Shown one piece after another: positions 1-64,000 of a stretch of DNA of 64,000 nt (positions are counted from its first letter, which is position 1; each line of letters starts with the position of its first letter). The translations under genes were made by a program, and so were the position numbers. The stretch is from Pseudomonadota bacterium (GTDB lineage Bacteria > Pseudomonadota > Alphaproteobacteria > Caulobacterales > Caulobacteraceae), in contig CAUJHW010000119.1 of NCBI GenBank assembly GCA_963205005.1, positions 14,438 through 78,437 of the forward strand. The letters are read 5' to 3'. The notes below the pieces were generated by a model that was given only the letters and a program-made list of their open reading frames with translations, did not search any database and was not told the origin of the DNA.

Positions 1-156
1 GCCCTTCCGGCCCTCGCCCGACAGCGCCAGCGCCAGGGTTTCGGGCGTCATGCGCACGAACCCCTCAGCCACAGCCTCACGGGTGGTCACGGCCTTGTCG
101 GACACGTCCACCATCCGCGCGCGGCCGGTCTCGTCGATGTGGGTGAGCTTGCTCAA
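1..156 (-). CDS. moaC: cyclic pyranopterin monophosphate synthase MoaC, 5' part only (runs off the window start)
   Basis: Manual translation from TTG 156: (M)[35 protein letters not shown], the typical MoaC N-terminus. The start overlaps the moaB stop. Confidence 0.93.
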
Positions 157-701
157 GACTCCATCAGCCGGGGCATGAGCTCAACCATGTTGCAGGGGCC
201 ATGGCGGCTGTCGAGCTGGGCCGAGATCACCTTGTCCCAGCCGTCCTTCACCGCGCCGTTGGAGCCCGGCAGGCAGAACACGAACACGCCCTTCACGATA
301 CCCGCGAGCGCGCGGGACTGCAGCGTCGACAGGCCCACCGACTGGTAGCTGACCATGTGGAAGACCACCGAGAAGCCGTCGATCTCCTTGTCGAACATCG
401 GCCGCACGGCTTCCGGCGTCACGTCGCGGCCGGTAATGCCGGTGCCGCCGGTGGTGACGATGGCCTCGACGAAGCCCGAGGCGACCCAGCCCTCGATCTT
501 CGCGCGGATGTCCTGGATGTCGTCGCGGACGATGGCCTTGTCGACCAGCTCGTGGCCGGCCGCCTTCACCCGCTCGGCCAGCACGTGGCCCGAGGTGTCG
601 CTTTCCTCGTCGCGGGTGTCGGAGATGGTCAGCACCGCCAACTTCACCGGCTTGAGCTGCCGCGAGGTGTCGATCTTTCCGCCGGGCGTCAACGCATTCA
701 T
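153..701 (-). CDS. moaB: molybdenum cofactor biosynthesis protein B
   Basis: [23 protein letters not shown] and FCLPGS motifs. Confidence 0.93.
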
Positions 702-760
702 GGGTGGGCTCCTTCGCCCAACCTTTTAGCCGCCCGAACGCCCGGCGCGAAGCCGGCGCG

Positions 761-1969
761 TCACGTCGACTGCGTGTTGTCCGGCAGGTTCAGGATCCGC
801 TTGGAGATGATGTTGTTCTGGATCTCGGCCGAGCCGCCGTAGATCGACATCGCCTTGCCCCAGAGCCAGGCGCTGACGGCTTCCAGTTCCTCGGCCTTGT
901 AGCCTTCGCCGGCCCAGCCCAGGCCCTGCGAGCCCATGATCTCCAGCATCAGTTCGGCGCGGGCCTGCGACACCGTCGTGGCCGAGTTCTTCAGGATGGA
1001 GGCCGCATTGGTGGCCCCGGACGCGCCCTTGGCCTCGGCCATCGCCCGCGAAAGGGTCAGGCCGTGGACCCGGCCGTCCATCAGGTGCTTCACCACCCGC
1101 GTGCGCAGGTCGAGGTCGGCGATCCGGCCTTCCTCGTCGGCGCCGACATATTCCTTGGCGATGTCTTCCAGCGGGGTCGGACGGCCCATGCCGCCTGCGC
1201 CGGTCTGGCTGGCCCGCTCGTGCTGCAGCAGACGCTTGCCCACCGTCCAGCCAACGTTGATCTGCCCGAGGATCGCGTCCTTGGGCGCCACGGCGTCGGT
1301 GAAGAAGGTCTCGCAGAAGGGCGAGGCGCCCGAGATCAGCTTGATCGGCCGGGTCTCGACGCCCGGCTGCTTCATGTCGAGCAGGATGAAGCTGATGCCC
1401 TCATGCTTCTTCGCCGAGGGGTCGGTCCGCACCAGGGCGCCGCACCATTCGGAGTACTGCGCGCCGCTTGTCCACACCTTGCTGCCGTTGATCTTCCAGT
1501 GATCTCCGGCGTCTTCGCAGCGGGTCTGCAGCGAGGCCAGGTCCGAGCCCGCGTTGGGTTCGGAGTAGCCGACGCACCACTGGACCTCGCCGCGGATGAT
1601 CGGCGGCAGGTGCTTGGCCTTCTGCTCGGGCGTGCCGTAGTCCATGATCGTCGGGCCGATCATGGTGATGCCCATGCCGAAGGTCAGCGGGTTGAAGGCG
1701 CCGGCCTTGGCCATCTCCTGGCCCAGCACCCGGGCCTGCTGCGGGGTCAGTCCGCCGCCGCCGTATTCCGTCGGCCACGTGGGGGTGGCCCATCCCTTTT
1801 CGCCGATCGCCTTCTTCCAGGCCTTGAGGTCCGGGTCGCCGGACTGGGCGCCCTCGGACGCCATCATCCCGCCCTTGCCCGCCAGCGACTTCGGAAAGTT
1901 CGCCTCGAGCCAGGCGCGCGCCTCGGCGCGGAATTCCTCAAGCCCGACGTCCGCCCCAAAATCCGCCAT
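761..1969 (-). CDS. acyl-CoA dehydrogenase family protein
   Basis: WCVGYSEPNAGSDLASL, NGSKVWTS and IYGGSAEIQNNII motifs. Confidence 0.93.
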   Translation of the reverse strand: MADFGADVGLEEFRAEARAWLEANFPKSLAGKGGMMASEGAQSGDPDLKAWKKAIGEKGWATPTWPTEYGGGGLTPQQARVLGQEMAKAGAFNPLTFGMGITMIGPTIMDYGTPEQKAKHLPPIIRGEVQWCVGYSEPNAGSDLASLQTRCEDAGDHWKINGSKVWTSGAQYSEWCGALVRTDPSAKKHEGISFILLDMKQPGVETRPIKLISGASPFCETFFTDAVAPKDAILGQINVGWTVGKRLLQHERASQTGAGGMGRPTPLEDIAKEYVGADEEGRIADLDLRTRVVKHLMDGRVHGLTLSRAMAEAKGASGATNAASILKNSATTVSQARAELMLEIMGSQGLGWAGEGYKAEELEAVSAWLWGKAMSIYGGSAEIQNNIISKRILNLPDNTQST

Positions 1970-2040
1970 GCCAAAGTCCTCCGGTTAGATGTTCGCGCGA
2001 CCATACAACGACTTCCGACTGACCCAAGGTCAGCGGCGAT

Positions 2041-2739
2041 TCAGAATTCGATCGGCTGCCCGTCCCAGGCGAAGAATCCGCCCGTCGCGACGGGGGTCAG
2101 CCCATCGATCACCGCCAGCAGCCGTTCGGCGGCGAAGTCCGGCGTGAACAGCTTTCCATCCGGCACGCCCTTCTGGAACGGCGCCGAAAGGGGGGTATCG
2201 ACCGTGCCGGGGTGCAGGGCGACGCAGATCGCGTCCCCGCGCCGCGCCGCCAGTTCGACCGCGGCGGTTCGCACAAACTGGTTCGCCGCAGCCTTGGCGG
2301 CCCGATAGCCGTACCAGCCTCCCAGCCGGTTGTCGGAGATCGACCCCACGCGGGCGGTCAGCACCGCCAGCACCGCCTTGCCCTCGCGCGGCAGCCGGGG
2401 CGCGAAGTGCTTCAGGATCAGCGCCGGGCCGATGGCGTTGACCTGGAAGCTGCGGGCCAGCCGGGCCGGATCCAGGTCGGCCAGCCGCTTCTCGGGGCTC
2501 TGGTCGACGTCCTGCAGCAGGCCTGTGGCCACGATCACCAGCCGGGGGGTCTCGACGGTGGCCGCGGCGGCGGCGATGGAGGCCTCGTCCGTGAGGTCAA
2601 GGGAAACCGCGCTGCGCCGCGAGAAGCCGTGGACCCGGCTCACCCGGGGGTCGGCCGCCAGCCTTGCGGTCAGGGCCGCACCGATTCCGCCCGACGCGCC
2701 GATCACCACGGCCTCGAACGATTCGGGGAATCCGCTCAT
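2041..2739 (-). CDS. short-chain dehydrogenase/reductase (C-factor/CsgA-like)
   Basis: GASGGIG Rossmann motif, YRAAK catalytic YxxxK, LHPGTVDT. Confidence 0.9.
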   Translation of the reverse strand: MSGFPESFEAVVIGASGGIGAALTARLAADPRVSRVHGFSRRSAVSLDLTDEASIAAAAATVETPRLVIVATGLLQDVDQSPEKRLADLDPARLARSFQVNAIGPALILKHFAPRLPREGKAVLAVLTARVGSISDNRLGGWYGYRAAKAAANQFVRTAAVELAARRGDAICVALHPGTVDTPLSAPFQKGVPDGKLFTPDFAAERLLAVIDGLTPVATGGFFAWDGQPIEF

Positions 2740-2791
2740 GAGCGGACGCGCCGGCGCGCTAAGACTGCCGCGCCGAGGTGGGAATACGCCG

Positions 2792-4159
2792 TTGATCCAG
2801 TCCGCACGCCTGAAGGTCCTTGTCGATGCGCCCGTCCGCCCGGACGGCGCCTACGTTCTTTACTGGATGCAGCAGTCGCAGCGCGCGGAATTCAACCCGG
2901 CGCTGGAGTTTGCCATCGAGCAGGCCAACGGCCTGGGCCTGCCGGTGCTGGTCTGTTTCGGCCTCACCGCCTTCCCGGAGGCCAATCTCCGACACTACGA
3001 CTTCATGCTGCGCGGTCTCGCCGAGGTGCGGCGGCGCCTCGCCGACCGGGGCGTCGGCTTCGTGATCCGCAAGCAGCCGTCGCACGAACTGGCCCGGGCT
3101 CTGGCGGCCGATGCGGCGCTGGTGGTGTGCGACCGGGGCTATCTGAAGATCCAGCGGACATGGCGGGCGAAGCTGGCCGAGAGTCTCGATCGCCGCCTCG
3201 TGCAGGTGGAAGGCGATGTGGTGGTTCCCGTCGAACTGCCCTCCGGAAAGCACGAGTACGCCGCCCGCACGATCCGGCCGCGCATCCAGCGTCTCCTGGA
3301 GGACTATCTCGCACCACTCGCCGCGCGTCCGTCGCGGGTCCGCGCCGACGCCCTCAGGATCGTCGGCGACATCGATCTGGATGACATTCCGGGGGTGCTT
3401 GCGAACCTGCAGATCGACGCCGCGGTCGGTCCGGTCCGCCGCTTTGAGCCGGGGGAAGGCGCGGCCCGGGCGCGACTGGAGGCCTTCGTCGCGAAGGCCC
3501 TGCCCCGCTACGGCGCCGAGCGCGGCCGGCCGGAGGCCAACGTCGCCTCGCACATGAGCCCCTACCTGCACTTCGGCCAGATCTCCCCGGTGGAGATTGC
3601 GCTGGCGGCGCGCCGGTCGCCGGCCTCCGACAGCCGCGACAGCTACCTTGAGGAACTGATCGTCCGGCGCGAACTGGCGATGAACCACGCCTTCTACGCC
3701 CCCGACTACGACCGCTATGAGGTCCTGCCGGAATGGGCGCGCAAGACGCTCGCCGATCATGCCTCCGATCCCCGGCCCCACCTCTACGACCGCGCCCGGT
3801 TCGAGGCCGCGCAGACCCATGATCCCTACTGGAACGGCGCCATGCGCGAGATGCGGGCGACCGGCTACATGCACAATCACCTTCGCATGTACTGGGGGAA
3901 GAAGATCCTCAACTGGTCGGCCGGCCCGGAGGAGGCGTTCGAGACGATCCTGGCGCTGAACAACCGCTGGTTCCTCGACGGCCGCGACGCGAACTCGTTC
4001 ACCAACGTCGGCTGGATCTTCGGCCTGCACGACCGCCCCTGGGGTCCCCAGCCGGTGTTCGGCACGGTCCGCTCCATGGGCGCCAACACCTTCAAGAAAT
4101 TCGACGCCGACGCCTATCTGCGCGACGTCACCTGGCTGGAGGTGGCCGAGCGGGGCTGA
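2792..4159 (+). CDS. phr: class II-type CPD DNA photolyase
   Basis: YVLYWMQ, SHMSPYLHFGQIS, MHNHLRMYWGKKIL and LDGRDANSFTNVGWIFGLHDRPW motifs. Start placed at TTG 2792 inside ORF 2330..4159. Confidence 0.88.
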   Translation: MIQSARLKVLVDAPVRPDGAYVLYWMQQSQRAEFNPALEFAIEQANGLGLPVLVCFGLTAFPEANLRHYDFMLRGLAEVRRRLADRGVGFVIRKQPSHELARALAADAALVVCDRGYLKIQRTWRAKLAESLDRRLVQVEGDVVVPVELPSGKHEYAARTIRPRIQRLLEDYLAPLAARPSRVRADALRIVGDIDLDDIPGVLANLQIDAAVGPVRRFEPGEGAARARLEAFVAKALPRYGAERGRPEANVASHMSPYLHFGQISPVEIALAARRSPASDSRDSYLEELIVRRELAMNHAFYAPDYDRYEVLPEWARKTLADHASDPRPHLYDRARFEAAQTHDPYWNGAMREMRATGYMHNHLRMYWGKKILNWSAGPEEAFETILALNNRWFLDGRDANSFTNVGWIFGLHDRPWGPQPVFGTVRSMGANTFKKFDADAYLRDVTWLEVAERG

Positions 4160-4237
4160 GGATCAGGGGCCATTACCTCCGGCGTAGTTGCACTGCCTCC
4201 CGGGCGTTGCAAACTGCGGTCAAACGAGGGGGACGCC

Positions 4238-4573
4238 ATGACGGGATTTCGGATTCTGCTGGTCGCGATGTTCGCGGCGCTGACGGTCTACACGGGGCTG
4301 GTGATCGCGAGCCACGGGTGGTCACTGTACAGCGTGGCCTTCGCCGATCTGGCGGAGATGGCCTGGCCGGGGCAGTTCGACCTCGACTTCCTGTTCATGC
4401 TGACATTCTCGGGCCTGTGGGTCGCGTGGCGACACCGGTTTTCGCCGGCCGGTCTGGGCCTGGGCCTTGCCGCCTTTCTTGGCGGCGCCCTGTTCCTCAG
4501 CGTCTATCTCTTCATTCTCACCCTGCGCACCCGCGACGGCGTGAAGGGAATCCTGCTCGGCGACCGGGCCTAG
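4238..4573 (+). CDS. small membrane protein (about 3 TM helices), function unknown
   Basis: Hydrophobic 111-aa ORF with a GGGGGA RBS-like element upstream. Confidence 0.75.
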   Translation: MTGFRILLVAMFAALTVYTGLVIASHGWSLYSVAFADLAEMAWPGQFDLDFLFMLTFSGLWVAWRHRFSPAGLGLGLAAFLGGALFLSVYLFILTLRTRDGVKGILLGDRA

Positions 4574-5010
4574 TTCCAGCGGTCCCGGTCGGCCAGGTCC
4601 TGGGCGGTCGGCTCCACCCAGCGTTCGCCATCGGGGCCATGCTCCTTCTTCCAGAACGGAGCTTTGGACTTCAGGTAGTCCATCAGGAAGTCGCAGGCCT
4701 CGAAAGCGGCCCGACGGTGGCCGGCTGCGGTGGCCACGAACACAATCGCCTCACCGGGCGCGATCTTCCCGATCCGGTGCAGGATGGCGAAGTCGTGCAG
4801 GCCGAAACGCCTGCGGGCCTGCTCGGCGATCCGGCCGATCTCGGCCTCGGTGAAACCGGGATAGGCCTCCAGTTCAAGAACAGTGGTCGAACCCTTCTCG
4901 GCGCGGGCGATGCCGGTGAAGGTGGCCACAGCGCCGGTCTCGGTCCGGCCCTGCGAGAATTCGTTGAGCAGCGCGCCGGGGTCGAAGGGCGCTTCGGTAA
5001 GGCGGATCAT
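4570..5010 (-). CDS. moaE: molybdopterin synthase catalytic subunit
   Basis: LELEAYPG, HRIG and DYLKSKAPFWKKE motifs. Confidence 0.95.
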   Translation of the reverse strand: MIRLTEAPFDPGALLNEFSQGRTETGAVATFTGIARAEKGSTTVLELEAYPGFTEAEIGRIAEQARRRFGLHDFAILHRIGKIAPGEAIVFVATAAGHRRAAFEACDFLMDYLKSKAPFWKKEHGPDGERWVEPTAQDLADRDRWN

Positions 5011-5246
5011 CCGCCGCTCATCGGCGGGAGGAAGGCGACCTCTGCACTGGCGGAAAGCGCCATGTCGCCCTTCACGATGGCCTGGTCGACGGCCACCTGA
5101 ACGCCCTTGCCCTCAAGGGCCTCGGCAAGCTCGGCGTCGCCGGCCGCCAGCAGCGCCCGCAGGTCGGAGAGACTTCCCGCCGCGATCTCGCGCTCCCGCC
5201 AGCCGGCGAGATCGCGGAAGCGGCCGAACAGCAGGACCCGCGCCAT
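5007..5246 (-). CDS. moaD: molybdopterin synthase sulfur carrier subunit
   Basis: 79 aa from ATG 5246; C-terminal FLPPMSGG; lies between moaA and moaE. Confidence 0.93.
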   Translation of the reverse strand: MARVLLFGRFRDLAGWREREIAAGSLSDLRALLAAGDAELAEALEGKGVQVAVDQAIVKGDMALSASAEVAFLPPMSGG

Positions 5247-5247
5247 C

Positions 5248-6273
5248 TCAACCGCCCGTGGTCGACATGTGCCGCGCCACCGCGGGCTGGCGACGGGCGA
5301 TCTCGAAGTCGTGGCCACGCGGCTTGCCGGCGATGGCCGTGCGGATGGTCTCCACGAGGATGTCGTCCGAGGCGCCGGCCCGCAGCACCGCCCGCAGGTC
5401 GGTCGCGTCCTCCTGCCCGAGGCAGGTGTGCAGGGTGCCGGTGCAGGTCAGCCGCACACGGTTGCAGGTCTCGCAGAAATTGTGGCTCATCGGGGTGATG
5501 AAGCCGACCCGGCCGCCGGTCTCGGCGACCCGCACGTAGCGCGCCGGCCCGCCGGTGGTGAGCGGCAGGTCCTCGAGCGTCCAGAAGCTCTCCAGCTCGC
5601 GCCGAACATCCTTCAGCGACAGGTACTCGTCGGTACGGTCCACATCGACCTCGCCCATCGGCATGGTCTCGATCAGGGTCAGGTCGTAACCATGGCCGTG
5701 GCACCAGCGGACCAGGTCGGGAATCTCGTCGGCGTTGGAATCGCGCAGGGCCACGGCGTTGATCTTCACCGACAGGCCCGCGGCCTTCGCCGCCGCCGCG
5801 CCGGCCTGCACCTTCGCCAGGTCGCCACCCCGGGTGAGCGTGCGGAACAGGTCGGGCTTCAGGGTGTCCATCGACACATTGATCCGTCGCACGCCCGCAT
5901 CCGCCAGCCGTTCGGCGAACTCGGCCAGCCGCGTTCCGTTGGTGGTCAGGGTCAGCTCGTCCAGAGCGCCCGTCCCCAGATGCCGCCCGAGGCTGGTGAC
6001 CAGGCCCATCATCCCCTTGCGCACCAGAGGCTCGCCGCCCGTGAGGCGCAGCTTCTTGGTTCCCAGCCGCACGAAGGCGGTGGCGATCCGGTCCAGCTCC
6101 TCCAGCGTCAGCACCTCGGCCTTCGGCAGGAAGGTCATGTGCTCGGCCATGCAGTAGACGCAGCGCAGGTCGCAGCGGTCGGTGACCGACAGCCGCAAAT
6201 AGGTCACCGTGCGGCCGAAGCCGTCGATCAGGGGCGTGGGTCCCGGCACGGCGATGTCGTCATAGGGCGTCAT
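5248..6273 (-). CDS. moaA: GTP 3',8-cyclase (radical SAM)
   Basis: CDLRCVYC (CxxxCxxC), [12 protein letters not shown]-terminal GG. Confidence 0.96.
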
Positions 6274-6320
6274 TGGGAATGCAGGATAGGGGAACAGGGC
6301 GGTTGGCGACAGGTCCGGTC

Positions 6321-6917
6321 TTGAGCGACGGGTTGCAGGCGTTGGTCCTGGCCGCGGGATCGGCGAGGCGCTTCGGCGGCCGCAAGCTGCTGGCCGACTG
6401 GAACGGCGCCCCGCTGCTGCACGCCGCCCTGGCCTGCGCCCGCGCCGCGCCGGTGGAAGGTGTCACCGTGGTTACGGGAGCGGACGCCGCGGACATTGCC
6501 GCCTGCGTGCGCGCCTTCGACCCGGCGATCCGGCTTGTCCACGCCCCCGACCACGCCGAGGGCATGGCGGCCTCCCTCCGGGCCGGCGTAGCCAGCCTGC
6601 CGGCGGAAACCCGCGCGTCCTTCGTCTTTCTCGGCGACATGCCGCGGGTGTCGCGTGATGTTCTGGCGCCCCTCGCCCGGGCCATCCAGGCGGGCGCCCC
6701 CGCGGCCGCGGCCGCGTTCGGCGGCTGGCGCGGCAACCCAGTGATCCTCGCCCGCGAGGTGTTCGGCGAGGTGGCGGGGCTGACCGGCGACACAGGCGCG
6801 CGACCGATCCTGCAGGCGCTGGGCGCGCGGGTGGTGTTCGTGGAAAGTCCGGATGACGGGGTGCTGTTCGACGTGGATGCGCCGGATGACCTTGCGCGGG
6901 CGAACGTCAGACCTTGA
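6321..6917 (+). CDS. mocA: molybdenum cofactor cytidylyltransferase-like nucleotidyltransferase (MocA/MobA family)
   Basis: [23 protein letters not shown] and GDTGAR motifs. Likely start is TTG 6321 (ORF opens at 6273). Confidence 0.8.
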
Positions 6918-7092
6918 GGTCGACGCCCCTGACCGGCGACGGCATGGGGGCCGAGGCCTCGATGCGGACCTGATCGGCGAGGTTGAGGGTCCGGACCGCG
7001 CCGGCGACAGTCTGCGCAGCCTGCACCGACGTGGGCAGGGTCAGGACTGTCCACAGCCCCTGTCCGGCATTTCGCATCTGCACGCTGACCAT
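6907..7092 (-). CDS. putative 61-aa small protein
   Basis: GC3-rich codon usage; fills an otherwise empty gap; purine-rich upstream region. Confidence 0.5.
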   Translation of the reverse strand: MVSVQMRNAGQGLWTVLTLPTSVQAAQTVAGAVRTLNLADQVRIEASAPMPSPVRGVDLKV

Positions 7093-7116
7093 TCTGGTCG
7101 CCTCGACATCCTAATC

Positions 7117-7132
7117 CCCCTTCTTAACCCTG
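7117..7132 (-). promoter_or_regulatory. CtrA-like site TTAA-N7-TTTAC
   Basis: Minus strand TTAAccctccaTTTAC, one mismatch to TTAA-N7-TTAAC, upstream of the 61-aa ORF. Confidence 0.4.
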
Positions 7133-7260
7133 AGGGGTAAATGGAGGGTTAAAGTTCCTGCAAATTCAAAGGGCCAGCTACCCATTGTCGCAGGCGCCAT
7201 GCAGGGTTTAACTCGGAAGCGCGCCACAACCGGACCGGGCGCGTCGAAACGACGTTATAC

Positions 7261-7284
7261 AGAATACCAAAAAACTGGTATTCT
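7261..7284. promoter_or_regulatory. perfect inverted-repeat operator AGAATACCA-N6-TGGTATTCT
   Basis: 9-bp arms in an AT-rich promoter region, 32 nt upstream of ATG 7317. Confidence 0.6.
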
Positions 7285-7316
7285 TCCCGCGATTGCCAGT
7301 CCTGGACGGACGCGCG

Positions 7317-7799
7317 ATGCTTGCGCGCATGTTCAGACCGTTTCGCCGCCTGCTGCCGGGCCTGCTGCTCGCCGCTGTCGCTACGGCCGCCGCGGCGTCG
7401 GACTATGTGGTCGTGAGGTCGTCCGACCCGGCGATCCTGCGAGGCCAGGCCTTTGACGCCGGCGCGCGACTGGCGCTGGGTCCGGGCGGAACCGTGACGC
7501 TGATGCACGCCTCCGGCGATATCGTGACCTTCCGGGGCGCGGCCGGCGGGATCAGCCTGCCCCGCCGCGCCGCCAACCCCAGCGACGCCGAGCGCATGGC
7601 CGTGCTGCGGTTCATCCTGGCCCCCGCTCCGCGCGAGACAGCCGGGCGGCCGACCCGCGCCCGCGCCGGCATCTGCCCGCCAGTCGAGGCGCTGGCCACC
7701 CTGGACCAGATCGTCCAGGTCCAGCAGGGCGGCTGCGGCGAAGCGGCGGCCCAGGCGCTGGACGCCTATCTGCTATCGCACGGCGACGCCGCGCCCTGA
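7317..7799 (+). CDS. exported hypothetical protein
   Basis: Sec-type signal peptide (MFRPFRRLLPGLLLAAVATAAAA); no family recognised. Confidence 0.75.
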   Translation: MLARMFRPFRRLLPGLLLAAVATAAAASDYVVVRSSDPAILRGQAFDAGARLALGPGGTVTLMHASGDIVTFRGAAGGISLPRRAANPSDAERMAVLRFILAPAPRETAGRPTRARAGICPPVEALATLDQIVQVQQGGCGEAAAQALDAYLLSHGDAAP

Positions 7800-7835
7800 G
7801 CAGGCGTTTTTCCAGAAGCCTCGCGCCGCCGGTCC

Positions 7836-8618
7836 ATGCACAATGACCGGGACCTGAACCGCGAGGGCCTGATGGACGAACCGATCCTGAACGTCGAACG
7901 GCTGGAAGGCGGCCTCGAGCGCGTGACGCTCAACCGGCCGAACCGCCTGAACGCCATGAACCATCCCATGGCCGAAGCCCTGCTGGCCCACTTCGAATCC
8001 CGACGTCGGGACAAGGATGTCCGGGTGATCGTGATCCGGGGCGCCGGGCGGGCGTTCTCCTCTGGCGCCGACCTCAAGGCCGCCGGCCAGCCCGACGCCC
8101 TGCGCGACGGGCCTGAGGGCGACTGGGTGCTGCGGGATCTGATGAAGGCCATGCGGGGGTGCCCGCAGCCGCTGATCGGGCTCGTCCGCGGACCCGCCGC
8201 CGGCGGCGGCATGGCGCTGGCCCTGGCCTGCGACGTGATCGTGGCCGGCGAGAGCGCCGCCTTCCACTCGGCCTTCATCAACATCGGACTTTCGGGGGCC
8301 GAGCTGGGCGCGAGCTGGCGGCTGCAGCGGACGATCGGGGTCTCCCGGGCCCGCGAGATGCTGCTGACCGGCCGGCCGCTGAACGCCGCCGACGCCCTGA
8401 GGCTGGGACTTGTCTCGGCCACGGTCCCGGACGAGGCGCTCGACGACTACGGCCTGGCCCTGGCGGCCGACATGCTCAAGGCCGCGCCGGACGCGCTCCG
8501 GCTGTCCAAGCGCAGCTTCGACGCCACGCTGGAGGCGATCAGCATCGACGCCGCCATGGAGATCGAGGAACGCGCCCAGATGCTTATGATCGCCAGCCGT
8601 CGCGCCGCCGCGAGATAA
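7836..8618 (+). CDS. enoyl-CoA hydratase/isomerase family protein
   Basis: TLNRPNRLNAM, AFSSGADL and AAGGGMALALACD motifs; alternative start 7872. Confidence 0.92.
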   Translation: MHNDRDLNREGLMDEPILNVERLEGGLERVTLNRPNRLNAMNHPMAEALLAHFESRRRDKDVRVIVIRGAGRAFSSGADLKAAGQPDALRDGPEGDWVLRDLMKAMRGCPQPLIGLVRGPAAGGGMALALACDVIVAGESAAFHSAFINIGLSGAELGASWRLQRTIGVSRAREMLLTGRPLNAADALRLGLVSATVPDEALDDYGLALAADMLKAAPDALRLSKRSFDATLEAISIDAAMEIEERAQMLMIASRRAAAR

Positions 8619-8940
8619 GGGCCGACGCAAACGAAGGCGGCCCCGGCGGCCATCGAAGGCGCCAGGGCCGCACACCCGTCGCTTGCCGTCCGTATGGGGG
8701 GACGCGGAGGCCAGCGCGATCAGGACTTATCTAGGTGCGGATCTGCGGCCGACAAGGTCCGGGCAGCTGAAAAACGCAGGCCTTCGGGGCATCCGCCCCG
8801 GCTCGCGTCCGGCCGGACATCTAAGCCTTCCTTCATGACCGGCCTGACAAAAGACCGCCCTCATTCGGACCGCCTTCTGCGATCCTGTGCGACGGGGTAA
8901 GTCGCCGGGCGCGATCGGGCCGGGGGCGGTATCGGGGGAC

Positions 8941-11679
8941 ATGCGCATTTTCAGGACCGGAACCTTCGTCGGCGCGCCGGGTGCGTGGCGATTCGGCGCG
9001 GCGGGCCTCATCCCGCTGGCCCTGCTCGCCGCGCCCGCCGCCCAGGCCCAGACCCCCAGGGCGGCCAGGGCGGACGAGGACGTCACCGTGTCCGAACTCG
9101 TGGTGACGGCGGCCGCCGCGCAGACCGGCGCCGTGGTGGGCGATGTCGTCCCTGAGCTCCAGCTCTCCCCGGCCGACATCCAGGCCTATGGGGTCAGCAC
9201 CATGGCCGAGCTGCTGGAACAGCTGGCCCCCCAGACCCGCACCGAACGCGGCCGGGGCGGGGCGCCTGTGATCCTGCTGAACGGCCGGCGGATCTCAGGC
9301 TTCAACGAGATCCGCGACCTGCCCTCAGAGGCCATCCTGCGGGTGGACATCCTGCCGGAGGAGGCCGCGCTCAAGTACGGCTTCACCGCCTCACAGAGGG
9401 TCGTGAACTTTGTCCTGCGGCCGCAGTTCCGGGCCACCACCGCCGAGCTGGCCGGCTCCGCGCCCACGGCGGGCGGGCGTCAGGGCGGGCAGGCCGAGGT
9501 GGGGCTCTTCCGGATCCGCGACGACCGGCGGCTGAACCTTACCCTGAAGGTTCAGGGCGCCACGGCCCTGACCGAGGACGAGCGCGGGCTGTCAGGCCTG
9601 GTATCCGGCCGGACCTTCGATCCGGTCGGCAACATCCGCGGGACGGCCGCTGACGGGCAGATCGATCCCGCCCTCAGCGCGCTGGCGGGCGGGACGGTGA
9701 GCCTGGCCGGCGTCCCGGCCTCGGCGGCCACCCGCGCGCCCACCCTGGCCGACTTCGCCGCCACCGCCGGCCGGCTGAACACCAGCGACGTCGGCCGCTT
9801 CCGCTCGCTGCTGCCCGCGACCCGGCAGGTCACCGCCAACGCCGTCTACAGCCAGCCGATCCTCGGCGGGGTGGTGGCTAGTCTCAACGCCACGTTCGAT
9901 GCGACCCAAAGCGAGTCCCGCCTGGGCCTGCCCGGCGTCACCCTGCTGATTCCGGCCGGTAATCCGTTCTCGCCTTTCGCCACGACGGTGGCGCTGGATC
10001 GCTACGCCACCGCCCTGGGCCCGCTGACCCAGGATCGCGACAGCTGGAACGCCAGGCTCGGCGGCGGCCTGAACAAGGACCTGTCCGGCTGGCGGCTGTC
10101 GCTCACCGGCGCATTCGAGCACGAAGACAGCCGCACCCGCAGCGACGCCGGGCTCAACGCGACGGCGCTTCAGGCGCTGCTGAACGCCCGCTCGCCGACC
10201 TTCAACCCGTTCGCTGATCTGCCCGCCGACCAGCTCGCGTTCCGCGAGAACGAGACCCGGTCGAAGTCCGACAACGCCAACCTGCAGGGCGTGGCCAGCG
10301 GCCGGCTGCTCCGTGCCCCGGCGGGCGACCTGCGCACCAGCATCCGGCTTGGCGCCACCCACCTGGGCTTCGAATCGACCTCGGAGCGCCTCGGCGTCGT
10401 GCAGTCGGTCGATCTCTCGCGGGACACCCTGAACGGCCAGGTCAGCCTGGATCTGCCCCTCGCCAGCCGGCGGGCGGACTTCCTGCCGGCCCTGGGCGAG
10501 CTGTCCGTGAACCTCAACGTCGCGCTTGAGGACCTGTCGGACTTCGGCACGCTGGAGACCCTGGGCTACGGCCTCAACTGGCGGCCGGTCACCCGTTTCA
10601 GCCTGATCGTCTCGACCAGCCACGACCAGAACGCGCCCACGATCCAGCAGCTGGGCAATCCGGTGGTGTTCACCGCCGGCGCGCGGATCTTCGACTTCGC
10701 AACCGGCCGCACGGTCGATGTGACACGCCTGAGCGGCGGCAATTCCGGCCTGCTGGCCGAGACCAGCGACGTCTTCAAGGTGGGCCTGAACTTCAGCCCG
10801 CTGACCGCGCGCGACCTGGTGTTCAGCGCCAACTACGTCGACACCCGCACCCGCAATCCGATCGTCACCTTTCCGGCCGCCACCGCCGACATCGAGGCGG
10901 CCTTCCCCTCGCGGTTCCTGCGCGACGCGTCCGGTGTCCTGACCCAGGTCGACTACCGGCCGGTCAACTTCGCCCGGCTCGACCGGCGCAACCTGCGCTG
11001 GGGGTTCAACTATTCCCAGCCTATCGGGCCCCAGCCGCCGCAGCGCGGCCGGCCAGGGGGCGGTGGCGGGCCGCCGGGGCGCGCAGGCCCCGGGATGGGC
11101 GGCGGGATGACGGGCGGACCTCCATCATTCGCGGCGGGCGGACCTCCGCCCAGCGCGTTCCAGGGCGGCGGCGGACCGGGCGGCCCCGGCGGGCGGCTGC
11201 AGGCCAGCGTCTATCACACGGTCTATTTCGAGGACCGGTTCCTCGTCCGGCGCGGCGGCCCGGTGCTCGACCGGCTGGACGGCGCGGCGGCGGACGGGGC
11301 CGGCGGCGGACAGCCCCGCCATGAGATCGAGGCCGAGATCGGCGGCGCGCTGCGCGGCATCGGCGCGCGGCTGACCGTGGACTGGGTCAGCGGCACCACG
11401 GTGCGGGGCGGACCCGGCTCGGCGGTGGGCGACCTCAGCTTTTCTGACCTGACCAAGGTGTCGTTCCGGGCCTTCGCCGACCTCGACCAGCAGAAGCCCC
11501 TGCTGGCCCGGGCGCCGTGGCTGCGCGGAACCCGGGTGTCCTTCGTCCTCGCCAACCTGCTGGACGCGCGGGTCCGAGTGCGCGACGCCGCGGGGGCGAC
11601 GCCGACGGGCTACCAGCCCGCCAACCTCGACCCCGTCGGCCGCTCAGTCCGCATCAGCGTCCGCAAGCTGTTCCTGTAG
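8941..11679 (+). CDS. TonB-dependent receptor-like outer membrane protein with a Gly/Pro-rich insertion
   Basis: Signal peptide, VSELVVTA TonB-box-like segment, plug motif ILRVDILPEEAALKYG, amphipathic beta-strands, C-terminal GRSVRISVRKLFL. Confidence 0.8.
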   Translation: MRIFRTGTFVGAPGAWRFGAAGLIPLALLAAPAAQAQTPRAARADEDVTVSELVVTAAAAQTGAVVGDVVPELQLSPADIQAYGVSTMAELLEQLAPQTRTERGRGGAPVILLNGRRISGFNEIRDLPSEAILRVDILPEEAALKYGFTASQRVVNFVLRPQFRATTAELAGSAPTAGGRQGGQAEVGLFRIRDDRRLNLTLKVQGATALTEDERGLSGLVSGRTFDPVGNIRGTAADGQIDPALSALAGGTVSLAGVPASAATRAPTLADFAATAGRLNTSDVGRFRSLLPATRQVTANAVYSQPILGGVVASLNATFDATQSESRLGLPGVTLLIPAGNPFSPFATTVALDRYATALGPLTQDRDSWNARLGGGLNKDLSGWRLSLTGAFEHEDSRTRSDAGLNATALQALLNARSPTFNPFADLPADQLAFRENETRSKSDNANLQGVASGRLLRAPAGDLRTSIRLGATHLGFESTSERLGVVQSVDLSRDTLNGQVSLDLPLASRRADFLPALGELSVNLNVALEDLSDFGTLETLGYGLNWRPVTRFSLIVSTSHDQNAPTIQQLGNPVVFTAGARIFDFATGRTVDVTRLSGGNSGLLAETSDVFKVGLNFSPLTARDLVFSANYVDTRTRNPIVTFPAATADIEAAFPSRFLRDASGVLTQVDYRPVNFARLDRRNLRWGFNYSQPIGPQPPQRGRPGGGGGPPGRAGPGMGGGMTGGPPSFAAGGPPPSAFQGGGGPGGPGGRLQASVYHTVYFEDRFLVRRGGPVLDRLDGAAADGAGGGQPRHEIEAEIGGALRGIGARLTVDWVSGTTVRGGPGSAVGDLSFSDLTKVSFRAFADLDQQKPLLARAPWLRGTRVSFVLANLLDARVRVRDAAGATPTGYQPANLDPVGRSVRISVRKLFL

Positions 11680-11693
11680 GCGCCGGGGCCCGT

Positions 11694-12866
11694 TCAGGCG
11701 TCCTGGAAGATCCGCAGGAAGTTCTCGGCGTAGAACTTGTCGCGAACCGCGGCGGGCCGCTCGCCCAGCGAAGCTTCGAACCGCCCGATCGGGTTCCGGC
11801 CGCCCTCGATATGCGGATAGTCGCTGGAGAACAGGTAGAGGTCCGGGTTCGACTGGTCGATGAACGAACCCACCTCCTCGAAGACGAAGGGCGTGAAGGC
11901 CAGCTGCTGGGTGATCTGTTCCGACGGTATGCGGCGCAGGCCCTGCAGGTTGGCGTCGTTGCGGCTCCAGTGCTTCACCACCCAGTCCAGCCGCCGCAGC
12001 AGTTCGGGCACCCAGCCGGCGCCCAGCTCCACGGCGGCCCCGCGCAGGCCGGGATGGCGCTCGAGCACCCCGTCCAGCACCAGCATGGTCAGGAACTGCT
12101 CCGGTCCCTCGTGCAGCAGGGACACATCCTTGGTCCGCAGGTTCTCGCCCCCGCCCAGCCAGTCCTTTGTCGGCGGGCGGCCGTTGTTCATCCACGCCTT
12201 GGCCAGCTGCAGCGGCGCGCCGCCCACATGCAGCACGAACGGCGTGCCGGTCTCGGCCAGCCGGGCCCAGAACGGGTCCAGGTCCACGTGGCCGGGCGAG
12301 CGATCACCGCAGGGCCGGTGCGGAATCCACGCCGCCTTCAGGCCGTTCGCCAGGCAGAATTCGAGCTCGGCGAGGGCCAGGTCCGGGTCGTCCAGCGGGA
12401 TCGCAGCCACGCCCATCAGCCGCCGGTCGCTCTTGCAGAAGTCGGCCATGTGCCGATTGTGCGCGCGCGCCGCGCCATAGCGCAGGCGATGCTCCAGCTT
12501 GCTGCTGGGCGAGAACGGCATCCGCAGGCTGTGGGTGGCGAAGACGAGCTGCTTGCGGAAGCCCAGCATGTCCAGCGCGACGGTGCGGTCGGCGCTGTTG
12601 AAAGCGCCCAGCGCCTGGATTTCCTTGGACTTCTCGATCAGCTGGTCGCCCATCGCGATCTGCGCGGCGACATGTTCGGGGCTGTGGCGCCCGCCCTGGC
12701 CCATGATCACCGCAACCTCCTCGTCGGTGACGATGGAGGCCGAGTAGCTGACCTCCGGGATCTCGTCCCGCAGCGCCGGGTCGGCGTAGGCCTTCAGGAA
12801 ATCCGGCAGCTCCATGATGTGGCTGTCGGCGTCGTAGATCCGCCGGTCCGCGGGCGCATAGGTCAT
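11694..12866 (-). CDS. amidohydrolase family protein (Amidohydro_2-like)
   Basis: YDADSHI metal motif and FSSDYPH; start at ATG 12866. Confidence 0.85.
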   Translation of the reverse strand: MTYAPADRRIYDADSHIMELPDFLKAYADPALRDEIPEVSYSASIVTDEEVAVIMGQGGRHSPEHVAAQIAMGDQLIEKSKEIQALGAFNSADRTVALDMLGFRKQLVFATHSLRMPFSPSSKLEHRLRYGAARAHNRHMADFCKSDRRLMGVAAIPLDDPDLALAELEFCLANGLKAAWIPHRPCGDRSPGHVDLDPFWARLAETGTPFVLHVGGAPLQLAKAWMNNGRPPTKDWLGGGENLRTKDVSLLHEGPEQFLTMLVLDGVLERHPGLRGAAVELGAGWVPELLRRLDWVVKHWSRNDANLQGLRRIPSEQITQQLAFTPFVFEEVGSFIDQSNPDLYLFSSDYPHIEGGRNPIGRFEASLGERPAAVRDKFYAENFLRIFQDA

Positions 12867-12974
12867 CGTCAGCTCCTCCCCGTTTCGCCCGCGCCGGTCC
12901 GTTGGCGGAGCCATTCCAGGCTCCGGGCCGCGCATCGCGTCAGGCGCCCACTATGGCGCGGCAGGCGGGACGTG

Positions 12975-13931
12975 TCAGCGGGACTTGCGCGGGTGAGCCT
13001 TGAAGAATTCCCACATGGCCGCGCTGGCGTCGTAGTCCTGGGTCGGCGGATTAGCGACGGCCCGGCCCGGAGCGCCGCCCGGCCACGCATGGCCGTTGTT
13101 GGCGACCACGTTGAACACCACGTCGGCCCCGGACCTGCAGCCCGTCCAGGTGGTGGTGCGGACGAAGGCGGTTTCGGTGGTCTTCGACGCGCCGCAGCCG
13201 TTGGCCTTCGCCCAGTACTCGGCCTGGGCGAAGGCGGGGGCCACCGGGCGATCCTCCGCCGGCGGGCCACCCTGCAGCACGTCGTCGCGCAGGCCCAGCG
13301 GACCACCTGCACCGGGCACGGTCCTGTCCACGGCGCCGACGATGATGAAGGCCGGCACCGGTCCGGCGGGGGGCGGCTCGTCTCCGAACACCGCGCCGAC
13401 CACCGGGGCGATGGCGGCGATCCTGCCCGACAGCTCCCGCGCCAGGCGATGGCTCATCATGCCGCCGTTGGACATGCCGGTCACATAGATCCGGCCCGGA
13501 TCGGCGCGTCCGGAGGCGACCAGCCGGTCGATCAGCGCGGAGATGAACCCGACGTCGTCAGACCTGTTGCGCATCGCGAAGGCGCAGCAGTGTCCGGCGT
13601 TCCACGTCAGGATCCTGCCGCCCGCCATCGCGCCGGTCCCGCCCGGGTAGATCGCGATCAGCCCCTCGCGCGCCGCCAGGGCGTCGAAGCGGGTCATGGT
13701 GATGGCATTCTCCGGATTGCCGCCGCCGCCGTGCAGCAGGATCACCACCGGGGCCGTGGCCTTGCCGGAGGAATAGTCGTGGATCACCGCGCGCCGGGGC
13801 TGGCCGCCGATGGAGAAGGTCTCCTCCGACATCCGGCCCTCGGCCGCTGACGCCGCGCCCGATCCGGCGGCGAGGATCCCGAGGGCCAGGGCCACGGCGT
13901 GACCCAGGCGGCGAAGGTGGAACTGCGGCAT
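12975..13931 (-). CDS. exported alpha/beta-hydrolase esterase (PHB depolymerase/LpqC-like)
   Basis: Signal peptide, LHGGGG, WNAGHCC, GMSNGG nucleophile elbow, GHAWPG. Confidence 0.87.
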   Translation of the reverse strand: MPQFHLRRLGHAVALALGILAAGSGAASAAEGRMSEETFSIGGQPRRAVIHDYSSGKATAPVVILLHGGGGNPENAITMTRFDALAAREGLIAIYPGGTGAMAGGRILTWNAGHCCAFAMRNRSDDVGFISALIDRLVASGRADPGRIYVTGMSNGGMMSHRLARELSGRIAAIAPVVGAVFGDEPPPAGPVPAFIIVGAVDRTVPGAGGPLGLRDDVLQGGPPAEDRPVAPAFAQAEYWAKANGCGASKTTETAFVRTTTWTGCRSGADVVFNVVANNGHAWPGGAPGRAVANPPTQDYDASAAMWEFFKAHPRKSR

Positions 13932-14097
13932 GGCGCGACGCCTCTCAGCAATCTGGAAGCGGCAGCCTAGTCCGGTCCGGCGGCCGGCGGAGCCTGCGCG
14001 CGAGGCATGGAGTCAGGCGTCTGCGTCGCCTTGACCGGCGGCGGATGTTGCCCCCGCCGTGAAACTACAACCTGCGCGGAGTCGCCAAGCGCCATTT

Positions 14098-14112
14098 GTT
14101 CTGCTTTTGTTC
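14098..14112 (+). promoter_or_regulatory. LexA (SOS) box GTTC-N7-GTTC
   Basis: GTTCtgcttttGTTC exactly matches the alphaproteobacterial LexA direct repeat, 23 nt upstream of ATG 14136. Confidence 0.8.
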
Positions 14113-14135
14113 GAGCTCCCCGAACGGAGTTTCTC

Positions 14136-14348
14136 ATGGTCAAGGTCAACTATCTCGGCGTCACCGACCCCAAGGCCGCCTTCGAGGCCCTACGACCGTT
14201 CCGCCGGGCGCTGCTGGAAATGAAGGGCCGCTGCCGGCCCTTTCATCCCGACTACCTGATCCTCGACGCCGTGGACAAAGCCCTTACCACCGCCGCCTAT
14301 CACTTCACCCGCGAGCCGGACTTCTATTCCGGCCAGCCCCACGGCTGA
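14136..14348 (+). CDS. 70-aa hypothetical protein, probably SOS-regulated
   Basis: GGAG RBS upstream of ATG 14136; coding-like codon usage; MVKVNYLGVTDPKAAFEAL... Confidence 0.75.
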   Translation: MVKVNYLGVTDPKAAFEALRPFRRALLEMKGRCRPFHPDYLILDAVDKALTTAAYHFTREPDFYSGQPHG

Positions 14349-14458
14349 TGGGCGGGCGGCCGGCTGGGCGACCATTTCCGCAGCCAGACCGATTGCGGTG
14401 ACGGCCTTGCGGACACTACTGTGCCTCGCCCGGCGCAGAACGGGTGGGAGGATTTCAG

Positions 14459-15229
14459 ATGATCAGGTTCGCGAAAGTCGCCGCCGCAGCGGCGGTGCTG
14501 GTTCTGGCGGCCGGCGCCCCGGCGATAGCGGCAGGCCCGCTCAAGGCCACGGACTATGCCGCCATCCTGGCCGATCCCGCCCGCCCGGAGGCTGACCGCA
14601 AGGACGATGCGGCCCGCAAGCCCGCCGAGGTGCTCGCCTTCGCCCAGCTGCGTCCCGGCGACACGGTGCTGGAAATCGAGGTGGGGCGCGGCTGGATGAC
14701 CGAGATCATCTCCCGCGCCGTCGGACCCAAGGGCAAGGTGATCACGCAGAATCCGGTCGAGTTCACCTACTCCGGTCCGGCGATGGCGGCGCGGCGCACC
14801 GCCGGGGGTCTGGCCAACGTCACCGACACCACCAGCCGCTTCGACGCGCTGCAGGCGCCCGACGCCTCGGTCGACCGGGTGCTGTGGATCCTGGGTCCGC
14901 ACGAGCTCTACTACATGCCCAAGAATTCGCCCGGCCTGGGTGATCCGGCCAAGGCCTATGCCGAGATCGCCCGCGTGCTGAAGCCGGGCGGCGTGTTCAT
15001 CGCCATGGACCACGCCGCCGACGCTGGCGCGCCCACGACCACCGGTGGCACGATCCACCGCATCGACCCCGCCGTGGTGCTGGCCTCGGCCAAGGCCGCC
15101 GGCCTGAAGCTCGACGCGAAGAACGATGTGCTGGCCAATCCGCAGGACGACCGCACGAAGATGGTCTTCGATCCGACCGTCCGCCGCCACACCGACCAGT
15201 TCCTGTTCCGCTTCGTGAAGGCGAAGTAG
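14459..15229 (+). CDS. exported class I SAM-dependent methyltransferase-like protein
   Basis: Signal peptide; DAARKPAEVLAF, VLEIEVGRGW and LKPGG motifs. Confidence 0.8.
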   Translation: MIRFAKVAAAAAVLVLAAGAPAIAAGPLKATDYAAILADPARPEADRKDDAARKPAEVLAFAQLRPGDTVLEIEVGRGWMTEIISRAVGPKGKVITQNPVEFTYSGPAMAARRTAGGLANVTDTTSRFDALQAPDASVDRVLWILGPHELYYMPKNSPGLGDPAKAYAEIARVLKPGGVFIAMDHAADAGAPTTTGGTIHRIDPAVVLASAKAAGLKLDAKNDVLANPQDDRTKMVFDPTVRRHTDQFLFRFVKAK

Positions 15230-15321
15230 CGCCGGCGGTTCCCGGCGCGGAACCGTCGCCGCCATCACGCATTGAGGGGCCGGCGGCTCATGGCCGCAAC
15301 GACCGCACCGCCGGAGCCCCC

Positions 15322-15441
15322 TTGCAGTATTCCAGAGAGCCGCCGCGCCCGCGGGCGCAGGCGCTCATCCTTGCCGCGCTCGCCCTCGCCGCCGCCGCGG
15401 CCGGTGCGGCGCTCGTCTTCGCGATATCCCTGAAGAGCTGA
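15322..15441 (+). CDS. putative 39-aa single-pass membrane peptide
   Basis: GGAG 5 nt before TTG; (M)QYSREPPRPRAQALILAALALAAAAAGAALVFAISLKS; below the ORF-track size cutoff. Confidence 0.45.
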   Translation: MQYSREPPRPRAQALILAALALAAAAAGAALVFAISLKS

Positions 15442-15453
15442 CCTTGCGGGGCC

Positions 15454-16293
15454 TCAGCGGCCCTTGAAGTCTGCGGCGCGCTTTTCCATGAAGGCCCGCA
15501 TGCCTTCCATGGCGTCTTCCGAGCGCAGCAGCGGCAGGAGTTGCAGGAACACGTGGTGCACGTGTTCGTCAAAACCCTCCGACAGGCCCATGCGCATCAG
15601 CCGCTTTGACGCCTGCACCGCCAGCGGCGCATTGGCGGCGATCTCCAGCGCCAGGCTGCGGGCTTCCGCCGCGATGTCGGCCTCGGGCACGACCCGCGAG
15701 GCCAGCCCCAGGTTCACGCATTCCTCGGCGCCCAGCGTGCGGCCGGTGAAGATGATCTCGGCCGCCTTCGACCAGCCCAGCAGCCGGGGCAGGATCCAGG
15801 TGCCGCCGCTCTCCGGCACGATCCCGCGCTTGGTGAACGCCGCGGCCATCTTGGCGCCGGTGGCCATCAGCCGGATGTCGCAGCCCAGCGCCGTGTCCAT
15901 GCCGTAGCCGGCGGCCGAGCCGTTCATCGCGCAGATCGTCGGCGTGCCCAGGTTGAAAAGGACGGTCGGCGGGGTGGAGCGCAGGTCGATGTCGGTGGAG
16001 GTCGATGCGCCCTCCAGGCCGGTGCTGCCCTTGGTCGCCCCGCGCAGGTCCAGCCCGGCGCAGAACGCCCGCCCCTTGCCGGTCAGGATGATGCAGCGCA
16101 CGTCCGGGTCGCGGTCGGCCTTAAGCAGCAGTTCGGCCAGCAGCCGCAGCATCGGGCCGGAGATGGTGTTGAGCCGGTCCGGACGGTTCAGCGTCAGCGT
16201 GGCGATGTGCTCTGACACCTCGTAGAGGACCTCGTCCTCATCGGCCTTGACGGGGGCGGCGGCGGCGCTGTCGGCGGGGGCGACCATGGGCAT
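15454..16293 (-). CDS. enoyl-CoA hydratase/isomerase family protein
   Basis: TLNRPDRLN, AFCAGLDL and GIVPESGG motifs. Confidence 0.92.
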   Translation of the reverse strand: MPMVAPADSAAAAPVKADEDEVLYEVSEHIATLTLNRPDRLNTISGPMLRLLAELLLKADRDPDVRCIILTGKGRAFCAGLDLRGATKGSTGLEGASTSTDIDLRSTPPTVLFNLGTPTICAMNGSAAGYGMDTALGCDIRLMATGAKMAAAFTKRGIVPESGGTWILPRLLGWSKAAEIIFTGRTLGAEECVNLGLASRVVPEADIAAEARSLALEIAANAPLAVQASKRLMRMGLSEGFDEHVHHVFLQLLPLLRSEDAMEGMRAFMEKRAADFKGR

Positions 16294-16451
16294 TTCCTCG
16301 GCGTTTCTGTCGTTGCCGCGAGGCTAGACCGGCCGGGGCCGGTCGGGAAACCTGTTTTGCGTGGCCGGGCGGCCCGCGGACATGCCCGCGACGGGTGAAA
16401 CCGCTTGGCTAATCCCCCATCTTTCGCCATGCAACGGACGGTCGCGCGGGG

Positions 16452-17018
16452 ATGCGACCCAGGGGGAATGCCTTGGCGCCGGCAGGGTCGTCTGAACAGT
16501 CTGAGGAGCACGGCCCGCTCCTCGAGGCGTTCCTCGAGAAGCGCGAGAGCCTGCTTCTGTTCCTGGCCTCGCGGACCCGCTGCATGGCCACGGCCGAGGA
16601 CCTGATCCAGGACCTGTACCTGAAGGTCGCCGCCCTCGACGCCGGGTCCGAGGTCCGCGCGCCGGTGGCGCTGCTCTACCGCATGGCCGCCAACCTGATG
16701 GTCGATCACGTCCGCAGCGCCCAGCGCTCGTCCCGGCGCAACGGACAGTGGCGGATGGAGACCCACACCGCAATCGGCGGCGAGGACGTGGCCTCAGACA
16801 TGCCTGCGGACGAAGCTGTGCTGGCCCGCGAGCGGGTCCGCCTCCTGGCCGACGCCGTCGCCGCCCTGCCCCCGAAAATGGGTCAGGCCTTCCGGCTGCA
16901 CAAGCTGGAGGGGCTGTCCCAGGCCGACACCGCGCGAGCCATGGGGGTGTCCGTCAAGATGATCGAACAGCACATCCAGGCCGCCATCGCCAACCTGTCG
17001 CAGAGGCTGCGGTCATGA
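16452..17018 (+). CDS. ECF sigma-70 factor, FecI-like
   Basis: AEDLIQDLYLK region 2; region 4 FRLHKLEGLSQADTARAMGVSVKMIEQHI; directly upstream of a FecR gene; exact start uncertain. Confidence 0.9.
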   Translation: MRPRGNALAPAGSSEQSEEHGPLLEAFLEKRESLLLFLASRTRCMATAEDLIQDLYLKVAALDAGSEVRAPVALLYRMAANLMVDHVRSAQRSSRRNGQWRMETHTAIGGEDVASDMPADEAVLARERVRLLADAVAALPPKMGQAFRLHKLEGLSQADTARAMGVSVKMIEQHIQAAIANLSQRLRS

Positions 17019-17041
17019 CGCGCGAGGAATTTTGCACCGGA

Positions 17042-17070
17042 CCTAGGGGTGAGGCCGAGCGGCGCCGTCT
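17042..17070 (+). promoter_or_regulatory. putative ECF promoter CCTAGGG-N17-CGTCT (copy 1, upstream of fecR)
   Basis: Same motif and spacing recur at 20512-20540. Confidence 0.55.
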
Positions 17071-17115
17071 CTTCGGCTGTTCGGCGCGGTCTGCGCAGAT
17101 CGGGCAGGCTGGCAC

Positions 17116-18093
17116 ATGACGCACATTGTGAGCGACAGGGAGGGGACGGTGGCGGACGCCAGCGCCTGGCTCGCGCGCCTGCAGCGTGACGACGTCAGCG
17201 AGGCCGACGCCCAGGCCTTCGGGGAATGGCTGGCGCTGTCCGCCGCCAACCGCGAGGCCTACCGCCACGCCCTGTCCATCTGGCACGAGTATGAGGCCGC
17301 CGCCGACGCGGTGCTGACCGAACTGGCCGAGGACGCCCAGCGGGCCTCTGCCCGCCGCGGCCCCACCCGTCGCTGGCTGGCCGGCGCCGGCGGCGCCGCC
17401 ATCGCGGCGGGCCTGGCGGTCGCGTTCGTGGCCCCGATGCTGGGCCAGCCCGCCATGCAGACCTACGCCACCGGAAAGGGCCAGCATCAGCGGATCAAGC
17501 TTGCCGACGGCTCGGTCGTCGACCTGGACGCCGAGACCCGGCTCAGCGTGAGCTTCAGCGGATCGGCGCGCAGGGTCACCCTCGGCGACGGCCAGGCGAT
17601 CTTCGACGTGGCCCACGACGAGGGCCGCCCCTTCACCGTCGAGGCGTCGAATCGCATCGTCCGCGTGGTGGGCACCCAGTTCGACGTCCGCAACCGCCGC
17701 GGGATGCTGAGCGTCACGGTGGCGCGCGGCAAGGTCCAGGTGCGGCCGTTCGCCGCCGATCCGGCGGGCCAGGCACGCCTGCTCACCGCGGGCGACCGCC
17801 TGGAGGTCGATCGCGCCGGCGTCGAGAAGCTCAGCGCCGTGGATCCGCAGGAAGCCTTCGGCTGGCGCTCCGGCCGCCTCGTCTACCGGGGCGAGCCGCT
17901 GGCCAATGTGGTGGCCGACCTGAACCACCAGTATGTGCAGCAGATCGGGGTCTCCGACCCCGAACTGGGCCGGACGCCGATCACCGGGGTGATCGTGCTG
18001 GACGATCAGGCCGCGGTACTGGCGCGCCTGAGCTTGATGCTGCCGGTAAGATCGATACCTTCCGAGCGGGGGACGCTGCTTCTCCGGAAGTAG
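17116..18093 (+). CDS. FecR family anti-sigma/transmembrane sensor
   Basis: ASAWLARL...FGEWL N-domain, TM segment, LADGSVVDLDAET, VVGTQFDV, WRSGRL. Confidence 0.93.
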   Translation: MTHIVSDREGTVADASAWLARLQRDDVSEADAQAFGEWLALSAANREAYRHALSIWHEYEAAADAVLTELAEDAQRASARRGPTRRWLAGAGGAAIAAGLAVAFVAPMLGQPAMQTYATGKGQHQRIKLADGSVVDLDAETRLSVSFSGSARRVTLGDGQAIFDVAHDEGRPFTVEASNRIVRVVGTQFDVRNRRGMLSVTVARGKVQVRPFAADPAGQARLLTAGDRLEVDRAGVEKLSAVDPQEAFGWRSGRLVYRGEPLANVVADLNHQYVQQIGVSDPELGRTPITGVIVLDDQAAVLARLSLMLPVRSIPSERGTLLLRK

Positions 18094-18139
18094 GCCGCAG
18101 GTTGGGTCGGAGCTGGTTATCCTTGGTCGTCGGCAACTG

Positions 18140-20500
18140 TTGGCCGCTGTCGCCGGTTTGGCGGCGGCGTGCGGAATCGGCCAGGCCGCCGAGGCTGCGC
18201 CCGCGCGCATCCGTTTCAGCATCGAGCCCCAGGCCTATTCCGAGGCGCTGCTCGACCTCGCCCAGCAGGCCAATGTCACGCTGATCGGCGCGGCGTCCTG
18301 CGCCGGCAGTTCCACGATCCGCGTCTCGGGGACCATGACCCTCGAGCAGGCCCTTACCCAGACCCTGTCCGGCGCCCGCTGCACGTGGCGGCTGATCGCC
18401 CCCGGGGCGGTGGAGATCTCGCCCAGCCCCCGGGTCGAGCCGCCCCGCCCCGAGCCGCCGGTAACGGTCGACGACGTGCTGGTCACCGCCACGAAGCGTA
18501 TCCGTAACGCCCGCGAGCTGGCCGTCGCGATCACCACCATCCCCCGCGAAGGCCTGGAGGCCACCGGCGCCTCGGATGCGGGCGAGGCGGCCAGCCAGTT
18601 CGCCGGCGTCCTGGTGACGAACCTCGGTCCGGGCCGCAACAAGCTGCTGCTGCGCGGGCTGTCCGACGGCGCCCACACCGGGCGGACGCGATCCACGGTC
18701 GCGACCTACCTCGACGACCTGCCGGTCAACTACAACGCCCCCGATCCGGACCTGCGGCTGGTGGACGTGGAACGGATCGAGGTTGCGCGCGGGCCACAGG
18801 GCGCCCTGTTCGGCGCGGGATCGCTCAGCGGCGTCTACCGCATCGTCACACGCAAGCCCGACCTCGGCGATTTCTCCAGCGAGATCCGCGCCACCGCCGC
18901 GGCCACCCGCGGCGGTGCGCCCAGCGGCGCGGTGGAGGGCCACGTCAACATCCCGCTGTCCGCGCTGGGCCTCGGCATCCGCCTCTCCGCCTATGAGGAG
19001 ATCCAGGGGGGCTATCTCGATGACCTGATCCGACAGAAGAGCAACGTCGACCAGACCGAGCGGCGCGGCGGCCGGCTGATGATCGCCTTCAAGCCGAACG
19101 ACGCCTGGTCGGTCACCCTGACCGCCGCAGGCCAGCACCTGCGCTCGCGCGACACCCACTACACCGCCCCCGGCCTCGGCCTGAACCGGGCCGTCCGGAT
19201 CCGTGAGCCGCACGTCAACGACATCGAACTGCTGACCGCGACCATCCGCCGGTCCTGGGGATGGGGCGACCTGGTCTCCTCGACCGGCGCCGTCCAGCAC
19301 CGCTACAGCAGCGTCTACGACTCCACAGCCACCAAGCGGCTCTACACGGTCACCGGCGACACCTCGGCCTACTTCGAGCGCACCGAGACCCGGATGGCCG
19401 TGCAGGACATCGTGCTCACCTCGCGCGGCGCGGGCCGGCTGGAATGGCTGGTCGGTCTCTACGGATCCTACACGGCCGTGAAGTCGCCGACCGAGTTCTC
19501 CGTCCAGGTGCCGCGCGCGCCGCTGATCCCGGTCTACGCCGACGACCGGCGGGACCGGGTCCGCGAACTCGCCGCCTATGGCGAGGCCTCCTACCGGCTC
19601 GCGCCCGACGTCACCCTCGCTGCCGGGGCGCGCGCCTTCAGCATCCACACCCGCACGAAGTCCGATGTGGTCTCGGAAAACTTCCCGCCGCGCGCCATCG
19701 CCCGCACGGTGGATTTCCAGAGCGTATCGCCCAAGCTGTCCCTGCAGTGGACGTTCCGCCCCGGGGATCTGGTCTACGCCGTGGTTTCGGAAGGCTACCG
19801 GTCGGGCGGCATCAATTCCGGCGGCGCGGTGCCGCTGGCGGCGCAGCGGGCGACCTTCCGGCCCGACCGGCTGGTCAACTTCGAGGCCGGCCTCAAGCTG
19901 GAGGACCCGCCCCGCGGGCTCTCCCTGAACTCGGCGGTGTTCTACGACATCTGGAAAGACATCCAGACCGACCAGTTCCGGCCCTCGGGCATCCCCTACA
20001 CCATCAACGCCGGCAACGCCCGTGTGCTGGGGATCGAGACAGAGGTCGCGCTGCGGGCCGGCGGCCTGACCGCCCAGGTCAATGGCCGCGTCGCCTCGGT
20101 GCGGACCTCCAAGGGAAATGCCGACTTCACGGCGCGCCTGGTTGATGGCCTTCCCGGCGCGCCGGCGCTCTCAGGCGGGGCCCTGCTCAGCTACGAACGG
20201 CCGATCGGCGGCGACTGGACCGTGCGGGTCGTGGGCCAGGCCACCTATGTTGGCCCTTCGCGCGTGACCTTCGACGCCAGCCAGCCGAGGACCGGCGGGT
20301 TCATCCGCACCAAGCTCGCCGCCGAGGTCTATGGCACGGCGGCCGGCCTGCCCGTAGGCCTGCAGGTCTTCGTCCTCAACCCGCTGGATTCGTTCAGCGA
20401 CACCTTCGCCTTCGGCAACCCCTTCAACCCTGACCAGGCGCGCCAGATCACCCCCCAGCGGCCGGTCACGGTCGGCGTGACCCTGTCCGCCGCAATTTAA
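18140..20500 (+). CDS. TonB-dependent receptor with N-terminal signalling (STN-like) domain
   Basis: FSIEPQAYSEALLDLAQQAN signalling domain, VLVTATKR TonB box, VERIEVARGPQGALFGAGSLSG plug motif. Confidence 0.9.
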   Translation: MAAVAGLAAACGIGQAAEAAPARIRFSIEPQAYSEALLDLAQQANVTLIGAASCAGSSTIRVSGTMTLEQALTQTLSGARCTWRLIAPGAVEISPSPRVEPPRPEPPVTVDDVLVTATKRIRNARELAVAITTIPREGLEATGASDAGEAASQFAGVLVTNLGPGRNKLLLRGLSDGAHTGRTRSTVATYLDDLPVNYNAPDPDLRLVDVERIEVARGPQGALFGAGSLSGVYRIVTRKPDLGDFSSEIRATAAATRGGAPSGAVEGHVNIPLSALGLGIRLSAYEEIQGGYLDDLIRQKSNVDQTERRGGRLMIAFKPNDAWSVTLTAAGQHLRSRDTHYTAPGLGLNRAVRIREPHVNDIELLTATIRRSWGWGDLVSSTGAVQHRYSSVYDSTATKRLYTVTGDTSAYFERTETRMAVQDIVLTSRGAGRLEWLVGLYGSYTAVKSPTEFSVQVPRAPLIPVYADDRRDRVRELAAYGEASYRLAPDVTLAAGARAFSIHTRTKSDVVSENFPPRAIARTVDFQSVSPKLSLQWTFRPGDLVYAVVSEGYRSGGINSGGAVPLAAQRATFRPDRLVNFEAGLKLEDPPRGLSLNSAVFYDIWKDIQTDQFRPSGIPYTINAGNARVLGIETEVALRAGGLTAQVNGRVASVRTSKGNADFTARLVDGLPGAPALSGGALLSYERPIGGDWTVRVVGQATYVGPSRVTFDASQPRTGGFIRTKLAAEVYGTAAGLPVGLQVFVLNPLDSFSDTFAFGNPFNPDQARQITPQRPVTVGVTLSAAI

Positions 20501-20511
20501 TTTCAGGCCGA

Positions 20512-20540
20512 CCTAGGGAACCCGCCCGGGGGTGACGTCT
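20512..20540 (+). promoter_or_regulatory. putative ECF promoter CCTAGGG-N17-CGTCT (copy 2, after the receptor stop)
   Basis: Identical -35/-10-like elements and spacing to 17042-17070. Confidence 0.5.
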
Positions 20541-20657
20541 TCCCCACGATCCTGGACCTTCTGGAGAGGCCCCAGGTCGGAAACAGCGCCTTTGACCGGG
20601 CGCAGTGGCCAGATGTAGCGCGCGTTCCGAGCCCACGGTCGCGCTGCGGAGGGCTGG

Positions 20658-20689
20658 GCGGTCCTGACGAAGGAGAGCGTCAGGACCGC
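20658..20689 (+). other. perfect 12-bp hairpin with AAGGAGAG loop in a 470-nt intergenic region
   Basis: GCGGTCCTGACG / CGTCAGGACCGC. Confidence 0.6.
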
Positions 20690-20975
20690 GCCTTCCCGCT
20701 TGTCCCACAAGCTGTGCAAAAGAGAATTGGCCCGCTGGCTCGCTGATGATACGGTGTGCCTGCTGATCGTGGCCGGCTCGGGCCCCGCTTGGCCGCTCGC
20801 CGGATCTCCAGTCACGGCGCGCACTCCAAGACCATCGCCCCGGCCTGAGGCTGTCACACCCTCGGTCGGGGCTTCTTGTATCTGCCGGACCTGCTGAAAA
20901 TCCTCACATCGCCCTCATCGGCCCGCCACGCGAGCCGTGTCAGGATCGCGCACGCAACGGACGGGAGAGGCTGCC

Positions 20976-21263
20976 ATGGCGAGGAATGCTGACGGACATC
21001 CGGCGGGCCGCTGGCGCTATGGACTGTGGGGCGGCGCCGGGCTGCTGCTGATCGCGCCCCTCGCCGCCATGGCGTTCACCCCGGAGATGAACTGGGGGGT
21101 CGGCGACTTCGCGATCCTTGCCGTCATGCTGGGCGCCGCCTGCGGGGCCTTCGAGCTTGCCGTTCGCATTTCCGTCAGCCCGGCCCGGCGCGCGGCGGTC
21201 GGAGCCGCCATCGTGCTGGTGTTCCTGCTGGTCTGGGCTCAGCTGGCCGTCGGCATCGTCTGA
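20976..21263 (+). CDS. small membrane protein (3 TM helices)
   Basis: GGAGAGG RBS; hydrophobic; AFTPEMNWGVGDF motif. Confidence 0.75.
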   Translation: MARNADGHPAGRWRYGLWGGAGLLLIAPLAAMAFTPEMNWGVGDFAILAVMLGAACGAFELAVRISVSPARRAAVGAAIVLVFLLVWAQLAVGIV

Positions 21264-21281
21264 GGCGGCTCGGGCTTCCCG

Positions 21282-21809
21282 TCAGTCCGGCTCCGCCGCG
21301 GCAAGCGAGATGTCGACCATGATCTCGCCGGAGATGTCCTCCAGCGCCGCCTGCACCCCCTCGGCCTCGAGGCCGGGCGGCAGGCGCAGCCGCGCCTGCA
21401 TGTTGAACAGCGCCGCGCCGGAGTGGGGCTCGGCGCTGATGCGCGTCTCGAAGGTCTCGATGTTCACGCCGAGGGCGCTGAGGGCCGCGGTCACCTGCCG
21501 CACGATCCCCGGGCGGTCCTGGCCGACCAGGCTGAACGACACCGCATCGCCCCCGGCCGGCGCGGGTCCCTCGATGGCCGGCGCGATGCGGACTTCCAGG
21601 CCCTGGGCGTCCACCGCCCGCACGGCGGCCCGGAGCGCCTCCACCCGGTCCGGCGCCAGCTCCACCAGCACCGAGCCGACATAGAGCCCGCCCAGCCGGC
21701 TGAGCTGGCTTTCCAGCCAGTTGCCGCCCGCCGACAGCACGGCATCGGCCAGGGCCTGGGTCAGGCCAGGCCGGTCGCTGCCGACGACGCTGAGGATCAG
21801 GGTGGCCAT
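21282..21809 (-). CDS. ACT-domain protein, glycine cleavage system repressor GcvR-like
   Basis: Two ACT repeats: VGSDRPGL...NWLES and VGQDRPGIV...NIE. Confidence 0.85.
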   Translation of the reverse strand: MATLILSVVGSDRPGLTQALADAVLSAGGNWLESQLSRLGGLYVGSVLVELAPDRVEALRAAVRAVDAQGLEVRIAPAIEGPAPAGGDAVSFSLVGQDRPGIVRQVTAALSALGVNIETFETRISAEPHSGAALFNMQARLRLPPGLEAEGVQAALEDISGEIMVDISLAAAEPD

Positions 21810-21913
21810 GGGGAGTCTCCTGGCTGGCGCGGTGGACGCGGGGTTCGGCCCCTACCTACCGTCTCGCCGTCCGAAGCGCATCCCCGCCGGAGCGGACCCG
21901 TCCACAAACAGAA

Positions 21914-21942
21914 CGGCCCGCGTCGGGTCTCGACGCGGGCCG
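21914..21942 (-). terminator. Rho-independent terminator of the PEP-CTERM gene
   Basis: 12-bp perfect stem CGGCCCGCGTCG/CGACGCGGGCCG, followed by TTCTGTTTGT on the minus strand. Confidence 0.75.
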
Positions 21943-21994
21943 CAATGTTGTCTGGCGCCATCCGCGGAGGGACGGCGAGGCCGGTGTCGCCGGA

Positions 21995-22792
21995 TCAGGC
22001 GGCGGCGAGCCGCCGGCGGCGCATCGCCGTACCCACGGCGCCGAAGCCAAGGATCATCAGCGCCCAGGTGCCGGGTTCCGGCACCGCGTTGTCGATCGGC
22101 CAGCCGATGGCGAACGTCTGGTGCTGCGGGTTCCGGGCCTGATCGGTGATCGTGTAGACCCGGTCGTTGGCGTCGGCCAGCGAGCTGTAGTTCCCCAGGC
22201 GGTAGTCGTTGAAGTACTGCTGGTACTGCCCGTACTGCGTCGCGTTCAGATTGTTGTTGCGGACCGTCACCGTACGGGTCGGGTTGGCAACCGCCCAGAT
22301 CGCCGCCTGGATCGCGGCGGTGCGCATGGCGGTGTCGAAGTCATTCGGCTGGGCCATGTGCAGCAGATAGCCGGTGTCGACCAGGTTGGTCAGGCTGGTG
22401 ATCTGCGCGTTGCTCAGCTCGTTGGCCGGCGCGGTCGGGCCGTAGTTGGTGAACAGCGCCTGACCCGGATCGCCGTACGTCGAGGTGTAGGTGTAGTTCA
22501 GGGTCGTGTTGATATACATCGCATGGAATATATCGATGCAGAACCCGAAGATGTTGTAGTCGGAGTTGTTGAACTGCGCGCCGGTGCCGAAGTCGTTCAC
22601 GCGGAAGGTCACGCCGTTCGAGTAGACCGCGCCCACGCCCGAGATGTTCGCCTGGAACGTCGTGTTCATGGTGGCGTATTCGACGTAGATCGTCTGCGAG
22701 GCCGAGGCCGGCGACGCGAGGGCCATGGCCGAAGCCACGGCGGCGCCCGCCAGAATTTTCACCCCGGACATTTTCAGTTCAAACTTGGCCAC
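21995..22792 (-). CDS. PEP-CTERM (PEPxxWA) surface protein with a thioester-domain-like passenger
   Basis: GTG 22792 after AAAAGGGGA; signal peptide; FCID, IQAAIW and HQTFA motifs; C-terminal VPEPGTWALMILGFGAVGTAMRRRR. Confidence 0.88.
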   Translation of the reverse strand: MAKFELKMSGVKILAGAAVASAMALASPASASQTIYVEYATMNTTFQANISGVGAVYSNGVTFRVNDFGTGAQFNNSDYNIFGFCIDIFHAMYINTTLNYTYTSTYGDPGQALFTNYGPTAPANELSNAQITSLTNLVDTGYLLHMAQPNDFDTAMRTAAIQAAIWAVANPTRTVTVRNNNLNATQYGQYQQYFNDYRLGNYSSLADANDRVYTITDQARNPQHQTFAIGWPIDNAVPEPGTWALMILGFGAVGTAMRRRRLAAA

Positions 22793-23054
22793 GCCAATCC
22801 CCTTTTCCCCTGCGACGGTGCAGCGCACGCGTCGTTGGCCTACTCTATTCGTTAACGCCGTTCGAAGCGCAATTCGTTTCGCGTGAGAGGCGAATCCCCC
22901 CCGGAAGCGCTCGCCCCGAGCGCTAAATCGACGGAATTCCCGACTCTCGGTGGGGAAACCCATCCCATAGTGGGCCTGGCGGAGGGCGGCGCGCGGTCCG
23001 CCCGGCTTGACGCCCGTCCTCCTCCCTCCATCCTACGCCCCCTGGAGGCGTCGC

Positions 23055-23885
23055 TTGGCGGACAACGACTCGAACCGGGTGGATTGGACGGACGCTGAGC
23101 TCGATCTCATCGTGGCCGATTACTTCGCCATGCTGGCGCAGGAACAGGCCGGGCAGCCCTACATAAAGGCCCGCCATCGCGCGCGGCTGATCGAACAGAC
23201 CGGGCGGTCTGCCGGGTCCATAGAGTTCAAGCACATGAACATCTCCGCCGTTCTGGATGAGATCGGCGAGCCCATCATTCGCGGCTACCGGCCGATGGCC
23301 AACTATCAACACGCGATCCTCGACGCGATCGAGCGCCGCCTAACAGCTCAGCCAGTGCTCTGGGTCCCGCGCCCTTCGGACCAGCTGGCGGAGGTCGTGA
23401 CGCCCTATCTTGGACCCGCGCCAATTCTACAGCCCCGCCGCGAGCGGCCCCGCATCCTTGAGCGGCTAGTCCGAAAGTTCGACGCCAGCGAGCGCGACTT
23501 CCGCAACCGCGAACTCGGCAAGGCCGGTGAAGAGATGGTGTTCAACTTCGAGTGTCAGCGCCTCATGTCCGAAGAGCGCCCGGACCTGGCGCGAAAGGTC
23601 CGCTGGGTTGCACAGGAAGACGGTGACGGCGCGGGCTACGACATTCTCTCCTTTGACAGCTCCGGTGCGGAACGACTGGTCGAGGTCAAGACCACCCGGG
23701 GATCCCAGACGACGCCCTTCTTCCTGACCCGGAACGAATACGCCCTGGCCGAGGAGCGCGCCGACGCCTTCAAGCTCATGCGCCTCTATTCATTCGCTCA
23801 GGACCCGAGGATGTTCGAACTCACCCCACCCCTGGGTGAGACAGTGCGCCTGTCGACGCACACCTATGAGGCGCGGTTCTCGTGA
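23055..23885 (+). CDS. DUF3883 (PD-(D/E)XK) domain putative nuclease
   Basis: C-terminal DGDGAGYDILSF...VEVKTT...FFLTRNE; GGAGG RBS before TTG 23055; more A/T-ending codons than its neighbours. Confidence 0.8.
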   Translation: MADNDSNRVDWTDAELDLIVADYFAMLAQEQAGQPYIKARHRARLIEQTGRSAGSIEFKHMNISAVLDEIGEPIIRGYRPMANYQHAILDAIERRLTAQPVLWVPRPSDQLAEVVTPYLGPAPILQPRRERPRILERLVRKFDASERDFRNRELGKAGEEMVFNFECQRLMSEERPDLARKVRWVAQEDGDGAGYDILSFDSSGAERLVEVKTTRGSQTTPFFLTRNEYALAEERADAFKLMRLYSFAQDPRMFELTPPLGETVRLSTHTYEARFS

Positions 23886-23923
23886 CGGCTTCCACCCGTC
23901 GCCTGCCGCCCCCACCCCCGCCG

Positions 23924-23951
23924 TTGACTCAACGCCAACCGGCTGTATAAC
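23924..23951 (+). promoter_or_regulatory. sigma-70 promoter of rplU-rpmA
   Basis: TTGACT-N16-TATAAC, with TG immediately before the -10. Confidence 0.7.
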
Positions 23952-24032
23952 CGCCCACCTCTCGCCCGCGGGCCAACTCGCGGGCGTGTTCCGTATTGCA
24001 TACACCCACTTTAAGTACCGAAGGCGCGAACG

Positions 24033-24632
24033 ATGTACGCGGTGATCAAGACCGGCGGCAAGCAGTACCGGGTCAGCCCCGGAGACCTGCTGGTGGTCGA
24101 AAAGCTCGATGGTGAACCCGGCGCGGCCGTGGCCTTCGGTGATGTCCTCATGCTGGGCGATGGCGAGGCCGTGACGGTCGGCGCGCCCACGGTGGACGGC
24201 GCCTCGGTGGCCGCGACCCTGGTCGAGACCCGCAAGGGCGAGAAGGTGAAGATCTTCAAGAAGATCCGCCGCCAGGGCTATCGCCGCACCAACGGCCACC
24301 GCCAGCACGAGACCGTGCTCCGGGTCACCGGCATCACCGCCGACGGCAAGGAGACCAAGTGGGAAGGGACCGTGGACCTGACAACCAAGGCCGAGCTCGA
24401 CGCCCGCGCCCGTGGCCTGGACTTCGCGACCCTGAACCTGCCCCGGCAGACCAAGGCCCAGAAGGCCGCCGCCGCGGCCGCCGCTGCGCCGGCCCCGAAG
24501 GCCGCCAAGGCCAAGGCCGAGAAGGTGGTCGACGCCGCCCCGGCCGCCGAAGCCGCCGCTGAAGCGCCCGCGCCGAAGAAGGCCGCTGCGCCCAAGAAGG
24601 CCGCCGCCAAGAAGGACACGTCGGCCGAGTAA
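24033..24632 (+). CDS. rplU: 50S ribosomal protein L21 with Ala/Lys/Pro-rich C-terminal extension
   Basis: MYAVIKTGGKQY...RRTNGHRQ. Confidence 0.97.
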   Translation: MYAVIKTGGKQYRVSPGDLLVVEKLDGEPGAAVAFGDVLMLGDGEAVTVGAPTVDGASVAATLVETRKGEKVKIFKKIRRQGYRRTNGHRQHETVLRVTGITADGKETKWEGTVDLTTKAELDARARGLDFATLNLPRQTKAQKAAAAAAAAPAPKAAKAKAEKVVDAAPAAEAAAEAPAPKKAAAPKKAAAKKDTSAE

Positions 24633-24666
24633 TCGGTCGGCTCACAGGTAAGGACAGGAGCACACA

Positions 24667-24945
24667 ATGGCTCACAAGAAATCAGGCGGTTCCTCGCGCA
24701 ACGGTCGCGACTCCGCCGGCCGCCGTCTCGGCGTGAAGAAGTTCGGTGGCGAGGCGATCAACGCCGGCTCGATCATCGTGCGCCAGCGCGGCACCAAGTT
24801 CTTCCCGGGCGACAATGTCGGCATGGGCAAGGACCACACCCTCTTCGCGCTGATTACCGGCGCGGTGAAGTTCGTCACCAAGCGCAACGACCGCACCTAC
24901 GCGACCGTGGTGCCGGCGGACTCCAAGGTGATCGCAGCCGAATAG
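24667..24945 (+). CDS. rpmA: 50S ribosomal protein L27
   Basis: [24 protein letters not shown]. Confidence 0.98.
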
Positions 24946-25006
24946 GCGGAACCCTCTCTCATCGGTTCCGCCTCTCTTTTCAGAAGGCGGACCGGCAAGA
25001 CGACCC

Positions 25007-25047
25007 AGCGGGGAGTCCGGTTCAGCCGGGCTCCCCGCTTTCGTTTT
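25007..25047 (+). terminator. Rho-independent terminator after rpmA
   Basis: AGCGGGGAGTCCGG/CCGGGCTCCCCGCT stem followed by TTCGTTTT. Confidence 0.75.
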
Positions 25048-25080
25048 GGACCCCCGCAAAGAGGGGTCGGGAGGCAAGAC

Positions 25081-25617
25081 ATGTGCGCACTCGACATCAG
25101 GCCGGCGATCGGGACCGAGCGCCTGATCCTGCGCGGCCCCGTGGCGGCCGACGCCCCGCTGATCGCCGAACTGGCCAATGACCTGGGCGTGGCCGGCATG
25201 ACCACGACCATCCCCCATCCCTACAGTCAGGCCGACGCCGAGGATCATCTGGCGCGGGTGGCGCGGCTGAATCCGCGCGCCGGCGCCGAGTTCGCCATCG
25301 AGCACCGCACGTTCGGTCTGATCGGCATGCTGGGCTTCCGCGAGGAAGAGCCCCGCCGCCCGCAGCTGGGCTACTGGCTGGGCCGTCCCTTCTGGGGTCG
25401 CGGCTATGCGACCGAGGCGGTGCGGGCGGCGCTGGACTGGGCGCGCGGCGACTGGCGGCGCGGGGCGGTCTGGGCCGGCCACTTCGCCGAGAACCGGGCG
25501 TCGGGCCAGGTGCTGGTCAAGGCAGGTTTCCTCTACACGGGCGACCTCGAGCGGAAGCCCTGCGCGGCCCGTGGCGGCCGGACCATGGCCACCCGGATGA
25601 TGGTCTGGCTGGCCTGA
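25081..25617 (+). CDS. GNAT acetyltransferase, RimJ/RimL family
   Basis: TERLILR, LGYWLGRPFWGRGYATEA and N-AS--VL-KAGF motifs. Confidence 0.9.
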   Translation: MCALDIRPAIGTERLILRGPVAADAPLIAELANDLGVAGMTTTIPHPYSQADAEDHLARVARLNPRAGAEFAIEHRTFGLIGMLGFREEEPRRPQLGYWLGRPFWGRGYATEAVRAALDWARGDWRRGAVWAGHFAENRASGQVLVKAGFLYTGDLERKPCAARGGRTMATRMMVWLA

Positions 25618-27878
<2,261 letters not shown>

Positions 27879-27898
27879 GTAAAACTCAGTCTGAGCAA

Positions 27899-29479
27899 AT
27901 GGGGGCCCGCGTGGATGACGGGGCAGCAGGCAAGGGAGTAGCGCCCGTCCGGTCCGGACGGCTGGAGTCGCTCGCGCCCGGTCAGGCCATCCCCTTCGCC
28001 GGAGACCGCGTCGCGTTCGTCACGCCCGAGCTCTCCGCCGCGTTCCGCCCCGGCGACCGGCTGGTGGTGGTGCAGGATACCGGCGACCTGCTGCACATCC
28101 CCGCCCGCGAGGCCGAAGCCGCAGCGACCGCCGTGTCCCGCGCCGCCGCCGCCTTTGCGCGGATGGGCGAGGTCGGGGACGACGCCATCACCGCCTTCTT
28201 CGAGGCCTTCGCCGGGCGGCTGGAGAACGACGACGCCTGGAGCCGCATCGCGCAGGCCAACGCCCGTGACATCGAAGCCGCCCGCGCCCGCGGCCGCTCC
28301 ACCACCCGGCTGGCCGCCACCGACGCCATGCGCCGCGACATGATCGCCGGGCTGCGCGCCTGGCGCGACGCCGAGGCGCCTCGCGGCCGGTTGCTGGAGC
28401 GGATCGAGCATCCCGGCTGGACCGTCGAGCAGATCATGGCCCCGCTGGGCGTGGTCGGCTTCGTCTTCGAAGGCCGCCCGAACGTCTTCGCCGACGCCAC
28501 CGGCGTCATCCGGGCCGGCAACACGGTGGTCTTCCGCATCGGCTCCGACGCCCTGGGCACCGCACGCGCCATCGTCGCGGAGGCGCTGGACCCGGCGCTC
28601 GCCGAGGCCGGGCTCCCGGAAGGCTCCGCCGTGCTGGTGGACAGCGCCGCCCACGCCGCAGGCTGGGCGATGTTCGCCGATCCCGGCCTCGCGCTCGCCG
28701 TGGCCCGGGGCTCCGGTCCGGCAGTATCGCAGCTGGGGGCCATCGCCCGCCAGGCCGGCACGCCGGTCAGCCTGCACGGAACGGGGGGCGCCTGGCTGGT
28801 CGCCGACGCCAGCGCCGATCCCGACCGCTTCTTTGCGGCGGTGTTCCACTCGCTGGACCGCAAGGTCTGCAATTCGCTCAACGTCTGCTGCATCGTGGAG
28901 AGCCGGGCCGAGACGCTGCTGCCCGTGTTCCTCGACGCCCTGGAGCGCGCGGGCGAGCGGCGCAGCGGCTGCAAGCTGCATGTGGCGCAGGCCGATTTCG
29001 CCCGGCTGCCCGAGCGCTGGCGCACCGCCCGCGCCACCGTGGTCCGCGCCGAGGGCCCTGTCGAGGAGGCCCTGGCCGAGCCGCTCGCCGACGCCGACCT
29101 GGGCCGCGAATGGGAGTGGGAGGAGACCCCCGAGGTCAGCCTCCGCATCGTCGCCGACGTGGCCGAGGCGGTCGCCCTGTTCAACCTCCACAGCCCCCGC
29201 TTCGCCGCGACCCTGATCTCGGAGGACGTCTCGGCCCATAGGCGGTTCTACGACACGATCGACGCCCCGTTCGTCGGCGACGGCTTCACCCGCTGGGTGG
29301 ACGGCCAGTACGCACTGAACCGGCCGGAGCTGGGCCTGTCCAACTGGCAGAATGGCCGGCTCTTCGCCCGCGGTGGCGTTCTGGCGGGCGACGGGGTGTT
29401 CACCGTCCGCGCCCGCGTCCGCCAGGCCGACCCCGACCTCGACCGCGGGGGCGCGCCCACCCCGCCCCGCAACCGCTGA
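27899..29479 (+). CDS. proA: atypical gamma-glutamyl phosphate reductase (aldehyde dehydrogenase fold) with N-terminal extra domain
   Basis: Sits between proB and nadD; PLGVVGFVFEGRPNV, RGS, and catalytic Cys in VCNSL; 526 aa. Confidence 0.75.
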   Translation: MGARVDDGAAGKGVAPVRSGRLESLAPGQAIPFAGDRVAFVTPELSAAFRPGDRLVVVQDTGDLLHIPAREAEAAATAVSRAAAAFARMGEVGDDAITAFFEAFAGRLENDDAWSRIAQANARDIEAARARGRSTTRLAATDAMRRDMIAGLRAWRDAEAPRGRLLERIEHPGWTVEQIMAPLGVVGFVFEGRPNVFADATGVIRAGNTVVFRIGSDALGTARAIVAEALDPALAEAGLPEGSAVLVDSAAHAAGWAMFADPGLALAVARGSGPAVSQLGAIARQAGTPVSLHGTGGAWLVADASADPDRFFAAVFHSLDRKVCNSLNVCCIVESRAETLLPVFLDALERAGERRSGCKLHVAQADFARLPERWRTARATVVRAEGPVEEALAEPLADADLGREWEWEETPEVSLRIVADVAEAVALFNLHSPRFAATLISEDVSAHRRFYDTIDAPFVGDGFTRWVDGQYALNRPELGLSNWQNGRLFARGGVLAGDGVFTVRARVRQADPDLDRGGAPTPPRNR

Positions 29480-29489
29480 CGGTCCGCCG

Positions 29490-30164
29490 ATGTGGGTCGC
29501 AGGTCCGGCGCGCCGCGCGCCCATCGCCGGCCGTCCACAGGCGCTGCGGCTGGGGTTCGACCTGAAACGCGGCATGAAGGTCGGGCTCTATGGCGGCTCG
29601 TTCAATCCGGCCCATGACGGGCACGCCCACGTCGCCGAGACCGCCAAGCGCCGCCTGGGTCTGGACCGGGTGATCTGGCTGGTCTCGCCGCAGAATCCTC
29701 TGAAGTCGCGCCACGAGACCGCCGACCTAGGCGAGCGGATCGCCGGCGCCCGGGCGCTGGCCCAGGGGCCGGGCATGCTGGTGGCCGCCGTGGAGTCGCA
29801 GCTCGGCTCCAACTTTACCATCGACACGATCCGCGGCCTGAAGGCGCGGTTCCCGGGGGTGAAGTTCGTCTGGATCATGGGCGCCGACAGCCTGGCCTCG
29901 TTCCATCGCTGGAAGGGCTGGGTGCAGATCATGCACGAGGTGCCGGTGGCGGTGGTCTCTCGGCCGTGGATCTCGCTGAAGAGCCGCTTCTCGCCGGCGG
30001 CCCTGCGGTTCGCGCGCTTCAGGCGGCCGTCGCAGAGCGCCATCACCCTGGCCAGGGCGAAGACGCCGGCGTGGACCTTCCTGTTCGGGCGCTTCAACTT
30101 CCAGTCTTCGACTGCGCTCCGGGCCCGCGCGCCCAAGGGCAAGGCGGCCCGGCGGCAGGGCTGA
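29490..30164 (+). CDS. nadD: nicotinate-nucleotide adenylyltransferase
   Basis: GLYGGSFNPAHDGH, IMGAD and SSTALR motifs. Confidence 0.93.
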   Translation: MWVAGPARRAPIAGRPQALRLGFDLKRGMKVGLYGGSFNPAHDGHAHVAETAKRRLGLDRVIWLVSPQNPLKSRHETADLGERIAGARALAQGPGMLVAAVESQLGSNFTIDTIRGLKARFPGVKFVWIMGADSLASFHRWKGWVQIMHEVPVAVVSRPWISLKSRFSPAALRFARFRRPSQSAITLARAKTPAWTFLFGRFNFQSSTALRARAPKGKAARRQG

Positions 30165-30214
30165 AACGCCGCAATCCGGTCCCCGGACACGGCGGCTGAC
30201 CACGCCCGCCTTTT

Positions 30215-30673
30215 GTGCTAGGGACTGTCGGGCGAGGATACAAAGGAGCTACCCCGCTGAACTCTGAACCTGCGCCCAGCGCGCACAAGGCCGCGGCCAA
30301 GGCCGGCGCCCCCCAGGATATCGACGCCCGCATCACCGCCGTCGAGGACCTGATCCTCAGCCGGCTGGATGACGACAAGGCCCAGGACGTCGTCTTCATC
30401 GATCTCAAAGGCAAGTCACCTGTCGCCGATGGCCTGGTCGTGGCCTCTGGCCGCTCGCAGCGGCATGTCGGCGCCATGGCCGATCACCTGCTGCGCGCGC
30501 TCAAGGAAGCGGGCTACGGCAAGTGCCGCGTCGAGGGCCTGCCGGCCGCCGACTGGGTGCTGATCGACGCGGGCGACGTGATCATCCATCTGTTCCGCCC
30601 CGAGGTCCGCAGCTTCTACAACATCGAGAAGATCTGGTCGGTCGAGAGCGGCGGACACCGCGGCATCGCCTGA
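30215..30673 (+). CDS. rsfS: ribosome silencing factor
   Basis: LDDDKAQDV, ASGRSQRHV and DWVLIDAGDVIIHLFRPEVRSFYNIEKIW. The true start may be CTG 30257 after AAAGGAG. Confidence 0.94.
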   Translation: MLGTVGRGYKGATPLNSEPAPSAHKAAAKAGAPQDIDARITAVEDLILSRLDDDKAQDVVFIDLKGKSPVADGLVVASGRSQRHVGAMADHLLRALKEAGYGKCRVEGLPAADWVLIDAGDVIIHLFRPEVRSFYNIEKIWSVESGGHRGIA

Positions 30674-30681
30674 CTTGAGGC

Positions 30682-30710
30682 TTTACAGTCGCGCGGCGTC
30701 CCGCTACTTG
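30682..30710 (+). promoter_or_regulatory. putative sigma-70 promoter of the asd leader
   Basis: TTTACA-N17-TACTTG; the predicted start site falls at or near ATG 30719. Confidence 0.45.
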
Positions 30711-30718
30711 GCCGCGCG

Positions 30719-30799
30719 ATGACCTTTGGCATGACCATTATGACCACCCGGAAAACGATCCGCTTCGGCGGGGCGTTCGCGGGTGTGTGCATGGTCTAG
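30719..30799 (+). CDS. putative attenuator leader peptide MTFGMTIMTTRKTIRFGGAFAGVCMV
   Basis: 11 of the first 14 codons encode Met, Thr, Ile or Lys; lies directly upstream of asd. Confidence 0.75.
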   Translation: MTFGMTIMTTRKTIRFGGAFAGVCMV

Positions 30800-30857
30800 A
30801 CCAGGCTTCACCCGGACCGAGCCCCGCCGATGCGCGGGGCCGCCACCTTCCACACAC
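30765..30857 (+). promoter_or_regulatory. alternative RNA pairings of the asd attenuator
   Basis: 30765-30774 pairs with 30821-30830 (10 bp), competing with 30821-30827/30834-30840; 30783-30789 pairs with 30851-30857. Confidence 0.65.
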
Positions 30858-30892
30858 GGCATCCCCCGCGCCTCCGCAATCCCAGGAGACGC

Positions 30893-31975
30893 ATGATGAC
30901 CTTCCCGAACTTCCGACGCGCCCATCCCAACGTCGCCATCGTCGGCGCCACCGGCGCCGTGGGCGTCGAACTGATCCAGTGCCTTGAGGCGCGCGACTTC
31001 CCGGTCTCGCGGCTGAAGCTGCTGGCCTCGCCGCGCTCGGCCGGAAAGCGCCTGCCGTTCCGTGGCGGCTGGCTGACCGTGGATGCCCTGGACGATTCCA
31101 GCTTCGACGAGATCGACCTGGCCTTCTTCTCCGCCGGCAGCGGGACCTCGAAGACCTACGCCCCCAGGGCCGTGGCGGCGGGCGCCGTCGTCGTCGACAA
31201 CTCCTCGGCCTTCCGCGCCGACCCCGACTGTCCGCTGGTCGTGCCTGAGGTGAATCCCGAGACCCTGGCCGGCCACCGCGGGATTGTCTCGGTGCCCAAC
31301 TGCACCGCCATCATCGCCAGCGTTCCGATGGCGCCGCTGGCCCGGGCGTTCGGCCTGGAGCGCGTGCAGATGTCCACCTACCAGGCCGCCTCGGGGGCCG
31401 GTGCGGCGGCCATGGAAGAGCTGCGCGCCTCCACCGAGGCGTTCCTGGCCGGGCGGGCGTTCCAGCCCACCGTGCTGCCGCACCCCTACGCGTTCAACCT
31501 GTTCAGCCACAACGCCGAGGTCGACGTCGACAATGGCTACAATGGCGAGGAGCTGAAGGTGATCGCCGAGTGCCGCCGCCTGCTGGGCGAGCCGGATCTG
31601 CGGATCGGCGTCACCTGCGTGCGGGTGCCCGTGCTGCGCGCCCACTCCATCGCCCTGACCCTGGAATTCGCGCAGCCTGTTTCGCCGGACGCCGTGCGCG
31701 AGGTGCTGGCCCGCGCGCCGGGCGTACGGGTGGTCGACGACCGCGCCGGCAATCACTTCCCGATGCCGTGCGAGGCGCAGGGCCAGGGCGACGTGCTGGC
31801 GGGCCGCATCCGCCACGACCTGTCGGACCCCTCCGGCCGGTCCATCTCCATGTTCCTGGCCGGCGACCAGCTGCTCAAGGGGGCCGCCCTGAACGCGGTG
31901 CAGATCGCCGAGCGGCTGTTCTCCGGTGGGACGGGCGCGCGTTCTCCGGCCGCCGCCCTGGCCGTCGCATCCTAG
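30893..31975 (+). CDS. asd: aspartate-semialdehyde dehydrogenase
   Basis: VGATGAVG, DNSSAFR, PNCT catalytic Cys, CVRVPVLRAHS and DQLLKGAALNAVQIAE. Confidence 0.95.
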   Translation: MMTFPNFRRAHPNVAIVGATGAVGVELIQCLEARDFPVSRLKLLASPRSAGKRLPFRGGWLTVDALDDSSFDEIDLAFFSAGSGTSKTYAPRAVAAGAVVVDNSSAFRADPDCPLVVPEVNPETLAGHRGIVSVPNCTAIIASVPMAPLARAFGLERVQMSTYQAASGAGAAAMEELRASTEAFLAGRAFQPTVLPHPYAFNLFSHNAEVDVDNGYNGEELKVIAECRRLLGEPDLRIGVTCVRVPVLRAHSIALTLEFAQPVSPDAVREVLARAPGVRVVDDRAGNHFPMPCEAQGQGDVLAGRIRHDLSDPSGRSISMFLAGDQLLKGAALNAVQIAERLFSGGTGARSPAAALAVAS

Positions 31976-32045
31976 CCTGTGCGTGCTTCGCGGCTGGACT
32001 TCCCGGGCCGCCGCGGAGCACGATCCCCCACAGGGAGGAACCAAC

Positions 32046-33428
32046 ATGTCGCAGCGTGAAATCCTCGACCGGACCGCAGGCGAGATCGTGCAGGCGCTGG
32101 CCGCCCGCGAGGTCGGCGCACTGGAGGTGACGGACGCCGCCATCGCCCGCATCGAGGCCCGCGACGGTCCGATCAACGCCGTGGTGGTCCGCGACTTCGA
32201 CCGCGCCCGAGTCGCGGCCAGGGCGGCGGATGCGGCCCTGGCGGCGGGAGAGCGCAGGCCCCTGCTGGGCCTGCCGATGACCGTGAAGGAGAGCCACAAC
32301 GTCGCCGACCTGCCCACCACCTGGGGCAGCCCGGCGTTCCGGGGCTTCACCGCCGCCCACGATTCCATCGGCGTTGAGCGGCTGAAGGCGGCCGGGGCGG
32401 TGATCCTCGGCAAGACCAACGTGCCGCCGTTCCTCGCCGACTGGCAGTCGAACAATCCGGTCTACGGCCGCACGAACAATCCGTGGGACCTCTCCCGCTC
32501 ACCGGGCGGCTCCTCGGGCGGCAGCGCCGCGGCGCTGGCGGCGGGGATGGTTCCGCTGGAGTTCGGGTCGGACATCGGCGGCTCGATCCGCGTACCGGCG
32601 GCCTTCTGCGGCGTCTATGGCCACAAGCCCACCTACAACCTGATCCCCCTGCGTGGCCATTCGCCGCCCGGGCTCGACGGCGGCCCGATCCCGCTGGCGG
32701 TCGTTGGGCCGCTCGCCCGCAGCGCCGAAGACCTGGACCTGGCGCTTGGCGTCCTGGCCGGACCCGAGCCCGAGGAGGCCAAGGGCTACCGGCTCGACCT
32801 GCCCGCCCCGCGGCAGCGTGCGCTCGCCGACCACCGCATCCTTGTGCTCGACCAGCATCCCCTGATCGACACCGACCGCGAGATCCGCGCCGCGATCAGC
32901 GGTCTTGCCGACCGCCTCGACGCCCTGGGCGCGCCCGTGTCCCGGTCCAGCGACCTGCTGCCCGATCTCGCCGGCCAGCACATGGTCTATGGGGGCATCC
33001 TCAATGCGGCGATGTCGCGCGGGTCGCCCGAGGGGACGACCATGACCGCCCATGAGTTCATGAACCTTCAGGACGCGCAGGTGGCCCTGGCCCGCCAGTG
33101 GGCCCGCCTGTTCGAGGCCTTCGACGTGGTGCTGACGCCGGCGTTCGGCACGGTCGCCTATCCGCATGTGGAGATCGAGGACATGTCGCTGCGCCGGCTG
33201 GTCATCGACGGCCGCGAGACCGGCTACTTCGACCAGCTCGCCTGGCCGGGGGTGGCGCTCCTGCCCAACCTGCCGGCCACCGTCGCGCCGCTCGGCCTGA
33301 GCGCCGCCGGCCTCCCGATCGCGGTGCAGATCCTGGGCGGCCACCTCGAGGACCGCACCACCATCGCCTTCGCCGGCCTGCTGGCGCGGGAATTCGGCGG
33401 CTTCCGCGCCCCGCCCGGCCTGTCCTGA
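32046..33428 (+). CDS. amidase signature family protein
   Basis: GLPMTVKE, GKTN, PGGSSGGSAAA and GSDIGGSIR motifs. Confidence 0.93.
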   Translation: MSQREILDRTAGEIVQALAAREVGALEVTDAAIARIEARDGPINAVVVRDFDRARVAARAADAALAAGERRPLLGLPMTVKESHNVADLPTTWGSPAFRGFTAAHDSIGVERLKAAGAVILGKTNVPPFLADWQSNNPVYGRTNNPWDLSRSPGGSSGGSAAALAAGMVPLEFGSDIGGSIRVPAAFCGVYGHKPTYNLIPLRGHSPPGLDGGPIPLAVVGPLARSAEDLDLALGVLAGPEPEEAKGYRLDLPAPRQRALADHRILVLDQHPLIDTDREIRAAISGLADRLDALGAPVSRSSDLLPDLAGQHMVYGGILNAAMSRGSPEGTTMTAHEFMNLQDAQVALARQWARLFEAFDVVLTPAFGTVAYPHVEIEDMSLRRLVIDGRETGYFDQLAWPGVALLPNLPATVAPLGLSAAGLPIAVQILGGHLEDRTTIAFAGLLAREFGGFRAPPGLS

Positions 33429-33431
33429 CGC

Positions 33432-33896
33432 GTGAAGATCGCCGTTATCGCCATCGGCCGCCTGGCCCGTTCGCCCGAGACCGAACTGGTGAAGCTGTAT
33501 GTGGATCGCGCCACCGCGGCAGGCCGGTCCCTTGGCCTTGGGCCTGTGGAGGTGATCGAGGTCGAAAGCCGCAAGCCCGGAAAGGCCGCCGAGGCCGAGG
33601 CGCTGCGGGCGCACCTCGCCGACAGCCACGTCATCGCCTGCGACGAGCGCGGCAAGGCCCGCGCCAGCCGCGCCTTCGCCGACGAGATCGGAACCCTGCG
33701 CGACCGCGGCGTCCGGCGGCTGGTGTTCCTGATCGGCGGGGCGGACGGACTCGATCCGGAACTGGTGAAAACCTGCGCCGGGGCGCTCGCGTTCGGCCCC
33801 CAGACCTGGCCGCACGCCATGGCCCGGGCGATGCTCTGTGAACAGATCTATCGGGCAGTCTCGATTCTGGCCGGATCACCGTATCATCGCGACTGA
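33432..33896 (+). CDS. rlmH: 23S rRNA (pseudouridine1915-N3)-methyltransferase
   Basis: FLIGGADG...TWPH-MAR-ML-EQIYRA...GSPYHRD. Confidence 0.95.
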   Translation: MKIAVIAIGRLARSPETELVKLYVDRATAAGRSLGLGPVEVIEVESRKPGKAAEAEALRAHLADSHVIACDERGKARASRAFADEIGTLRDRGVRRLVFLIGGADGLDPELVKTCAGALAFGPQTWPHAMARAMLCEQIYRAVSILAGSPYHRD

Positions 33897-34732
33897 TGCG
33901 GCGGATTCTCTTCCTTGGCGCGATGGGCGCGATGATGGTCGGCGCGGTGGCGGTGGCCGCGACCGCCGACCGGCTTGAGCGGCTCAATGTCGCGGAGACG
34001 GAGCTTTCGGTCGACCAGGGCCTGAACATGCACCGCCTGTCACGGCTGCTGTCGGTGCTGGAGCAGCTGCGGCGCGACCCGCCGCCGGCCCTGCTGGTCT
34101 CGCCGCAGGACGCCAAGGACGCGGTGCGCGCCGCGATCCTGGTGAAGGCCATGACGCCGGACCTGCAGGCCCGCGCCCGCGGCTATGCCGACAGCGCCTC
34201 CGAGGTGATGCGCCAGCGCCGTCTGGCCGCCGTGCAGAGCGAGGCCCTGTTCGAGCGCGACAGCTTGGCCGCCGACGCCCTGCCCGAGCCGGACAACGGC
34301 GTGCGGATCGGCGCCGCGCCCGGCGGGCCCGACGTGGTGCTGACGCCGCCCGAGCGGTTGTCGCCGCCGTTGCCGGGCCGCGTCATCCGGGCGTTCGGCG
34401 ACCCCATCCCCGGCGGAGGCCGCGCCAACGGCCTGACCTTCGCCGCGGCGAAGGGCGCCCGCGCAGTGAGCCCGGCGCAGGGCCTTGTCCAATATGTGGG
34501 CCCGGTAAAGGGCTGGGGCGTCATCGTGATATTAAGACTAGCGGGTGGATATCATCTCGTGCTTGCTGGTCTCGACAGGACATCGGTGCAGGCTGGTCAA
34601 TCCGTCGCGGAGGGCCAGGCTGTCGGATGGGTCTCCGAAGGTCAGCAGACGCCGCCGGAACTCTACCTGGAAATCCGGGAACAGGGTTCGCCCGTAGATC
34701 CGGGACGGTGGTTGAACAAGAAAGCGGGCTGA
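33896..34732 (+). CDS. EnvC-like murein hydrolase activator (degenerate M23/LytM domain)
   Basis: Coiled coil plus a LytM fold lacking the Zn ligands (NGLTF, YHLV, LYLEIR); upstream of ctpA. Confidence 0.8.
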   Translation: MRRILFLGAMGAMMVGAVAVAATADRLERLNVAETELSVDQGLNMHRLSRLLSVLEQLRRDPPPALLVSPQDAKDAVRAAILVKAMTPDLQARARGYADSASEVMRQRRLAAVQSEALFERDSLAADALPEPDNGVRIGAAPGGPDVVLTPPERLSPPLPGRVIRAFGDPIPGGGRANGLTFAAAKGARAVSPAQGLVQYVGPVKGWGVIVILRLAGGYHLVLAGLDRTSVQAGQSVAEGQAVGWVSEGQQTPPELYLEIREQGSPVDPGRWLNKKAG

Positions 34733-34805
34733 TGCGGCCTTAATGCCGTCGCCACGGCCTGCTCGATAAGCGGCGACAGCTGCAAATGGGAGTCTGAGGC
34801 AGGCT

Positions 34806-36197
34806 ATGAAGAAGTATCTCCTGATCGGCGCGTCGGCCTTCATCCTCGGCGCGGGATCCATGGCCTATGTCAGCCAGCAGGCGCTGGCTTCCGCCCAGCC
34901 CCGGGCCAAGACCTATCGCATGCTCGGCCTCTTCGGCGACGTGCTGAACACGGTCGAGAACCAGTATGTGACCGAGGTCGACGACACCAAGCTGATCCAG
35001 GCCGCCATCGACGGCATGCTGACCTCCCTCGACCCCCACTCCGGCTATCTGGACCCCGAGTCCTTCGACGACATGCGCGATCAGACGCGCGGCGAGTACG
35101 GCGGTCTGGGCCTCGAGGTCACCAGCGAGGACGGCGTGGTCAAGGTGATCTCGCCCATGGACGGCACGCCCGCCGAGAAGGCCGGGATCAAGGCCGGCGA
35201 CTACATCACCTCGGTCAACGGCGAGAGCGTGCTGGGCCTGACAGTCACCGAGGCCGTCAAGCAGATGCGCGGCAAGCCCGGCGAGACGGTCTCGCTGACC
35301 ATCGCCCGCGAGAAGTCCGACCCGTTCGACGTCAAGCTGGTCCGCGAGGTCATCAAGCCCAAGTCGGCCACGGCGCGGCTCGAGGGCGACTACATCCTGC
35401 TGCGGATCGGCAGCTTCAACGAGAAGACCACCGACGAGGCCGAGGCGGCCTTCGCCGAGATGAAGGCCAAGAACCCCAAGGCCAAGGGCCTGATCCTCGA
35501 CCTGCGGAACAACCCCGGCGGCCTGCTCGACCAGGCCGTGGGCGTTTCCGACCTGTTCCTCGAAGGCGGCGAGATCGTCTCGCAGCGCGGCCGCGACCCC
35601 CGCGACGTCGAGCGCTACAACGCCCGCACCGGCGACATGACCGGCGGGATGCCGATGGTCGTGCTGATCAACTCCGGCTCCGCCTCGGCGGCGGAAATCG
35701 TCGCCGGCGCCCTGCAGGACCGCAAGCGGGCCGAACTCGTTGGCACCACCAGCTTCGGCAAGGGCTCGGTGCAGACCGTGATCCCGCTGCGCGGCGGCAT
35801 TGACGGGGCGCTCAAGCTGACCACCGCCAAGTACTTCACGCCGTCCGGCCGCTCCATCCAGAAGACCGGCATCGAGCCGGACCTGGAGGTCGCCCTGACC
35901 CGCGAGGAGGCGCAGATCATCGCCAACCGCACCTACCAGTTCTCGGAAGCCTCGTTCAAGAACGCGCTCAACGCCGACGAGGGCAAGGTGCGCCGTGGCG
36001 CCCACGAGCCGGCCGAGGCGCCGCCGGAGACCTTCGACGTGAAGAAGGACTTCCAGATCGCCCGGGCGGAAGACGTGCTGCGCTACGGCTCGGTGGCGGC
36101 CACGCCCAAGCTGCCCAAGCCCACCGCCCGCATGGCCGAGATCGTCAACAAGGCGCGCGTGGCCGAGGCCAAGCCGCCGGCGACGCCCCAGAAGTAG
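34806..36197 (+). CDS. ctpA: S41 C-terminal processing peptidase
   Basis: LDPHSGY, PDZ domain, LILDLRNNPGGLL, SASAAEIVAGALQD, SFGKGSVQ. Confidence 0.93.
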   Translation: MKKYLLIGASAFILGAGSMAYVSQQALASAQPRAKTYRMLGLFGDVLNTVENQYVTEVDDTKLIQAAIDGMLTSLDPHSGYLDPESFDDMRDQTRGEYGGLGLEVTSEDGVVKVISPMDGTPAEKAGIKAGDYITSVNGESVLGLTVTEAVKQMRGKPGETVSLTIAREKSDPFDVKLVREVIKPKSATARLEGDYILLRIGSFNEKTTDEAEAAFAEMKAKNPKAKGLILDLRNNPGGLLDQAVGVSDLFLEGGEIVSQRGRDPRDVERYNARTGDMTGGMPMVVLINSGSASAAEIVAGALQDRKRAELVGTTSFGKGSVQTVIPLRGGIDGALKLTTAKYFTPSGRSIQKTGIEPDLEVALTREEAQIIANRTYQFSEASFKNALNADEGKVRRGAHEPAEAPPETFDVKKDFQIARAEDVLRYGSVAATPKLPKPTARMAEIVNKARVAEAKPPATPQK

Positions 36198-36463
36198 CCC
36201 TGCCGCCGCGCCCTATCCCCAGGGGTCGGGCGCGCCGAGGGACTGGCCGGTGACAGAGATCGGCGGATCGGGCTCCGGTGGCGCGGCCGCCGACAGTAGC
36301 CGTCCGCGGCGCCGTCCCCGTCGACGTCAGCCTCGATCCGGGTCAGCGGCGGGCCGGGCGGCATGACGCCCCGCGGGGCGAAACCGTTGTCCCTACCCTG
36401 GCGTCGGCGCCGTCACCGACAAACGGACCCGGGCGCAGGACCCGCACCTCATGACGCCTGGCC

Positions 36464-36802
36464 TCAGCCGGCGGCCCGGTCCCGAGGCTGGCTGGCGGCG
36501 CGCCCGGCGTCGAACAGCAGCCTGTAGAGTTCCGGCTCGTAGTAGCGCAGCAGGGTCTTGGCGAAGGCTCCGGGCTCAAGGCCAAGAGCCTGCGCCCAGG
36601 CGCCCTGTGTCTCGATGGGCAGGCGACCGAGGCCGCTCTCGACCTGGGAGACGAAGGTATAATATCGCAGCCCGACCCGCTCAGCCAGTTCCGCCTGTGT
36701 GAGTTTGGCCTGTTCCCGGGCGGTTTTCAGCCAGCGGCCAGCCTCCTGGCGCAAGATCTTTGTCTGGGCGGCCTTCGCGGGATCGGTGGCGGGTCTGGGC
36801 AT
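36464..36802 (-). CDS. XRE-family helix-turn-helix regulator
   Basis: LKTAREQAKLTQAELAERVG...VSQVESGLG. Confidence 0.85.
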   Translation of the reverse strand: MPRPATDPAKAAQTKILRQEAGRWLKTAREQAKLTQAELAERVGLRYYTFVSQVESGLGRLPIETQGAWAQALGLEPGAFAKTLLRYYEPELYRLLFDAGRAASQPRDRAAG

Positions 36803-37162
36803 CGAAGGCTCCGGTCAGCCGCACAACGCCCTTGCGGGGACGCCACACGACAGTTTGTATAATTGTTACACAACATATACTTACACGACGACTATCCGCT
36901 CGTCATGGCTGTCACGTCGAGCGGGATCGGGAAAGCGATGAGGCGTCGCCGTGAACGCCGGCGGGGCCTTCGAGGGCGACTATCGCGAGGATGACTTCCG
37001 CGCCGCCGTCCAGTTCCAGTTCTGATACTCGCCTGACAGGGGCGTCCGTTTGTCGGCGGCCCGCTTTTTGCCTAGAAAGCCTGTCAGTCTTCGCCTGGTC
37101 CCGGACGGAGACGGCCGAAGCGTGCGGCGCGCCCAGGAGGCGGATGCCGCGACAAGCGCACG

Positions 37163-38071
37163 GTGATGGTGGAGCAAGAGGCGTTGGTGAAAGACAAGCA
37201 GAGCCCGAAGACGCGCGCGCGTCGCCTGGTCGCCGAAGCGATGATCGTCGGGGCCGCGGGCCTGAGCGCCGTTGCGGTCGCCCACGCCTCGCTGCTGACG
37301 CCGGCGCCGCTGTCGAACCGTCCTGCCGCGCCGCGGATCGCCACGACCGCCGCGGCCGCCAGCGCCGCGCCCGCCGACGACGTCCTGATCGCCTTCGAGG
37401 AGCCGGTCCCCGGCCATGCGGTGGTGTCGCCCTTCGGCCTTCGCCAGCTGCCGTGGGAAGGCTCCGGTCGCCTGCACGAGGGCGTCGACATCTCGGCCGA
37501 CGCCGGTGTTCCGGTGCGTGTCGCGGCCGACGGCGTGGTCATCGCTGCGGGTGAAAAGGGCGGCTACGGCCGCTATGTGGCCGTGCGGCATGCCGAGGGC
37601 CTGACCACCTTCTACGCCCATCTCGGCGGGATCGTCGCCGGCGTGAAGCCGGGCATGACCGTCGCGGCCGGTCAGTCCGTGGGACGCGTGGGCTCCACGG
37701 GAACCTCGACCGGACCGCACCTGCATTTCGAGATCCGCGACGGCAAGGACCGCCCGCTGAACCCGGCGATGTTCCTCGGCAAGGCCTTCGCCGAGGCCGG
37801 CGACCTGCCCCTGGACAAGGCCCAGCGCTACTCCGGCCGGGTCCGCATGGCCCAGGTGTCCTACATCCCCGAAAGCAAGCGGGCCCTGATGGACGCCCGG
37901 GCCGGCAAGCCGATCATCATCAAGCGCACCACCGAGGCCGAGGACCTGGCCCAGGCCGAGCGCAACCTGCTCGGCCTGACCCGCGACGCCGGCCGGGGCG
38001 AGAAGATCGAGGGGCTGAAGGGCGTCTCCATCGGTCCCGACGGCCGGCCGCGGGCGCAGCTCAGCCTTTAG
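37163..38071 (+). CDS. M23/LytM metallopeptidase
   Basis: HEGVD, YAHL and STGPHLHFE Zn motifs; N-terminal membrane anchor; start may be a few codons downstream. Confidence 0.9.
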   Translation: MMVEQEALVKDKQSPKTRARRLVAEAMIVGAAGLSAVAVAHASLLTPAPLSNRPAAPRIATTAAAASAAPADDVLIAFEEPVPGHAVVSPFGLRQLPWEGSGRLHEGVDISADAGVPVRVAADGVVIAAGEKGGYGRYVAVRHAEGLTTFYAHLGGIVAGVKPGMTVAAGQSVGRVGSTGTSTGPHLHFEIRDGKDRPLNPAMFLGKAFAEAGDLPLDKAQRYSGRVRMAQVSYIPESKRALMDARAGKPIIIKRTTEAEDLAQAERNLLGLTRDAGRGEKIEGLKGVSIGPDGRPRAQLSL

Positions 38072-38172
38072 CGTCCGCGCTTACCCGGCGGCAGGCTTGC
38101 GAGGCAGGTCCGCCACGGCATAGTTGTCCCGATACGCCGACCCGCTCAGAAGTCGGCTTCCGGGAGAGCGTC

Positions 38173-40296
38173 ATGAATTTCCTTCGCATCGGGCTGGCCC
38201 TGGCCCTCGCCGTGACCGTGTCGGCCTGCCAGAAGGCCGCGGGTCCGGGCAACGTGGACGCCAGGCGTCTCGAGGCCGCGGCGTCCAACGGCGAATGGCT
38301 CTCCTACGGCAAGGACTACAACGAGCAGCGCTTCAGCCCGCTGGACAAGATCAACGCCTCCAACGTCAAGGACCTGGGGCTGGCCTGGTACGCCGAGTTC
38401 GACACCGACCGCGGCCAGGAGGCGACGCCCCTGATGATCGACGGGGTGCTCTACACCACCACCGCCTGGTCCAAGGTCTTCGCCTTCGACGCGAAGACCG
38501 GCAAGCAGCTCTGGAAGTACGACCCCAAGGTCGAGGGCAAGAAGGGCTTCGATGCCTGCTGTGACGTGGTCAACCGCGGCGTCGCCGTGTGGAAGGGCCG
38601 CGTCTATGTCGGCACGATCGACGGCCGGCTTGTGGCCCTGAACGCCAAGGACGGCACGGTCGCCTGGGAAGTCCAGACCACCGACACCTCCAAGCCCTAC
38701 ACGATCACCGGCGCCCCCCGGGTCATCAAGGACAAGGTTCTGATCGGGAACGGCGGCGCCGAGTACGGCGTGCGCGGCTACATCACCGCCTATGACGCGG
38801 CCACCGGCAAGCAGGTCTGGCGCTTCTACACCGTGCCCAACCCCACCGGCGCGCCCGATGGCGCGGCGTCCGACAAGGTGATGGCCGAGAAGGGGAACGC
38901 CACCTGGTCCGACGGCGAATGGAAGAAGACCGGCGGCGGCGGCACCGCATGGGATTCCATCGCCTACGATCCCAAGCTCGACCTGGTCTTTTTCGGCATC
39001 GGCAACGGCACCCCCTGGAACCACCAGCGCCGCTCGGGCGGCAAGGGCGACAACCTGTTCCTGAGCTCGATCCTCGCGCTGAAGCCCGACACCGGCGCGT
39101 ACGCCTGGCACTACCAGACGACACCCGCCGAGAGCTGGGACTACACCGCCACCCAGCACATCATGCTGGCCGACCTGAAGATCGACGGTCAGGACCGCAA
39201 GGTGCTGATGCAGGCGCCGAAGAACGGCTTCTTCTATGTGATCGACCGCGCCAACGGTCAGCTGATCTCGGCCAAGCCCTACGCCAACATCTCCTGGGCC
39301 ACGGGGGTCGACATGAAGACCGGCCGCCCGATCGAGACGGCCGGCGCGCGCTATGAGAAAGCGGCGGTGATGCAGGTGCCCGGCCCGCTGGGCGCGCACA
39401 ACTGGCAGCCGATGGCCTTCAACCCGAAGAACGGCCTCGTCTACATCCCGACCAACGTCACCCCCTTCGCCTACACCGACGACAAGGCCTTCTCCTACAA
39501 GGCCGGCGCGTGGAACGTGGGCGTCGACTTCCTGGCCAACGCCCTGCCGACCGACGAGGCCACGCTGAAGGCGGTCACCGCCATGGTGCGCGGCAGTCTG
39601 GTGGCCTGGGACCCGGTGAAGCAGAAGGCGGTCTGGACCGTCGAGCATCCCTATTTCTGGAACGCGGGCGTGCTGTCCACGGCCGGAAGCCTGGTGTTCC
39701 AGGGCTCCGCCGAAGGCGAGCTGTCGGCCTACGATTCCGCGGGCGGCAAGAAGCTGTGGAGCTACAAGACCGGCAACGGCGTGATCGCCGCGCCGATGAG
39801 CTACCAGATCGGCAACGACCAGTACGTGGCGGTGATGGTCGGCGTGGGCGGCGGCGGCCAGATCTCCGCGCCCGGCTCCATGCCCACCCGTCCGCGTCTG
39901 CCGGGCCGGCTGCTGGTGTTCAAGCTGGGCGGAACGGCCAAGGCCGCTGACTTCCCCGCCCCGGTTCAGGCCCCGATCAACCTCACCGGCGTCAGCTCCA
40001 CCGGCGACGTGCAACACGGCTTCGCCCTGTTCCACCAGAACTGTCAGGTCTGCCACGGCCCCAATGCGTCGGGCTCCTGGCTGCCGGATCTGAAGCGCTC
40101 GCCCATACTGACCACGGCCGAGAACTGGAAGGGCGTGGTCATCGACGGCGCCAGCGCCACCCGCGGCATGGCCAGTTTCTCACGCTTCATCGACGCCAAG
40201 GGCGCCGAGGACATCCGCGCCTACGTGATCTCCGAGGCGCGGAAGGCCGCGACCGCGCCCACCACGGCGGCTCCGATGCCCGCCGGCAGCCACTGA
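38173..40296 (+). CDS. quinohemoprotein PQQ-dependent alcohol dehydrogenase (type II) with C-terminal cytochrome c
   Basis: Lipoprotein-like signal, CCDVVNRG vicinal disulfide, WDYTA, QAPKNGFF and CQVCH heme motif. Confidence 0.92.
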   Translation: MNFLRIGLALALAVTVSACQKAAGPGNVDARRLEAAASNGEWLSYGKDYNEQRFSPLDKINASNVKDLGLAWYAEFDTDRGQEATPLMIDGVLYTTTAWSKVFAFDAKTGKQLWKYDPKVEGKKGFDACCDVVNRGVAVWKGRVYVGTIDGRLVALNAKDGTVAWEVQTTDTSKPYTITGAPRVIKDKVLIGNGGAEYGVRGYITAYDAATGKQVWRFYTVPNPTGAPDGAASDKVMAEKGNATWSDGEWKKTGGGGTAWDSIAYDPKLDLVFFGIGNGTPWNHQRRSGGKGDNLFLSSILALKPDTGAYAWHYQTTPAESWDYTATQHIMLADLKIDGQDRKVLMQAPKNGFFYVIDRANGQLISAKPYANISWATGVDMKTGRPIETAGARYEKAAVMQVPGPLGAHNWQPMAFNPKNGLVYIPTNVTPFAYTDDKAFSYKAGAWNVGVDFLANALPTDEATLKAVTAMVRGSLVAWDPVKQKAVWTVEHPYFWNAGVLSTAGSLVFQGSAEGELSAYDSAGGKKLWSYKTGNGVIAAPMSYQIGNDQYVAVMVGVGGGGQISAPGSMPTRPRLPGRLLVFKLGGTAKAADFPAPVQAPINLTGVSSTGDVQHGFALFHQNCQVCHGPNASGSWLPDLKRSPILTTAENWKGVVIDGASATRGMASFSRFIDAKGAEDIRAYVISEARKAATAPTTAAPMPAGSH

Positions 40297-40303
40297 ACCC
40301 CGC

Positions 40304-40327
40304 GATCCTCCCCTCCGGGGGAGGATC
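40304..40327. terminator. GC-rich hairpin after the PQQ dehydrogenase
   Basis: GATCCTCCCC-TCCG-GGGGAGGATC; no clear U-tract. Confidence 0.5.
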
Positions 40328-40379
40328 CGACGGTCCAATGCCGCTCGCGAGGCGCGGCATGTGACGCTAAACTCGGCGC

Positions 40380-42170
40380 ATGAACGCGCCCTTCAAGACC
40401 GACAACCTGCCCGAGTGGCGGCTGGATGACCTCTATTCCGGCCGCGACGACCCTCGTATCGAAGCCGATCTCGCCGAGTCCGAACGCCTCAACCGCGAGC
40501 TCGCCCGGCTTGAGGGCCGGATGCTGGCCACCCGCGACAAGCCGGCCGAACTGGGCGGGATCATCGACCGCGGGATCCAGCTCTACGAGGACGCCACCAA
40601 CGCGATGTGGGGCGTCGGCGCCTTCGGCTCACTGTCGGCCTCGACCCAGCGCGACAATCCGGCCTGGTCCAAGTTCGAATCCGACCTGCGCACCCGCACC
40701 TCGCAGATCGCCCAGCTCAGCCTGTTCTTCACCCTGGAAATCAACCAGCTGGAGGACGGCGAACTCGAAGCGGCGCTGAAGGCCCATCCCGACGCCCAGC
40801 GCTGGCGGCCCTGGCTGCGCCGTGTCCGCGCCGGCCGGCCGCACGAACTCAGCGCCGAGCTGGAACGGCTGCTGATCGACAAGGCGCCCGCGGTCGCCAA
40901 CTGGGGCCGCCTCACCGACGACACTCTGGCCGGGCTGACCGCGCGCGTGGACGGCCAGACGCTGACCCTCGCCGAGACGCTGAACCGGATGTCCGATCCG
41001 GACGCCGCACGGCGCAAGGCGGCCGCCCAGGCGCTGGCCAAGGCGCTGGCGGAACGGACGCCGACGCTCGCCCTGTCGCTCAACACCCTCGCCTTCGAGA
41101 AGCAGGTCGAGGACCGCTGGCGCAAGTTCCCCACGCCCGCCGCCAGCCGCCACCTGGCCAATGAGGTGGACGCCGACGCCGTGGCCGCCCTGGAAGCCGC
41201 CGTGGTCGATGGCTACGAGAGCGTCAGTCACCGCTACTACAAGCTCAAGGCCAGGGTCATGGGCCGCAAGGTCCTCGACCACTGGGACCGCAACTGCCCG
41301 CTCGACACCGCCCAGCCCCGGATCTTCACCTGGGACCAGGCCCGCGCGATCGTGCTGGAGAGCTTCACGGCGCTGGCGCCCTCCTTCGCCACCACCGCCC
41401 AGGTGTTCTTCGACAAGCCGTGGATCGACGCGCGGCCGCGCTCCGGCAAGCAGTCCGGGGCCTACGCCCACCCGGTGACCGCCAACCGCCACCCCTATGT
41501 GTTCATGAACTACATGGGCGAGCGGCGCGACGTACTGACACTGGCGCATGAACTTGGCCACGCCGTACACCAGACCCTGTGCCAGCCCATGGGCACCCTG
41601 CTGGCCGACACCCCGCTGACGCTCGCCGAGACCGCCTCGATCTTCGGCGAGGGCCTGGTGTTCGAGAAGCTGCTGGCCGAGGCCTCGCCCGCCGAGCGGC
41701 GCGGCCTGCTCGCCGGCAAGATCGAGGACGGGATCAACACCGTCGTCCGCCAGATCGCCTTCCACCGCTTCGAGACCCGCTTCCACGACGCCCGGCTCAA
41801 GGGCGAACTGTCGGCCGAGGCGATCGGAGCGCTGTGGGTGGAAACGATGGCCGAGAGCCTGGGTCCGGCCATCCGGCTGGGCAAGGGCTACGAGCACTTC
41901 TGGGCCTACATCAACCACTTCGTGCACGCGCCGTTCTACGTCTACGCCTACGCCTTCGGGGACCTGCTGGTGCGCAGCCTGATGGAGAAGCGCCGCGAGG
42001 ATCCGGTCGCCTTCGTGCCGGCCTACGAGAAGCTGCTCGCCGCCGGCGGCACGGTCACCTACGTCGAGGCCCTGGCCGCCTTCGGCCTGAACCCGCGCGA
42101 GAAGGCCTTCTGGGCCGCCGGCATGAAGCAGCTGGAGCGGCTGGTGGACGAGTTCGAAGCCCTGGTCTGA
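40380..42170 (+). CDS. pepF: M3 family oligoendopeptidase F
   Basis: W-L-DLY N-terminus, TLAHELGHAVH zinc motif, AETAS and HF...FYVYAYAFG. Confidence 0.9.
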   Translation: MNAPFKTDNLPEWRLDDLYSGRDDPRIEADLAESERLNRELARLEGRMLATRDKPAELGGIIDRGIQLYEDATNAMWGVGAFGSLSASTQRDNPAWSKFESDLRTRTSQIAQLSLFFTLEINQLEDGELEAALKAHPDAQRWRPWLRRVRAGRPHELSAELERLLIDKAPAVANWGRLTDDTLAGLTARVDGQTLTLAETLNRMSDPDAARRKAAAQALAKALAERTPTLALSLNTLAFEKQVEDRWRKFPTPAASRHLANEVDADAVAALEAAVVDGYESVSHRYYKLKARVMGRKVLDHWDRNCPLDTAQPRIFTWDQARAIVLESFTALAPSFATTAQVFFDKPWIDARPRSGKQSGAYAHPVTANRHPYVFMNYMGERRDVLTLAHELGHAVHQTLCQPMGTLLADTPLTLAETASIFGEGLVFEKLLAEASPAERRGLLAGKIEDGINTVVRQIAFHRFETRFHDARLKGELSAEAIGALWVETMAESLGPAIRLGKGYEHFWAYINHFVHAPFYVYAYAFGDLLVRSLMEKRREDPVAFVPAYEKLLAAGGTVTYVEALAAFGLNPREKAFWAAGMKQLERLVDEFEALV

Positions 42171-42193
42171 GCCGGCGGATCATCGCCCCATCC

Positions 42194-42233
42194 TGTCACC
42201 CCGGACGTCGCGAAGCGGCGTTCCGGGACCCAG
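42194..42233. repeat. REP-like palindromic intergenic element
   Basis: TGTCACCCCGGAC..GCGAAGCG..TTCCGGGACCCAG between convergent genes; resembles alphaproteobacterial REP elements. Confidence 0.5.
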
Positions 42234-42252
42234 GTGATATGGGAGCGGCCGA

Positions 42253-42675
42253 CTACCCCGCCGTCAGCAGCAAAGTGAGACGCGCCTCCAGCGCAGCAGC
42301 GTCCTTGAGCTCGCATTCCCAGATCGTCTCGACCCGCCAGCCCAGCGCGACGAGCGCCTCGCGGCTGGCGGCGTCGCGGGTCCGGTTGCGGCCGACCTTG
42401 CCCAGCCAGTAGTCGCGGTTCTGCTTCGGCACGCGGGCGCCGCGGGCGCAGTCATGGCCGTGCCAGAAGCAGCCGTGGACGAAGATCGCCAGCCGCCGCC
42501 CGGCCATGACCACATCCGGCTTGCCCGGCAGGTCCCCCCGATGGAGCCGGTATCGCGCGCCCAGACGGGTCAGCGCCCGGCGCACGGACATCTCCGGCCC
42601 GGTGTCGCGCCCCTTCACCCGCCGCATCACGGCGGACCGCTTTTCCGGCCCGTAGACGTCGGTGGTCGGCGTCAC
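42253..42675 (-). CDS. vsr: very short patch repair endonuclease
   Basis: [30 protein letters not shown] and IWECE motifs. Confidence 0.95.
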
Positions 42676-43664
42676 AGCCCGTCGAACAGGGCCGTGGAGA
42701 TGTAGCGCTCGGCGAAGCTCGGGATGATCGCCACCACCAGCTTGCCGGCCATGTCCGGGCGGTTGGCGATCTCGAAGGCCGCGGTCAGCGCCGCGCCGGA
42801 CGAGATGCCCACCGGGATGCCTTCCTCGCGCGCCACCCGTCGGGCCATCTCAAAGGCGTCGTCGTTCGACACCTGGACGATGTCGTCGATCACGCCACGG
42901 TCGAGGATCGAGGGCACGAAGCCCGCGCCGATGCCCTGGATCTTGTGCGGACCCGGCGCGCCGCCCGAGAGGATCGGCGAAGCCTGCGGCTCCACCGCCA
43001 CCATGCGCACCGACGGCTTGCGGGCCTTCAGCACCTGGCCGATGCCGGTGATCGTGCCGCCGGTGCCGACGCCCGAGATCACCGCATCCACGCGGCCGTC
43101 AGTGTCGTTCCAGATTTCCTCGGCGGTCGAGACCCGGTGGATCAGCGGGTTGGCCACATTGTCGAACTGCTGCGGCATCACCGCGCCGGGGGTGGCCTCG
43201 ACGATCTCCCGGGCGCGGGCCACGGCGCCGGCCATGCCCTTCTCGGCGGGCGTCAGCTCCAGGGTCGCGCCAAGGATCAGCAGCATCTTGCGCCGCTCGA
43301 TCGACATGCTCTCCGGCATGACCAGGGTGATCTTGTAGCCCTTGGCCGCCGCCACGAAGGCCAGCGCGATGCCGGTATTGCCTGAAGTCGGCTCGACGAT
43401 CCGGCCGCCCGGCTTCAGCAGGCCCTTGGCCTCCAGGTATTCGATCATCGCCACGCCGATGCGGTCCTTGACCGAGGCGAGCGGGTTGAAGAACTCCAGC
43501 TTGGCGACCACCTCGGCCTTCGGCTTCAGCGCCGCCATCAGGTGCGGAAGACGGACAAGCGGCGTGTCGCCGATCAGATCGAGCACGGAATCGTAGATCC
43601 GGCCGCGGCCGGACCGGCGGAACCGCGCGGCGTTGTAGACCTTGTCGGGCGTGGCGTCGTCCAT
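42672..43664 (-). CDS. cysK: cysteine synthase A
   Basis: [29 protein letters not shown] and GISSGA motifs. Confidence 0.95.
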
Positions 43665-43760
43665 GGAACAGGACCTTCTGGCTACGGTCATATCTGGCCG
43701 CGAACCCTAAGCCTTCCGATCGGGATTGGAAGCGGTCTAGGCTTGCGATCGCTTATAGTT

Positions 43761-44885
43761 TTACTCGGCCGCCAAGGCCGCGGAAGGCCCGAGAAGCGGC
43801 TCCAGCAGCTCCCGCGCAAGCCAGCGGACCACCGGAACCGCGACGCCGTCTCCCGCCACATGCAGGGCGCCCGTCGCCGTCGCCGGCAGGCGGTAGCTGT
43901 CTGGCAGGCCCATCAGCCGCGCGGCCTCGCGCGGGGTGACCAGACGGCTGCGGACGGCGCCGGCCTCGACCACCACGATCGCCTGGCGGGAGGATCCGCC
44001 GCGCGGGGTTCGCAGGCAGCCGGCCACGCCGTCGAAGCGCACCTCGGCCCGCTGGACCGAGCGGCCCTCTTCCTTGCGTGTCCGCCGGAACACCGCGCCC
44101 ACCGCCCGGCCCGGGCGCGAGGCCAGCCGCGCGCGGTGCAGCGGTCCCATCAGTTCGAGCAGCCGGGCGGTCTGCGCCGGGCCATGCCAGCGGACGTCCG
44201 CGTCGGGCTCCAGCAGCGCAGCAAGGTCGGTGTTACGGGCCGGCGGCGCGGCCAGCCGCCACCACACCCATTGCGGGGCCAGCTCTTCGGGCAGGGCAGC
44301 CCGGGCGGCGCGGACCGCGCGGGTATGGAAGGGGCTGTCGCCGGTCAGGCCCGCGGGGATCTCGCGGGCCGCGATCACGAACACCCGGGGCCGCGACTGC
44401 GGCAGCACGGTCGCCGCGTCGATTTCCAGCGCCCCGAAGCGATAGCCCCGCGACGCCAGGGCCGCGCCCAGGGCCGCGAAGTCGGCGCCGCCGTGCGAGG
44501 TCAGCAGGCCGGAGACATTCTCGATGACGATCAGGCGCGGGGCGCGGCCGCCGTCGTCCAGCGCCTCCATCAGTCGCCAGAATCCGAAGAACGCCGAGGA
44601 GCGCCCGCCCGCCAGCCCGGCCCGCGCGCCGGCCAGGCTGAAGTCCTGGCAGGGGCTGGAAGCCCAGGCGAGATCGGCCCGGCCCGGCAGGTCGTCGGCC
44701 GACAGGTTCCAGACATCCCCCTGGCGGAAGTGGGCCTCCGCATCGGCGAAGTTGGCCCTGTAGGCCTCCGACTTCACCCGGTCGAAGTCGTTGGCGAAGG
44801 CGCAGGTCCAGGCCTCGCCCAGCCCGATGCGCGCCATGCCGCCGCCGGCAAAGAATTCGTAGAAGGTGCGGCCGGGGCGACTCAT
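43761..44885 (-). CDS. C5-cytosine DNA methyltransferase (orphan)
   Basis: Motif I FFAGGG, motif IV SPCQDFS, motif VI ENV, motif VIII QSRPR. Confidence 0.92.
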   Translation of the reverse strand: MSRPGRTFYEFFAGGGMARIGLGEAWTCAFANDFDRVKSEAYRANFADAEAHFRQGDVWNLSADDLPGRADLAWASSPCQDFSLAGARAGLAGGRSSAFFGFWRLMEALDDGGRAPRLIVIENVSGLLTSHGGADFAALGAALASRGYRFGALEIDAATVLPQSRPRVFVIAAREIPAGLTGDSPFHTRAVRAARAALPEELAPQWVWWRLAAPPARNTDLAALLEPDADVRWHGPAQTARLLELMGPLHRARLASRPGRAVGAVFRRTRKEEGRSVQRAEVRFDGVAGCLRTPRGGSSRQAIVVVEAGAVRSRLVTPREAARLMGLPDSYRLPATATGALHVAGDGVAVPVVRWLARELLEPLLGPSAALAAE

Positions 44886-44962
44886 TGCCTGATGAGTCTA
44901 CCCTGCGCCGTGAGCGGCGGAAAACGCGCCCGTCCGTCGGGGAAACGGGCGGGCGCGCCCCG

Positions 44963-45667
44963 TCAGCCGAAGTCGTCGAAGGCGACGTCGGAGAGACTGC
45001 GGCCGACAAGCAGGACGCCGGCCTCGATCTCGTTCTCGTTCTCGTCCGCGAACACGACCACGTCCGCGCCGAGCTGGATCGCCACCACATCGGCGTCGCC
45101 GCTGCCGATCAGCAGCTTCGCCTGAGCCATGGCGTCGGCGTAGTCGGTGGCCGTGCCCGTGGCAAAGTGGTCGGCGGTGAGCGGCGGGCGATCGTCATCG
45201 TCAAACACGATCCTGTCCTCGCCGTGGGTGAAGTCGGCGATGCGGTCCAGGCCGTCCAGGGTGGCCGACCGGTCGTCGATCCGGAACACGTCATTGCCGG
45301 CTCCGCCGGTCAGCAGGTCGGCGCCCTTGCCGCCACGCAGCAGATCGTCGCCGGCGTCGCCGGACAGGGTATCGTTTCCGGCGCCGCCACGCAGCCGGTC
45401 TGCGCCGTCCGTGCCCGTGAGGGCCTGGGCGACCGCCGGGGTCGGTGAATCATCGCGATGGCCGCCGTGATCGTCGGCGTGATCGTCAGCGTGATCATTG
45501 CCGTGATCATCGCCGGGCGGATCGTCCCGCCCGCCGCGGCCGGAAGACGCCGATGATGAGGCGGAAGCACCGGTTGTGGACCCGCCCGAGCTCCGGGCGC
45601 CGCCATGGTCGTCGTTGGGATCTTCCGGCTTGTGGCCACGACCGTCTGCAGACTTGTTCTTGGACAT
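44963..45667 (-). CDS. RTX/hemolysin-type Ca2+-binding protein, probable type I secretion substrate
   Basis: GGxGxD repeats ([24 protein letters not shown]); His/Asp-rich N-terminus; no signal peptide. Confidence 0.85.
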
Positions 45668-45808
45668 GAATTCCTCGTTTCTCGCCCCGACCCGGATCGA
45701 CAACGGCCTGGGTCGCGACTTATTCCCGTTGGGGCTCCCTCAGCCCGTCGAGACTTTCATGGCGCGCTGAAACGGACCTGAACCCAGGCGGTTAAGTGGA
45801 GGTAGAGG

Positions 45809-46261
45809 ATGAATCGCGTGGCCCTGTTCGGCGTCCTGCCCGCCCTCCTGGGCCTCGGCGCCTGCCAGCCGCAGGACCCCAACGGAGCGCCGGCCGCGCC
45901 GCCGGCGGACGCCCCCGTCGTTGCTCCGTCCGTCGCTCCCGCAAGCGATTTCAGCCGGCCGATCACCGCCCTTGGGACCGAGCCGTTCTGGGCCGTCAGG
46001 ATTGACGGTGCGCGTCTGACGCTGAGCCGGCCCGACCAGCCCGCGGTAGAGGCCACGGCGCCGGGGGCGGCGATATCGTCCGGGCAGGCGGCATGGGCCG
46101 CGCGGACCCCGGAAGGTCAGACCCTGAGCGTCATCCTGAAAGCAGGCGACTGTTCGGACGGAATGAGTGACCGGCGCTATCCGATGACCGCCGAGGCGGT
46201 CGTCGCGGGCGAGACCCTGCGGGGCTGCGCGATCGCGACCGCGGACATGCGGCCGGAGTGA
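45809..46261 (+). CDS. lipoprotein with HslJ/COG3650-like domain
   Basis: Lipobox LGAC, ALGTEPFW, CSDGMSDRRYP and LRGCA motifs. Confidence 0.85.
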   Translation: MNRVALFGVLPALLGLGACQPQDPNGAPAAPPADAPVVAPSVAPASDFSRPITALGTEPFWAVRIDGARLTLSRPDQPAVEATAPGAAISSGQAAWAARTPEGQTLSVILKAGDCSDGMSDRRYPMTAEAVVAGETLRGCAIATADMRPE

Positions 46262-46264
46262 GCG

Positions 46265-46852
46265 CTACGGCAGATTGCTGAATTCGAACGCGTGCAGCGA
46301 ACGGCCAACCATCAGCACGCCCAGTTCCGAACCCAGATCGAGATCCTCGAAGGTGAGGAACAGGTCGGAGCCCGCGTCCAGGCCCGGATCGGCCGCCGGG
46401 TCGACCCCGGCGGAAAGGCCGGCGTCCTCGGGCGGCGGAGCGATGTCGCCGTCGGCCGCCGGATCGCTGGGGGCCGGTTCGCCCGCAACCGGATCGAAGG
46501 TGGCGCCATCGTCGGTCAGCATCGGGTCGATCACCGGACCGGCGTCGAGCGGATCGGTTGTCGCGACCAGCGCCGGATCGGCCGGCGGCGCGTCGGGATC
46601 GATGCTGCCCGGGTCGATGGGGATGAAGGCGTCGGAGTCGTCTGCCGAAGGGTCCTGCCCGTCGAACGGGGCCGCCACATCTTCGCCGAGGACCAGGGGA
46701 TCGCCGACCGGCGCGTCGGCGTCGAGCGGCGCGGTTTCCACAGGGATCAGGCCGTCGACGCCGGCATAGGCGTCGTAGTCCGCGAGGAAGGCGGCCAGTT
46801 CGTCATCGATGGAAACGATCGCGAATTCGCTGGTCATGAACACGGCGGGCAT
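46265..46852 (-). CDS. highly acidic Asp/Pro-rich hypothetical protein
   Basis: 195 aa, almost no basic residues; C-terminal motif shared with the RTX protein. Confidence 0.7.
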   Translation of the reverse strand: MPAVFMTSEFAIVSIDDELAAFLADYDAYAGVDGLIPVETAPLDADAPVGDPLVLGEDVAAPFDGQDPSADDSDAFIPIDPGSIDPDAPPADPALVATTDPLDAGPVIDPMLTDDGATFDPVAGEPAPSDPAADGDIAPPPEDAGLSAGVDPAADPGLDAGSDLFLTFEDLDLGSELGVLMVGRSLHAFEFSNLP

Positions 46853-47061
46853 CCCGTTGCAGTCAAGGTCGTTGCCGCGAACAAGGCCTCATCCGCGGTA
46901 AACGTGGCCGGAAACGGCATGGTTAAGTTTCTCCACCCCTTCCCCGGCGCCGGCCCGCGAAGCTCCATGTATGGGTAAGGCGACCCTGGCCCTTGCCGTC
47001 GCCGGACCCCGGCCGCAAACTCCGGAAAACAGAAGACACAACAAGAGCTTTGGGAGGCTCC

Positions 47062-48801
47062 ATGGACAGGGCATTCGACCTCGTCATCCGCGGCGGGACC
47101 GTCGTGGACGGATCGGGCGGCGCCGCCTTCGAGGCTGACGTCGCGGTCAGGGACGGCCGGATCGCCGCCGTCGGCAGGGTCGCCGGCTCGGGCGCCGAGG
47201 AGATCGATGCCCGCGGCAAGCTGGTCACCCCCGGCTTCGTCGATGTTCACACCCACTATGACGGCCAGGCGACCTGGGACGGGCGCATGCAGCCCTCGTC
47301 CTGGCACGGGGTCACCACCGTGGTCATGGGCAACTGCGGTGTCGGCTTCGCCCCCTGCCGACCGGAGGACCACAACCGCCTGATCCAGCTGATGGAAGGC
47401 GTGGAGGACATTCCCTTCCCGGTGCTGTCCGAGGGCTTGCCGTGGGACTGGGAGAGCTATCCCGAATACCTCGACAGCCTGGCGAAACGGCATTTCGACG
47501 TCGACATCGCCAGCCAGCTGCCGCACGCGGCGCTTCGCGTGTTCGTCATGGGCGAGCGGGGCGTGAACCGCGAGCCTGCCACTGAGGCTGACATCAACGC
47601 CATGGCCGCGCTGGCGAAGCGGGCGATGGAGGCCGGCGCCATCGGCTTCGGCACCTCGCGCACCCTGAACCACCGTTCGTCGGACGGCTCGCCCATCGCC
47701 ACCCTGACCGCCGGCGAGGACGAGCTGACCGGCATCGCCATGGGCATGGCCGCCGCAGGCAGGGGTGTGCTGCAGTTCGTTTCCGACTTCAGCGGCGGGG
47801 CCGAGGAGTTCGCGATGATGAAGCGGATCGTCGCCAGGTCAGGCCGGCCGCTTTCGTTCAGCCTGGTGCAGAGCCCGCGCCAGCCGCAGAGCTACCAGAC
47901 GATGCTGAACTGGCTCTCGGAGGCGGCCGCCGAGGGCTTGCCGATCAAGGGACAGGCGGCGACGCGGCCTGTGGGCGTGCTGTTCGGCCTCGAACTGACC
48001 ATGAACCCCTTCAGCCAGCACCCGGTCTATCACGAGATCCGGGACCAGCCCTTCGACGCCCGGGTGGCGGCGCTGCGCGACCCGGCGTTCCGCGCCCGCC
48101 TCCTGGCCGATCCCGGGGCCGACGCCCGCGGCTTCGCAAACACCCAGCCGCGCAACTGGGAAATGATGTTCCTGATGGGCGCGGAGCCCGACTATGAGCC
48201 GACCCGGGAGCAGACGGTCGCCGCCATCGCCGCGCGAGAGGGCCGCGAGCCCGCCGAGGTGGCGCTGGACCACATGCTGTCGAACGGCGGGCGCGGCATG
48301 CTCTACCTGCCGTTCCTCAACTATGCGACCGGCGACCTCGATCACGTGGTCGACTTCCTGAACCATCCGCAGGTCGTGCCGGGCCTGTCGGACGGGGGCG
48401 CGCACGTCGGCATGATCTGCGACGGCAGCTTCCCCACCACCAACATCGCCTTCTGGACCCGTGATCGCACCCGGGGCGCTCGCCTGCCGCTGGAACAGAT
48501 GGTCAAGGCCCAGTGCCGCGACACCGCCGAACTGGTGGGCCTCTATGACCGCGGGCTGGTGGCACAGGGCTATCGCGCCGACCTCAACGTGATCGACTAT
48601 GACCGGCTCAAGCTGCTGGCGCCGCAGGTCGCCTATGACCTGCCCACCGGCGGGCGGCGACTGATCCAGAGGGCCGAGGGGTACACAGCCACCCTCGTCG
48701 CCGGTCAGGTCACCTATCGCGACGGGACGCCCACCGACGCCCTCCCCGGCCGCCTGCTGCGCGGCGCACAGTCCGCCCCGACGGCTCTGGCGGCGGAATA
48801 G
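47062..48801 (+). CDS. N-acyl-D-amino-acid deacylase family amidohydrolase
   Basis: [33 protein letters not shown] and ADLNVID motifs. Confidence 0.9.
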
Positions 48802-48811
48802 GGGCTCCGAC

Positions 48812-49855
48812 ATGAACGCCGTGACGTCCGACTTCACCCCCCAGGTCCTGGAGACCGCCTGCGAATGGGACGCCGCAGGGGTCTCCGACCCCGCGCAGTG
48901 GACCGAGATGCTTTCCTCCGCCGAGGTGGCGGAACTGGAGGCCGCTGTCGCCCACGCCCAGGGCGTCTCGGACAATTTCATGGAGATCGGCAAGGCCCAG
49001 TTCCCGCTGCCGACACTCGGGCCACGCCTGAAGGTCATCGAGCGCGAGCTGATCGACGGGCGCGGCTTCGTACGCCTGCGCGGCCTGCCCCGCGACCGCT
49101 GGACCAACGACCAGATGAGCCTGGCCTACTGGGGCATCGGCGCGCATCTCGGCAGACCCTGGCCGCAGAACGCCAAGGGCCATCTGCTGGGCGATGTCAC
49201 TGACCACGGCAAGGCGCCGGGCGACCCTACCTCGCGCGGCAACGAGATCGGCCTCGTCGGCCTCGACTTCCACTGCGACGGCTCGGACCTCGTGGGCCTG
49301 ATGTGCCTGCAGACCGGCATCTCCGGCGGGCTGTCGGCGGTCTGCAACTCGGTGGCCCTGCACAACCGGCTGGTCCGCGAGCGCCCGGACCTCGCCGCCG
49401 AGCTCTACAAGCCCCAGCCCTTCGACTACCGGGGCGAACAGGCGCCCGGGAAGCCCGGCTGGTACCTGATGCCGGTGTTCACCTGCCACGGCGACCGGCT
49501 GTTCGTGCGGCTGATCCGGCCCTACATCCTGGCCTCCCAGCGCCACGCCGACGCCCCGCGTCTGACGGAAAAGGCCATTGAGGCCCTGGCCTGGATGCAG
49601 GACCAGGCCGAGGGCGGCGACTATTCCGTGATCATGGATTTCCAGCCCGGCGACATGCAGTTCATCAACAACTACCACGTGCTGCACGGCCGCACCGCCT
49701 ATGAGGACGACCGCGCCGCCGGCAAGATCCGCCACCTGAAGCGCCTCTGGCTGGAGACCGAAGTCCTGGCCGAGCGGCCCGCGCAGTTCGTCAACCGCAT
49801 GGGCAGCCACTGGGCCAGCAAGCTCACCATCAGCCGAATGGACGCCACCGCATGA
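48812..49855 (+). CDS. TauD/TfdA family Fe(II)/2-oxoglutarate dioxygenase
   Basis: FHCDG HxD motif and FINN..VLHGRT..RHLKRLW. Confidence 0.88.
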   Translation: MNAVTSDFTPQVLETACEWDAAGVSDPAQWTEMLSSAEVAELEAAVAHAQGVSDNFMEIGKAQFPLPTLGPRLKVIERELIDGRGFVRLRGLPRDRWTNDQMSLAYWGIGAHLGRPWPQNAKGHLLGDVTDHGKAPGDPTSRGNEIGLVGLDFHCDGSDLVGLMCLQTGISGGLSAVCNSVALHNRLVRERPDLAAELYKPQPFDYRGEQAPGKPGWYLMPVFTCHGDRLFVRLIRPYILASQRHADAPRLTEKAIEALAWMQDQAEGGDYSVIMDFQPGDMQFINNYHVLHGRTAYEDDRAAGKIRHLKRLWLETEVLAERPAQFVNRMGSHWASKLTISRMDATA

Positions 49856-50607
49856 GCCAGCTTGTCCTGCGCACCGACCGCGACGGCTGCGCCACCCTCA
49901 CCCTCAATCGCCCCGACAAGCTGAACGCGCTGAACGTCGAGGTCTTCGTCGAGCTGGACGCCCATGTGCGGGCCCTGGCCACGGAGACCGAGACGGTGGG
50001 GCTGGTGATCCTGCGCGGCGCCGGACGATGCTTCTCGGCCGGGCACGACCTCGGCGACATCTCCACCGGCGAGAAACTGCCCGAGCCCTTCTACCAGTCT
50101 AAGGTGATCGAGCGCCTGGCCAACCTGCCGCAGCCGGTGATCAGCGCGGTTCACGGGCATTGCTACACCGGGGCCCTGGAACTGGCGCTGGCCGGCGACA
50201 TCATCCTTGCCGCCGAAGGGGCGAAGATGGCCGATACCCATGCCAAGTGGGCCCTGACCCCGGTCTGGGGCATGAGCCAGCGCCTGCCGCGCCGGGTCGG
50301 AACCTATCGGGCGCGCGAGCTGATGTTCACCTGCCGCACGGTCGGCGGGCGGGAAGCCGCCGAGATCGGCCTGGCCGATATCTGTGTGCCCGACGCCGAG
50401 TTCGACGCCCGGCTTGATGCGCTCGCCGCCCAGATCCTCGCCAACTCCTGGTTCAGTCACCGGGCCAACAAGCGCTTGCTGCGCGAGACCGACGGCATGA
50501 CCCAGTCGGAAGGCCTGGCCCACGAGATCTTCCGGGGCGAGGGCCGCGGCCCGGACATGCAGGCGCGGATCGCCGGCTTCTCCAACAAGACCGTGAAACA
50601 GAGCTAG
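49852..50607 (+). CDS. enoyl-CoA hydratase/isomerase family protein
   Basis: TLNRPDKLNAL, FSAGHDL and YTGALELAL motifs. Confidence 0.92.
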   Translation: MSQLVLRTDRDGCATLTLNRPDKLNALNVEVFVELDAHVRALATETETVGLVILRGAGRCFSAGHDLGDISTGEKLPEPFYQSKVIERLANLPQPVISAVHGHCYTGALELALAGDIILAAEGAKMADTHAKWALTPVWGMSQRLPRRVGTYRARELMFTCRTVGGREAAEIGLADICVPDAEFDARLDALAAQILANSWFSHRANKRLLRETDGMTQSEGLAHEIFRGEGRGPDMQARIAGFSNKTVKQS

Positions 50608-50671
50608 ATCCGCAGGGGAAAAGCCGGAACGCCACATGGCGCCGGGGGCGAGTCAGCCCCATAAAGGCCCG

Positions 50672-52528
50672 ATGTCGCTTGCCGTCGCCGAAGCCGAAGT
50701 CCCGCCGCTGGACACTGCCCGGGAAATCCTGCGCCGCACGTTCGGCCACGCCGATTTCCGGGGCCTGCAGGCCGAGGTGATCGCCGAGGTTCTGGCCGGC
50801 CGCAATGCGCTGGCCGTCCTGCCGACCGGTGGCGGCAAGAGCCTCTGCTACCAGATCCCCAGCCTGATCCGCCCGGGCCTCGGCCTCGTGGTCTCGCCGC
50901 TGATCGCCCTGATGACCGACCAGGTCGCCGCGCTCGTCCAGTCGGGTGTCGCGGCGGCTCGCCTGGATTCCAACATCGAGCCCGAGGAAAAGGCCCAGAC
51001 CTGGCGGCGGATCGACGCCGGCGAGCTCGACATCCTCTACATCTCGCCCGAAGGCCTGATGCAGCCGTGGATGCAGGACCGGTTGAGCCGCATTCCGCTG
51101 TCGCTGATCGCCATCGACGAGGCCCACTGCGTCAGCCAGTGGGGCCACGATTTCCGGCCCGAGTACCGGATGCTGGGCCGCCTGGCCGACCTGTTCCCCG
51201 GCGTACCGCGCCTCGCGGTCACCGCCACCGCAGACTCCAGGACCCGCGAGGATATCCGCACCGAGCTGCGCCTGCAGGACGACCGCGAGTTCGTGGCCAG
51301 TTTCGCCCGGCCCGAACTGATCCTCTCGGCCGAGCGCAAGCGCGGCGCCGACAAGCGGGTGGTCGAGCTGGTCACCGCCCGGCCGGGCCGGTCGGGCGTG
51401 GTCTATGCCGGCTCGCGCGACAAGACCGAGAAGCTGGCCGAGGCCCTGCGCGCCGCGGGCGTCCCCGCCGTCGCCTACCATGCCGGCCTCGACCGCCGCC
51501 TGCGCGAGACCCGGCTCACCGAATTCCTCGAGGCGGACGCGGCGGTGATGGTGGCGACCATCGCCTTCGGCATGGGGGTCGACAAGCCGGACGTGCGCTT
51601 CGTGATCCACGCTGACCCGCCGGGCTCCATCGAGGCCTACTGGCAGGAGATCGGCCGCGCCGGACGCGACGGTGAGCCTGCCGAGGGCATCACCCTGTAC
51701 GGGGCCGCCGACATGGCCTGGGCGCTGCGCCGCATCTCCGAGCGCGAGATGGATGACGCGGTCAAGCAGGTCCAGGTCCGCAAGGTCCGCCAGCTCTACA
51801 CCCTGCTGGACGGCGCCGGCTGCCGCGCCGCCACGGTGCGCCGCTACTTCGGCGAGGAGGGCGTCGAGGCCTGTGGCCAGTGCGACCTCTGCACCGGGAC
51901 GGTGGAGACCATCGACGCCACCCTTCCGGCCCAGAAGGCCCTGTCCGCCGCCGCGCGCCTCGGTGGTCGCTATGGCCGGGGCCGGCTGGTCGACCATCTG
52001 CTGGGCAAGACCAAGGACGTGAGCGCGCAGGAATCCTCGCTCTCCACCTGGGGCATCGGCCAGGAGCTGTCGGCGACCCAGTGGCGCGACCTCTGCGAGC
52101 AGTTGCTGTTCGAGGGCCTGCTGCGCGAGGATCCCAACGACGGCCGCCCGCTGGTGGGGGTCGGGGACGCCGAGGCCGTGCGGGCCGTGTTCCGCGGCGA
52201 GCAGCGGGTGATGATGCGCAGGCATCCCGAGGGCGCCGAGGACGGACCCCGCGCCGGGCGCAAGAGCCGCCGGACCCGGGATGCGGCGGTCGCCCTGCCG
52301 CCCGCCGACCAGCCGCTGTTCGAGGCCCTGCGCGCCTGGCGGACCGCCCAGGCCAAGGCCCAGCACGTGCCGCCCTATGTGATCTTCAGCGACCGTACGC
52401 TCACCGAGATCGCCATGGTCAAGCCCACCGGCCGCGCGGCGCTGGAGCGAGTCAACGGTGTCGGCGAGGCCAAGCTCGCCCACTACGGCCAGGCGGTGCT
52501 GGACCTGGTCAGCGGCTTCGAGGGCTGA
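50672..52528 (+). CDS. recQ: ATP-dependent DNA helicase RecQ
   Basis: PTGGGKS, DEAHCVSQWGHDFRPEY, QEIGRAGRDG, Zn-binding Cys cluster, HRDC domain. Confidence 0.96.
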   Translation: MSLAVAEAEVPPLDTAREILRRTFGHADFRGLQAEVIAEVLAGRNALAVLPTGGGKSLCYQIPSLIRPGLGLVVSPLIALMTDQVAALVQSGVAAARLDSNIEPEEKAQTWRRIDAGELDILYISPEGLMQPWMQDRLSRIPLSLIAIDEAHCVSQWGHDFRPEYRMLGRLADLFPGVPRLAVTATADSRTREDIRTELRLQDDREFVASFARPELILSAERKRGADKRVVELVTARPGRSGVVYAGSRDKTEKLAEALRAAGVPAVAYHAGLDRRLRETRLTEFLEADAAVMVATIAFGMGVDKPDVRFVIHADPPGSIEAYWQEIGRAGRDGEPAEGITLYGAADMAWALRRISEREMDDAVKQVQVRKVRQLYTLLDGAGCRAATVRRYFGEEGVEACGQCDLCTGTVETIDATLPAQKALSAAARLGGRYGRGRLVDHLLGKTKDVSAQESSLSTWGIGQELSATQWRDLCEQLLFEGLLREDPNDGRPLVGVGDAEAVRAVFRGEQRVMMRRHPEGAEDGPRAGRKSRRTRDAAVALPPADQPLFEALRAWRTAQAKAQHVPPYVIFSDRTLTEIAMVKPTGRAALERVNGVGEAKLAHYGQAVLDLVSGFEG

Positions 52529-52535
52529 AACGGAA

Positions 52536-52565
52536 AACGCCGCCCGTCTCGCGACGGGCGGCGTT
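52536..52565. terminator. terminator between convergent recQ and the PEP-CTERM gene
   Basis: 13-bp perfect stem AACGCCGCCCGTC/GACGGGCGGCGTT with a flanking A-tract. Confidence 0.75.
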
Positions 52566-52590
52566 CCAGGTCCGGACTGTCCGGTAAGTC

Positions 52591-53373
52591 TTAGGCGGCA
52601 ACCACCCGGCGACGACGCAGCGCCGCGCCGGCGAGGCCGAAGCCGCCGATCATCAGCGCCCAGGTCGCCGGCTCCGGCACCGCGCCGCCGACGTTCACCG
52701 CGCCGGTCGCGGCGAGGTTCAGTTCGTTGACGCGCAGCTGGAACGGATCGCTGCCGCTGTGGAAGTTGGTCGTGGTCTGGCCGCCGACAAACAGGCCTTC
52801 CGTGACCGCGCCAAAGACGCAGCCGGCAGAGCCGGAGATGTAGCAGACGTCCACGCCGCTCACGACGTCGTGCGAGAAGTAGCCGCCGCCGAAGCTGGTC
52901 CCGGCGCCATTGAGGTCGAGACCGGCGGCGACGCCATCTGTCGTCAGGTCGGCGCTGCTCGAAGCCAGATTGTAGCTGCTGTCCCCGGCAATGCTGGTGC
53001 CGAAGCCCGTGAGGGTCGTGCCGAAGTCCGTATTGCGGGCGATGTTCAGCAGAACGCGGCCGCCGGACGACACGAAGGTCTCAAGGTTCGAGAGGTTCGC
53101 GCCAAGGAAGGTGTTGATCTCGCCCGTCGTCTGGTCGCTGCCATCGAGGTAGATGAAGGCGTAGCCCGCCGTGAAGACCGAGTTATCGAAGCCGTGGAAG
53201 CCGTTCCAGGCGCCGGACCCGAACGCCGCGTTCATGGCGTCCTCATTGGTGGACTGGTCCCACGGCAGAGTGCTCCCGGTCATGTAGGCATAGTCCACGG
53301 CGCCGGCGGAGCCGGCCATGCCCAGAGCGACGACGGCGGTCGCCGCGGCAACCATCAGGTTGAGTTTTTTCAT
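52591..53373 (-). CDS. PEP-CTERM (PEPxxWA) surface protein
   Basis: Signal peptide; VPEPATWALMIGGFGLAGAALRRRR. Confidence 0.92.
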   Translation of the reverse strand: MKKLNLMVAAATAVVALGMAGSAGAVDYAYMTGSTLPWDQSTNEDAMNAAFGSGAWNGFHGFDNSVFTAGYAFIYLDGSDQTTGEINTFLGANLSNLETFVSSGGRVLLNIARNTDFGTTLTGFGTSIAGDSSYNLASSSADLTTDGVAAGLDLNGAGTSFGGGYFSHDVVSGVDVCYISGSAGCVFGAVTEGLFVGGQTTTNFHSGSDPFQLRVNELNLAATGAVNVGGAVPEPATWALMIGGFGLAGAALRRRRVVAA

Positions 53374-53461
53374 CTTTGTCCCCTTTTGCAGGTTCAGGAC
53401 CTGCGCGTTTCGGCCCGCCGCCCCCGAGGCAAGGCCGTTCGCGGAAACAGATGCGCCGCCG

Positions 53462-53477
53462 TTAAATTCTCCGTAAC
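53462..53477 (+). promoter_or_regulatory. CtrA-like site TTAA-N7-GTAAC
   Basis: TTAAattctccGTAAC, one mismatch to consensus; extra GGTTAA half site near 53505; upstream of PEP-CTERM gene 52591..53373. Confidence 0.45.
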
Positions 53478-53613
53478 CACTTTCTCTTCGAGGGGGTGCA
53501 GCATGGTTAAAATTCCCCCGGCCCTCTCGGGAGAGAGGGTTTACAGGACCAACGCAGAACGCCGCCTGTCTTGCGACAGGCGGCGTCTGACGGTCGGATG
53601 ATCCGACGATGGA

Positions 53614-54258
53614 TCAGGCGGTGATCGTCCGGCGGCGACGGAGCGTCGCGCCGGCAAGGCCGAAGCCGCCGATCATCAGCGCCCAGGTCGCAGGCTCGGG
53701 CACCGCGCCGCCCACGCCGGGGTCAAACGTGACGTTGTCGACGATCTCGATCAGGCCAGTGCTGACATTGCCACCACCCGTGAACGGCGATCCCTGAGCG
53801 TTCGTGTAGGCGAAGGTGAAATTGTCGAACGCCGATCCCGTGTAGCTAATCGTCTGGTTCATGATGTCGTCGCGGTTGAGAACGACCGAGACCGAGGCGA
53901 TCTGCACGTTGCCGAGGAACAGGTTCAGCAACGCCAGGTCGCCCAGATTGGTGAAGCCTTGGTCATCGTTGCCGAAATCGAGCGAGAGACTCGTGTGGGT
54001 CCCGTCGTTGAACTGGCCCGTCAGATAGTCGCCGTCGGAGTCGCCGCCGATGAGCAGCGACTGACCGTCGCCCTGCTCGCCGAAATCGCCAACAACGACG
54101 CCGCCATTGTTGCCCAGGAAGCTGCCGAAGGTCAGTTCCGGATGCCCGTTTGCCTGCAGGCCGTTCAGGCCGGTCTCGAAGTCGATGACGGCGGCCTGGG
54201 CGCTGGCCCCGCCCAGGACGATCGCCGCCACCGTGGCGGCAAGAAGTGAACGCTTCAT
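53614..54258 (-). CDS. PEP-CTERM (PEPxxWA) surface protein
   Basis: Signal peptide; AVIDFE start of mature protein; VPEPATWALMIGGFGLAGATLRRRR. Confidence 0.92.
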   Translation of the reverse strand: MKRSLLAATVAAIVLGGASAQAAVIDFETGLNGLQANGHPELTFGSFLGNNGGVVVGDFGEQGDGQSLLIGGDSDGDYLTGQFNDGTHTSLSLDFGNDDQGFTNLGDLALLNLFLGNVQIASVSVVLNRDDIMNQTISYTGSAFDNFTFAYTNAQGSPFTGGGNVSTGLIEIVDNVTFDPGVGGAVPEPATWALMIGGFGLAGATLRRRRTITA

Positions 54259-54399
54259 CTGAAAAACACCCCGTGGTTGAGCCGCGGCAAGATCGCCGCA
54301 TGCCGCCCCCGGGGGTGGGACTAGATCGCTTCCACGTGGGCCGACATCACTTTCCCCGGTGGGGCGAGGCCGGCTCTACCCTGGGCAAAGCCAGGGGCG

Positions 54400-56943
<2,544 letters not shown>

Positions 56944-57033
56944 CTATATAGGGCTTGGGGCTGATTCTGCACATGTTTCGACGCCGCAGCAGCCGCCGGT
57001 CCGGGGGAAACGAAGAGTGGGGTTTTCCGCCCC

Positions 57034-58173
57034 TCAGCCCATCCCCGTCAGCCCCGCCCCATCCACCCGGAACCCCTGAGACCGGCCCGCCAGCCCCTCG
57101 AACAGCATCTCGTCCGTCCCGGTCAGGAAGGCCTGCAGGCCCAGCGCCTCGATCTCGTCGAACAGGGCCGCGCGGCGGCGCGCGTCGAGGTGGGCGGCCA
57201 CCTCGTCCAGCAGCAGGATCGGCGCGGGGGCGTCGGGTGAGCGGGCCAGCCGGGCGGCCTGGGCCAGCACCAGGTTGAGGATCAGGGCCTTCTGCTCGCC
57301 GGTGGAGCATTCGGCGGCGGCGCGGTCCTTCTCCACGTGGATCACCGACAGGTCGCCCCGATGGGGACCGGTCAGCGCGCGTCCGGCGGCAGCGTCGCGG
57401 TCGCGGGCGCCGGCCAGCGCCTTGCCCAGTTGGGCCTCGATGTCGGTCAGGTGGGCCCCGTCCGCCGCCATCTGTTCCCAGGCTCCGGTCAGCGACAGCC
57501 GCGCCTGCGGGAACGGCCGTTCGCCCCGGGTGGCGATCTCGGCGGTCAGGGCGGCCAGCGTCCGCGCCCGCGCCGTGGCCATCAGCGCGCCGGCCTCGGC
57601 CAGCCGCGTCTCGAGCGCATCCAGCCAGGCCGGATCGGGGGGGCCGTCGGTGAGCAGGCGCATCCGCTCGCGCAGCGCCTTCTCGTAGGCCTGGACGTGG
57701 GCGGCGTGCAGCGGCTCGGCGGCGAACACCAGCCGGTCGAAGAACCGGCGGCGGTCGGCCGCGCCTTCGAGGAACAGCCGGTCCTGCGCCGGAGTCAGCC
57801 AGACCTGACGGGTGTGCTCCGACAGCCGGCCCGGGGCCACGGTCTCGCCCTCGACGCGGACGGCGCGGCGGACGGCGCCGGCGGTCTCGACGCCCGTGCC
57901 CAGCCGGGTCTCGCCCTCGCTCGACCTCACGGTGACGGCGACGGCCCACGCCCGCCCCGTCGCCTCGCCCGGAAGGCGTCGGCCCACCTCGGCCAGGCTG
58001 GAACCGCGCAGGCCGCGTCCCGGGATCAGGAAGCTCACCGCCTCCAGCAGGTTGGTCTTGCCCGCCCCGTTCGGCCCGGCCAGCCACACGGGCCGGCCGT
58101 CCAGCGCCAGCTCCGCCGTCGCATAGGACCGGAAGTCGGTCAGGGTCAGTCGGGTCAGGGCGCAGGCGGTCAC
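57034..58173 (-). CDS. recF: DNA replication/repair protein RecF
   Basis: [25 protein letters not shown] and [10 protein letters not shown] motifs. Confidence 0.96.
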
Positions 58174-58307
58174 CGCCGGGTCTTAGCGTGCTTCCGGGGT
58201 TGCGCGAACCGGTCGCTGTCGGGGTCCGGATTCCGCGATCACCGTGTCACACCCGGCTCCCCATCCGCGTCCTGTGGGCTAGGATCGCCGAAACACGGAG
58301 TCACGCC

Positions 58308-59114
58308 ATGTCCCAGATCGCCCGGGCCGAACTGTTCCACCAGCTGCACAAGGGACCCGAGGTTCTGGTGCTGCCCAACGCCTGGGACGCCGCCAGCGCG
58401 GCGGTGATCGCCGACGCGGGCGCCAAGGCCATCGCCACCTCCTCGGCCGCCGTCGCCTGGGCGCACGGCTATCCCGACGGCGACGTGCTGGCGGTGGAGA
58501 CCACCTGCGCCATGGTCGCCGACATCGTCCGGGTGGTGGACGTGCCGGTCACCTGCGATTTCGAGGGCGGGTTCACCGACGATCTGGGCGAACTGGTCGA
58601 CAACATCGCCCGGGTGATCGAGGCCGGCGCCGTGGGGATCAACTTCGAGGACGGCGGGCGGGACCCCGACCTGCACGCGCGCAAGATCCAGGCGGCGCGC
58701 ACCGCCGCCGACCGCACCCGCGTGCCACTCTTCATTAATGCCCGCACCGACATCTATCTGAAGAACCTGGTCGCCGGCGACGCCGCCGAGGCCGAGGCGA
58801 TCCGGCGGGGCCGGCTCTATGCCGACGCCGGCGCCAGTGGCGTGTTCGTGCCCGCCGCGGTCGAACAGGAGCTGATCCGTCGTCTGGCCGAGGCGATCCC
58901 GCTGCCGCTGAACGTCATCGCCTGGCCGGGCGTGCCGGATGCGGCAGGGCTGGCCGCACTGGGCGCGCGCCGGCTGAGCGCGGGGACGGCGATCTTCCGC
59001 ACCGCCTTCGCCCCCCTCGCCCGCGCCGCCGCCGCCTTCGTGGCCACCGGCGACGTCGCCGCCCTGCTCGCGGCGGGCGAAGGCGCCCCGGCGCTGCAGA
59101 AGCGGTTCAGCTAG
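58308..59114 (+). CDS. isocitrate lyase/PEP mutase family protein
   Basis: LPNAWDAASA, ATSSAAVA, GINFED and INARTD motifs. Confidence 0.9.
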   Translation: MSQIARAELFHQLHKGPEVLVLPNAWDAASAAVIADAGAKAIATSSAAVAWAHGYPDGDVLAVETTCAMVADIVRVVDVPVTCDFEGGFTDDLGELVDNIARVIEAGAVGINFEDGGRDPDLHARKIQAARTAADRTRVPLFINARTDIYLKNLVAGDAAEAEAIRRGRLYADAGASGVFVPAAVEQELIRRLAEAIPLPLNVIAWPGVPDAAGLAALGARRLSAGTAIFRTAFAPLARAAAAFVATGDVAALLAAGEGAPALQKRFS

Positions 59115-59557
59115 ACCAGCAGGGCCAGCCCGGCGGCAAGTCCGGCCAGGGCGCCGGCGCTCAGCAGGGTCCGGAGCGTCGGGTACCAGCCCGGCAGCGC
59201 CGCGGCGCGGACATCCCACATCCACTGCAGCGCCAGCCCCGCGGCGAGGCCGGCGAACTGCAGCGCGCGCTCGCGCTCCGGCAGCGCCAGCATCGCCAGG
59301 GCGTAGAGGGTCGGCAGCATGGCCAGCGACACGGTCAGCGGCGACGGAGAGGGCCGCGACACCGCCAGCCCCCAGCGCGCGCCACCGAGGAACGACAGGA
59401 TCAGCGCCGCATAGGCGGCCAGCACGCCCGCCGCGATCTCGCGCCAGGCCGGAAACAGCGCGCCGGCCAGCGGAGGCAGCAGGAATCCGCTCAGCCCCAG
59501 CAGGCCGTAGACCAGCACCACGCGGGGCGTGCGGCGCGGATCGGGGTCGACGCTCAT
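59111..59557 (-). CDS. DUF3429-like membrane protein
   Basis: YAALILSFLGGARWG and WYPTLRTLLS motifs. Confidence 0.8.
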   Translation of the reverse strand: MSVDPDPRRTPRVVLVYGLLGLSGFLLPPLAGALFPAWREIAAGVLAAYAALILSFLGGARWGLAVSRPSPSPLTVSLAMLPTLYALAMLALPERERALQFAGLAAGLALQWMWDVRAAALPGWYPTLRTLLSAGALAGLAAGLALLV

Positions 59558-59982
59558 CGGCGGGTCTCCTTCAGGGGCGCGATACGCCCGACGATGACCT
59601 GCAGCGTCGGGCGCAGGCGCAGGAACAGGCGGTAGAGGCGTTCCAGCAGCCAGAGCAGGGCCGGCGTCCGCGCCAGCTCGCCCATCGGCCGCAGAACCGG
59701 GATTGCCCGCCACATGGCCGCGAAGGCCGCGGCGCCGGACACGATCGTCCCGCCCGCTTCCTGCGCATGGAAGCGGGCAAGCAGGGTCTCGCGGTCCAGC
59801 GGGCAGGTTCCGTCGCCGCCAACCTCGACGAAGGCGATCGCGCCCCGCCGGTCGAGGCGCCGGAACAGGGCGATCTCACGCACGCACAGCGGGCAATCGC
59901 CGTCGAACCACACGGTCACACGCCGCTGGGCGGGCGGCGCGGGCGCGGCGGTCGGGTCCAGGGCGAGCCTCATGGGCTTCAC
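59554..59982 (-). CDS. DCC1-like thiol-disulfide oxidoreductase (DUF393)
   Basis: FDGDCPLC DxxCxxC motif and SGAAAFAAMW. Confidence 0.88.
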   Translation of the reverse strand: MKPMRLALDPTAAPAPPAQRRVTVWFDGDCPLCVREIALFRRLDRRGAIAFVEVGGDGTCPLDRETLLARFHAQEAGGTIVSGAAAFAAMWRAIPVLRPMGELARTPALLWLLERLYRLFLRLRPTLQVIVGRIAPLKETRR

Positions 59983-60059
59983 CTAGGGGTCCTTGGCCGA
60001 CCTCGCAATCGCGCCGGGAAGCGGATGACCTGTCGCGCGGCCCGTCCTATCCTGCGGCC

Positions 60060-62942
60060 ATGACCGACACTCTCGACGCCGCCGAGCCGACGCTGGCCGA
60101 TATCCCCCGCGACCACACCCAGGACGGACCGGCGATCCGGCTCTACCTGGTGGACGGCTCGGGCTTCATCTTCCGGGCCTTCCACGCCCTGCCGCCGCTG
60201 ACCCGCAAGTCGGACGGCGTGCCGGTCGGCGCGGTGGCCGGCTTCTGCAACATGATCTGGAAGCTGCTGGTGGACATGAAGACGTCCGCCGATGCCCCCA
60301 CCCACCTGGCCGTGGTGTTCGACCATTCCGAGAAGACGTTCCGCAACGCGCTCTACGACCAGTACAAGGCCCACCGCCCGCCGGCGCCGGAAGACCTGGT
60401 GCCGCAGTTCCCGCTGGTGCGCGAGGCGACCCGGGCGTTCGGCGTGCCGTCGCTGGAACTGCCCGGCTACGAGGCCGACGACATCATCGCCGCCTACGCC
60501 TGCAAGGTCCGCGACTTGGGGGGCGAGGTGGTCATCGTCTCGTCCGACAAGGACCTGATGCAGCTGGTCGGCCCGCGGGTGTTCATGCTCGACACCATGA
60601 AGAACCTGAGGATCGGAATTGATCAGGTTGCCGAGAAGTTCGGCGTAACGCCGGACAAGGTCGTCGATGTGCAGGCCCTCTGCGGCGATTCGGTCGACAA
60701 CGTGCCGGGGGCCCCGGGCATCGGCATCAAGACCGCCTCGGCCCTGATCAACGAATACGGCGACCTCGACACGCTGCTCAGCCGCGCCCACGAGGTGAAG
60801 CAGGACAAGCGCCGCCAGACCCTGATCGACTTCGCAGACCAGATCCGCCTGTCCCGCCAGCTGGTCCAGCTGGACTGCGACACCCCCCTGCCTGCGCCGC
60901 TGGAAGAGCTGGTGGTCGACGATCCGGACCCCGCGGTGCTGTCGGCGTTCCTGGAGCTGATGGAATTCCGTACGCTGGCCCGGCGGGTCGGCGACGGAAA
61001 GGCCGGGAATGCGGGTCCGGGCATCACCGTCGCCGCCACCCCGGCGCCGGAGACTAAGGCCCCCGCCGCACCCAGCCACGCGGCGATCGACACCAACGCG
61101 TATGAATGTGTCCGCGACCTGGACGCCCTCGACGCCTGGATCGCACGCGCCTACGCCGCCGGGACCGTCGCCTTCGACACAGAGACCGACGCGCTGTCGG
61201 CCACCAGCGCCAATCTGTGCGGCCTCTCGCTGGCGGTGGCCCCCGGCCAGGCCTGCTACATCCCGGTCGGCCACGAGAACGAGGGCGAGGGCGGACTGCA
61301 GCTCGACGCCCCCGCCGACCTCACCCAGATCCCGGTCGACGAGGTCATGGCAAGACTGAAGCCACTGCTGGAGGACCCCTCGATCCTCAAGGTGGCCCAG
61401 AACGCCAAGTACGACCTGGCCGTCCTCGCCCGCTACGGCGTCGACGTGTCGCCGGTGGACGACACCATGCTGATCAGCTTCGCCCTGGAGGGTGGCCTGC
61501 ACAAAAGCCATGGCATGGACGAGCTTTCGAAGCGGCTGCTGGGCCACGAGCCGATCAGCTTCAAGACCGTCGCCGGGACCGGCAAAGCCCAGAAGAGCTT
61601 CAAGCACGTCGAGCTGGGTGCGGCGACCTGCTACGCGGCCGAGGATTCAGACGTCACCCTGCGCATCTGGGAGCATCTGAAACCCCGGCTGGCGCACGAG
61701 AAGCTGGCCACCGTCTACGAGACCCTGGAACGGCCCATGCCCCGGGTGCTGGTCGACATGGAGCTGGCCGGCGTGAAGGTCGACCCCGACCGCCTGCGCC
61801 AGCTGTCCAACGACTTCTCCGTCCGCATGGCCGAGTTCGAGGTCGAGGCCCACCGCGTCGCAGGCCGCCCGTTCAACCTGGGCAGTCCCAAGCAGATCGG
61901 CGACATCCTGTTCGGCGAGATGGGTCTGGCCGCCGGTCGCACCACCGCCACCGGGGCCCAGTCCACCGACGCCTCCATGCTCGAGGAACTGGCCGCCCAG
62001 GGCCACGAACTGCCGCGCATCCTGCTGGACTGGCGCCAGCTCTCGAAGCTGAAGGGCACCTACACCGACAACCTCGTCGCCGCGATGGATCCGAAGTCCC
62101 ACCGCGTCCACACATCCTATTCCCTGGCCGCAGCCACCACCGGCCGCCTCGCCTCCTCCGACCCCAACCTGCAGAACATCCCGATCCGCACGGAAGAGGG
62201 CCGAAAGATCCGCAAGTGCTTCATCGCCGAGCCGGGGTATGTGCTGATCAGCGCCGACTATTCGCAGATCGAGCTTCGCCTGCTGGCCCATATCGGCGAC
62301 ATCCCGCAGCTGAGGCAGGCCTTCGCCGACGGCCTCGACATCCATGCGATGACCGCCTCGGAGATGTTTGGCGTGCCCATCGAGGGCATGCCTGCCGAGA
62401 CGCGACGCCGCGCCAAGGCGATCAACTTCGGCATCGTCTATGGCATCTCGGCCTTCGGCCTCGCCAACCAGCTGTCGATCCCCCGGGAAGAGGCCGGCGC
62501 CTATATCAAGACCTACTTCGAGCGCTTCCCCGGCATCCGCACCTACATGGACCGCATGACCCGCCAGGTCCGCGCCGAGGGCTTCGTCACCACCATCTTC
62601 GGCCGCAAGGTCCACATCCCCGCCGCCCAGGGCCGTTCCCAGGCCGAGCGTTCGTTCGGAGACCGGGCCGCGATCAACGCCCCGATCCAGGGCGCCGCCG
62701 CCGACGTGATGCGCCGCGCCATGATCCGCATGCCGCAGGCGCTGCGCGACGCCGGGCTGTCGGCCCGGATGCTGCTGCAGGTGCACGACGAACTGATCTT
62801 CGAGGCGCCCGAGGCCGAGGCCGATGCGGTGATCGCGGTGGCGCGGCGGATCATGGAGCGGGCGGCCGAGCCGGCCCTGTCGATCTCCGTGCCCCTGGTC
62901 GTCGAAGCCCGCGCCGCCGCCAACTGGGACGACGCGCACTAG
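60060..62942 (+). CDS. polA: DNA polymerase I
   Basis: LVDGSGFIFRAFHA, GYEADD, AFDTET, NLQNIP, ADYSQIELR, AKAINFGIVYG and QVHDELIF motifs. Confidence 0.98.
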   Translation: MTDTLDAAEPTLADIPRDHTQDGPAIRLYLVDGSGFIFRAFHALPPLTRKSDGVPVGAVAGFCNMIWKLLVDMKTSADAPTHLAVVFDHSEKTFRNALYDQYKAHRPPAPEDLVPQFPLVREATRAFGVPSLELPGYEADDIIAAYACKVRDLGGEVVIVSSDKDLMQLVGPRVFMLDTMKNLRIGIDQVAEKFGVTPDKVVDVQALCGDSVDNVPGAPGIGIKTASALINEYGDLDTLLSRAHEVKQDKRRQTLIDFADQIRLSRQLVQLDCDTPLPAPLEELVVDDPDPAVLSAFLELMEFRTLARRVGDGKAGNAGPGITVAATPAPETKAPAAPSHAAIDTNAYECVRDLDALDAWIARAYAAGTVAFDTETDALSATSANLCGLSLAVAPGQACYIPVGHENEGEGGLQLDAPADLTQIPVDEVMARLKPLLEDPSILKVAQNAKYDLAVLARYGVDVSPVDDTMLISFALEGGLHKSHGMDELSKRLLGHEPISFKTVAGTGKAQKSFKHVELGAATCYAAEDSDVTLRIWEHLKPRLAHEKLATVYETLERPMPRVLVDMELAGVKVDPDRLRQLSNDFSVRMAEFEVEAHRVAGRPFNLGSPKQIGDILFGEMGLAAGRTTATGAQSTDASMLEELAAQGHELPRILLDWRQLSKLKGTYTDNLVAAMDPKSHRVHTSYSLAAATTGRLASSDPNLQNIPIRTEEGRKIRKCFIAEPGYVLISADYSQIELRLLAHIGDIPQLRQAFADGLDIHAMTASEMFGVPIEGMPAETRRRAKAINFGIVYGISAFGLANQLSIPREEAGAYIKTYFERFPGIRTYMDRMTRQVRAEGFVTTIFGRKVHIPAAQGRSQAERSFGDRAAINAPIQGAAADVMRRAMIRMPQALRDAGLSARMLLQVHDELIFEAPEAEADAVIAVARRIMERAAEPALSISVPLVVEARAAANWDDAH

Positions 62943-63182
62943 GGCTCAGGGCTCAGAACCCGCGGGCGGTTCAGCGTCGTCGCCAGCGGCAGGATTGACG
63001 CCGTGACAGGCGCCGATGGTGTGGCGGCGATCGGCGGCCCGGCCGGCGCCTTCGAGGGCGGCCTGGTGGTCGTGCAGGACGATGTGGACGAGGGCTCGAC
63101 CGGAGCCCGGCAGAACTTCAAGCTCGTGGACTGGCGGGAGATCTCCCGCGCGCTGGAACTGAAGGGCGCCAACGCCCCCTAG
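62943..63182 (+). pseudogene. C-terminal remnant of a beta-propeller (3-)phytase gene
   Basis: RGRFSVVASGRIDAVTGADG...GLVVVQD...RQNFKLVDWREISRAL; no start codon; in frame after the polA TAG. Confidence 0.7.
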
Positions 63183-63267
63183 CCATCCGCATGTCATCCG
63201 AGTCCGGCCCGCCGGCCCCGTCAGAGGCCGGCGAAATCGCCACTGGCCTTTGACCCTGGAAGGTTCC

Positions 63268-63301
63268 TGGTGGAGCCGAGGGGAATTGAACCCCTGACCT
63301 C
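63268..63301 (-). mobile_element. att site: displaced 3' end of a tRNA-Ala
   Basis: GAGGTCAGGGGTTCAATTCCCCTCGGCTCCACCA contains the T-arm, acceptor strand with U70/A73 Ala identity bases, and CCA; no D or anticodon arm upstream. Confidence 0.85.
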
Positions 63302-63446
63302 CTCTCAGGAAATTAAACCGACCTACGGTCATATGCGCTTACCCACCCTTTCCCGAGAGCCGCCTTAGTAGATTGATTTAGCTGCACTTGTCTACGGTGT
63401 GTAATTCTGGGCGACGGCCTGCGCCGCTGTCTATGTTCGGGAAATT

Positions 63447-63498
63447 GCTTATCCAGTGCTTATCCAGTAGTTATTCAGCTCCCGATCTGGATAAGCAC
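63447..63498. repeat. integrase arm-type site array
   Basis: GCTTATCCAGT twice in tandem (63447-63468) plus inverted CTGGATAAGCAC (63487-63498). Confidence 0.7.
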
Positions 63499-63501
63499 CC
63501 C

Positions 63502-64000
63502 ATGGCAAAAGCGAAGCTCACGGACGGTCTGGTCGAAAGCATCGAGGCCGGCGAGCGCGACACCTATGTGTGGGACACCGCCCTCCCGCGTTTCGGGCTT
63601 CGCGTCACGCCGAAGGGTGCCGCTGACAGGCCGGCAACCCGCCTCTACCTCGTGCAATACCGGGCAAAGACCGTTCCCGGTCAGCCGTCGAAGACTCGCC
63701 GGATCACCATCGGCCAGCATGATGGAACGCTGTGGAACGCCACGAAGGCCCGCGCCAAAGCTCGCCGCATCCTTGCCGACGTTGACGGGCAACAAGACCC
63801 TTTCGCCGACCTTGCCGCCAAGCGAGAGGCCGAGCACCTGGCCAAGCTCGACGCCCAGGAGGCCGAGGCCGCCAGTGCCCGCGAGGCCGAACGCCGGGCG
63901 CTAGAGACGGTGGAGGCCCAGGCGGAACTCTACATCGCCCGCCGTCTGGCCAAGCGCCGCAGCGGCGGCGAGGCCGCCCGCCTGTTGCGTCACGGCCCGG
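63502..64000 (+). CDS. int: P4-like tyrosine recombinase/integrase, 5' part only (arm-DNA-binding domain)
   Basis: Manual translation MAKAKLTDGLVESIEAGERDTYVWDTALPRFGLRVTPKG...RRITIGQH...ARAKARRILADVDGQQDP; open to the window end, so absent from the ORF track. Confidence 0.88.
   Translation, partial: MAKAKLTDGLVESIEAGERDTYVWDTALPRFGLRVTPKGAADRPATRLYLVQYRAKTVPGQPSKTRRITIGQHDGTLWNATKARAKARRILADVDGQQDPFADLAAKREAEHLAKLDAQEAEAASAREAERRALETVEAQAELYIARRLAKRRSGGEAARLLRHGP

Follow-up and report, generated by a model that had tools for sequence, protein, structure and literature searches.

Does a perfect SOS operator in front of an unrecognized 70-codon reading frame mark a further gene of the DNA-damage response in Caulobacteraceae? 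The question is raised by positions 14098-14348 of a 64,000-nucleotide stretch of Caulobacteraceae DNA, which we refer to as the window (C119:14438-78437). The window belongs to an assembly of 183 contigs (4.25 Mb, 69% G+C), and the nearest public relatives are metagenome-assembled genomes of Phenylobacterium and Caulobacteraceae. A sequence-only reading had proposed that a LexA box at this site controls a small protein of unknown role.

Coding potential of the small70 locus

The proposed layout is present exactly as read from the letters. The direct repeat GTTCTGCTTTTGTTC (GTTC-TGCTTTT-GTTC, of the form GTTC-N7-GTTC) occupies 14098..14112 on the forward strand and is the predicted LexA operator. 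It is followed on the same strand by a Shine-Dalgarno GGAG at 14126..14129, which lies 6 nt 5' of the ATG at 14136 and is found in the same place in relatives. The frame is open from this ATG, 23 nt after the box, to the stop codon at 14346-14348, and encodes precisely the 70 amino acids that had been quoted. We refer to this coding sequence (14136..14348, forward strand) as small70.

Codon statistics indicate that the frame is a gene. The G+C content of small70 is 0.85 at third codon positions versus 0.44 at second positions. Relative to its closest relative (locus L001), 31 codons of small70 have changed synonymously and 6 non-synonymously, with 5, 2 and 31 differences at codon positions 1, 2 and 3, and the other close relatives behave alike. 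Judged from these alignments, purifying selection acts on the 70-aa frame, and by the same comparison the 70-codon ORF is a real, conserved protein-coding gene. A longer ORF of 113 aa that starts at ATG 14007 was rejected because the relatives begin at the methionine of MV(K/R)V and the 5' part is unconserved as protein. The search of the region against Rfam gave no match, and the predicted fold of the leader RNA did not differ significantly from shuffled sequences (z = 0.55). We therefore also discarded a terminator-like hairpin in the leader (14105-14129), whose stability is no greater than that of the shuffles and whose conservation is only partial.

The neighbors of small70 in the window are metabolic genes (an esterase, a methyltransferase and an enoyl-CoA hydratase), with no mobile-element gene near. 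The esterase gene is divergent (12975-13931, minus strand), and the box lies 167 nt upstream of its start. A monocistronic gene is the best explanation for 14136-14348. The description of the gene as unannotated stands only in part: relatives are called as genes in public records, yet every one of them is a "hypothetical protein" or unnamed.

The operator and the SOS genes of the host genome

The GTTC-N7-GTTC repeat is the published SOS box of C. crescentus, where it overlaps the promoter (da Rocha et al. 2008, as tabulated in Table 1 of PMC9578287). The bare pattern is not rare in the genome studied here. The window holds 7 copies versus 1.3 expected from shuffles, and the genome holds 154 versus approximately 70 expected from base composition. 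Most of the genomic copies fall within coding sequence, with spacers rich in G+C, and the pattern by itself thus proves little. In the six other exact matches in the window (3671, 4878, 7878, 11733, 32550 and 47992), the spacers are likewise rich in G+C and the TGTTC feature is missing; these matches probably arise as a by-product of the coding sequence and are not operators.

We filtered the 154 matches for the best sites, retaining those that are intergenic, have an A+T-rich spacer and carry a T before the second GTTC. Approximately 30 sites remained, and site 14098 has every one of these features. Its exact 15-mer GTTCTGCTTTTGTTC occurs only twice in the 4.25-Mb assembly. Exact boxes also lie upstream of the genome's own genes for LexA (TIGR00498, 1.5e-53) and RecA (TIGR02012, 3e-174), and further boxed genes encode a PA0069-family radical-SAM protein, YifB/ComM and a UDG-linked radical-SAM repair protein. 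This list is a typical alphaproteobacterial SOS set. Both the boxes at lexA and recA and the entry in PMC9578287 uphold the earlier assignment of GTTC-N7-GTTC as the alphaproteobacterial LexA operator.

Two observations on boxed sites elsewhere in the assembly deserve mention. Four contigs (C70:122670, C166:2606, C168:8571 and C181:35368) end 136 nt after a near-identical boxed unit, consisting of TTGACT, a LexA box of the form GTTC[TC][TCG][CT]TTATGTTC and an ORF start (MRTFADMHARHAFGLEALAEM...). The assembly appears to have broken here at a LexA-boxed repeat that is present in multiple copies. On contig C148, the LexA box at position 22677, GTTCGTGATTTGTTC, precedes an ORF of 278 aa (MRDLAMDREGG...) by 106 nt.

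Operator conservation among homologues

Far from lacking the box, approximately 66 of the 75 homologous loci have an exact copy at the promoter, in either orientation, or lie within a boxed operon; the locus sets behind this count partly overlap, and the loci are not all independent. Among 28 loci on genome contigs, 22 have an exact box that lies 25-91 nt upstream of the start codon, and 3 have a box with one mismatch. In the last 3 (P. haematophilum DSM 21793 and two metagenome-assembled genomes), small70 comes second in an operon, and the exact GTTCTGCTTTTGTTC lies at -334. For 20 more distant loci, we found an exact box within approximately 100 nt in 13, a boxed operon in 2 and a doubtful distant box in 2; the other three (L044, L046 and L048) have no box within 1 kb. 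An exact box is also present in 23 of the 24 evaluable metagenome loci and at both loci on viral contigs. Even the sole homologue found outside Caulobacteraceae, in a set of approximately 400 other alphaproteobacterial genomes, has a box (GTTCCCATAATGTTC) 4 nt before its ATG.

The box occurs in either orientation and anywhere from -17 to -101, and its chance rate is approximately 0.4% per 100 nt. Such retention amounts to a strong phylogenetic footprint, and the persistence of the box despite changing orientation and distance argues for selection on LexA binding. Synteny is not conserved: the window neighbors are kept only in L001, which has the same esterase, and the neighbor lists of three other contigs are unrelated. 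The box thus belongs to small70 and not to the divergent esterase. Box conservation across homologues supports the proposal of a LexA-controlled small protein, and we regard LexA regulation of small70, as predicted from these comparisons, as strongly supported.

The small70 protein family

The predicted protein has a mass of 8.0 kDa, a pI of 8.9 and a GRAVY of -0.35. Its maximum Kyte-Doolittle mean over 19 residues is 0.59, and it has no transmembrane segment. The AlphaFold (AF2) model (pLDDT 85) is a soluble amphipathic hairpin of two helices (residues 12-31 and 38-58), with a conserved CRPF motif in the interhelix loop and a conserved tail, HFTREPDFY..P (AAYHFTREPDFY). Hydropathy and model agree with the earlier view that the protein has no transmembrane helix and is not SidA-like.

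In a word-index search, 35 clusters of close relatives came up at 59-91% identity, and every entry was either unnamed or labeled "hypothetical protein". Searching 1.84 billion representatives exhaustively with HMMER extended the family to 148 relatives (representatives at 50% identity), all of them small proteins. The alignment (A1) has 14 invariant columns; nearly all members share the start methionine, and length is conserved. The family has no significant match in Pfam, NCBIfam, PHROGs, PADLOC, PDB or BFVD. Specifically, nothing was found in Pfam or NCBIfam at E <= 1, the PDB profile search gave nothing better than E = 0.6, and Foldseek with the model gave nothing better than E = 1.5 and no match in PDB or BFVD at E < 0.3.

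Many relatives are single chains of approximately 150-165 aa that contain two copies of the domain (L035, L036, P0069, P0070, P0072 and P0074-P0079). Both tandem fusions that were checked lie behind a LexA box, at -95 in L035 and at -38 in L036. These natural fusions suggest that small70 works as a dimer, and the working form may be a dimeric four-helix bundle.

The distribution of small70 is patchy. It is present in 43 of 301 Caulobacteraceae genomes and in 6 of 27 genera, and the rest of the class yielded one weak match in approximately 400 genomes. Named carriers are P. haematophilum, C. ginsengisoli, C. henricii and C. endophyticus, together with a few unnamed Caulobacter strains; none of the searches returned a relative in a C. 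vibrioides or C. crescentus record. small70 is best described as the founding member of an undescribed small-protein family of Caulobacteraceae that is new to the LexA regulon.

ZnR and its link to small70

The second genomic copy of GTTCTGCTTTTGTTC, at C72:10341, precedes an ORF of 95 aa (C72:10375-10662) that we call ZnR. The encoded protein is Arg-rich and carries four cysteines in two CxC knuckles (MADGSRQFQ...RCACG...RLRCQCG...GGIHVFR; region C72:10322-10662). Its family comprises >210 clusters, all "hypothetical", and has no significant match in Pfam, NCBIfam, PHROGs or PADLOC. The ZnR model (pLDDT 72) shows a small domain rich in beta structure, in which four cysteines and many arginines are invariant, and Foldseek found no PDB match at E < 0.3. 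The library searches with small70 and ZnR otherwise returned noise, for instance Drt4 (E = 0.07) and DUF7324 (E = 0.33). The best hit of the PDB profile searches with either protein, a TetR regulator (E = 0.019), has no plausible relation to them and was discarded.

All 17 Phenylobacterium ZnR genes that we fetched have the box approximately 30 nt upstream of the start codon, and in 15 it is the identical 15-mer. In other genomes the two genes are joined. In Caulobacter loci L033 and L034, a box-ZnR-small70 operon has the small70 homologue 8 nt after the ZnR homologue, behind a promoter of the form TTGACT-N17-GAGAACAATATAGGAAC-GGAG-ATG; the ZnR proteins of these operons match that of the window genome at 3e-14 (BLASTP). 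The P. haematophilum group (L005-L007 and L054) has the same box-ZnR-small70 order, and a third genus (L052, identical to L020) has a LexA-boxed operon in the reverse order, small70-ZnR. In the window genome, small70 (C119) and ZnR (C72) are unlinked.

Co-occurrence of the two genes exceeds expectation, with 20 of 301 Caulobacteraceae genomes carrying both versus 7 expected (Fisher p = 3e-7, a value that is uncorrected and confounded by phylogeny). ZnR is nevertheless undetectable in 23 of the 43 small70-positive genomes and small70 is missing from 29 of the 49 ZnR-positive ones, and the genes are adjacent in only approximately 10% of loci and in 0 of 26 metagenome loci. A functional partnership of small70 and ZnR is likely, but it is not obligatory because each family often occurs alone. 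This also argues against a type II toxin-antitoxin pair, which we rejected since the genes are unlinked here, often singly present and adjacent in so few loci.

Two candidate relatives of ZnR were also discarded. P0194, a small70 protein fused to a Cys4 domain, aligned with the ZnR profile in hhalign only at E = 0.78, and the third, Cys-rich gene of L034 only at E = 0.03 (probability < 2% in both cases). In the C. henricii-type loci L029-L032 (e.g., L030:933-986), an Arg-rich leader ORF of 17-25 codons (MPTQRPRRRAPRRVCNP) directly follows the LexA box, at the place where ZnR would be, and has an ATGA overlap with the start of small70. It may be the N-terminal remnant of a deleted ZnR or a translational-coupling leader.

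A promoter shared by small70 and ZnR

Because the ATG of small70 follows the box after only 23 nt, the promoter must sit upstream of the box or over it. Alignment of promoters anchored on the box revealed two upstream elements in the window, both on the forward strand. The first is A-rich, gaaactacaacc (14061..14072), corresponds to a AAAAACAGCC-like stretch common to small70 and ZnR promoters, and is possibly UP-like. The second is -35-like, CGGAGTCGC (14077..14085; consensus kGAsTCGC, with TTGACTCGC in some relatives), and contains a GANTC (CcrM-type) site at 14079-14083; the operator of the window follows this element at 14 nt. Promoters of the Phenylobacterium type have a fixed order: the A-rich stretch, kGAsTCGC, 11-12 variable bases, the 15-nt box, 12-20 nt, GGAG and ATG. 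If the conserved element is the -35, we infer that the box would cover the -10 and start-site region, the classical geometry of repression. A simple sigma-70 scan found no consensus promoter, and the -35/-10 assignment is taken solely from the alignment.

In 14 of 21 small70 promoters and 14 of 18 ZnR promoters (28/39), the GANTC site precedes the box by exactly 19 nt; the background rate is 0.0013 per nt. Its middle base varies between G and C. The same register is seen in the window and in L001-L003, L013, L015, L026, L047, L054, L056, L059 and L061-L070. GANTC is the methylation site of CcrM, and its fixed position may reflect merely the -35 element or a link of promoter activity to methylation state.

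The promoter of ZnR on C72 combines an operator identical to that of the window with the same GGAGTCGCC element, and the composite GA[GC]TCGC-N9-13-box occurs in the window genome only at the small70 and ZnR genes. Furthermore, the promoter spacer in the window, GGAGTCGCCAAGCGCCA, is also the spacer of the operon promoter in L054 of the P. haematophilum group. This identity points to a split of the operon in which a copy of its promoter was carried along.

Discussion

We consider it likely that small70 is a gene of the LexA regulon whose product is a soluble hairpin dimer acting by protein binding, with ZnR as the preferred partner. In undamaged cells, a LexA dimer on GTTC-N7-GTTC would block RNA polymerase at the -10/start region. 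Upon DNA damage, RecA-stimulated self-cleavage of LexA would free the promoter, and an mRNA with a short leader of approximately 25 nt would be translated into the 70-aa two-helix hairpin. Two hairpins would then pair as a four-helix-bundle dimer, as the many tandem fusions of two copies among the relatives suggest. The dimer would act by binding another protein rather than by catalysis, and the partner we favor is the co-regulated Arg-rich Cys4 protein of approximately 95 aa, ZnR. In the resulting complex, which would be specific to damage and act on a DNA transaction, small70 would serve as a dimeric adaptor. Because neither protein has a sequence or fold relative of known function, this biochemical action is a guess.

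A bolder version of this scheme, which we put forward only tentatively, is that small70 and ZnR are two halves of an undescribed SOS effector module that is specific to Caulobacteraceae, ancestrally one LexA-boxed operon and split repeatedly. Each half would have kept the same promoter, including the CcrM-type GANTC in fixed register with the operator, so that the promoter could integrate DNA damage, sensed through LexA, with the state of replication or methylation. Together the two proteins would affect a DNA transaction or the cell cycle by a mode of action unlike that of any known SOS protein.

LexA-controlled small proteins are also known from phages: Tum of coliphage 186 and gp7 of Bacillus phage GIL01 are, respectively, an antirepressor and a LexA-binding protein. 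small70 resembles them as a small-protein gene behind a LexA operator with two relatives in viral contigs, and ZnR as a small Cys4 protein, whereas the small70 of the window lies outside any prophage and has no PHROG match or detectable homology to them. A mostly domesticated SOS switch of a mobile element is an unlikely rival. small70 would then be antirepressor-like or would bind LexA or another repressor, with ZnR as a Cys4 partner of antirepressor type, and the gene would stem from a prophage or integrative element, the chromosomal copies being remnants or co-opted genes.

The relatives on viral contigs speak for such an origin and keep this rival alive. Two of 2.9 million viral contigs carry small70 homologues, both behind LexA boxes; that of L073 immediately follows a tyrosine integrase (phrog_1, 2.6e-39) and that of L072 lies beside tail and DNA-ejection genes, although the latter gene is at a contig end and may be host flank. 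The Caulobacter operon of L034 follows an ORF that by eye resembles an integrase C-terminus, and an integrase fragment lies 1.7 kb away in L050. The changing genomic position among close relatives and the patchy distribution point in the same direction. However, the window locus is set among metabolic genes, the PHROG and PADLOC searches with small70 and ZnR were empty, and ZnR had no match in the viral contigs. Most genomes have one copy, and sequence divergence tracks the genus. Regarding L073 itself (positions 2950-3201 of a 55.8-kb IMG/VR contig), this distant relative has 32% identity to small70, and its LexA box follows TTGACC and ends 2 nt before the ATG, a position that suggests a leaderless transcript. 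Its context makes it a candidate for an SOS-responsive gene within an integrative element.

Less probable still is a soluble feedback or checkpoint factor that acts alone, by binding RecA filaments, LexA, or a protein of the divisome or replisome, with ZnR as a mere neighbor. DinI and gp7 of phage GIL01, which bind RecA and LexA, and SulA, which targets a divisome or replisome protein, would be its parallels, and SOS regulons commonly hold such modulators (in Caulobacter, SidA and DidA). The small, soluble, helical nature of small70, its dimer-like tandem fusions and its frequent occurrence without ZnR fit this explanation. Yet no similarity in sequence or fold to DinI, SulA, RecX or any PDB entry was found, and chance can hardly explain the operon linkage with ZnR in three genera and both orders together with the shared promoter.

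That the box is a chance match or serves the esterase, the small ORF being outside SOS control or no gene at all, is strongly disfavored and highly improbable: the bare pattern is common (154 genomic copies), the box does lie upstream of the esterase and L001 has the same esterase neighbor, but the box travels with small70 and not with the esterase in approximately 70 other loci with unrelated neighbors, the 70-aa frame is under purifying selection, and the region has neither an Rfam match nor a significant RNA fold.

small70 also differs from known small SOS proteins. SidA of C. crescentus is an SOS-induced inner-membrane division inhibitor of 29 aa with a single transmembrane helix. It shares with small70 its small size, a LexA-boxed promoter and the bacterial family, whereas small70 has 70 residues, is hydrophilic and is modeled as a soluble hairpin. 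We accordingly rejected a membrane division inhibitor of the SidA/DidA type (approximately 30-70 aa, one transmembrane helix) on the basis of the low hydropathy (0.59), the GRAVY of -0.35 and the amphipathic hairpin. DinI of E. coli, an SOS-induced RecA modulator of 81 aa with an alpha/beta fold and an acidic C-terminal helix, is likewise a small soluble protein that acts by protein binding, as is predicted for small70. In contrast, small70 is all-helical and mildly basic (pI 8.9), with no match to DinI in sequence or fold. Membership in the DinI, SulA or RecX families was rejected given the lack of any match to small70 in Pfam, NCBIfam, PDB profiles or Foldseek.

The regulon resembles that of C. 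crescentus in its direct-repeat operator, which the lexA, recA, comM/yifB and radical-SAM genes of the window genome carry. It differs in that no relative of small70 was found among C. crescentus/vibrioides records, and small70 is thus probably not in the published regulon.

Beyond E. coli, SOS regulons still contain many damage-induced genes of unknown role, and those of Caulobacter have already yielded new biology (SidA, DidA, BapE and HigBA-linked factors). Our analysis defines two small-protein families that have no known relatives, are evolutionarily linked to each other and have the LexA operator as their most conserved feature. Since the proteins are small, soluble and found in type strains that are in culture (P. 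haematophilum DSM 21793, C. henricii and C. ginsengisoli DSM 18695), their function is directly testable, and the apparent absence of both families from C. crescentus offers a clean heterologous background there. Through the fixed GANTC beside the operator, a connection of methylation state with the activity of SOS promoters also becomes testable. What is new here is the linkage of small70 with ZnR, and the findings together are solid new biology from a non-model clade.

Follow-up and report, generated by a model that had tools for sequence, protein, structure and literature searches.

A candidate thioester-domain protein with a PEP-CTERM sorting signal in a Caulobacteraceae bacterium

We analysed a 64-kb stretch of DNA, hereafter the window, and found that it encodes a secreted protein that is probably a stalk-less, exosortase-sorted variant of the thioester domain (TED), namely a single-domain relative of the class-I TEDs in which Cys78 and Gln218 would form an internal thioester. 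The gene, located by the open reading frame list and the sequence itself, occupies positions 21995 to 22792 on the minus strand, with its stop codon at 21995-21997. We infer that the thioester forms and is reactive, that an exosortase processes the protein and what its ligand may be.

Results

The gene and its genomic setting

Translation of the minus strand yielded a protein of 265 amino acids from a GTG codon at 22792, or of 258 amino acids from an ATG codon at 22771. A Shine-Dalgarno-like AAGGGG was seen at 22799-22804 (minus strand), 6 nt upstream of the GTG, and inspection of the sequence found no such element upstream of the ATG. The GTG is the probable start codon, with the ATG as the alternative; residues are numbered throughout from the ATG (258-aa form). 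The GC3 of the gene, 0.86, is usual for the genes of this 70% GC window, and one database protein (P0001) is 100% identical to the window protein.

Metatranscriptome contigs from four RNA runs (sludge/wastewater) delimited a transcribed unit at 21978-22818 (minus strand) that contains this gene only, and the flanking ACT, NOV_C and TonB-receptor genes displayed zero depth in those RNA contigs. About 50 nt past the stop codon, at 21913-21943 on the same strand, lies an intrinsic terminator-like hairpin consisting of a 13-bp stem, 11 of whose pairs are GC, with TCTGTTTGTG after it. The gene is monocistronic and has its own terminator.

Homologue searches placed the nearest relatives in Phenylobacterium, family Caulobacteraceae, in agreement with the Caulobacteraceae host that had been proposed from the sequence. 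The organism inhabits activated sludge and biofilms, and a cultured carrier of the family is available in Phenylobacterium kunshanense BUT-10, which has an orthologue of the window protein and a paralogue besides. Family members lie singly amid unrelated housekeeping genes in the window, in the orthologues and in distant members. The neighbours differ even between orthologues of approximately 80% identity, and likewise among distant members, so that neither operon structure nor synteny provided clues; this lone setting fits a bond that forms by itself without a partner enzyme. Neither exosortase nor EPS genes were found among the approximately 30 genes scanned in the window. Two further PEPxxWA proteins are encoded in it, suggesting that an exosortase system is present in the genome.

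Signal peptide and sorting tail

The sequence-only reading had set the passenger domain between a signal peptide and a PEPxxWA tail, and both flanks were recovered. The Sec signal peptide (22700-22792, minus strand), read from the sequence, comprises a positive n-region, a hydrophobic core and a cleavage site between ASA and SQ (…ALASPASA followed by SQ). The homologues have signal peptides that align with it, and AlphaFold confidence over it is low (pLDDT <50 for residues 1-11). The PEPxxWA-CTERM sorting signal, at 21998-22084 (minus strand), was identified by profile matches and consists of VPEPGTWA, a hydrophobic helix and an RRRR cluster, its letters being AVPEPGTWALMILGFGAVGTAMRRRR. The tail exceeded the cutoffs of NF035944 (51.7 bits, cutoff 35), TIGR02595 (24.2 bits, cutoff 16) and PF07589 (32.5 bits, cutoff 20.7; E 8e-8), and the AlphaFold model places a helix at residues 233-257. 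The tail is presumed to be the site of exosortase recognition and cleavage.

Thioester motifs and their conservation

Class-I TEDs are characterised by the motifs [YFL]C-Phi-zeta, TQxx-Phi-W and Phi-Q-zeta-Phi-Phi, and by a core of three helices flanked by beta regions (Walden et al. 2015 eLife, PMC4450167). Minus-strand translation reproduced the three candidate counterparts, FCID, IQAAIW and HQTFA, at exactly the positions and in the order originally reported. F77-C78-I79-D80 lies at 22532-22543 within a Cys motif segment (22523-22543, minus strand) that is delimited by family conservation and in which C78 closes the strand 72-78. I154-Q155-A-A-I-W159 (22295-22312, minus strand), the counterpart of TQxx-Phi-W, is located on the second helix (145-162), and H217-Q218-T-F-A221 (22109-22123, minus strand) corresponds to the Phi-Q-zeta-Phi-Phi strand, with the proposed thioester Gln at the start of strand 219-224. 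Cys and Gln are 140 residues apart in the window protein, with a family median of 135, and the spacing in solved TEDs ranges from 129 to 153 (PMC4450167). Two departures from the consensus were observed: across the whole family, Ile, Val or Leu takes the place of Thr in the TQ motif, with Q, A, I and W kept, and the residue preceding the thioester Gln is polar (His/Thr) instead of hydrophobic. Phi-Q-zeta-Phi-Phi was called a 'weak' motif by its authors, and TQxx-Phi-W is found in most TEDs, not in all (Walden 2015, PMC4450167).

More than 200 homologues were collected, some of which are merely 22-30% identical. When 216 representatives of the family were aligned to an HMM, the Cys was present in 208/208 aligned sequences, the Asp at C+2 in 207/208 and the His at C+5 in 198/208; the helix motif was retained at Q (211/213), A (210/212), I (210/212) and W (212/212), and the C-terminal Gln in 144/145. 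A full-length alignment showed this Gln in 264/264 members, including five misaligned cases that were resolved by eye. The Cys, the Asp, the helix residues Q, A, I and W and the C-terminal Gln were invariant in 45 relatives with identities down to 29%, and in a set of 42 distant members, which average 22% identity, C, D, A-I-W and the C-terminal Q stayed invariant, alone among the residues of the passenger. The expectation that homologues would keep the Cys/Gln pair was thus borne out, the pair being read as invariant in all alignments (45, 216 and 264 sequences, and the 42 distant members). The His at C+5 gives way to Asp, Arg or Thr in approximately 8% of members (Asp in 10/264). In 193 of 206 members the mature domain contains no Cys other than that of the Cys motif. 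Since the motifs are nearly invariant over more than 200 homologues, they represent more than chance.

Profile searches and database standing

Searches with TED and TQXA models, proposed at the outset as a check, gave a divided answer: PF08341 recurred among the relatives, 25 of the 45 matching it weakly at E<=1 (best 8.6e-5), and was the sole Pfam family to recur outside the tail, whereas the window protein itself reached 13.2 bits over residues 93-186, below the cutoff of 22, and had no match to TIGR03934 (TQXA_dom). None of the relatives carries a precomputed PF08341 assignment. No curated model covers the family, and its database names are all 'hypothetical' or 'PEP-CTERM'. By sequence, the family stays under the Pfam threshold for TEDs. 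Clustering gave 400 groups at 50% identity and upwards of 1000 proteins at the 90% level. Neither phmmer with the protein nor hmmsearch with two family profiles retrieved a TED chain from the PDB sequences; phmmer matches to botulinum toxin and other PDB entries, at E of approximately 1, were dismissed as noise. Our literature search found no paper that links thioester domains to the PEP-CTERM/exosortase system or to a Gram-negative host.

Predicted fold and strand pairing

The passenger domain, residues 25-228 (22088-22699, minus strand; approximately 200 aa), is predicted by AlphaFold and Foldseek to adopt a TED-like fold. The model (pLDDT 84.3, pTM 0.79) consists of beta strands over residues 26-97, helices at 121-140, 145-162 and 177-192, and beta strands over 204-224. 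All 11 PDB matches of this model at E<=1e-3 were TEDs (5a0g, 4c0z, 5a0l), with probability 1.00 and target-normalised TM-scores of 0.51-0.60; the top match, 5a0g, had E 4.5e-5 and a TM-score of 0.60 on that normalisation, and the first non-TED match appeared at E=0.16. The TM-scores are moderate, at 0.44-0.60, with rmsd of 6-9 Å. A second, independent AlphaFold model, built for the distant member P0256, returned 5a0g as its sole significant PDB match. As far as the fold is concerned, the structure prediction called for earlier therefore favoured the TED assignment, as both models match TEDs alone in the PDB.

Coevolution was analysed by mean-field direct-coupling analysis of 264 members, with 24 column shuffles as the control. 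The top couplings include F77-F220, F77-T151, I79-T151 and V131-A221, so that T151, which sits on the helix bearing IQAAIW, covaries with both F77 and I79. The antidiagonals that set C78 opposite Q218/T219 summed to 6.06, against a maximum of 4.06 in the shuffles, which do not preserve phylogeny. In an earlier analysis of 196 sequences, the Cys/Gln strand signal was not clearly above the shuffled controls. Covariation in the larger set supports an arrangement in which the Cys and Gln strands would adjoin in antiparallel fashion, with C78 facing Q218/T219.

Discussion

Proposed mechanism

We propose that the Sec signal peptide carries the protein over the inner membrane and that the PEPxxWA-CTERM tail hands it to an exosortase, with cleavage at the PEP motif, so that the processed protein would end up at the outer membrane, outside it or within the layer of exopolysaccharide. 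On folding, the side chains of Cys78 and Gln218 would condense with loss of NH3, giving a buried internal thioester packed against the IQAAIW helix. A nucleophile of the ligand, likeliest a primary amine (a Lys side chain, an amino sugar or a polyamine), may then attack the thioester, such that the ligand becomes amide-bonded to Gln218 and the Cys thiol is freed. The role may be the covalent tethering of cell-surface or matrix components, that is, cell-matrix or cell-cell cohesion. The absence of a stalk, together with the organism's life in sludge flocs and biofilms, leads us to favour cohesion over host adhesion; ligands in the matrix or on neighbouring cells are more plausible, and a host is the least likely target.

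Alternative explanations

Several points were counted against the TED reading: a reactive thioester would have to pass through the periplasm intact, the window was found to contain no exosortase gene, the family profiles drew no TED chain from the PDB sequences, the shuffles behind the coevolution signal ignore phylogeny, the PF08341 match is sub-threshold, the motifs deviate from the consensus (IQ for TQ, HQ for Phi-Q) and the TM-scores are moderate. The last three of these would also fit a TED-derived fold without a thioester, in which Cys, Gln and Trp serve structure or non-covalent binding to matrix or polysaccharide, or in which the lone Cys forms an intermolecular disulfide and thereby a multimer. 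A precedent for non-covalent action may be found in PepA, whose phenotype is the retention of exopolysaccharide on cells by a mechanism that is possibly non-covalent (PMC9850573). Nevertheless, we consider a fold devoid of the thioester rather unlikely: an invariant, unpaired, extracytoplasmic Cys in an aerobe is hard to explain structurally, a surface disulfide would have no need of the Gln, the residues kept at 22% identity are exactly the thioester pair and the helix packing against it, and covariation sets the Cys strand in register with the Gln strand. Chance or convergence, by which an unrelated beta/alpha domain would have come by three short motifs, appears scarcely credible. The motifs are just 4-6 residues each and HMM-to-sequence searches gave no link to solved TEDs, yet their order, spacing and secondary-structure context are all correct, they are invariant across hundreds of sequences, Foldseek returned TEDs alone for two separately built models, and PF08341 was the one non-tail Pfam family to emerge, in 25/45 members.

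Another interpretation would make Cys78-Asp80-His83 the catalytic centre of an enzyme (a cysteine hydrolase, transglutaminase-like protein or amidase) acting on matrix or cell-wall components. The near-invariance of C, D and H inside six residues speaks for it, as does the position of the His, since C+5 lies outside the TED consensus and SfbI-TED has a single His, H93, placed elsewhere (bioRxiv 10.64898/2026.02.05.703941). We regard a catalytic role as highly improbable, given that no fold match was obtained to Cys-protease, NlpC/P60, transglutaminase or Ntn hydrolase structures (best E=0.15, probability 0.04), that it offers no explanation for the equally invariant C-terminal Gln or for the QxxIW helix, and that some members, as noted above, replace the His by Asp, Arg or Thr. 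Moreover, so compact a Cys-Asp-His cluster, confined to six residues, is not known among the triads of Cys hydrolases.

The Cys78-Gln218 thioester reading can also be carried further. Stalk-less PEP-CTERM TEDs might supply the covalent connection, so far missing, that holds Gram-negative cells to their matrix, with the C+5 His passing the bond, through an acyl-imidazole, to sugar hydroxyls as well as amines; once processed by the exosortase, the protein would cross-link in flocs and biofilms with exopolysaccharide or with proteins of the matrix. We hold this extended proposal to be distinctly unlikely in its full form. If true, it would represent the first covalent-adhesion chemistry in diderms and a mechanism for one class of PEP-CTERM proteins.

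Significance

PEP-CTERM/exosortase substrates are mostly proteins without known function. Our findings suggest covalent attachment chemistry in environmental Gram-negative bacteria, and they point to a sizeable unannotated family in environmental Alphaproteobacteria that would pair TED-type chemistry with the exosortase/PEP-CTERM pathway. Should the thioester form, covalent adhesion would reach diderm bacteria, activated-sludge flocs and biofilms would gain a concrete mechanism of cell-matrix cohesion, and the compact, stalk-free domain of approximately 200 aa could become a tool for protein ligation.

Comparison with known systems

The closest counterparts are the class-I TEDs (Pfam PF08341), for which we compared CpTIE-TED (5A0G), SfbI-TED (5A0L), Cpa (4C0Z/2XI9) and PnTIE. 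The window protein shares with them the Cys and Gln motifs and the beta/three-helix/beta build, and has between the two motifs, in the order seen in TEDs, a helix motif that differs from theirs in its first residue (Ile, Val or Leu for Thr in the family); it also shows a similar Cys-Gln spacing, and its family likewise consists of secreted surface proteins with fully conserved Cys and Gln and no accessory enzyme genes. The conservation pattern of the distant members mirrors the one that Walden gives for TEDs. TEDs have been described 'exclusively in Gram-positive bacteria' (Walden et al. 2015, PMC4450167), and a 2026 preprint gives the same distribution. By contrast, the present host belongs to the Gram-negative Alphaproteobacteria, anchoring relies on PEPxxWA-CTERM/exosortase instead of LPXTG/sortase, and the habitat is environmental (sludge, biofilm) and not pathogenic. 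The window protein lacks both repeats and an isopeptide or ester stalk, its sorting signal following at most 10 residues after the domain. Two residues are peculiar to this family, namely an Asp at C+2 that is invariant and a His at C+5 that is nearly so.

Class-II TEDs (6FWV, 6FX6, 6FWY; pLS20 conjugation adhesin; Miller et al. 2018, Gago-Cordoba et al. 2021) also have a Cys-Gln thioester and an adhesin role, and the pLS20 adhesin indicates that TED targets can be non-host molecules. They carry a seven-stranded beta-sandwich insertion (PMC9210967), for which the window protein has no room, and class-II entries were absent from the Foldseek matches of both models.

PepA (NF033554; Zoogloea, Aquincola) resembles the window protein in having a signal peptide, a small passenger and a PEP-CTERM tail, and in its occurrence in activated sludge. 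Its retention of EPS is the kind of job that a covalent cross-linker could, by analogy, perform. Kinship with PepA was considered and rejected: distant members match NF033554 (<=51 bits, E 1e-13) and THxN PEP-CTERM over long stretches, and all of these matches vanish once the tail is removed, which indicates that they are driven by the PEP tail; between the passenger domains no relationship was detectable. The window protein itself scored 11.8 bits against NF033554 (cutoff 80), and P0242, the member most similar to PepA, retrieved no protein of that name when used as the query.

Alpha-2-macroglobulin (A2M) and complement C3-C4, including the periplasmic A2Ms of Gram-negative bacteria, use an internal Cys-Gln thioester for covalent capture, and the bacterial periplasmic A2Ms show that thioesters are possible in the Gram-negative envelope. 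Their fold is unrelated to that of the window protein: the TED is an alpha-alpha toroid, Cys and Gln are three residues apart in CGEQ, and the proteins are huge, multidomain and activated by proteolysis. A nearby His in C3 and C4B reportedly turns the reactivity of the thioester toward hydroxyl groups (Dodds et al. 1996). This residue of complement C3/C4B is His1106, and C4A and C4B are set apart by the same His/Asp swap that occurs at C+5 in the present family; by analogy, His83 is possibly the counterpart of the C3/C4B His.

Conservation of the Cys-Gln motif set

Translation of the window revealed a single ORF on the minus strand (21995-22792), with a third-position GC of 0.86 that is typical for genes in this 70% GC window. 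Two start codons are candidates: a GTG at 22792 (-), preceded by AAGGGG at 22799-22804 with 6-nt spacing, and an ATG at 22771 (-), which has no AAGGGG-like element upstream. The mature protein is identical from either start, and residue numbers here count from the ATG (258 aa). The product comprises an N-terminal Sec-type signal peptide ending at ASA/SQ, a passenger region of ~200 residues, a ten-residue linker and the C-terminal tail AVPEPGTWALMILGFGAVGTAMRRRRLAAA. FCID (22532-22543, F77-D80), IQAAIW (22295-22312, I154-W159) and HQTFA (22109-22123, H217-A221), all on the minus strand, lie in the translation exactly where the sequence-only reading had placed them. In an alignment of homologues, many carry a short, conserved peptide ahead of the signal peptide (MFNSE, VFKSE, MFRSE or LFEKA), with AKFELK (22772-22792, -) as its counterpart in the window; this may be a true extension of the N terminus, or gene callers may have read through a conserved 5' leader.

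A search of 5.8 billion proteins yielded ~77 full-length relatives. Phenylobacterium supplies the closest of those with a name, and all are labelled simply as "PEPxxWA-CTERM sorting domain-containing protein" or "hypothetical". In 45 relatives of at least 29% identity, C78, D80, H83, Q155, A157, W159, Q218 and F220 are among the passenger positions that do not vary. Among 1.84 billion cluster representatives, a passenger-only profile matched 400 clusters at E<=1e-3, of which 131 reached E<=1e-10; nearly all of the matched proteins are 210-290 aa long. One large match, a Cys-rich repeat protein of 1185 aa (P0211), matches the N-terminal portion of the profile weakly at seven places and lacks all three motifs; it is most likely spurious or a low-complexity match.

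When 216 representatives were aligned to the passenger profile, the Cys was present in 208/208, the helix Gln in 211/213, the Trp in 212/212 and the C-terminal Gln in 144/145 of the sequences aligned at that column. The Asp at C+2 (207/208) is an invariant, family-specific feature, and a His occupies C+5 in 198/208. In the full-length alignment this His occurs in 242/264 members (otherwise Asp in 10, Arg in 8 and Thr in 3), and the C-terminal Gln in 264/264, five seeming exceptions being misaligned SQHLF, TQKLF, AQGLF, AQNLY and SQAF. Homologues thus keep the Cys/Gln pair on which the sequence-only reading had relied. In the most distant 42 members (mean identity 22%), invariance within the passenger is limited to the Cys, Asp, helix A-I-W and C-terminal Gln columns. 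The motif Cys is the only Cys of the mature domain in 193/206 members, and its spacing to the Gln has a median of 135 residues in these 206 and is 140 in the window protein. Gram-positive thioester domains (TEDs) show the same conservation pattern, with Cys-Gln pairs C109-Q261, C94-Q247 and C138-Q267 and three core helices between beta regions (Walden et al. 2015, PMC4450167).

Fold and strand pairing

By sequence, the TED model PF08341 is the sole Pfam match to the passenger domain, but it is weak (residues 93-186, 13.2 bits, E 0.13, below the cutoff of 22); the HMM comparison points to the expected family and falls short of its threshold. Matches to PF08341 recur in 25/45 relatives. An AlphaFold2 model built on a 45-sequence alignment (mean pLDDT 84.3, pTM 0.79) places beta strands within residues 26-97, with C78 closing strand 72-78, followed by helices 121-140, 145-162 (bearing IQAAIW) and 177-192, strands 204-210 and 219-224, and a transmembrane-like C-terminal helix; Q218 directly precedes the last strand. 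Against 350,542 PDB chains, Foldseek returned 11 matches at E<=1e-3, all of them TEDs, and the first match thereafter had E 0.16. The best was CpTIE-TED of Clostridium perfringens (5a0g), with E 4.5e-5 and a target-normalised TM-score of 0.60; the rest were SfbI-TED (5a0l) and, from the S. pyogenes pilus adhesin Cpa, the TED at its N terminus (4c0z). As a replicate we modelled P0256, a distant member ~25-30% identical to the window protein, using an alignment of distant relatives compiled for it alone (pLDDT 80.7); its sole match at E<=1e-3 was again 5a0g (E 9e-4, probability 1.00). With the motifs conserved and the fold matching TEDs in two models, the earlier TED reading of the passenger is supported at the computational level, and we regard the window protein as very probably a TED-fold homologue. 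Class-II TEDs have an inserted seven-stranded beta-sandwich (PMC9210967); they were not among the PDB matches of either model, and the window protein has no room for the insertion, which makes its domain minimal and class-I-like.

Mean-field direct-coupling analysis of the family was compared with column shuffles, which ignore phylogeny. With 196 sequences the signal did not stand out clearly from these controls; with 264 (effective number 210), the strongest couplings outscored the shuffles at all ranks. V131-A221 ranked first, F56-F220 second, F77-T151 seventh and F77-F220 seventeenth, with I79-T151 also among the top; T151 lies one helical turn ahead of Q155. Between segments 70-79 and 215-226, coupling was concentrated on antidiagonals i+j = 296 and 297, the antiparallel registers in which C78 faces Q218 or T219 (summed positive score 6.06; the highest of 24 phylogeny-blind shuffles reached 4.06). 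This covariation indirectly supports a predicted arrangement in which the Cys and Gln strands are adjacent and the Cys strand contacts the IQAAIW helix. Crystal structures of TEDs have the same strand/helix arrangement (Walden et al. 2015, PMC4450167).

Sorting tail, genomic context and expression

The tail was matched by PF07589 (E 8e-8), NF035944 (51.7 bits, cutoff 35) and TIGR02595 (24.2 bits, cutoff 16), all above cutoffs, in agreement with the earlier call of a PEP sorting tail; by these models it is a genuine PEP-CTERM signal and belongs to the PEPxxWA subtype. A link to the flocculation protein PepA was rejected as an artefact of the common PEP tail. Two tandem PEPxxWA-CTERM proteins adjoining gyrB (52591-53373 (-), 260 aa, and 53614-54258 (-), 214 aa) score 52 bits each on NF035944, and neither has a passenger domain that is TED-like or that any curated family matches. 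Given these two further proteins in the window, the genome evidently has many predicted substrates of the PEPxxWA sorting system. No exosortase or EPS gene was found within the 64-kb window.

Neighbours of the TED-like gene are unrelated to it and to one another. Upstream lies an ECF sigma/FecR-like anti-sigma/TonB-dependent receptor cassette of the surface-signalling iron-uptake type (16452-20500, +), with no sign that it regulates the TED-like gene. A two-ACT-domain protein gene is another neighbour, and a divergent gene for a NOV_C-domain protein (23007-23885, +; C-terminal PF13020, E 1e-21) adjoins, with rplU-rpmA, a GNAT acetyltransferase gene and obg beyond. The remaining window is chromosomal housekeeping (proB, asd, gyrB, recF, polA, recQ and others); it also holds a C-5 cytosine DNA methylase gene (43761-44885, -) and a 930-aa ORF (8887-11679, +) with strong coding signal (GC3 0.92) and no Pfam/NCBIfam match at the thresholds used. 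Orthologues ~80% identical in other Phenylobacterium genomes share no neighbours with the window gene, and distant members are also solitary, for example between rsmB and guaA. Several genomes carry two or three paralogues (L001/L032, L008/L030 and L017/L018/L021), and tandem copies occur in Phenylobacterium MAG SMAG_U4872 (L019, 4958-6792).

The exact window sequence was found in wastewater, activated-sludge and biofilm metagenomes. Contigs of four metatranscriptome assemblies span 21978-22818, the TED-like gene only, with zero depth over flanking non-ribosomal genes and no transcription of the NOV_C gene; a strong terminator-like hairpin follows 3' (21943-21913, -). Contig depth is a poor gauge of abundance, and it is the selectivity of coverage that speaks for genuine in situ transcription, monocistronic and fairly strong. 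In the rplU 3' region (24484-24594, +), one contig of a single run (X35) lacks 109 nt of the Ala/Lys-rich C-terminal extension of L21, probably a length variant of a related strain and not RNA processing.

Proposed mechanism and alternatives

We propose that Sec would export the protein, a class-I-like TED would fold, and Cys78 and Gln218 would condense spontaneously, releasing NH3, to form a buried thioester. Exosortase would recognise the PEPxxWA tail and deliver the protein to the cell surface or matrix, and attack by a ligand amine would leave the ligand amide-linked to Gln218. The autonomy of the gene fits a bond that forms by itself without a partner enzyme. Formation of the Cys78-Gln218 thioester and its action by covalent capture are, in our estimate, reasonably likely, although we infer rather than demonstrate the bond, its reactivity, the processing and the ligand. 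The analysis does show the motifs and how they are conserved, the fold, the sorting signal, transcription and a gene that stands alone, and it shows the strand pairing by indirect means. A TED-like fold that has no thioester and acts as a non-covalent binder or through an intermolecular disulfide is unlikely, as it accounts poorly for a lone Cys and a Gln that are both invariant. A Cys-Asp-His catalytic centre would leave the Gln unexplained and has no fold match, which makes it improbable; chance or convergence is the least credible explanation, as two independent fold searches and the recurrence of PF08341 among relatives both contradict it.

If the thioester forms, we favour matrix or cell-cell tethering over host adhesion, given the missing stalk and the floc/biofilm habitat. 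Speculatively, the His at C+5 might add polysaccharide to the range of targets; complement C3/C4B offers an analogy, in that a neighbouring His there reportedly turns the thioester into an acyl-imidazole able to acylate hydroxyls. The single His of SfbI-TED sits elsewhere and is dispensable for the domain's pH behaviour (bioRxiv 10.64898/2026.02.05.703941), so TEDs in general do not share a His at C+5.

Comparison with known thioester domains

TEDs were described as occurring "exclusively in Gram-positive bacteria" (Walden et al. 2015, PMC4450167), and a 2026 preprint still frames them so. The passenger domain has no curated model in NCBIfam or Pfam, and none of >1000 relatives has a TED assignment or an informative name. 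Our literature search on thioester domains with PEP-CTERM, exosortase, Gram-negative or Proteobacteria, which covered papers available without subscription, returned nothing relevant, and an earlier mention is possible. The covalent-capture reading is a well-founded, readily testable prediction: decisive experiments are easy because the cultured Phenylobacterium kunshanense BUT-10 carries an orthologue whose passenger domain is 81% identical, together with a paralogue that has the full motif set. If true, it would bring covalent adhesion chemistry to environmental Gram-negatives and supply a mechanism for one class of PEP-CTERM proteins. The window protein would act in the manner of class-I TEDs, with which it has its fold and motifs in common, whereas its sequence score against PF08341 is under the Pfam threshold and motif details differ. 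Its host is a diderm alphaproteobacterium and not a Gram-positive bacterium, its predicted sorting is by PEP-CTERM/exosortase in place of LPXTG/sortase, and, unlike class-I TEDs, it has no stalk.

Follow-up and report, generated by a model that had tools for sequence, protein, structure and literature searches.

A candidate ribosome-mediated leader-peptide attenuator upstream of asd in Alphaproteobacteria

Background

The aspartate pathway branches to lysine/diaminopimelate, methionine, threonine and isoleucine, and its committed enzyme ahead of that point is aspartate-semialdehyde dehydrogenase (Asd). To our knowledge, the regulation of Asd in Alphaproteobacteria is poorly described. Several well-studied systems use a ribosome on a short upstream ORF to control the gene that follows. 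The thrL leader of E. coli carries Thr and Ile codons, and its alternative helices are read out by the position of the ribosome. In ermC and cat, a ribosome stalled on the leader ORF remodels hairpins and thereby frees the Shine-Dalgarno (SD) sequence of the regulated gene. In mycobacteria, ribosome stalling on leaderless Cys-rich small ORFs (sORFs) relieves the sequestration of a ribosome-binding site (RBS) (Canestrari et al., bioRxiv 10.1101/834739).

For an asd leader or attenuator in Alphaproteobacteria, literature searches turned up SEP5 as the one precedent. This is a Sinorhizobium meliloti sORF located between SM2011_c04408 and c04410, in the 5' UTR of what its authors call the 'aspartate dehydrogenase' gene (Hadjeras et al. 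2023, Microlife, PMC10117765). SEP5 contains six Thr and three Lys codons in a cluster (…ARKTTAKTTTKTV), and its translation has been shown by Ribo-seq and Western blot. Its authors suggest in one paragraph that it is a leader peptide; according to them its conservation is confined to Sinorhizobium, and they propose no RNA structure, mechanism or family (PMC10117765).

Here we describe a conserved element in front of asd. We read it as an attenuator that controls asd through ribosomes on a leader peptide ORF and that, in the genome analysed here, most likely acts on translation, and give this reading a probability of roughly 0.6.

A short ORF rich in Thr, Ile, Met and Lys codons precedes asd

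All coordinates are positions on the plus strand of the window, the 64-kb stretch of DNA that was analysed. The gene and the features at its 5' end are:

30681..30710, + strand: putative promoter, with a -35-like CTTTACA (30681-87) and a -10-like GCTACTTG (30703-10)
30719..30799, + strand: proposed leader-peptide uORF, 26 codons plus TAG, MTFGMTIMTTRKTIRFGGAFAGVCMV, from the ORF reading of the sequence
30722..30760, + strand: control codons 2-14, of which 10/13 are Thr, Ile, Met or Lys
30896..31975, + strand: asd, aspartate-semialdehyde dehydrogenase (NF011456, E = 3.6e-121)

The uORF opens with an ATG at 30719 and closes with a TAG at 30797-30799. Met (3), Thr (5), Ile (2) and Lys (1) make up 11 of its first 14 codons, exactly as the initial annotation of this DNA had it, and the control codons include the locally rare ATT and AAA. 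When both strands of the 64-kb window were searched for ORFs of 12-45 codons with at least 8 Thr/Lys/Met/Ile codons among 12 consecutive ones, the asd uORF was the only one found. We propose that it is translated as a leader peptide. In one relative, the gene caller annotates it as a 30-aa hypothetical protein. The asd gene itself has tandem ATGs at 30893 and 30896; the second agrees with the SD spacing and with the 359-aa database protein P0001, to which the Asd of the window is 100% identical.

A promoter consisting of TTTACA (30682-87) and TACTTG (30705-10) with a 17-nt spacer had been suggested for this leader. All of these elements are present in the window, and we take them to match the alphaproteobacterial promoter consensus, but a sigma-70 consensus scan of 30300-31300 scored no promoters at all, this element included. 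As the -10-like element ends 8-9 nt before the ATG, the putative transcript would leave the uORF leaderless or nearly so. The relatives have a comparable arrangement: their upstream 60 nt contain a TTKACR-N16-17-(G)CTAnn element, and in most leaders the -10-like GCTA element ends 7-10 nt 5' of the uORF ATG, with no SD in between. Eight metatranscriptome runs were also looked up. They yielded low-depth Logan contigs spanning rsfS, the leader and asd (30554-30716, 30586-30905, 30668-30900, 30672-31088 and 30702-30995), which run from the 3' end of rsfS across the leader into asd, indicating that at least some RNA, or contaminating DNA, begins 5' of the predicted transcription start.

The element is conserved across alphaproteobacterial asd loci

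The element is found 5' of asd in 35/35 loci examined, comprising the window and 34 others, of which 33 are alphaproteobacterial and one is a gammaproteobacterial MAG. Its carriers cover at least six alphaproteobacterial orders, including Caulobacterales, Rhodobacterales, Acetobacteraceae, Hyphomicrobiales and Sphingomonadales. The gene neighbourhoods in which the element and asd lie are unrelated among the loci, and in one member (L114) the Asd protein is only 42% identical to that of the window. Of 32 non-alphaproteobacterial asd loci from that Asd subfamily, none has such a uORF.

Across the 35 loci the uORF keeps its position, its length of 24-30 codons and its composition, and an in-frame stop lies 9-26 nt 5' of the hairpin described below in every leader (35/35). 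Every leader (35/35) has Thr codons and 34/35 have Lys codons; Ile codons occur in 26/35 and Met codons in 22/35, the presence of the last two varying by lineage. The idea that the leader senses all four amino acids therefore fits the window but does not extend to the whole family, in which only Thr and Lys are near-universal.

A predicted chain of overlapping helices links the uORF to the asd ribosome-binding site

The RNA downstream of the control codons can be divided into segments that pair with one another:

30760..30771, + strand: small local hairpin P0, CCGC-UUCG-GCGG, predicted by RNAalifold
30765..30774, + strand: segment 1, UCGGCGGGGC, inside the uORF and 3' of the control codons
30780..30814, + strand: apical part of the 1:2 stem-loop in the minimum-free-energy folds, with the inner helix CGGGUG (30780-85)/CACCCG (30809-14)
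30821..30830, + strand: segment 2, GCCCCGCCGA, predicted partner of segment 1 or segment 3
30832..30840, + strand: segment 3, GCGCGGGGC, 3' arm of the 2:3 hairpin or partner of segment 4
30864..30871, + strand: segment 4, CCCCGCGC, predicted to pair with segment 3
30868..30875, + strand: predicted anti-Shine-Dalgarno (anti-SD), GCGCCUCC, sharing 4 nt with segment 4
30885..30892, + strand: asd Shine-Dalgarno strand, GGAGACGC, lying opposite the anti-SD across 8 positions, one of them a C·A mismatch

Positions 30765-30774 (TCGGCGGGGC) are the perfect reverse complement of 30821-30830, and the resulting helix 1:2 is present in the minimum-free-energy fold (-82.4 kcal/mol, z = -2.68). Its apical stem-loop encloses the uORF stop codon (30797-99), and the inner helix at 30780-85/30809-14 is clade-specific. 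The same segment 2 can form the 2:3 hairpin with 30834-40 (30821-27/30834-40, GCCCCGC/GCGGGGC, 6-nt loop, -14.8 kcal/mol). These are the two mutually exclusive pairings that had been pointed out at this locus, and both exist in the sequence. P0 takes up the 5' half of segment 1 and so competes with helix 1:2. A further pairing proposed at the same time, 30783-89 (GTGTGTG) with 30851-57 (CACACAC), is a perfect 7 bp in the window but is missing in the closest relative (L001) and in the others; we regard it as incidental.

Pair counts were made on a sequence-only MAFFT alignment (N-padded L-INS-i). The MAFFT seed of the trimmed region, in which segment 4 was misaligned between clades, was not used for this purpose. 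Helix 1:2 is 87.8% paired, compared with 38-59% when its partner column is slid; for helices 1:2 and 2:3 overall, slid partner columns gave 31-59% pairing. P0 (94.4% paired, 3 compensatory cells), helix 2:3 (94.3%, 7 cells) and helix 3:4 (89.1%, 20 cells) were each matched in 0/500 shuffles, counts that overstate significance because the aligned sequences are phylogenetically related. In helix 3:4 the compensatory changes are GC<->CG and AU<->GC, at two adjacent pairs. An alignment of asd upstream regions, the comparison put forward in the initial annotation, thus reveals both a Met/Thr/Ile/Lys-rich uORF in all 35 loci and covarying stems (2:3 and 3:4).

The last link of the chain, the anti-SD:SD helix, is predicted in all leaders. 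Cognate anti-SD/SD duplexes have a mean energy of -12.9 kcal/mol versus -10.5 kcal/mol for permuted ones (z = -5.7, 0/20000), and in minimum-free-energy folds of the 3' part the SD is paired with the segment-4/anti-SD strand in 30/34 leaders. Taken individually, the duplex energies of these GC-rich sequences lie barely beyond those of dinucleotide shuffles (mean z = -2.2 for 1:2, -1.4 for 3:4 and -1.3 for 4:5).

The leader is predicted to switch asd translation by ribosome position

These helices suggest that the pairings of the initial annotation extend to a five-segment relay, in which segment 1 would pair with 2, 2 with 3 and 3 with 4, while 4 overlaps the anti-SD and the anti-SD pairs with the SD. 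When amino acids are plentiful, the ribosome would pass segment 1 and reach the stop codon in the apex of the 1:2 stem-loop. With a ribosome at this position helix 1:2 could not form, the 2:3 hairpin would, and segment 4 would be left free for the SD, turning asd OFF. A shortage of charged tRNA-Thr, -Lys, -Ile or -Met would instead make the ribosome stall 5' of segment 1; helix 1:2 would then form and release segment 3, which would capture segment 4, expose the SD and turn asd ON. The fold of the naked RNA corresponds to the predicted ON state. We infer the stalling, the direction of the switch and a translational rather than transcriptional output. It counts against the model that a ribosome halted on the final one or two of the control codons would itself mask part of segment 1.

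Folding with a ribosome mask gives a cost of RBS opening of 6.1 kcal/mol for a ribosome upstream of segment 1 versus 9.7 kcal/mol for one at the uORF stop, so that opening is about 3.5 kcal/mol dearer in the latter state. The difference has the expected direction in 20/23 leaders (Wilcoxon p = 3e-5) and the opposite one in 3/23; the values for the window are 5.3 (upstream stall) and 9.3 kcal/mol (uORF stop). Opening energy was taken as the measure instead of equilibrium SD accessibility; the equilibrium probability of the SD being unpaired is almost equal between the modelled ribosome states. A further candidate, taken from the mycobacterial model, was a direct helix between the control codons and the asd RBS. 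The window does have CAUUAUG/CAUGAUG complementarity between the two, but this is not positionally conserved, cognate versus permuted partners give a z of only -1.6, and the candidate was rejected.

The sequence 3' of the 2:3 hairpin bears on what the switch would act on. The stretch 30841-30882 had been described as C-rich and G-poor, which its composition confirms (24 C and 6 G in 42 bases), and it lies within 93 nt of untranslated RNA between the uORF stop and asd. Such a tract could load Rho, with a stalled ribosome or an alternative fold preventing termination before or within asd. We consider Rho-dependent attenuation unlikely, however. Segment 4 and the anti-SD, whose partners are the G-rich segment 3 and the SD, account for the C-richness better than a site for loading Rho would; the pairing is backed by covariation, and the composition of the spacer varies among relatives. 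Whichever holds, polarity due to Rho would strengthen an OFF state in which the SD is sequestered.

Classical transcription attenuation, in which the 2:3 hairpin (30821-40) would be a terminator formed on read-through of the uORF and helix 1:2 the antiterminator, appears decidedly improbable for the window, even though the 1:2/2:3 architecture fits this logic. The 2:3 hairpin of the window is followed by CGCCACCUUCC / CGCCACCUU, which contains no U-tract, as had been noted before; an intrinsic-terminator scan of 30300-31300 scored no site, and in 33/35 leaders the sequence after the hairpin is not U-rich. Nor would transcription attenuation account for the covarying 3:4 pairing and the anti-SD:SD pairing. 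The exceptions are two relatives, L180 and L188, whose hairpin is followed by a U-tract, CUUUUUCUU or CUUUUUGUU; in L180 a bulged hairpin followed by UUUUUCUU on the plus strand was overlooked by the terminator scan. Their U-tracts suggest that the element family can also act by termination. For the window, the lack of a U-tract makes a translational output the most likely one. Translational control had been raised earlier as one of two options, and it is favoured by the covariation of the 3' hairpin arm with segment 4, which overlaps the anti-SD.

The two halves of the uORF are under different constraints

Thr accounts for 34% of the control region across the leaders, Lys for 13%, Ile for 11% and Met for 7%. 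Together these amount to 66% of control codons, versus 12% in the proteins of the window and 8% in the uORF tail. Thr itself is encoded by a varying choice of the synonymous codons ACC, ACG and ACT. In Caulobacterales-type leaders the ratio of ATT to ATC is 17:6, versus 2:58 in the genes of the window, and that of AAA to AAG is 13:0, versus 3:32. The 3' part behaves differently. Between clades the RNA of segment 0/1 is kept while the reading frame is 1 nt off, so that the tails read RFGGA... in one case and APAGV... in the other. Preservation of the RNA despite the frame shift indicates that the constraint is on the codons in the 5' part of the uORF and on the RNA in its 3' part.

This bears on whether the leader might be a metabolite- or protein-binding, riboswitch-like RNA with an incidental ORF, or might encode a small protein acting in trans. 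Leader peptides can work in trans, as peTrpL does, and a 3' half kept as RNA and not as peptide would suit a binding RNA. The 5' half, on the other hand, keeps its composition, in amino acids as well as in codons, but varies synonymously and is not fixed in sequence. Apart from their richness in Thr, Lys, Ile and Met the peptides diverge freely, which would not be expected of a peptide that folds or binds. An Rfam cmscan of 30500-31100 with 4227 models, Thr_leader among them, found no meaningful match at E <= 10; mir-1225, rsmX and P34 matched at chance level, all far under their gathering scores. We give either possibility very little weight.

A metagenome scan for the pattern of segment 1 followed by segment 2 matched at least 120 loci, and among the matches listed were 3 asd leaders and 117 unrelated GC-rich inverted repeats; the latter gave an informal negative control. 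That GC-rich DNA pairs so readily at random, and that shuffle z-scores are modest, would suit a chance ORF beside chance inverted repeats with no regulatory role, but this explanation is refuted by the presence of the element in 35/35 examined asd loci versus 0/32 non-alphaproteobacterial ones, by the compensatory changes and by the uniqueness of such an ORF in the window. Conservation and pairing statistics support instead the core of the initial annotation, namely a leader peptide that would sense end products of the aspartate pathway through mutually exclusive helices, by something other than classical intrinsic termination.

Implications

A broader reading, which we hold tentatively and at somewhat less than even odds, is that the attenuator is an ancient element found across Alphaproteobacteria. 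The position of a ribosome on a leaderless uORF would be passed through four to five mutually exclusive helices, P0, 1:2, 2:3, 3:4 and anti-SD:SD, to the asd RBS, which would be ON without translation of the uORF; in L180 and L188 the element would have been converted to an intrinsic terminator, and Thr, Lys, Ile and Met supply would be integrated at one branch-point enzyme. A single cis-element reading several charged-tRNA pools would explain coordinated branch-point control in a large class of bacteria, with rhizobia, Roseomonas, marine Rhodobacterales and Caulobacterales among its members. It would add a well-populated family, outside Rfam and unannotated, to the few known amino-acid-sensing translational attenuators, and would assign a definite role to one of the many short ORFs that are unannotated and possibly leaderless. 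If true, L180 and L188 would represent a natural case in which a single RNA family interchanges transcriptional with translational attenuation. The 35 natural variants would then offer a compact model for multi-step RNA relays and for the interconversion of terminator-based and SD-based outputs.

Comparison with known systems

In ermC and cat the stall depends on a drug and on the nascent peptide, not on a shortage of charged tRNA as proposed for asd. Like thrL and other classical attenuators, the asd leader has a uORF enriched in end-product codons and a first exclusive helix that overlaps the uORF, with 1:2 and 2:3 sharing segment 2. Classical leaders, however, end in an intrinsic terminator, a hairpin followed by a U-tract. 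The leader of the window has no such terminator, and a U-rich tail is seen in 2/35 leaders. Moreover, the classical uORF has an SD and its leader terminates transcription when it is not translated, whereas the naked-RNA fold of the asd leader is predicted to be ON.

SEP5 resembles the uORF of the window in being a Thr/Lys-rich alphaproteobacterial sORF in a similar gene context; the gene 3' of it is presumably asd. Unlike the uORF of the window, it has 39 codons, and its Thr/Lys cluster abuts the stop codon instead of being followed by segment 1. The mycobacterial polycysteine sORFs share with the asd element, on whose side these properties are predicted, a run of sensed codons, a duplex that sequesters the RBS and a translational, amino-acid-responsive output. 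They differ in belonging to Actinobacteria, in sensing Cys and in using a simple duplex, whereas the asd element is alphaproteobacterial, has mixed Thr/Lys/Ile/Met codons and would work through the multi-step relay 1:2, 2:3, 3:4 and 4:5, with a stall site that, unlike that of the mycobacterial system, would lie 5' of the first pairing segment.

A leader ORF rich in Thr, Lys, Ile and Met precedes asd

The asd gene of the window lies downstream of nadD and rsfS and upstream of an amidase gene and rlmH, and its product matches NF011456 (E = 3.6e-121). The rsfS-asd gap contains an upstream ORF (uORF) that the initial annotation had read as the sensor of a Met/Thr/Ile/Lys attenuator. Reading the ORF confirmed that 11 of its first 14 codons specify these amino acids, a density unmatched among short ORFs on both strands of the 64-kb window. 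The leader region has no match to any Rfam model.

Features of the asd leader in the window (segment motifs as shared by all leaders)
30215-30673: rsfS, upstream of the leader
30719-30799, + strand: leader uORF in the rsfS-asd gap, 26 codons, MTFGMTIMTTRKTIRFGGAFAGVCMV
30765-30774: segment 1, GGCGGGG, within the uORF
30821-30830: segment 2, 5' arm of the hairpin CCCCGCC-loop-(G)CGGGG
30832-30840: segment 3, 3' arm of the same hairpin
30864-30871: segment 4, CCCCG(U/C)(C/G)C, complementary to segment 3
30868-30875: anti-SD, continuing from the 3' part of segment 4; complement of the asd SD and a few following bases
30885-30892: asd SD strand, partner of the anti-SD

The asd start is a tandem ATG ATG (30893-30898), and an identical database protein of 359 aa begins at the second ATG; the SD GGAG (30885-30888) is separated by 7 nt from the second ATG and by only 4 nt from the other. 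rsfS and rlmH are usually adjacent genes. Here (30215-33896) and at two relatives' loci, L184 and L190, asd and its leader lie between them. The amidase gene (32046-33428) follows asd in the window and in L190; L184 reads rsfS-asd-rlmH, with no amidase gene.

The leader is widespread and linked to asd

A scan with the Asd protein, one genome per species, yielded 55 loci. The same upstream arrangement was found at every alphaproteobacterial asd locus of this set (Phenylobacterium and other Caulobacterales, a Hyphomonadaceae MAG, an Acetobacteraceae MAG and eight Rhodobacterales) and in one Granulosicoccaceae MAG; nothing similar occurs at 32 asd loci of other phyla (Lentisphaerota, Planctomycetota, Bacillota and others). 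A metagenome pattern scan added three more asd leaders among the matches listed, and exact protein look-up placed the element before 12 of 12 further Asd homologues (Pseudoroseomonas cervicalis, a Stellaceae MAG, Neorhizobium galegae, Roseomonas mucosa, Bradyrhizobium, Flavisphingomonas formosensis and several metagenome loci). The distinct leaders total 35. Their gene neighbourhoods differ widely, and the occurrence of leader and asd together in unrelated neighbourhoods in other orders indicates that the pair travels as one unit. One of the metagenome loci (L114:5893-7100) carries a Caulobacterales-type leader (MSVVMTKAIIRKTTRFGGASAGVREV) with the same relay before a bona fide Asd only 42% identical to that of the window, so the leader goes with the function rather than with a single Asd lineage.

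Individual loci show further features. In L114, a two-codon ATG ACA TGA overlaps the true asd start. The MAG labelled Granulosicoccaceae, Gammaproteobacteria (L008:2837-3006) has a near-pure Thr/Ile run (MIRIATTTITTTTTAM...) and a 12 bp anti-SD helix that extends to the start codon; horizontal transfer of leader and asd, or mis-binning, is a possible explanation. A 30-aa leader ORF before a Bradyrhizobium asd (L196:1318-1410) is already publicly gene-called, unannotated.

The uORF is constrained as codons and as RNA

In the control region, which spans codon 2 up to segment 1, the 35 leaders contain 34.5% Thr, 13% Lys, 11% Ile and 7% Met. Together these make up 66% of control codons, compared with 12% in window proteins and 8% in uORF tails. 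Thr is present in all 35 leaders, Lys in 34, Ile in 26 and internal Met in 22. Apart from these residues the peptides diverge freely, and the Thr codons vary synonymously. Caulobacterales-type leaders favour ATT over ATC for Ile (17:6) and AAA over AAG for Lys (13:0), opposite to the preference of window genes (ATC:ATT 58:2; AAG:AAA 32:3). The locally rare ATT and AAA, used almost exclusively by the window's leader (30719-30760) and its Caulobacterales-type relatives, could make stalling more sensitive, or leave the 5' end free of structure for leaderless initiation.

The in-frame uORF stop always lies 9-26 nt 5' of the hairpin. CCGC-NNNN-GGCGGGG is kept across clades even though the reading frame over it is shifted by one nucleotide, giving tails that read ...RFGGA... 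or ...APAGV... depending on the clade; the 3' half of the uORF is thus constrained as RNA. The codon composition, the synonymous variation and the stop position suggest that the 5' half functions as codons.

A conserved relay of alternative pairings

Five segments are common to all leaders. Pairing was counted on a sequence-only MAFFT L-INS-i alignment with gaps written as N to hold register; since its members are phylogenetically related, the shuffle controls below overstate significance. Helix 1:2 is 87.8% paired (slid partners 38-59%; 7 compensatory cells; reached by 40/500 shuffles), helix 2:3 94.3% (31-52%; 7; 0/500) and helix 3:4 89.1% (40-60%; 20; 0/500). In helix 3:4, the GGAC/GUCC of most clades is exchanged for GCGC/GCGC in the window's clade. 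For helix 4:5, two other tests were used because the SD side is poorly alignable by sequence. The anti-SD region of a leader binds its own SD region at -12.9 kcal/mol and the SD regions of other leaders at -10.5 (z = -5.7, 0/20000 permutations), and in 30 of 34 leaders the 3' part, folded after removal of segment 3, pairs the SD to the segment-4/anti-SD strand. Compensation is also visible by eye between close relatives (CCUU/AAGG in L006, CCA/UGG in L141; AGGCCUC/GAGGUCCU in L004, GGGCCUC/GAGGUCCC in L005). GC-rich RNA pairs easily, and the z-scores of the individual duplex energies are modest.

A further hairpin, P0 (30760-30771, CCGC-UUCG-GCGG tetraloop), lies directly after the last control codon and takes up the 5' half of segment 1. 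It is 94% paired with a few compensatory changes (e.g., CCAC/GUGG in the metagenome leader L180), and may be a sixth relay element, which a stalled ribosome would cover.

Two pairings proposed initially are part of this relay: 30765-30774 and 30821-30830 are exact reverse complements, and the hairpin 30821-30827/30834-30840 has 7 bp (-14.8 kcal/mol). The third, 30783-30789 with 30851-30857 (GUGUGUG/CACACAC), is complementary but absent even from the closest relative. A pairing of 30736-30742 (CAUUAUG) with 30891-30897 (CAUGAUG, the asd start), seen in the unconstrained minimum-free-energy fold, was rejected; its position is not conserved in relatives.

Predicted switching and its output

We represented the ribosome by a stretch of bases barred from pairing and computed the cost of opening asd -16 to +12. 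A ribosome held upstream of segment 1 is predicted to leave helices 1:2 and 3:4 and a ribosome-binding site that is cheap to open; at the uORF stop, 2:3 and anti-SD:SD are predicted instead. Mean opening costs are 6.1 and 9.7 kcal/mol, respectively (window, 5.3 and 9.3), with the expected direction in 20 of 23 leaders (p = 3e-5) and three contrary to the energy model. Simple SD accessibility does not differ between the modelled states. In this model, limitation for Thr, Lys, Ile or Met would stall the ribosome, expose the SD and raise Asd, a direction consistent with the biology. A stall at the last control codons would itself partly cover segment 1. Since naked RNA is predicted to fold into the ON state, the model predicts asd de-repression when uORF translation is abolished.

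As the initial annotation stated, no U-tract follows the window hairpin, and a consensus scan likewise found no intrinsic terminator; 33 of the 35 leaders also have no U-tract. This lack makes translational control the favoured reading for asd in the window. Rho-dependent polarity during the OFF state, with the SD sequestered, is plausible. In two metagenome loci with asd beside ndk (L180:1327-1506, L188:1328-1506), CUUUUUCUU or CUUUUUGUU follows the 2:3 hairpin, which there looks like a classical intrinsic terminator, suggesting that the leader family can also end transcription and may do so in this lineage.

A consensus scan of the window leader region found no sigma-70 promoter. Throughout the window's clade, the uORF ATG lacks a preceding SD. 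In most leaders TTKACR-N16-17-(G)CTAnn, a fit to the alphaproteobacterial promoter consensus, ends 7-10 nt 5' of the uORF ATG; this is compatible with a putative promoter and with a uORF that is leaderless or nearly so. Metatranscriptome contigs from wastewater and biofilm cover 30554-31169 (rsfS 3' end, leader, asd 5' end) at 97-100% identity. The organism is present in several of these public samples (sludge and biofilm), where the locus is probably transcribed. The contigs, of low depth, nevertheless run from rsfS through the leader into asd, so read-through transcripts or contaminating DNA exist, and some RNA may start upstream of the putative promoter.

Comparison with known systems

Searches of the literature for an alphaproteobacterial asd leader brought up only SEP5, a translated S. 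meliloti sORF (MRPKGSSIAALNLPAHHAGPISHFSLARKTTAKTTTKTV) that has six Thr and three Lys codons and maps to the 5' UTR of a gene named 'aspartate dehydrogenase'; its authors suggested that it may be a leader peptide, with conservation restricted to Sinorhizobium (Hadjeras et al. 2023, PMC10117765). Classical attenuators are defined by a terminator, which the window's asd leader does not have; for this reason, and with no Rfam match, we place it among amino-acid-sensing uORF attenuators, of which it would be a new and widespread member with a longer relay than those described. Trp-type super-attenuation runs the other way from the de-repression predicted here on loss of uORF translation. In mechanism, the polycysteine leaderless sORF system of mycobacteria (bioRxiv 10.1101/834739) comes closest.
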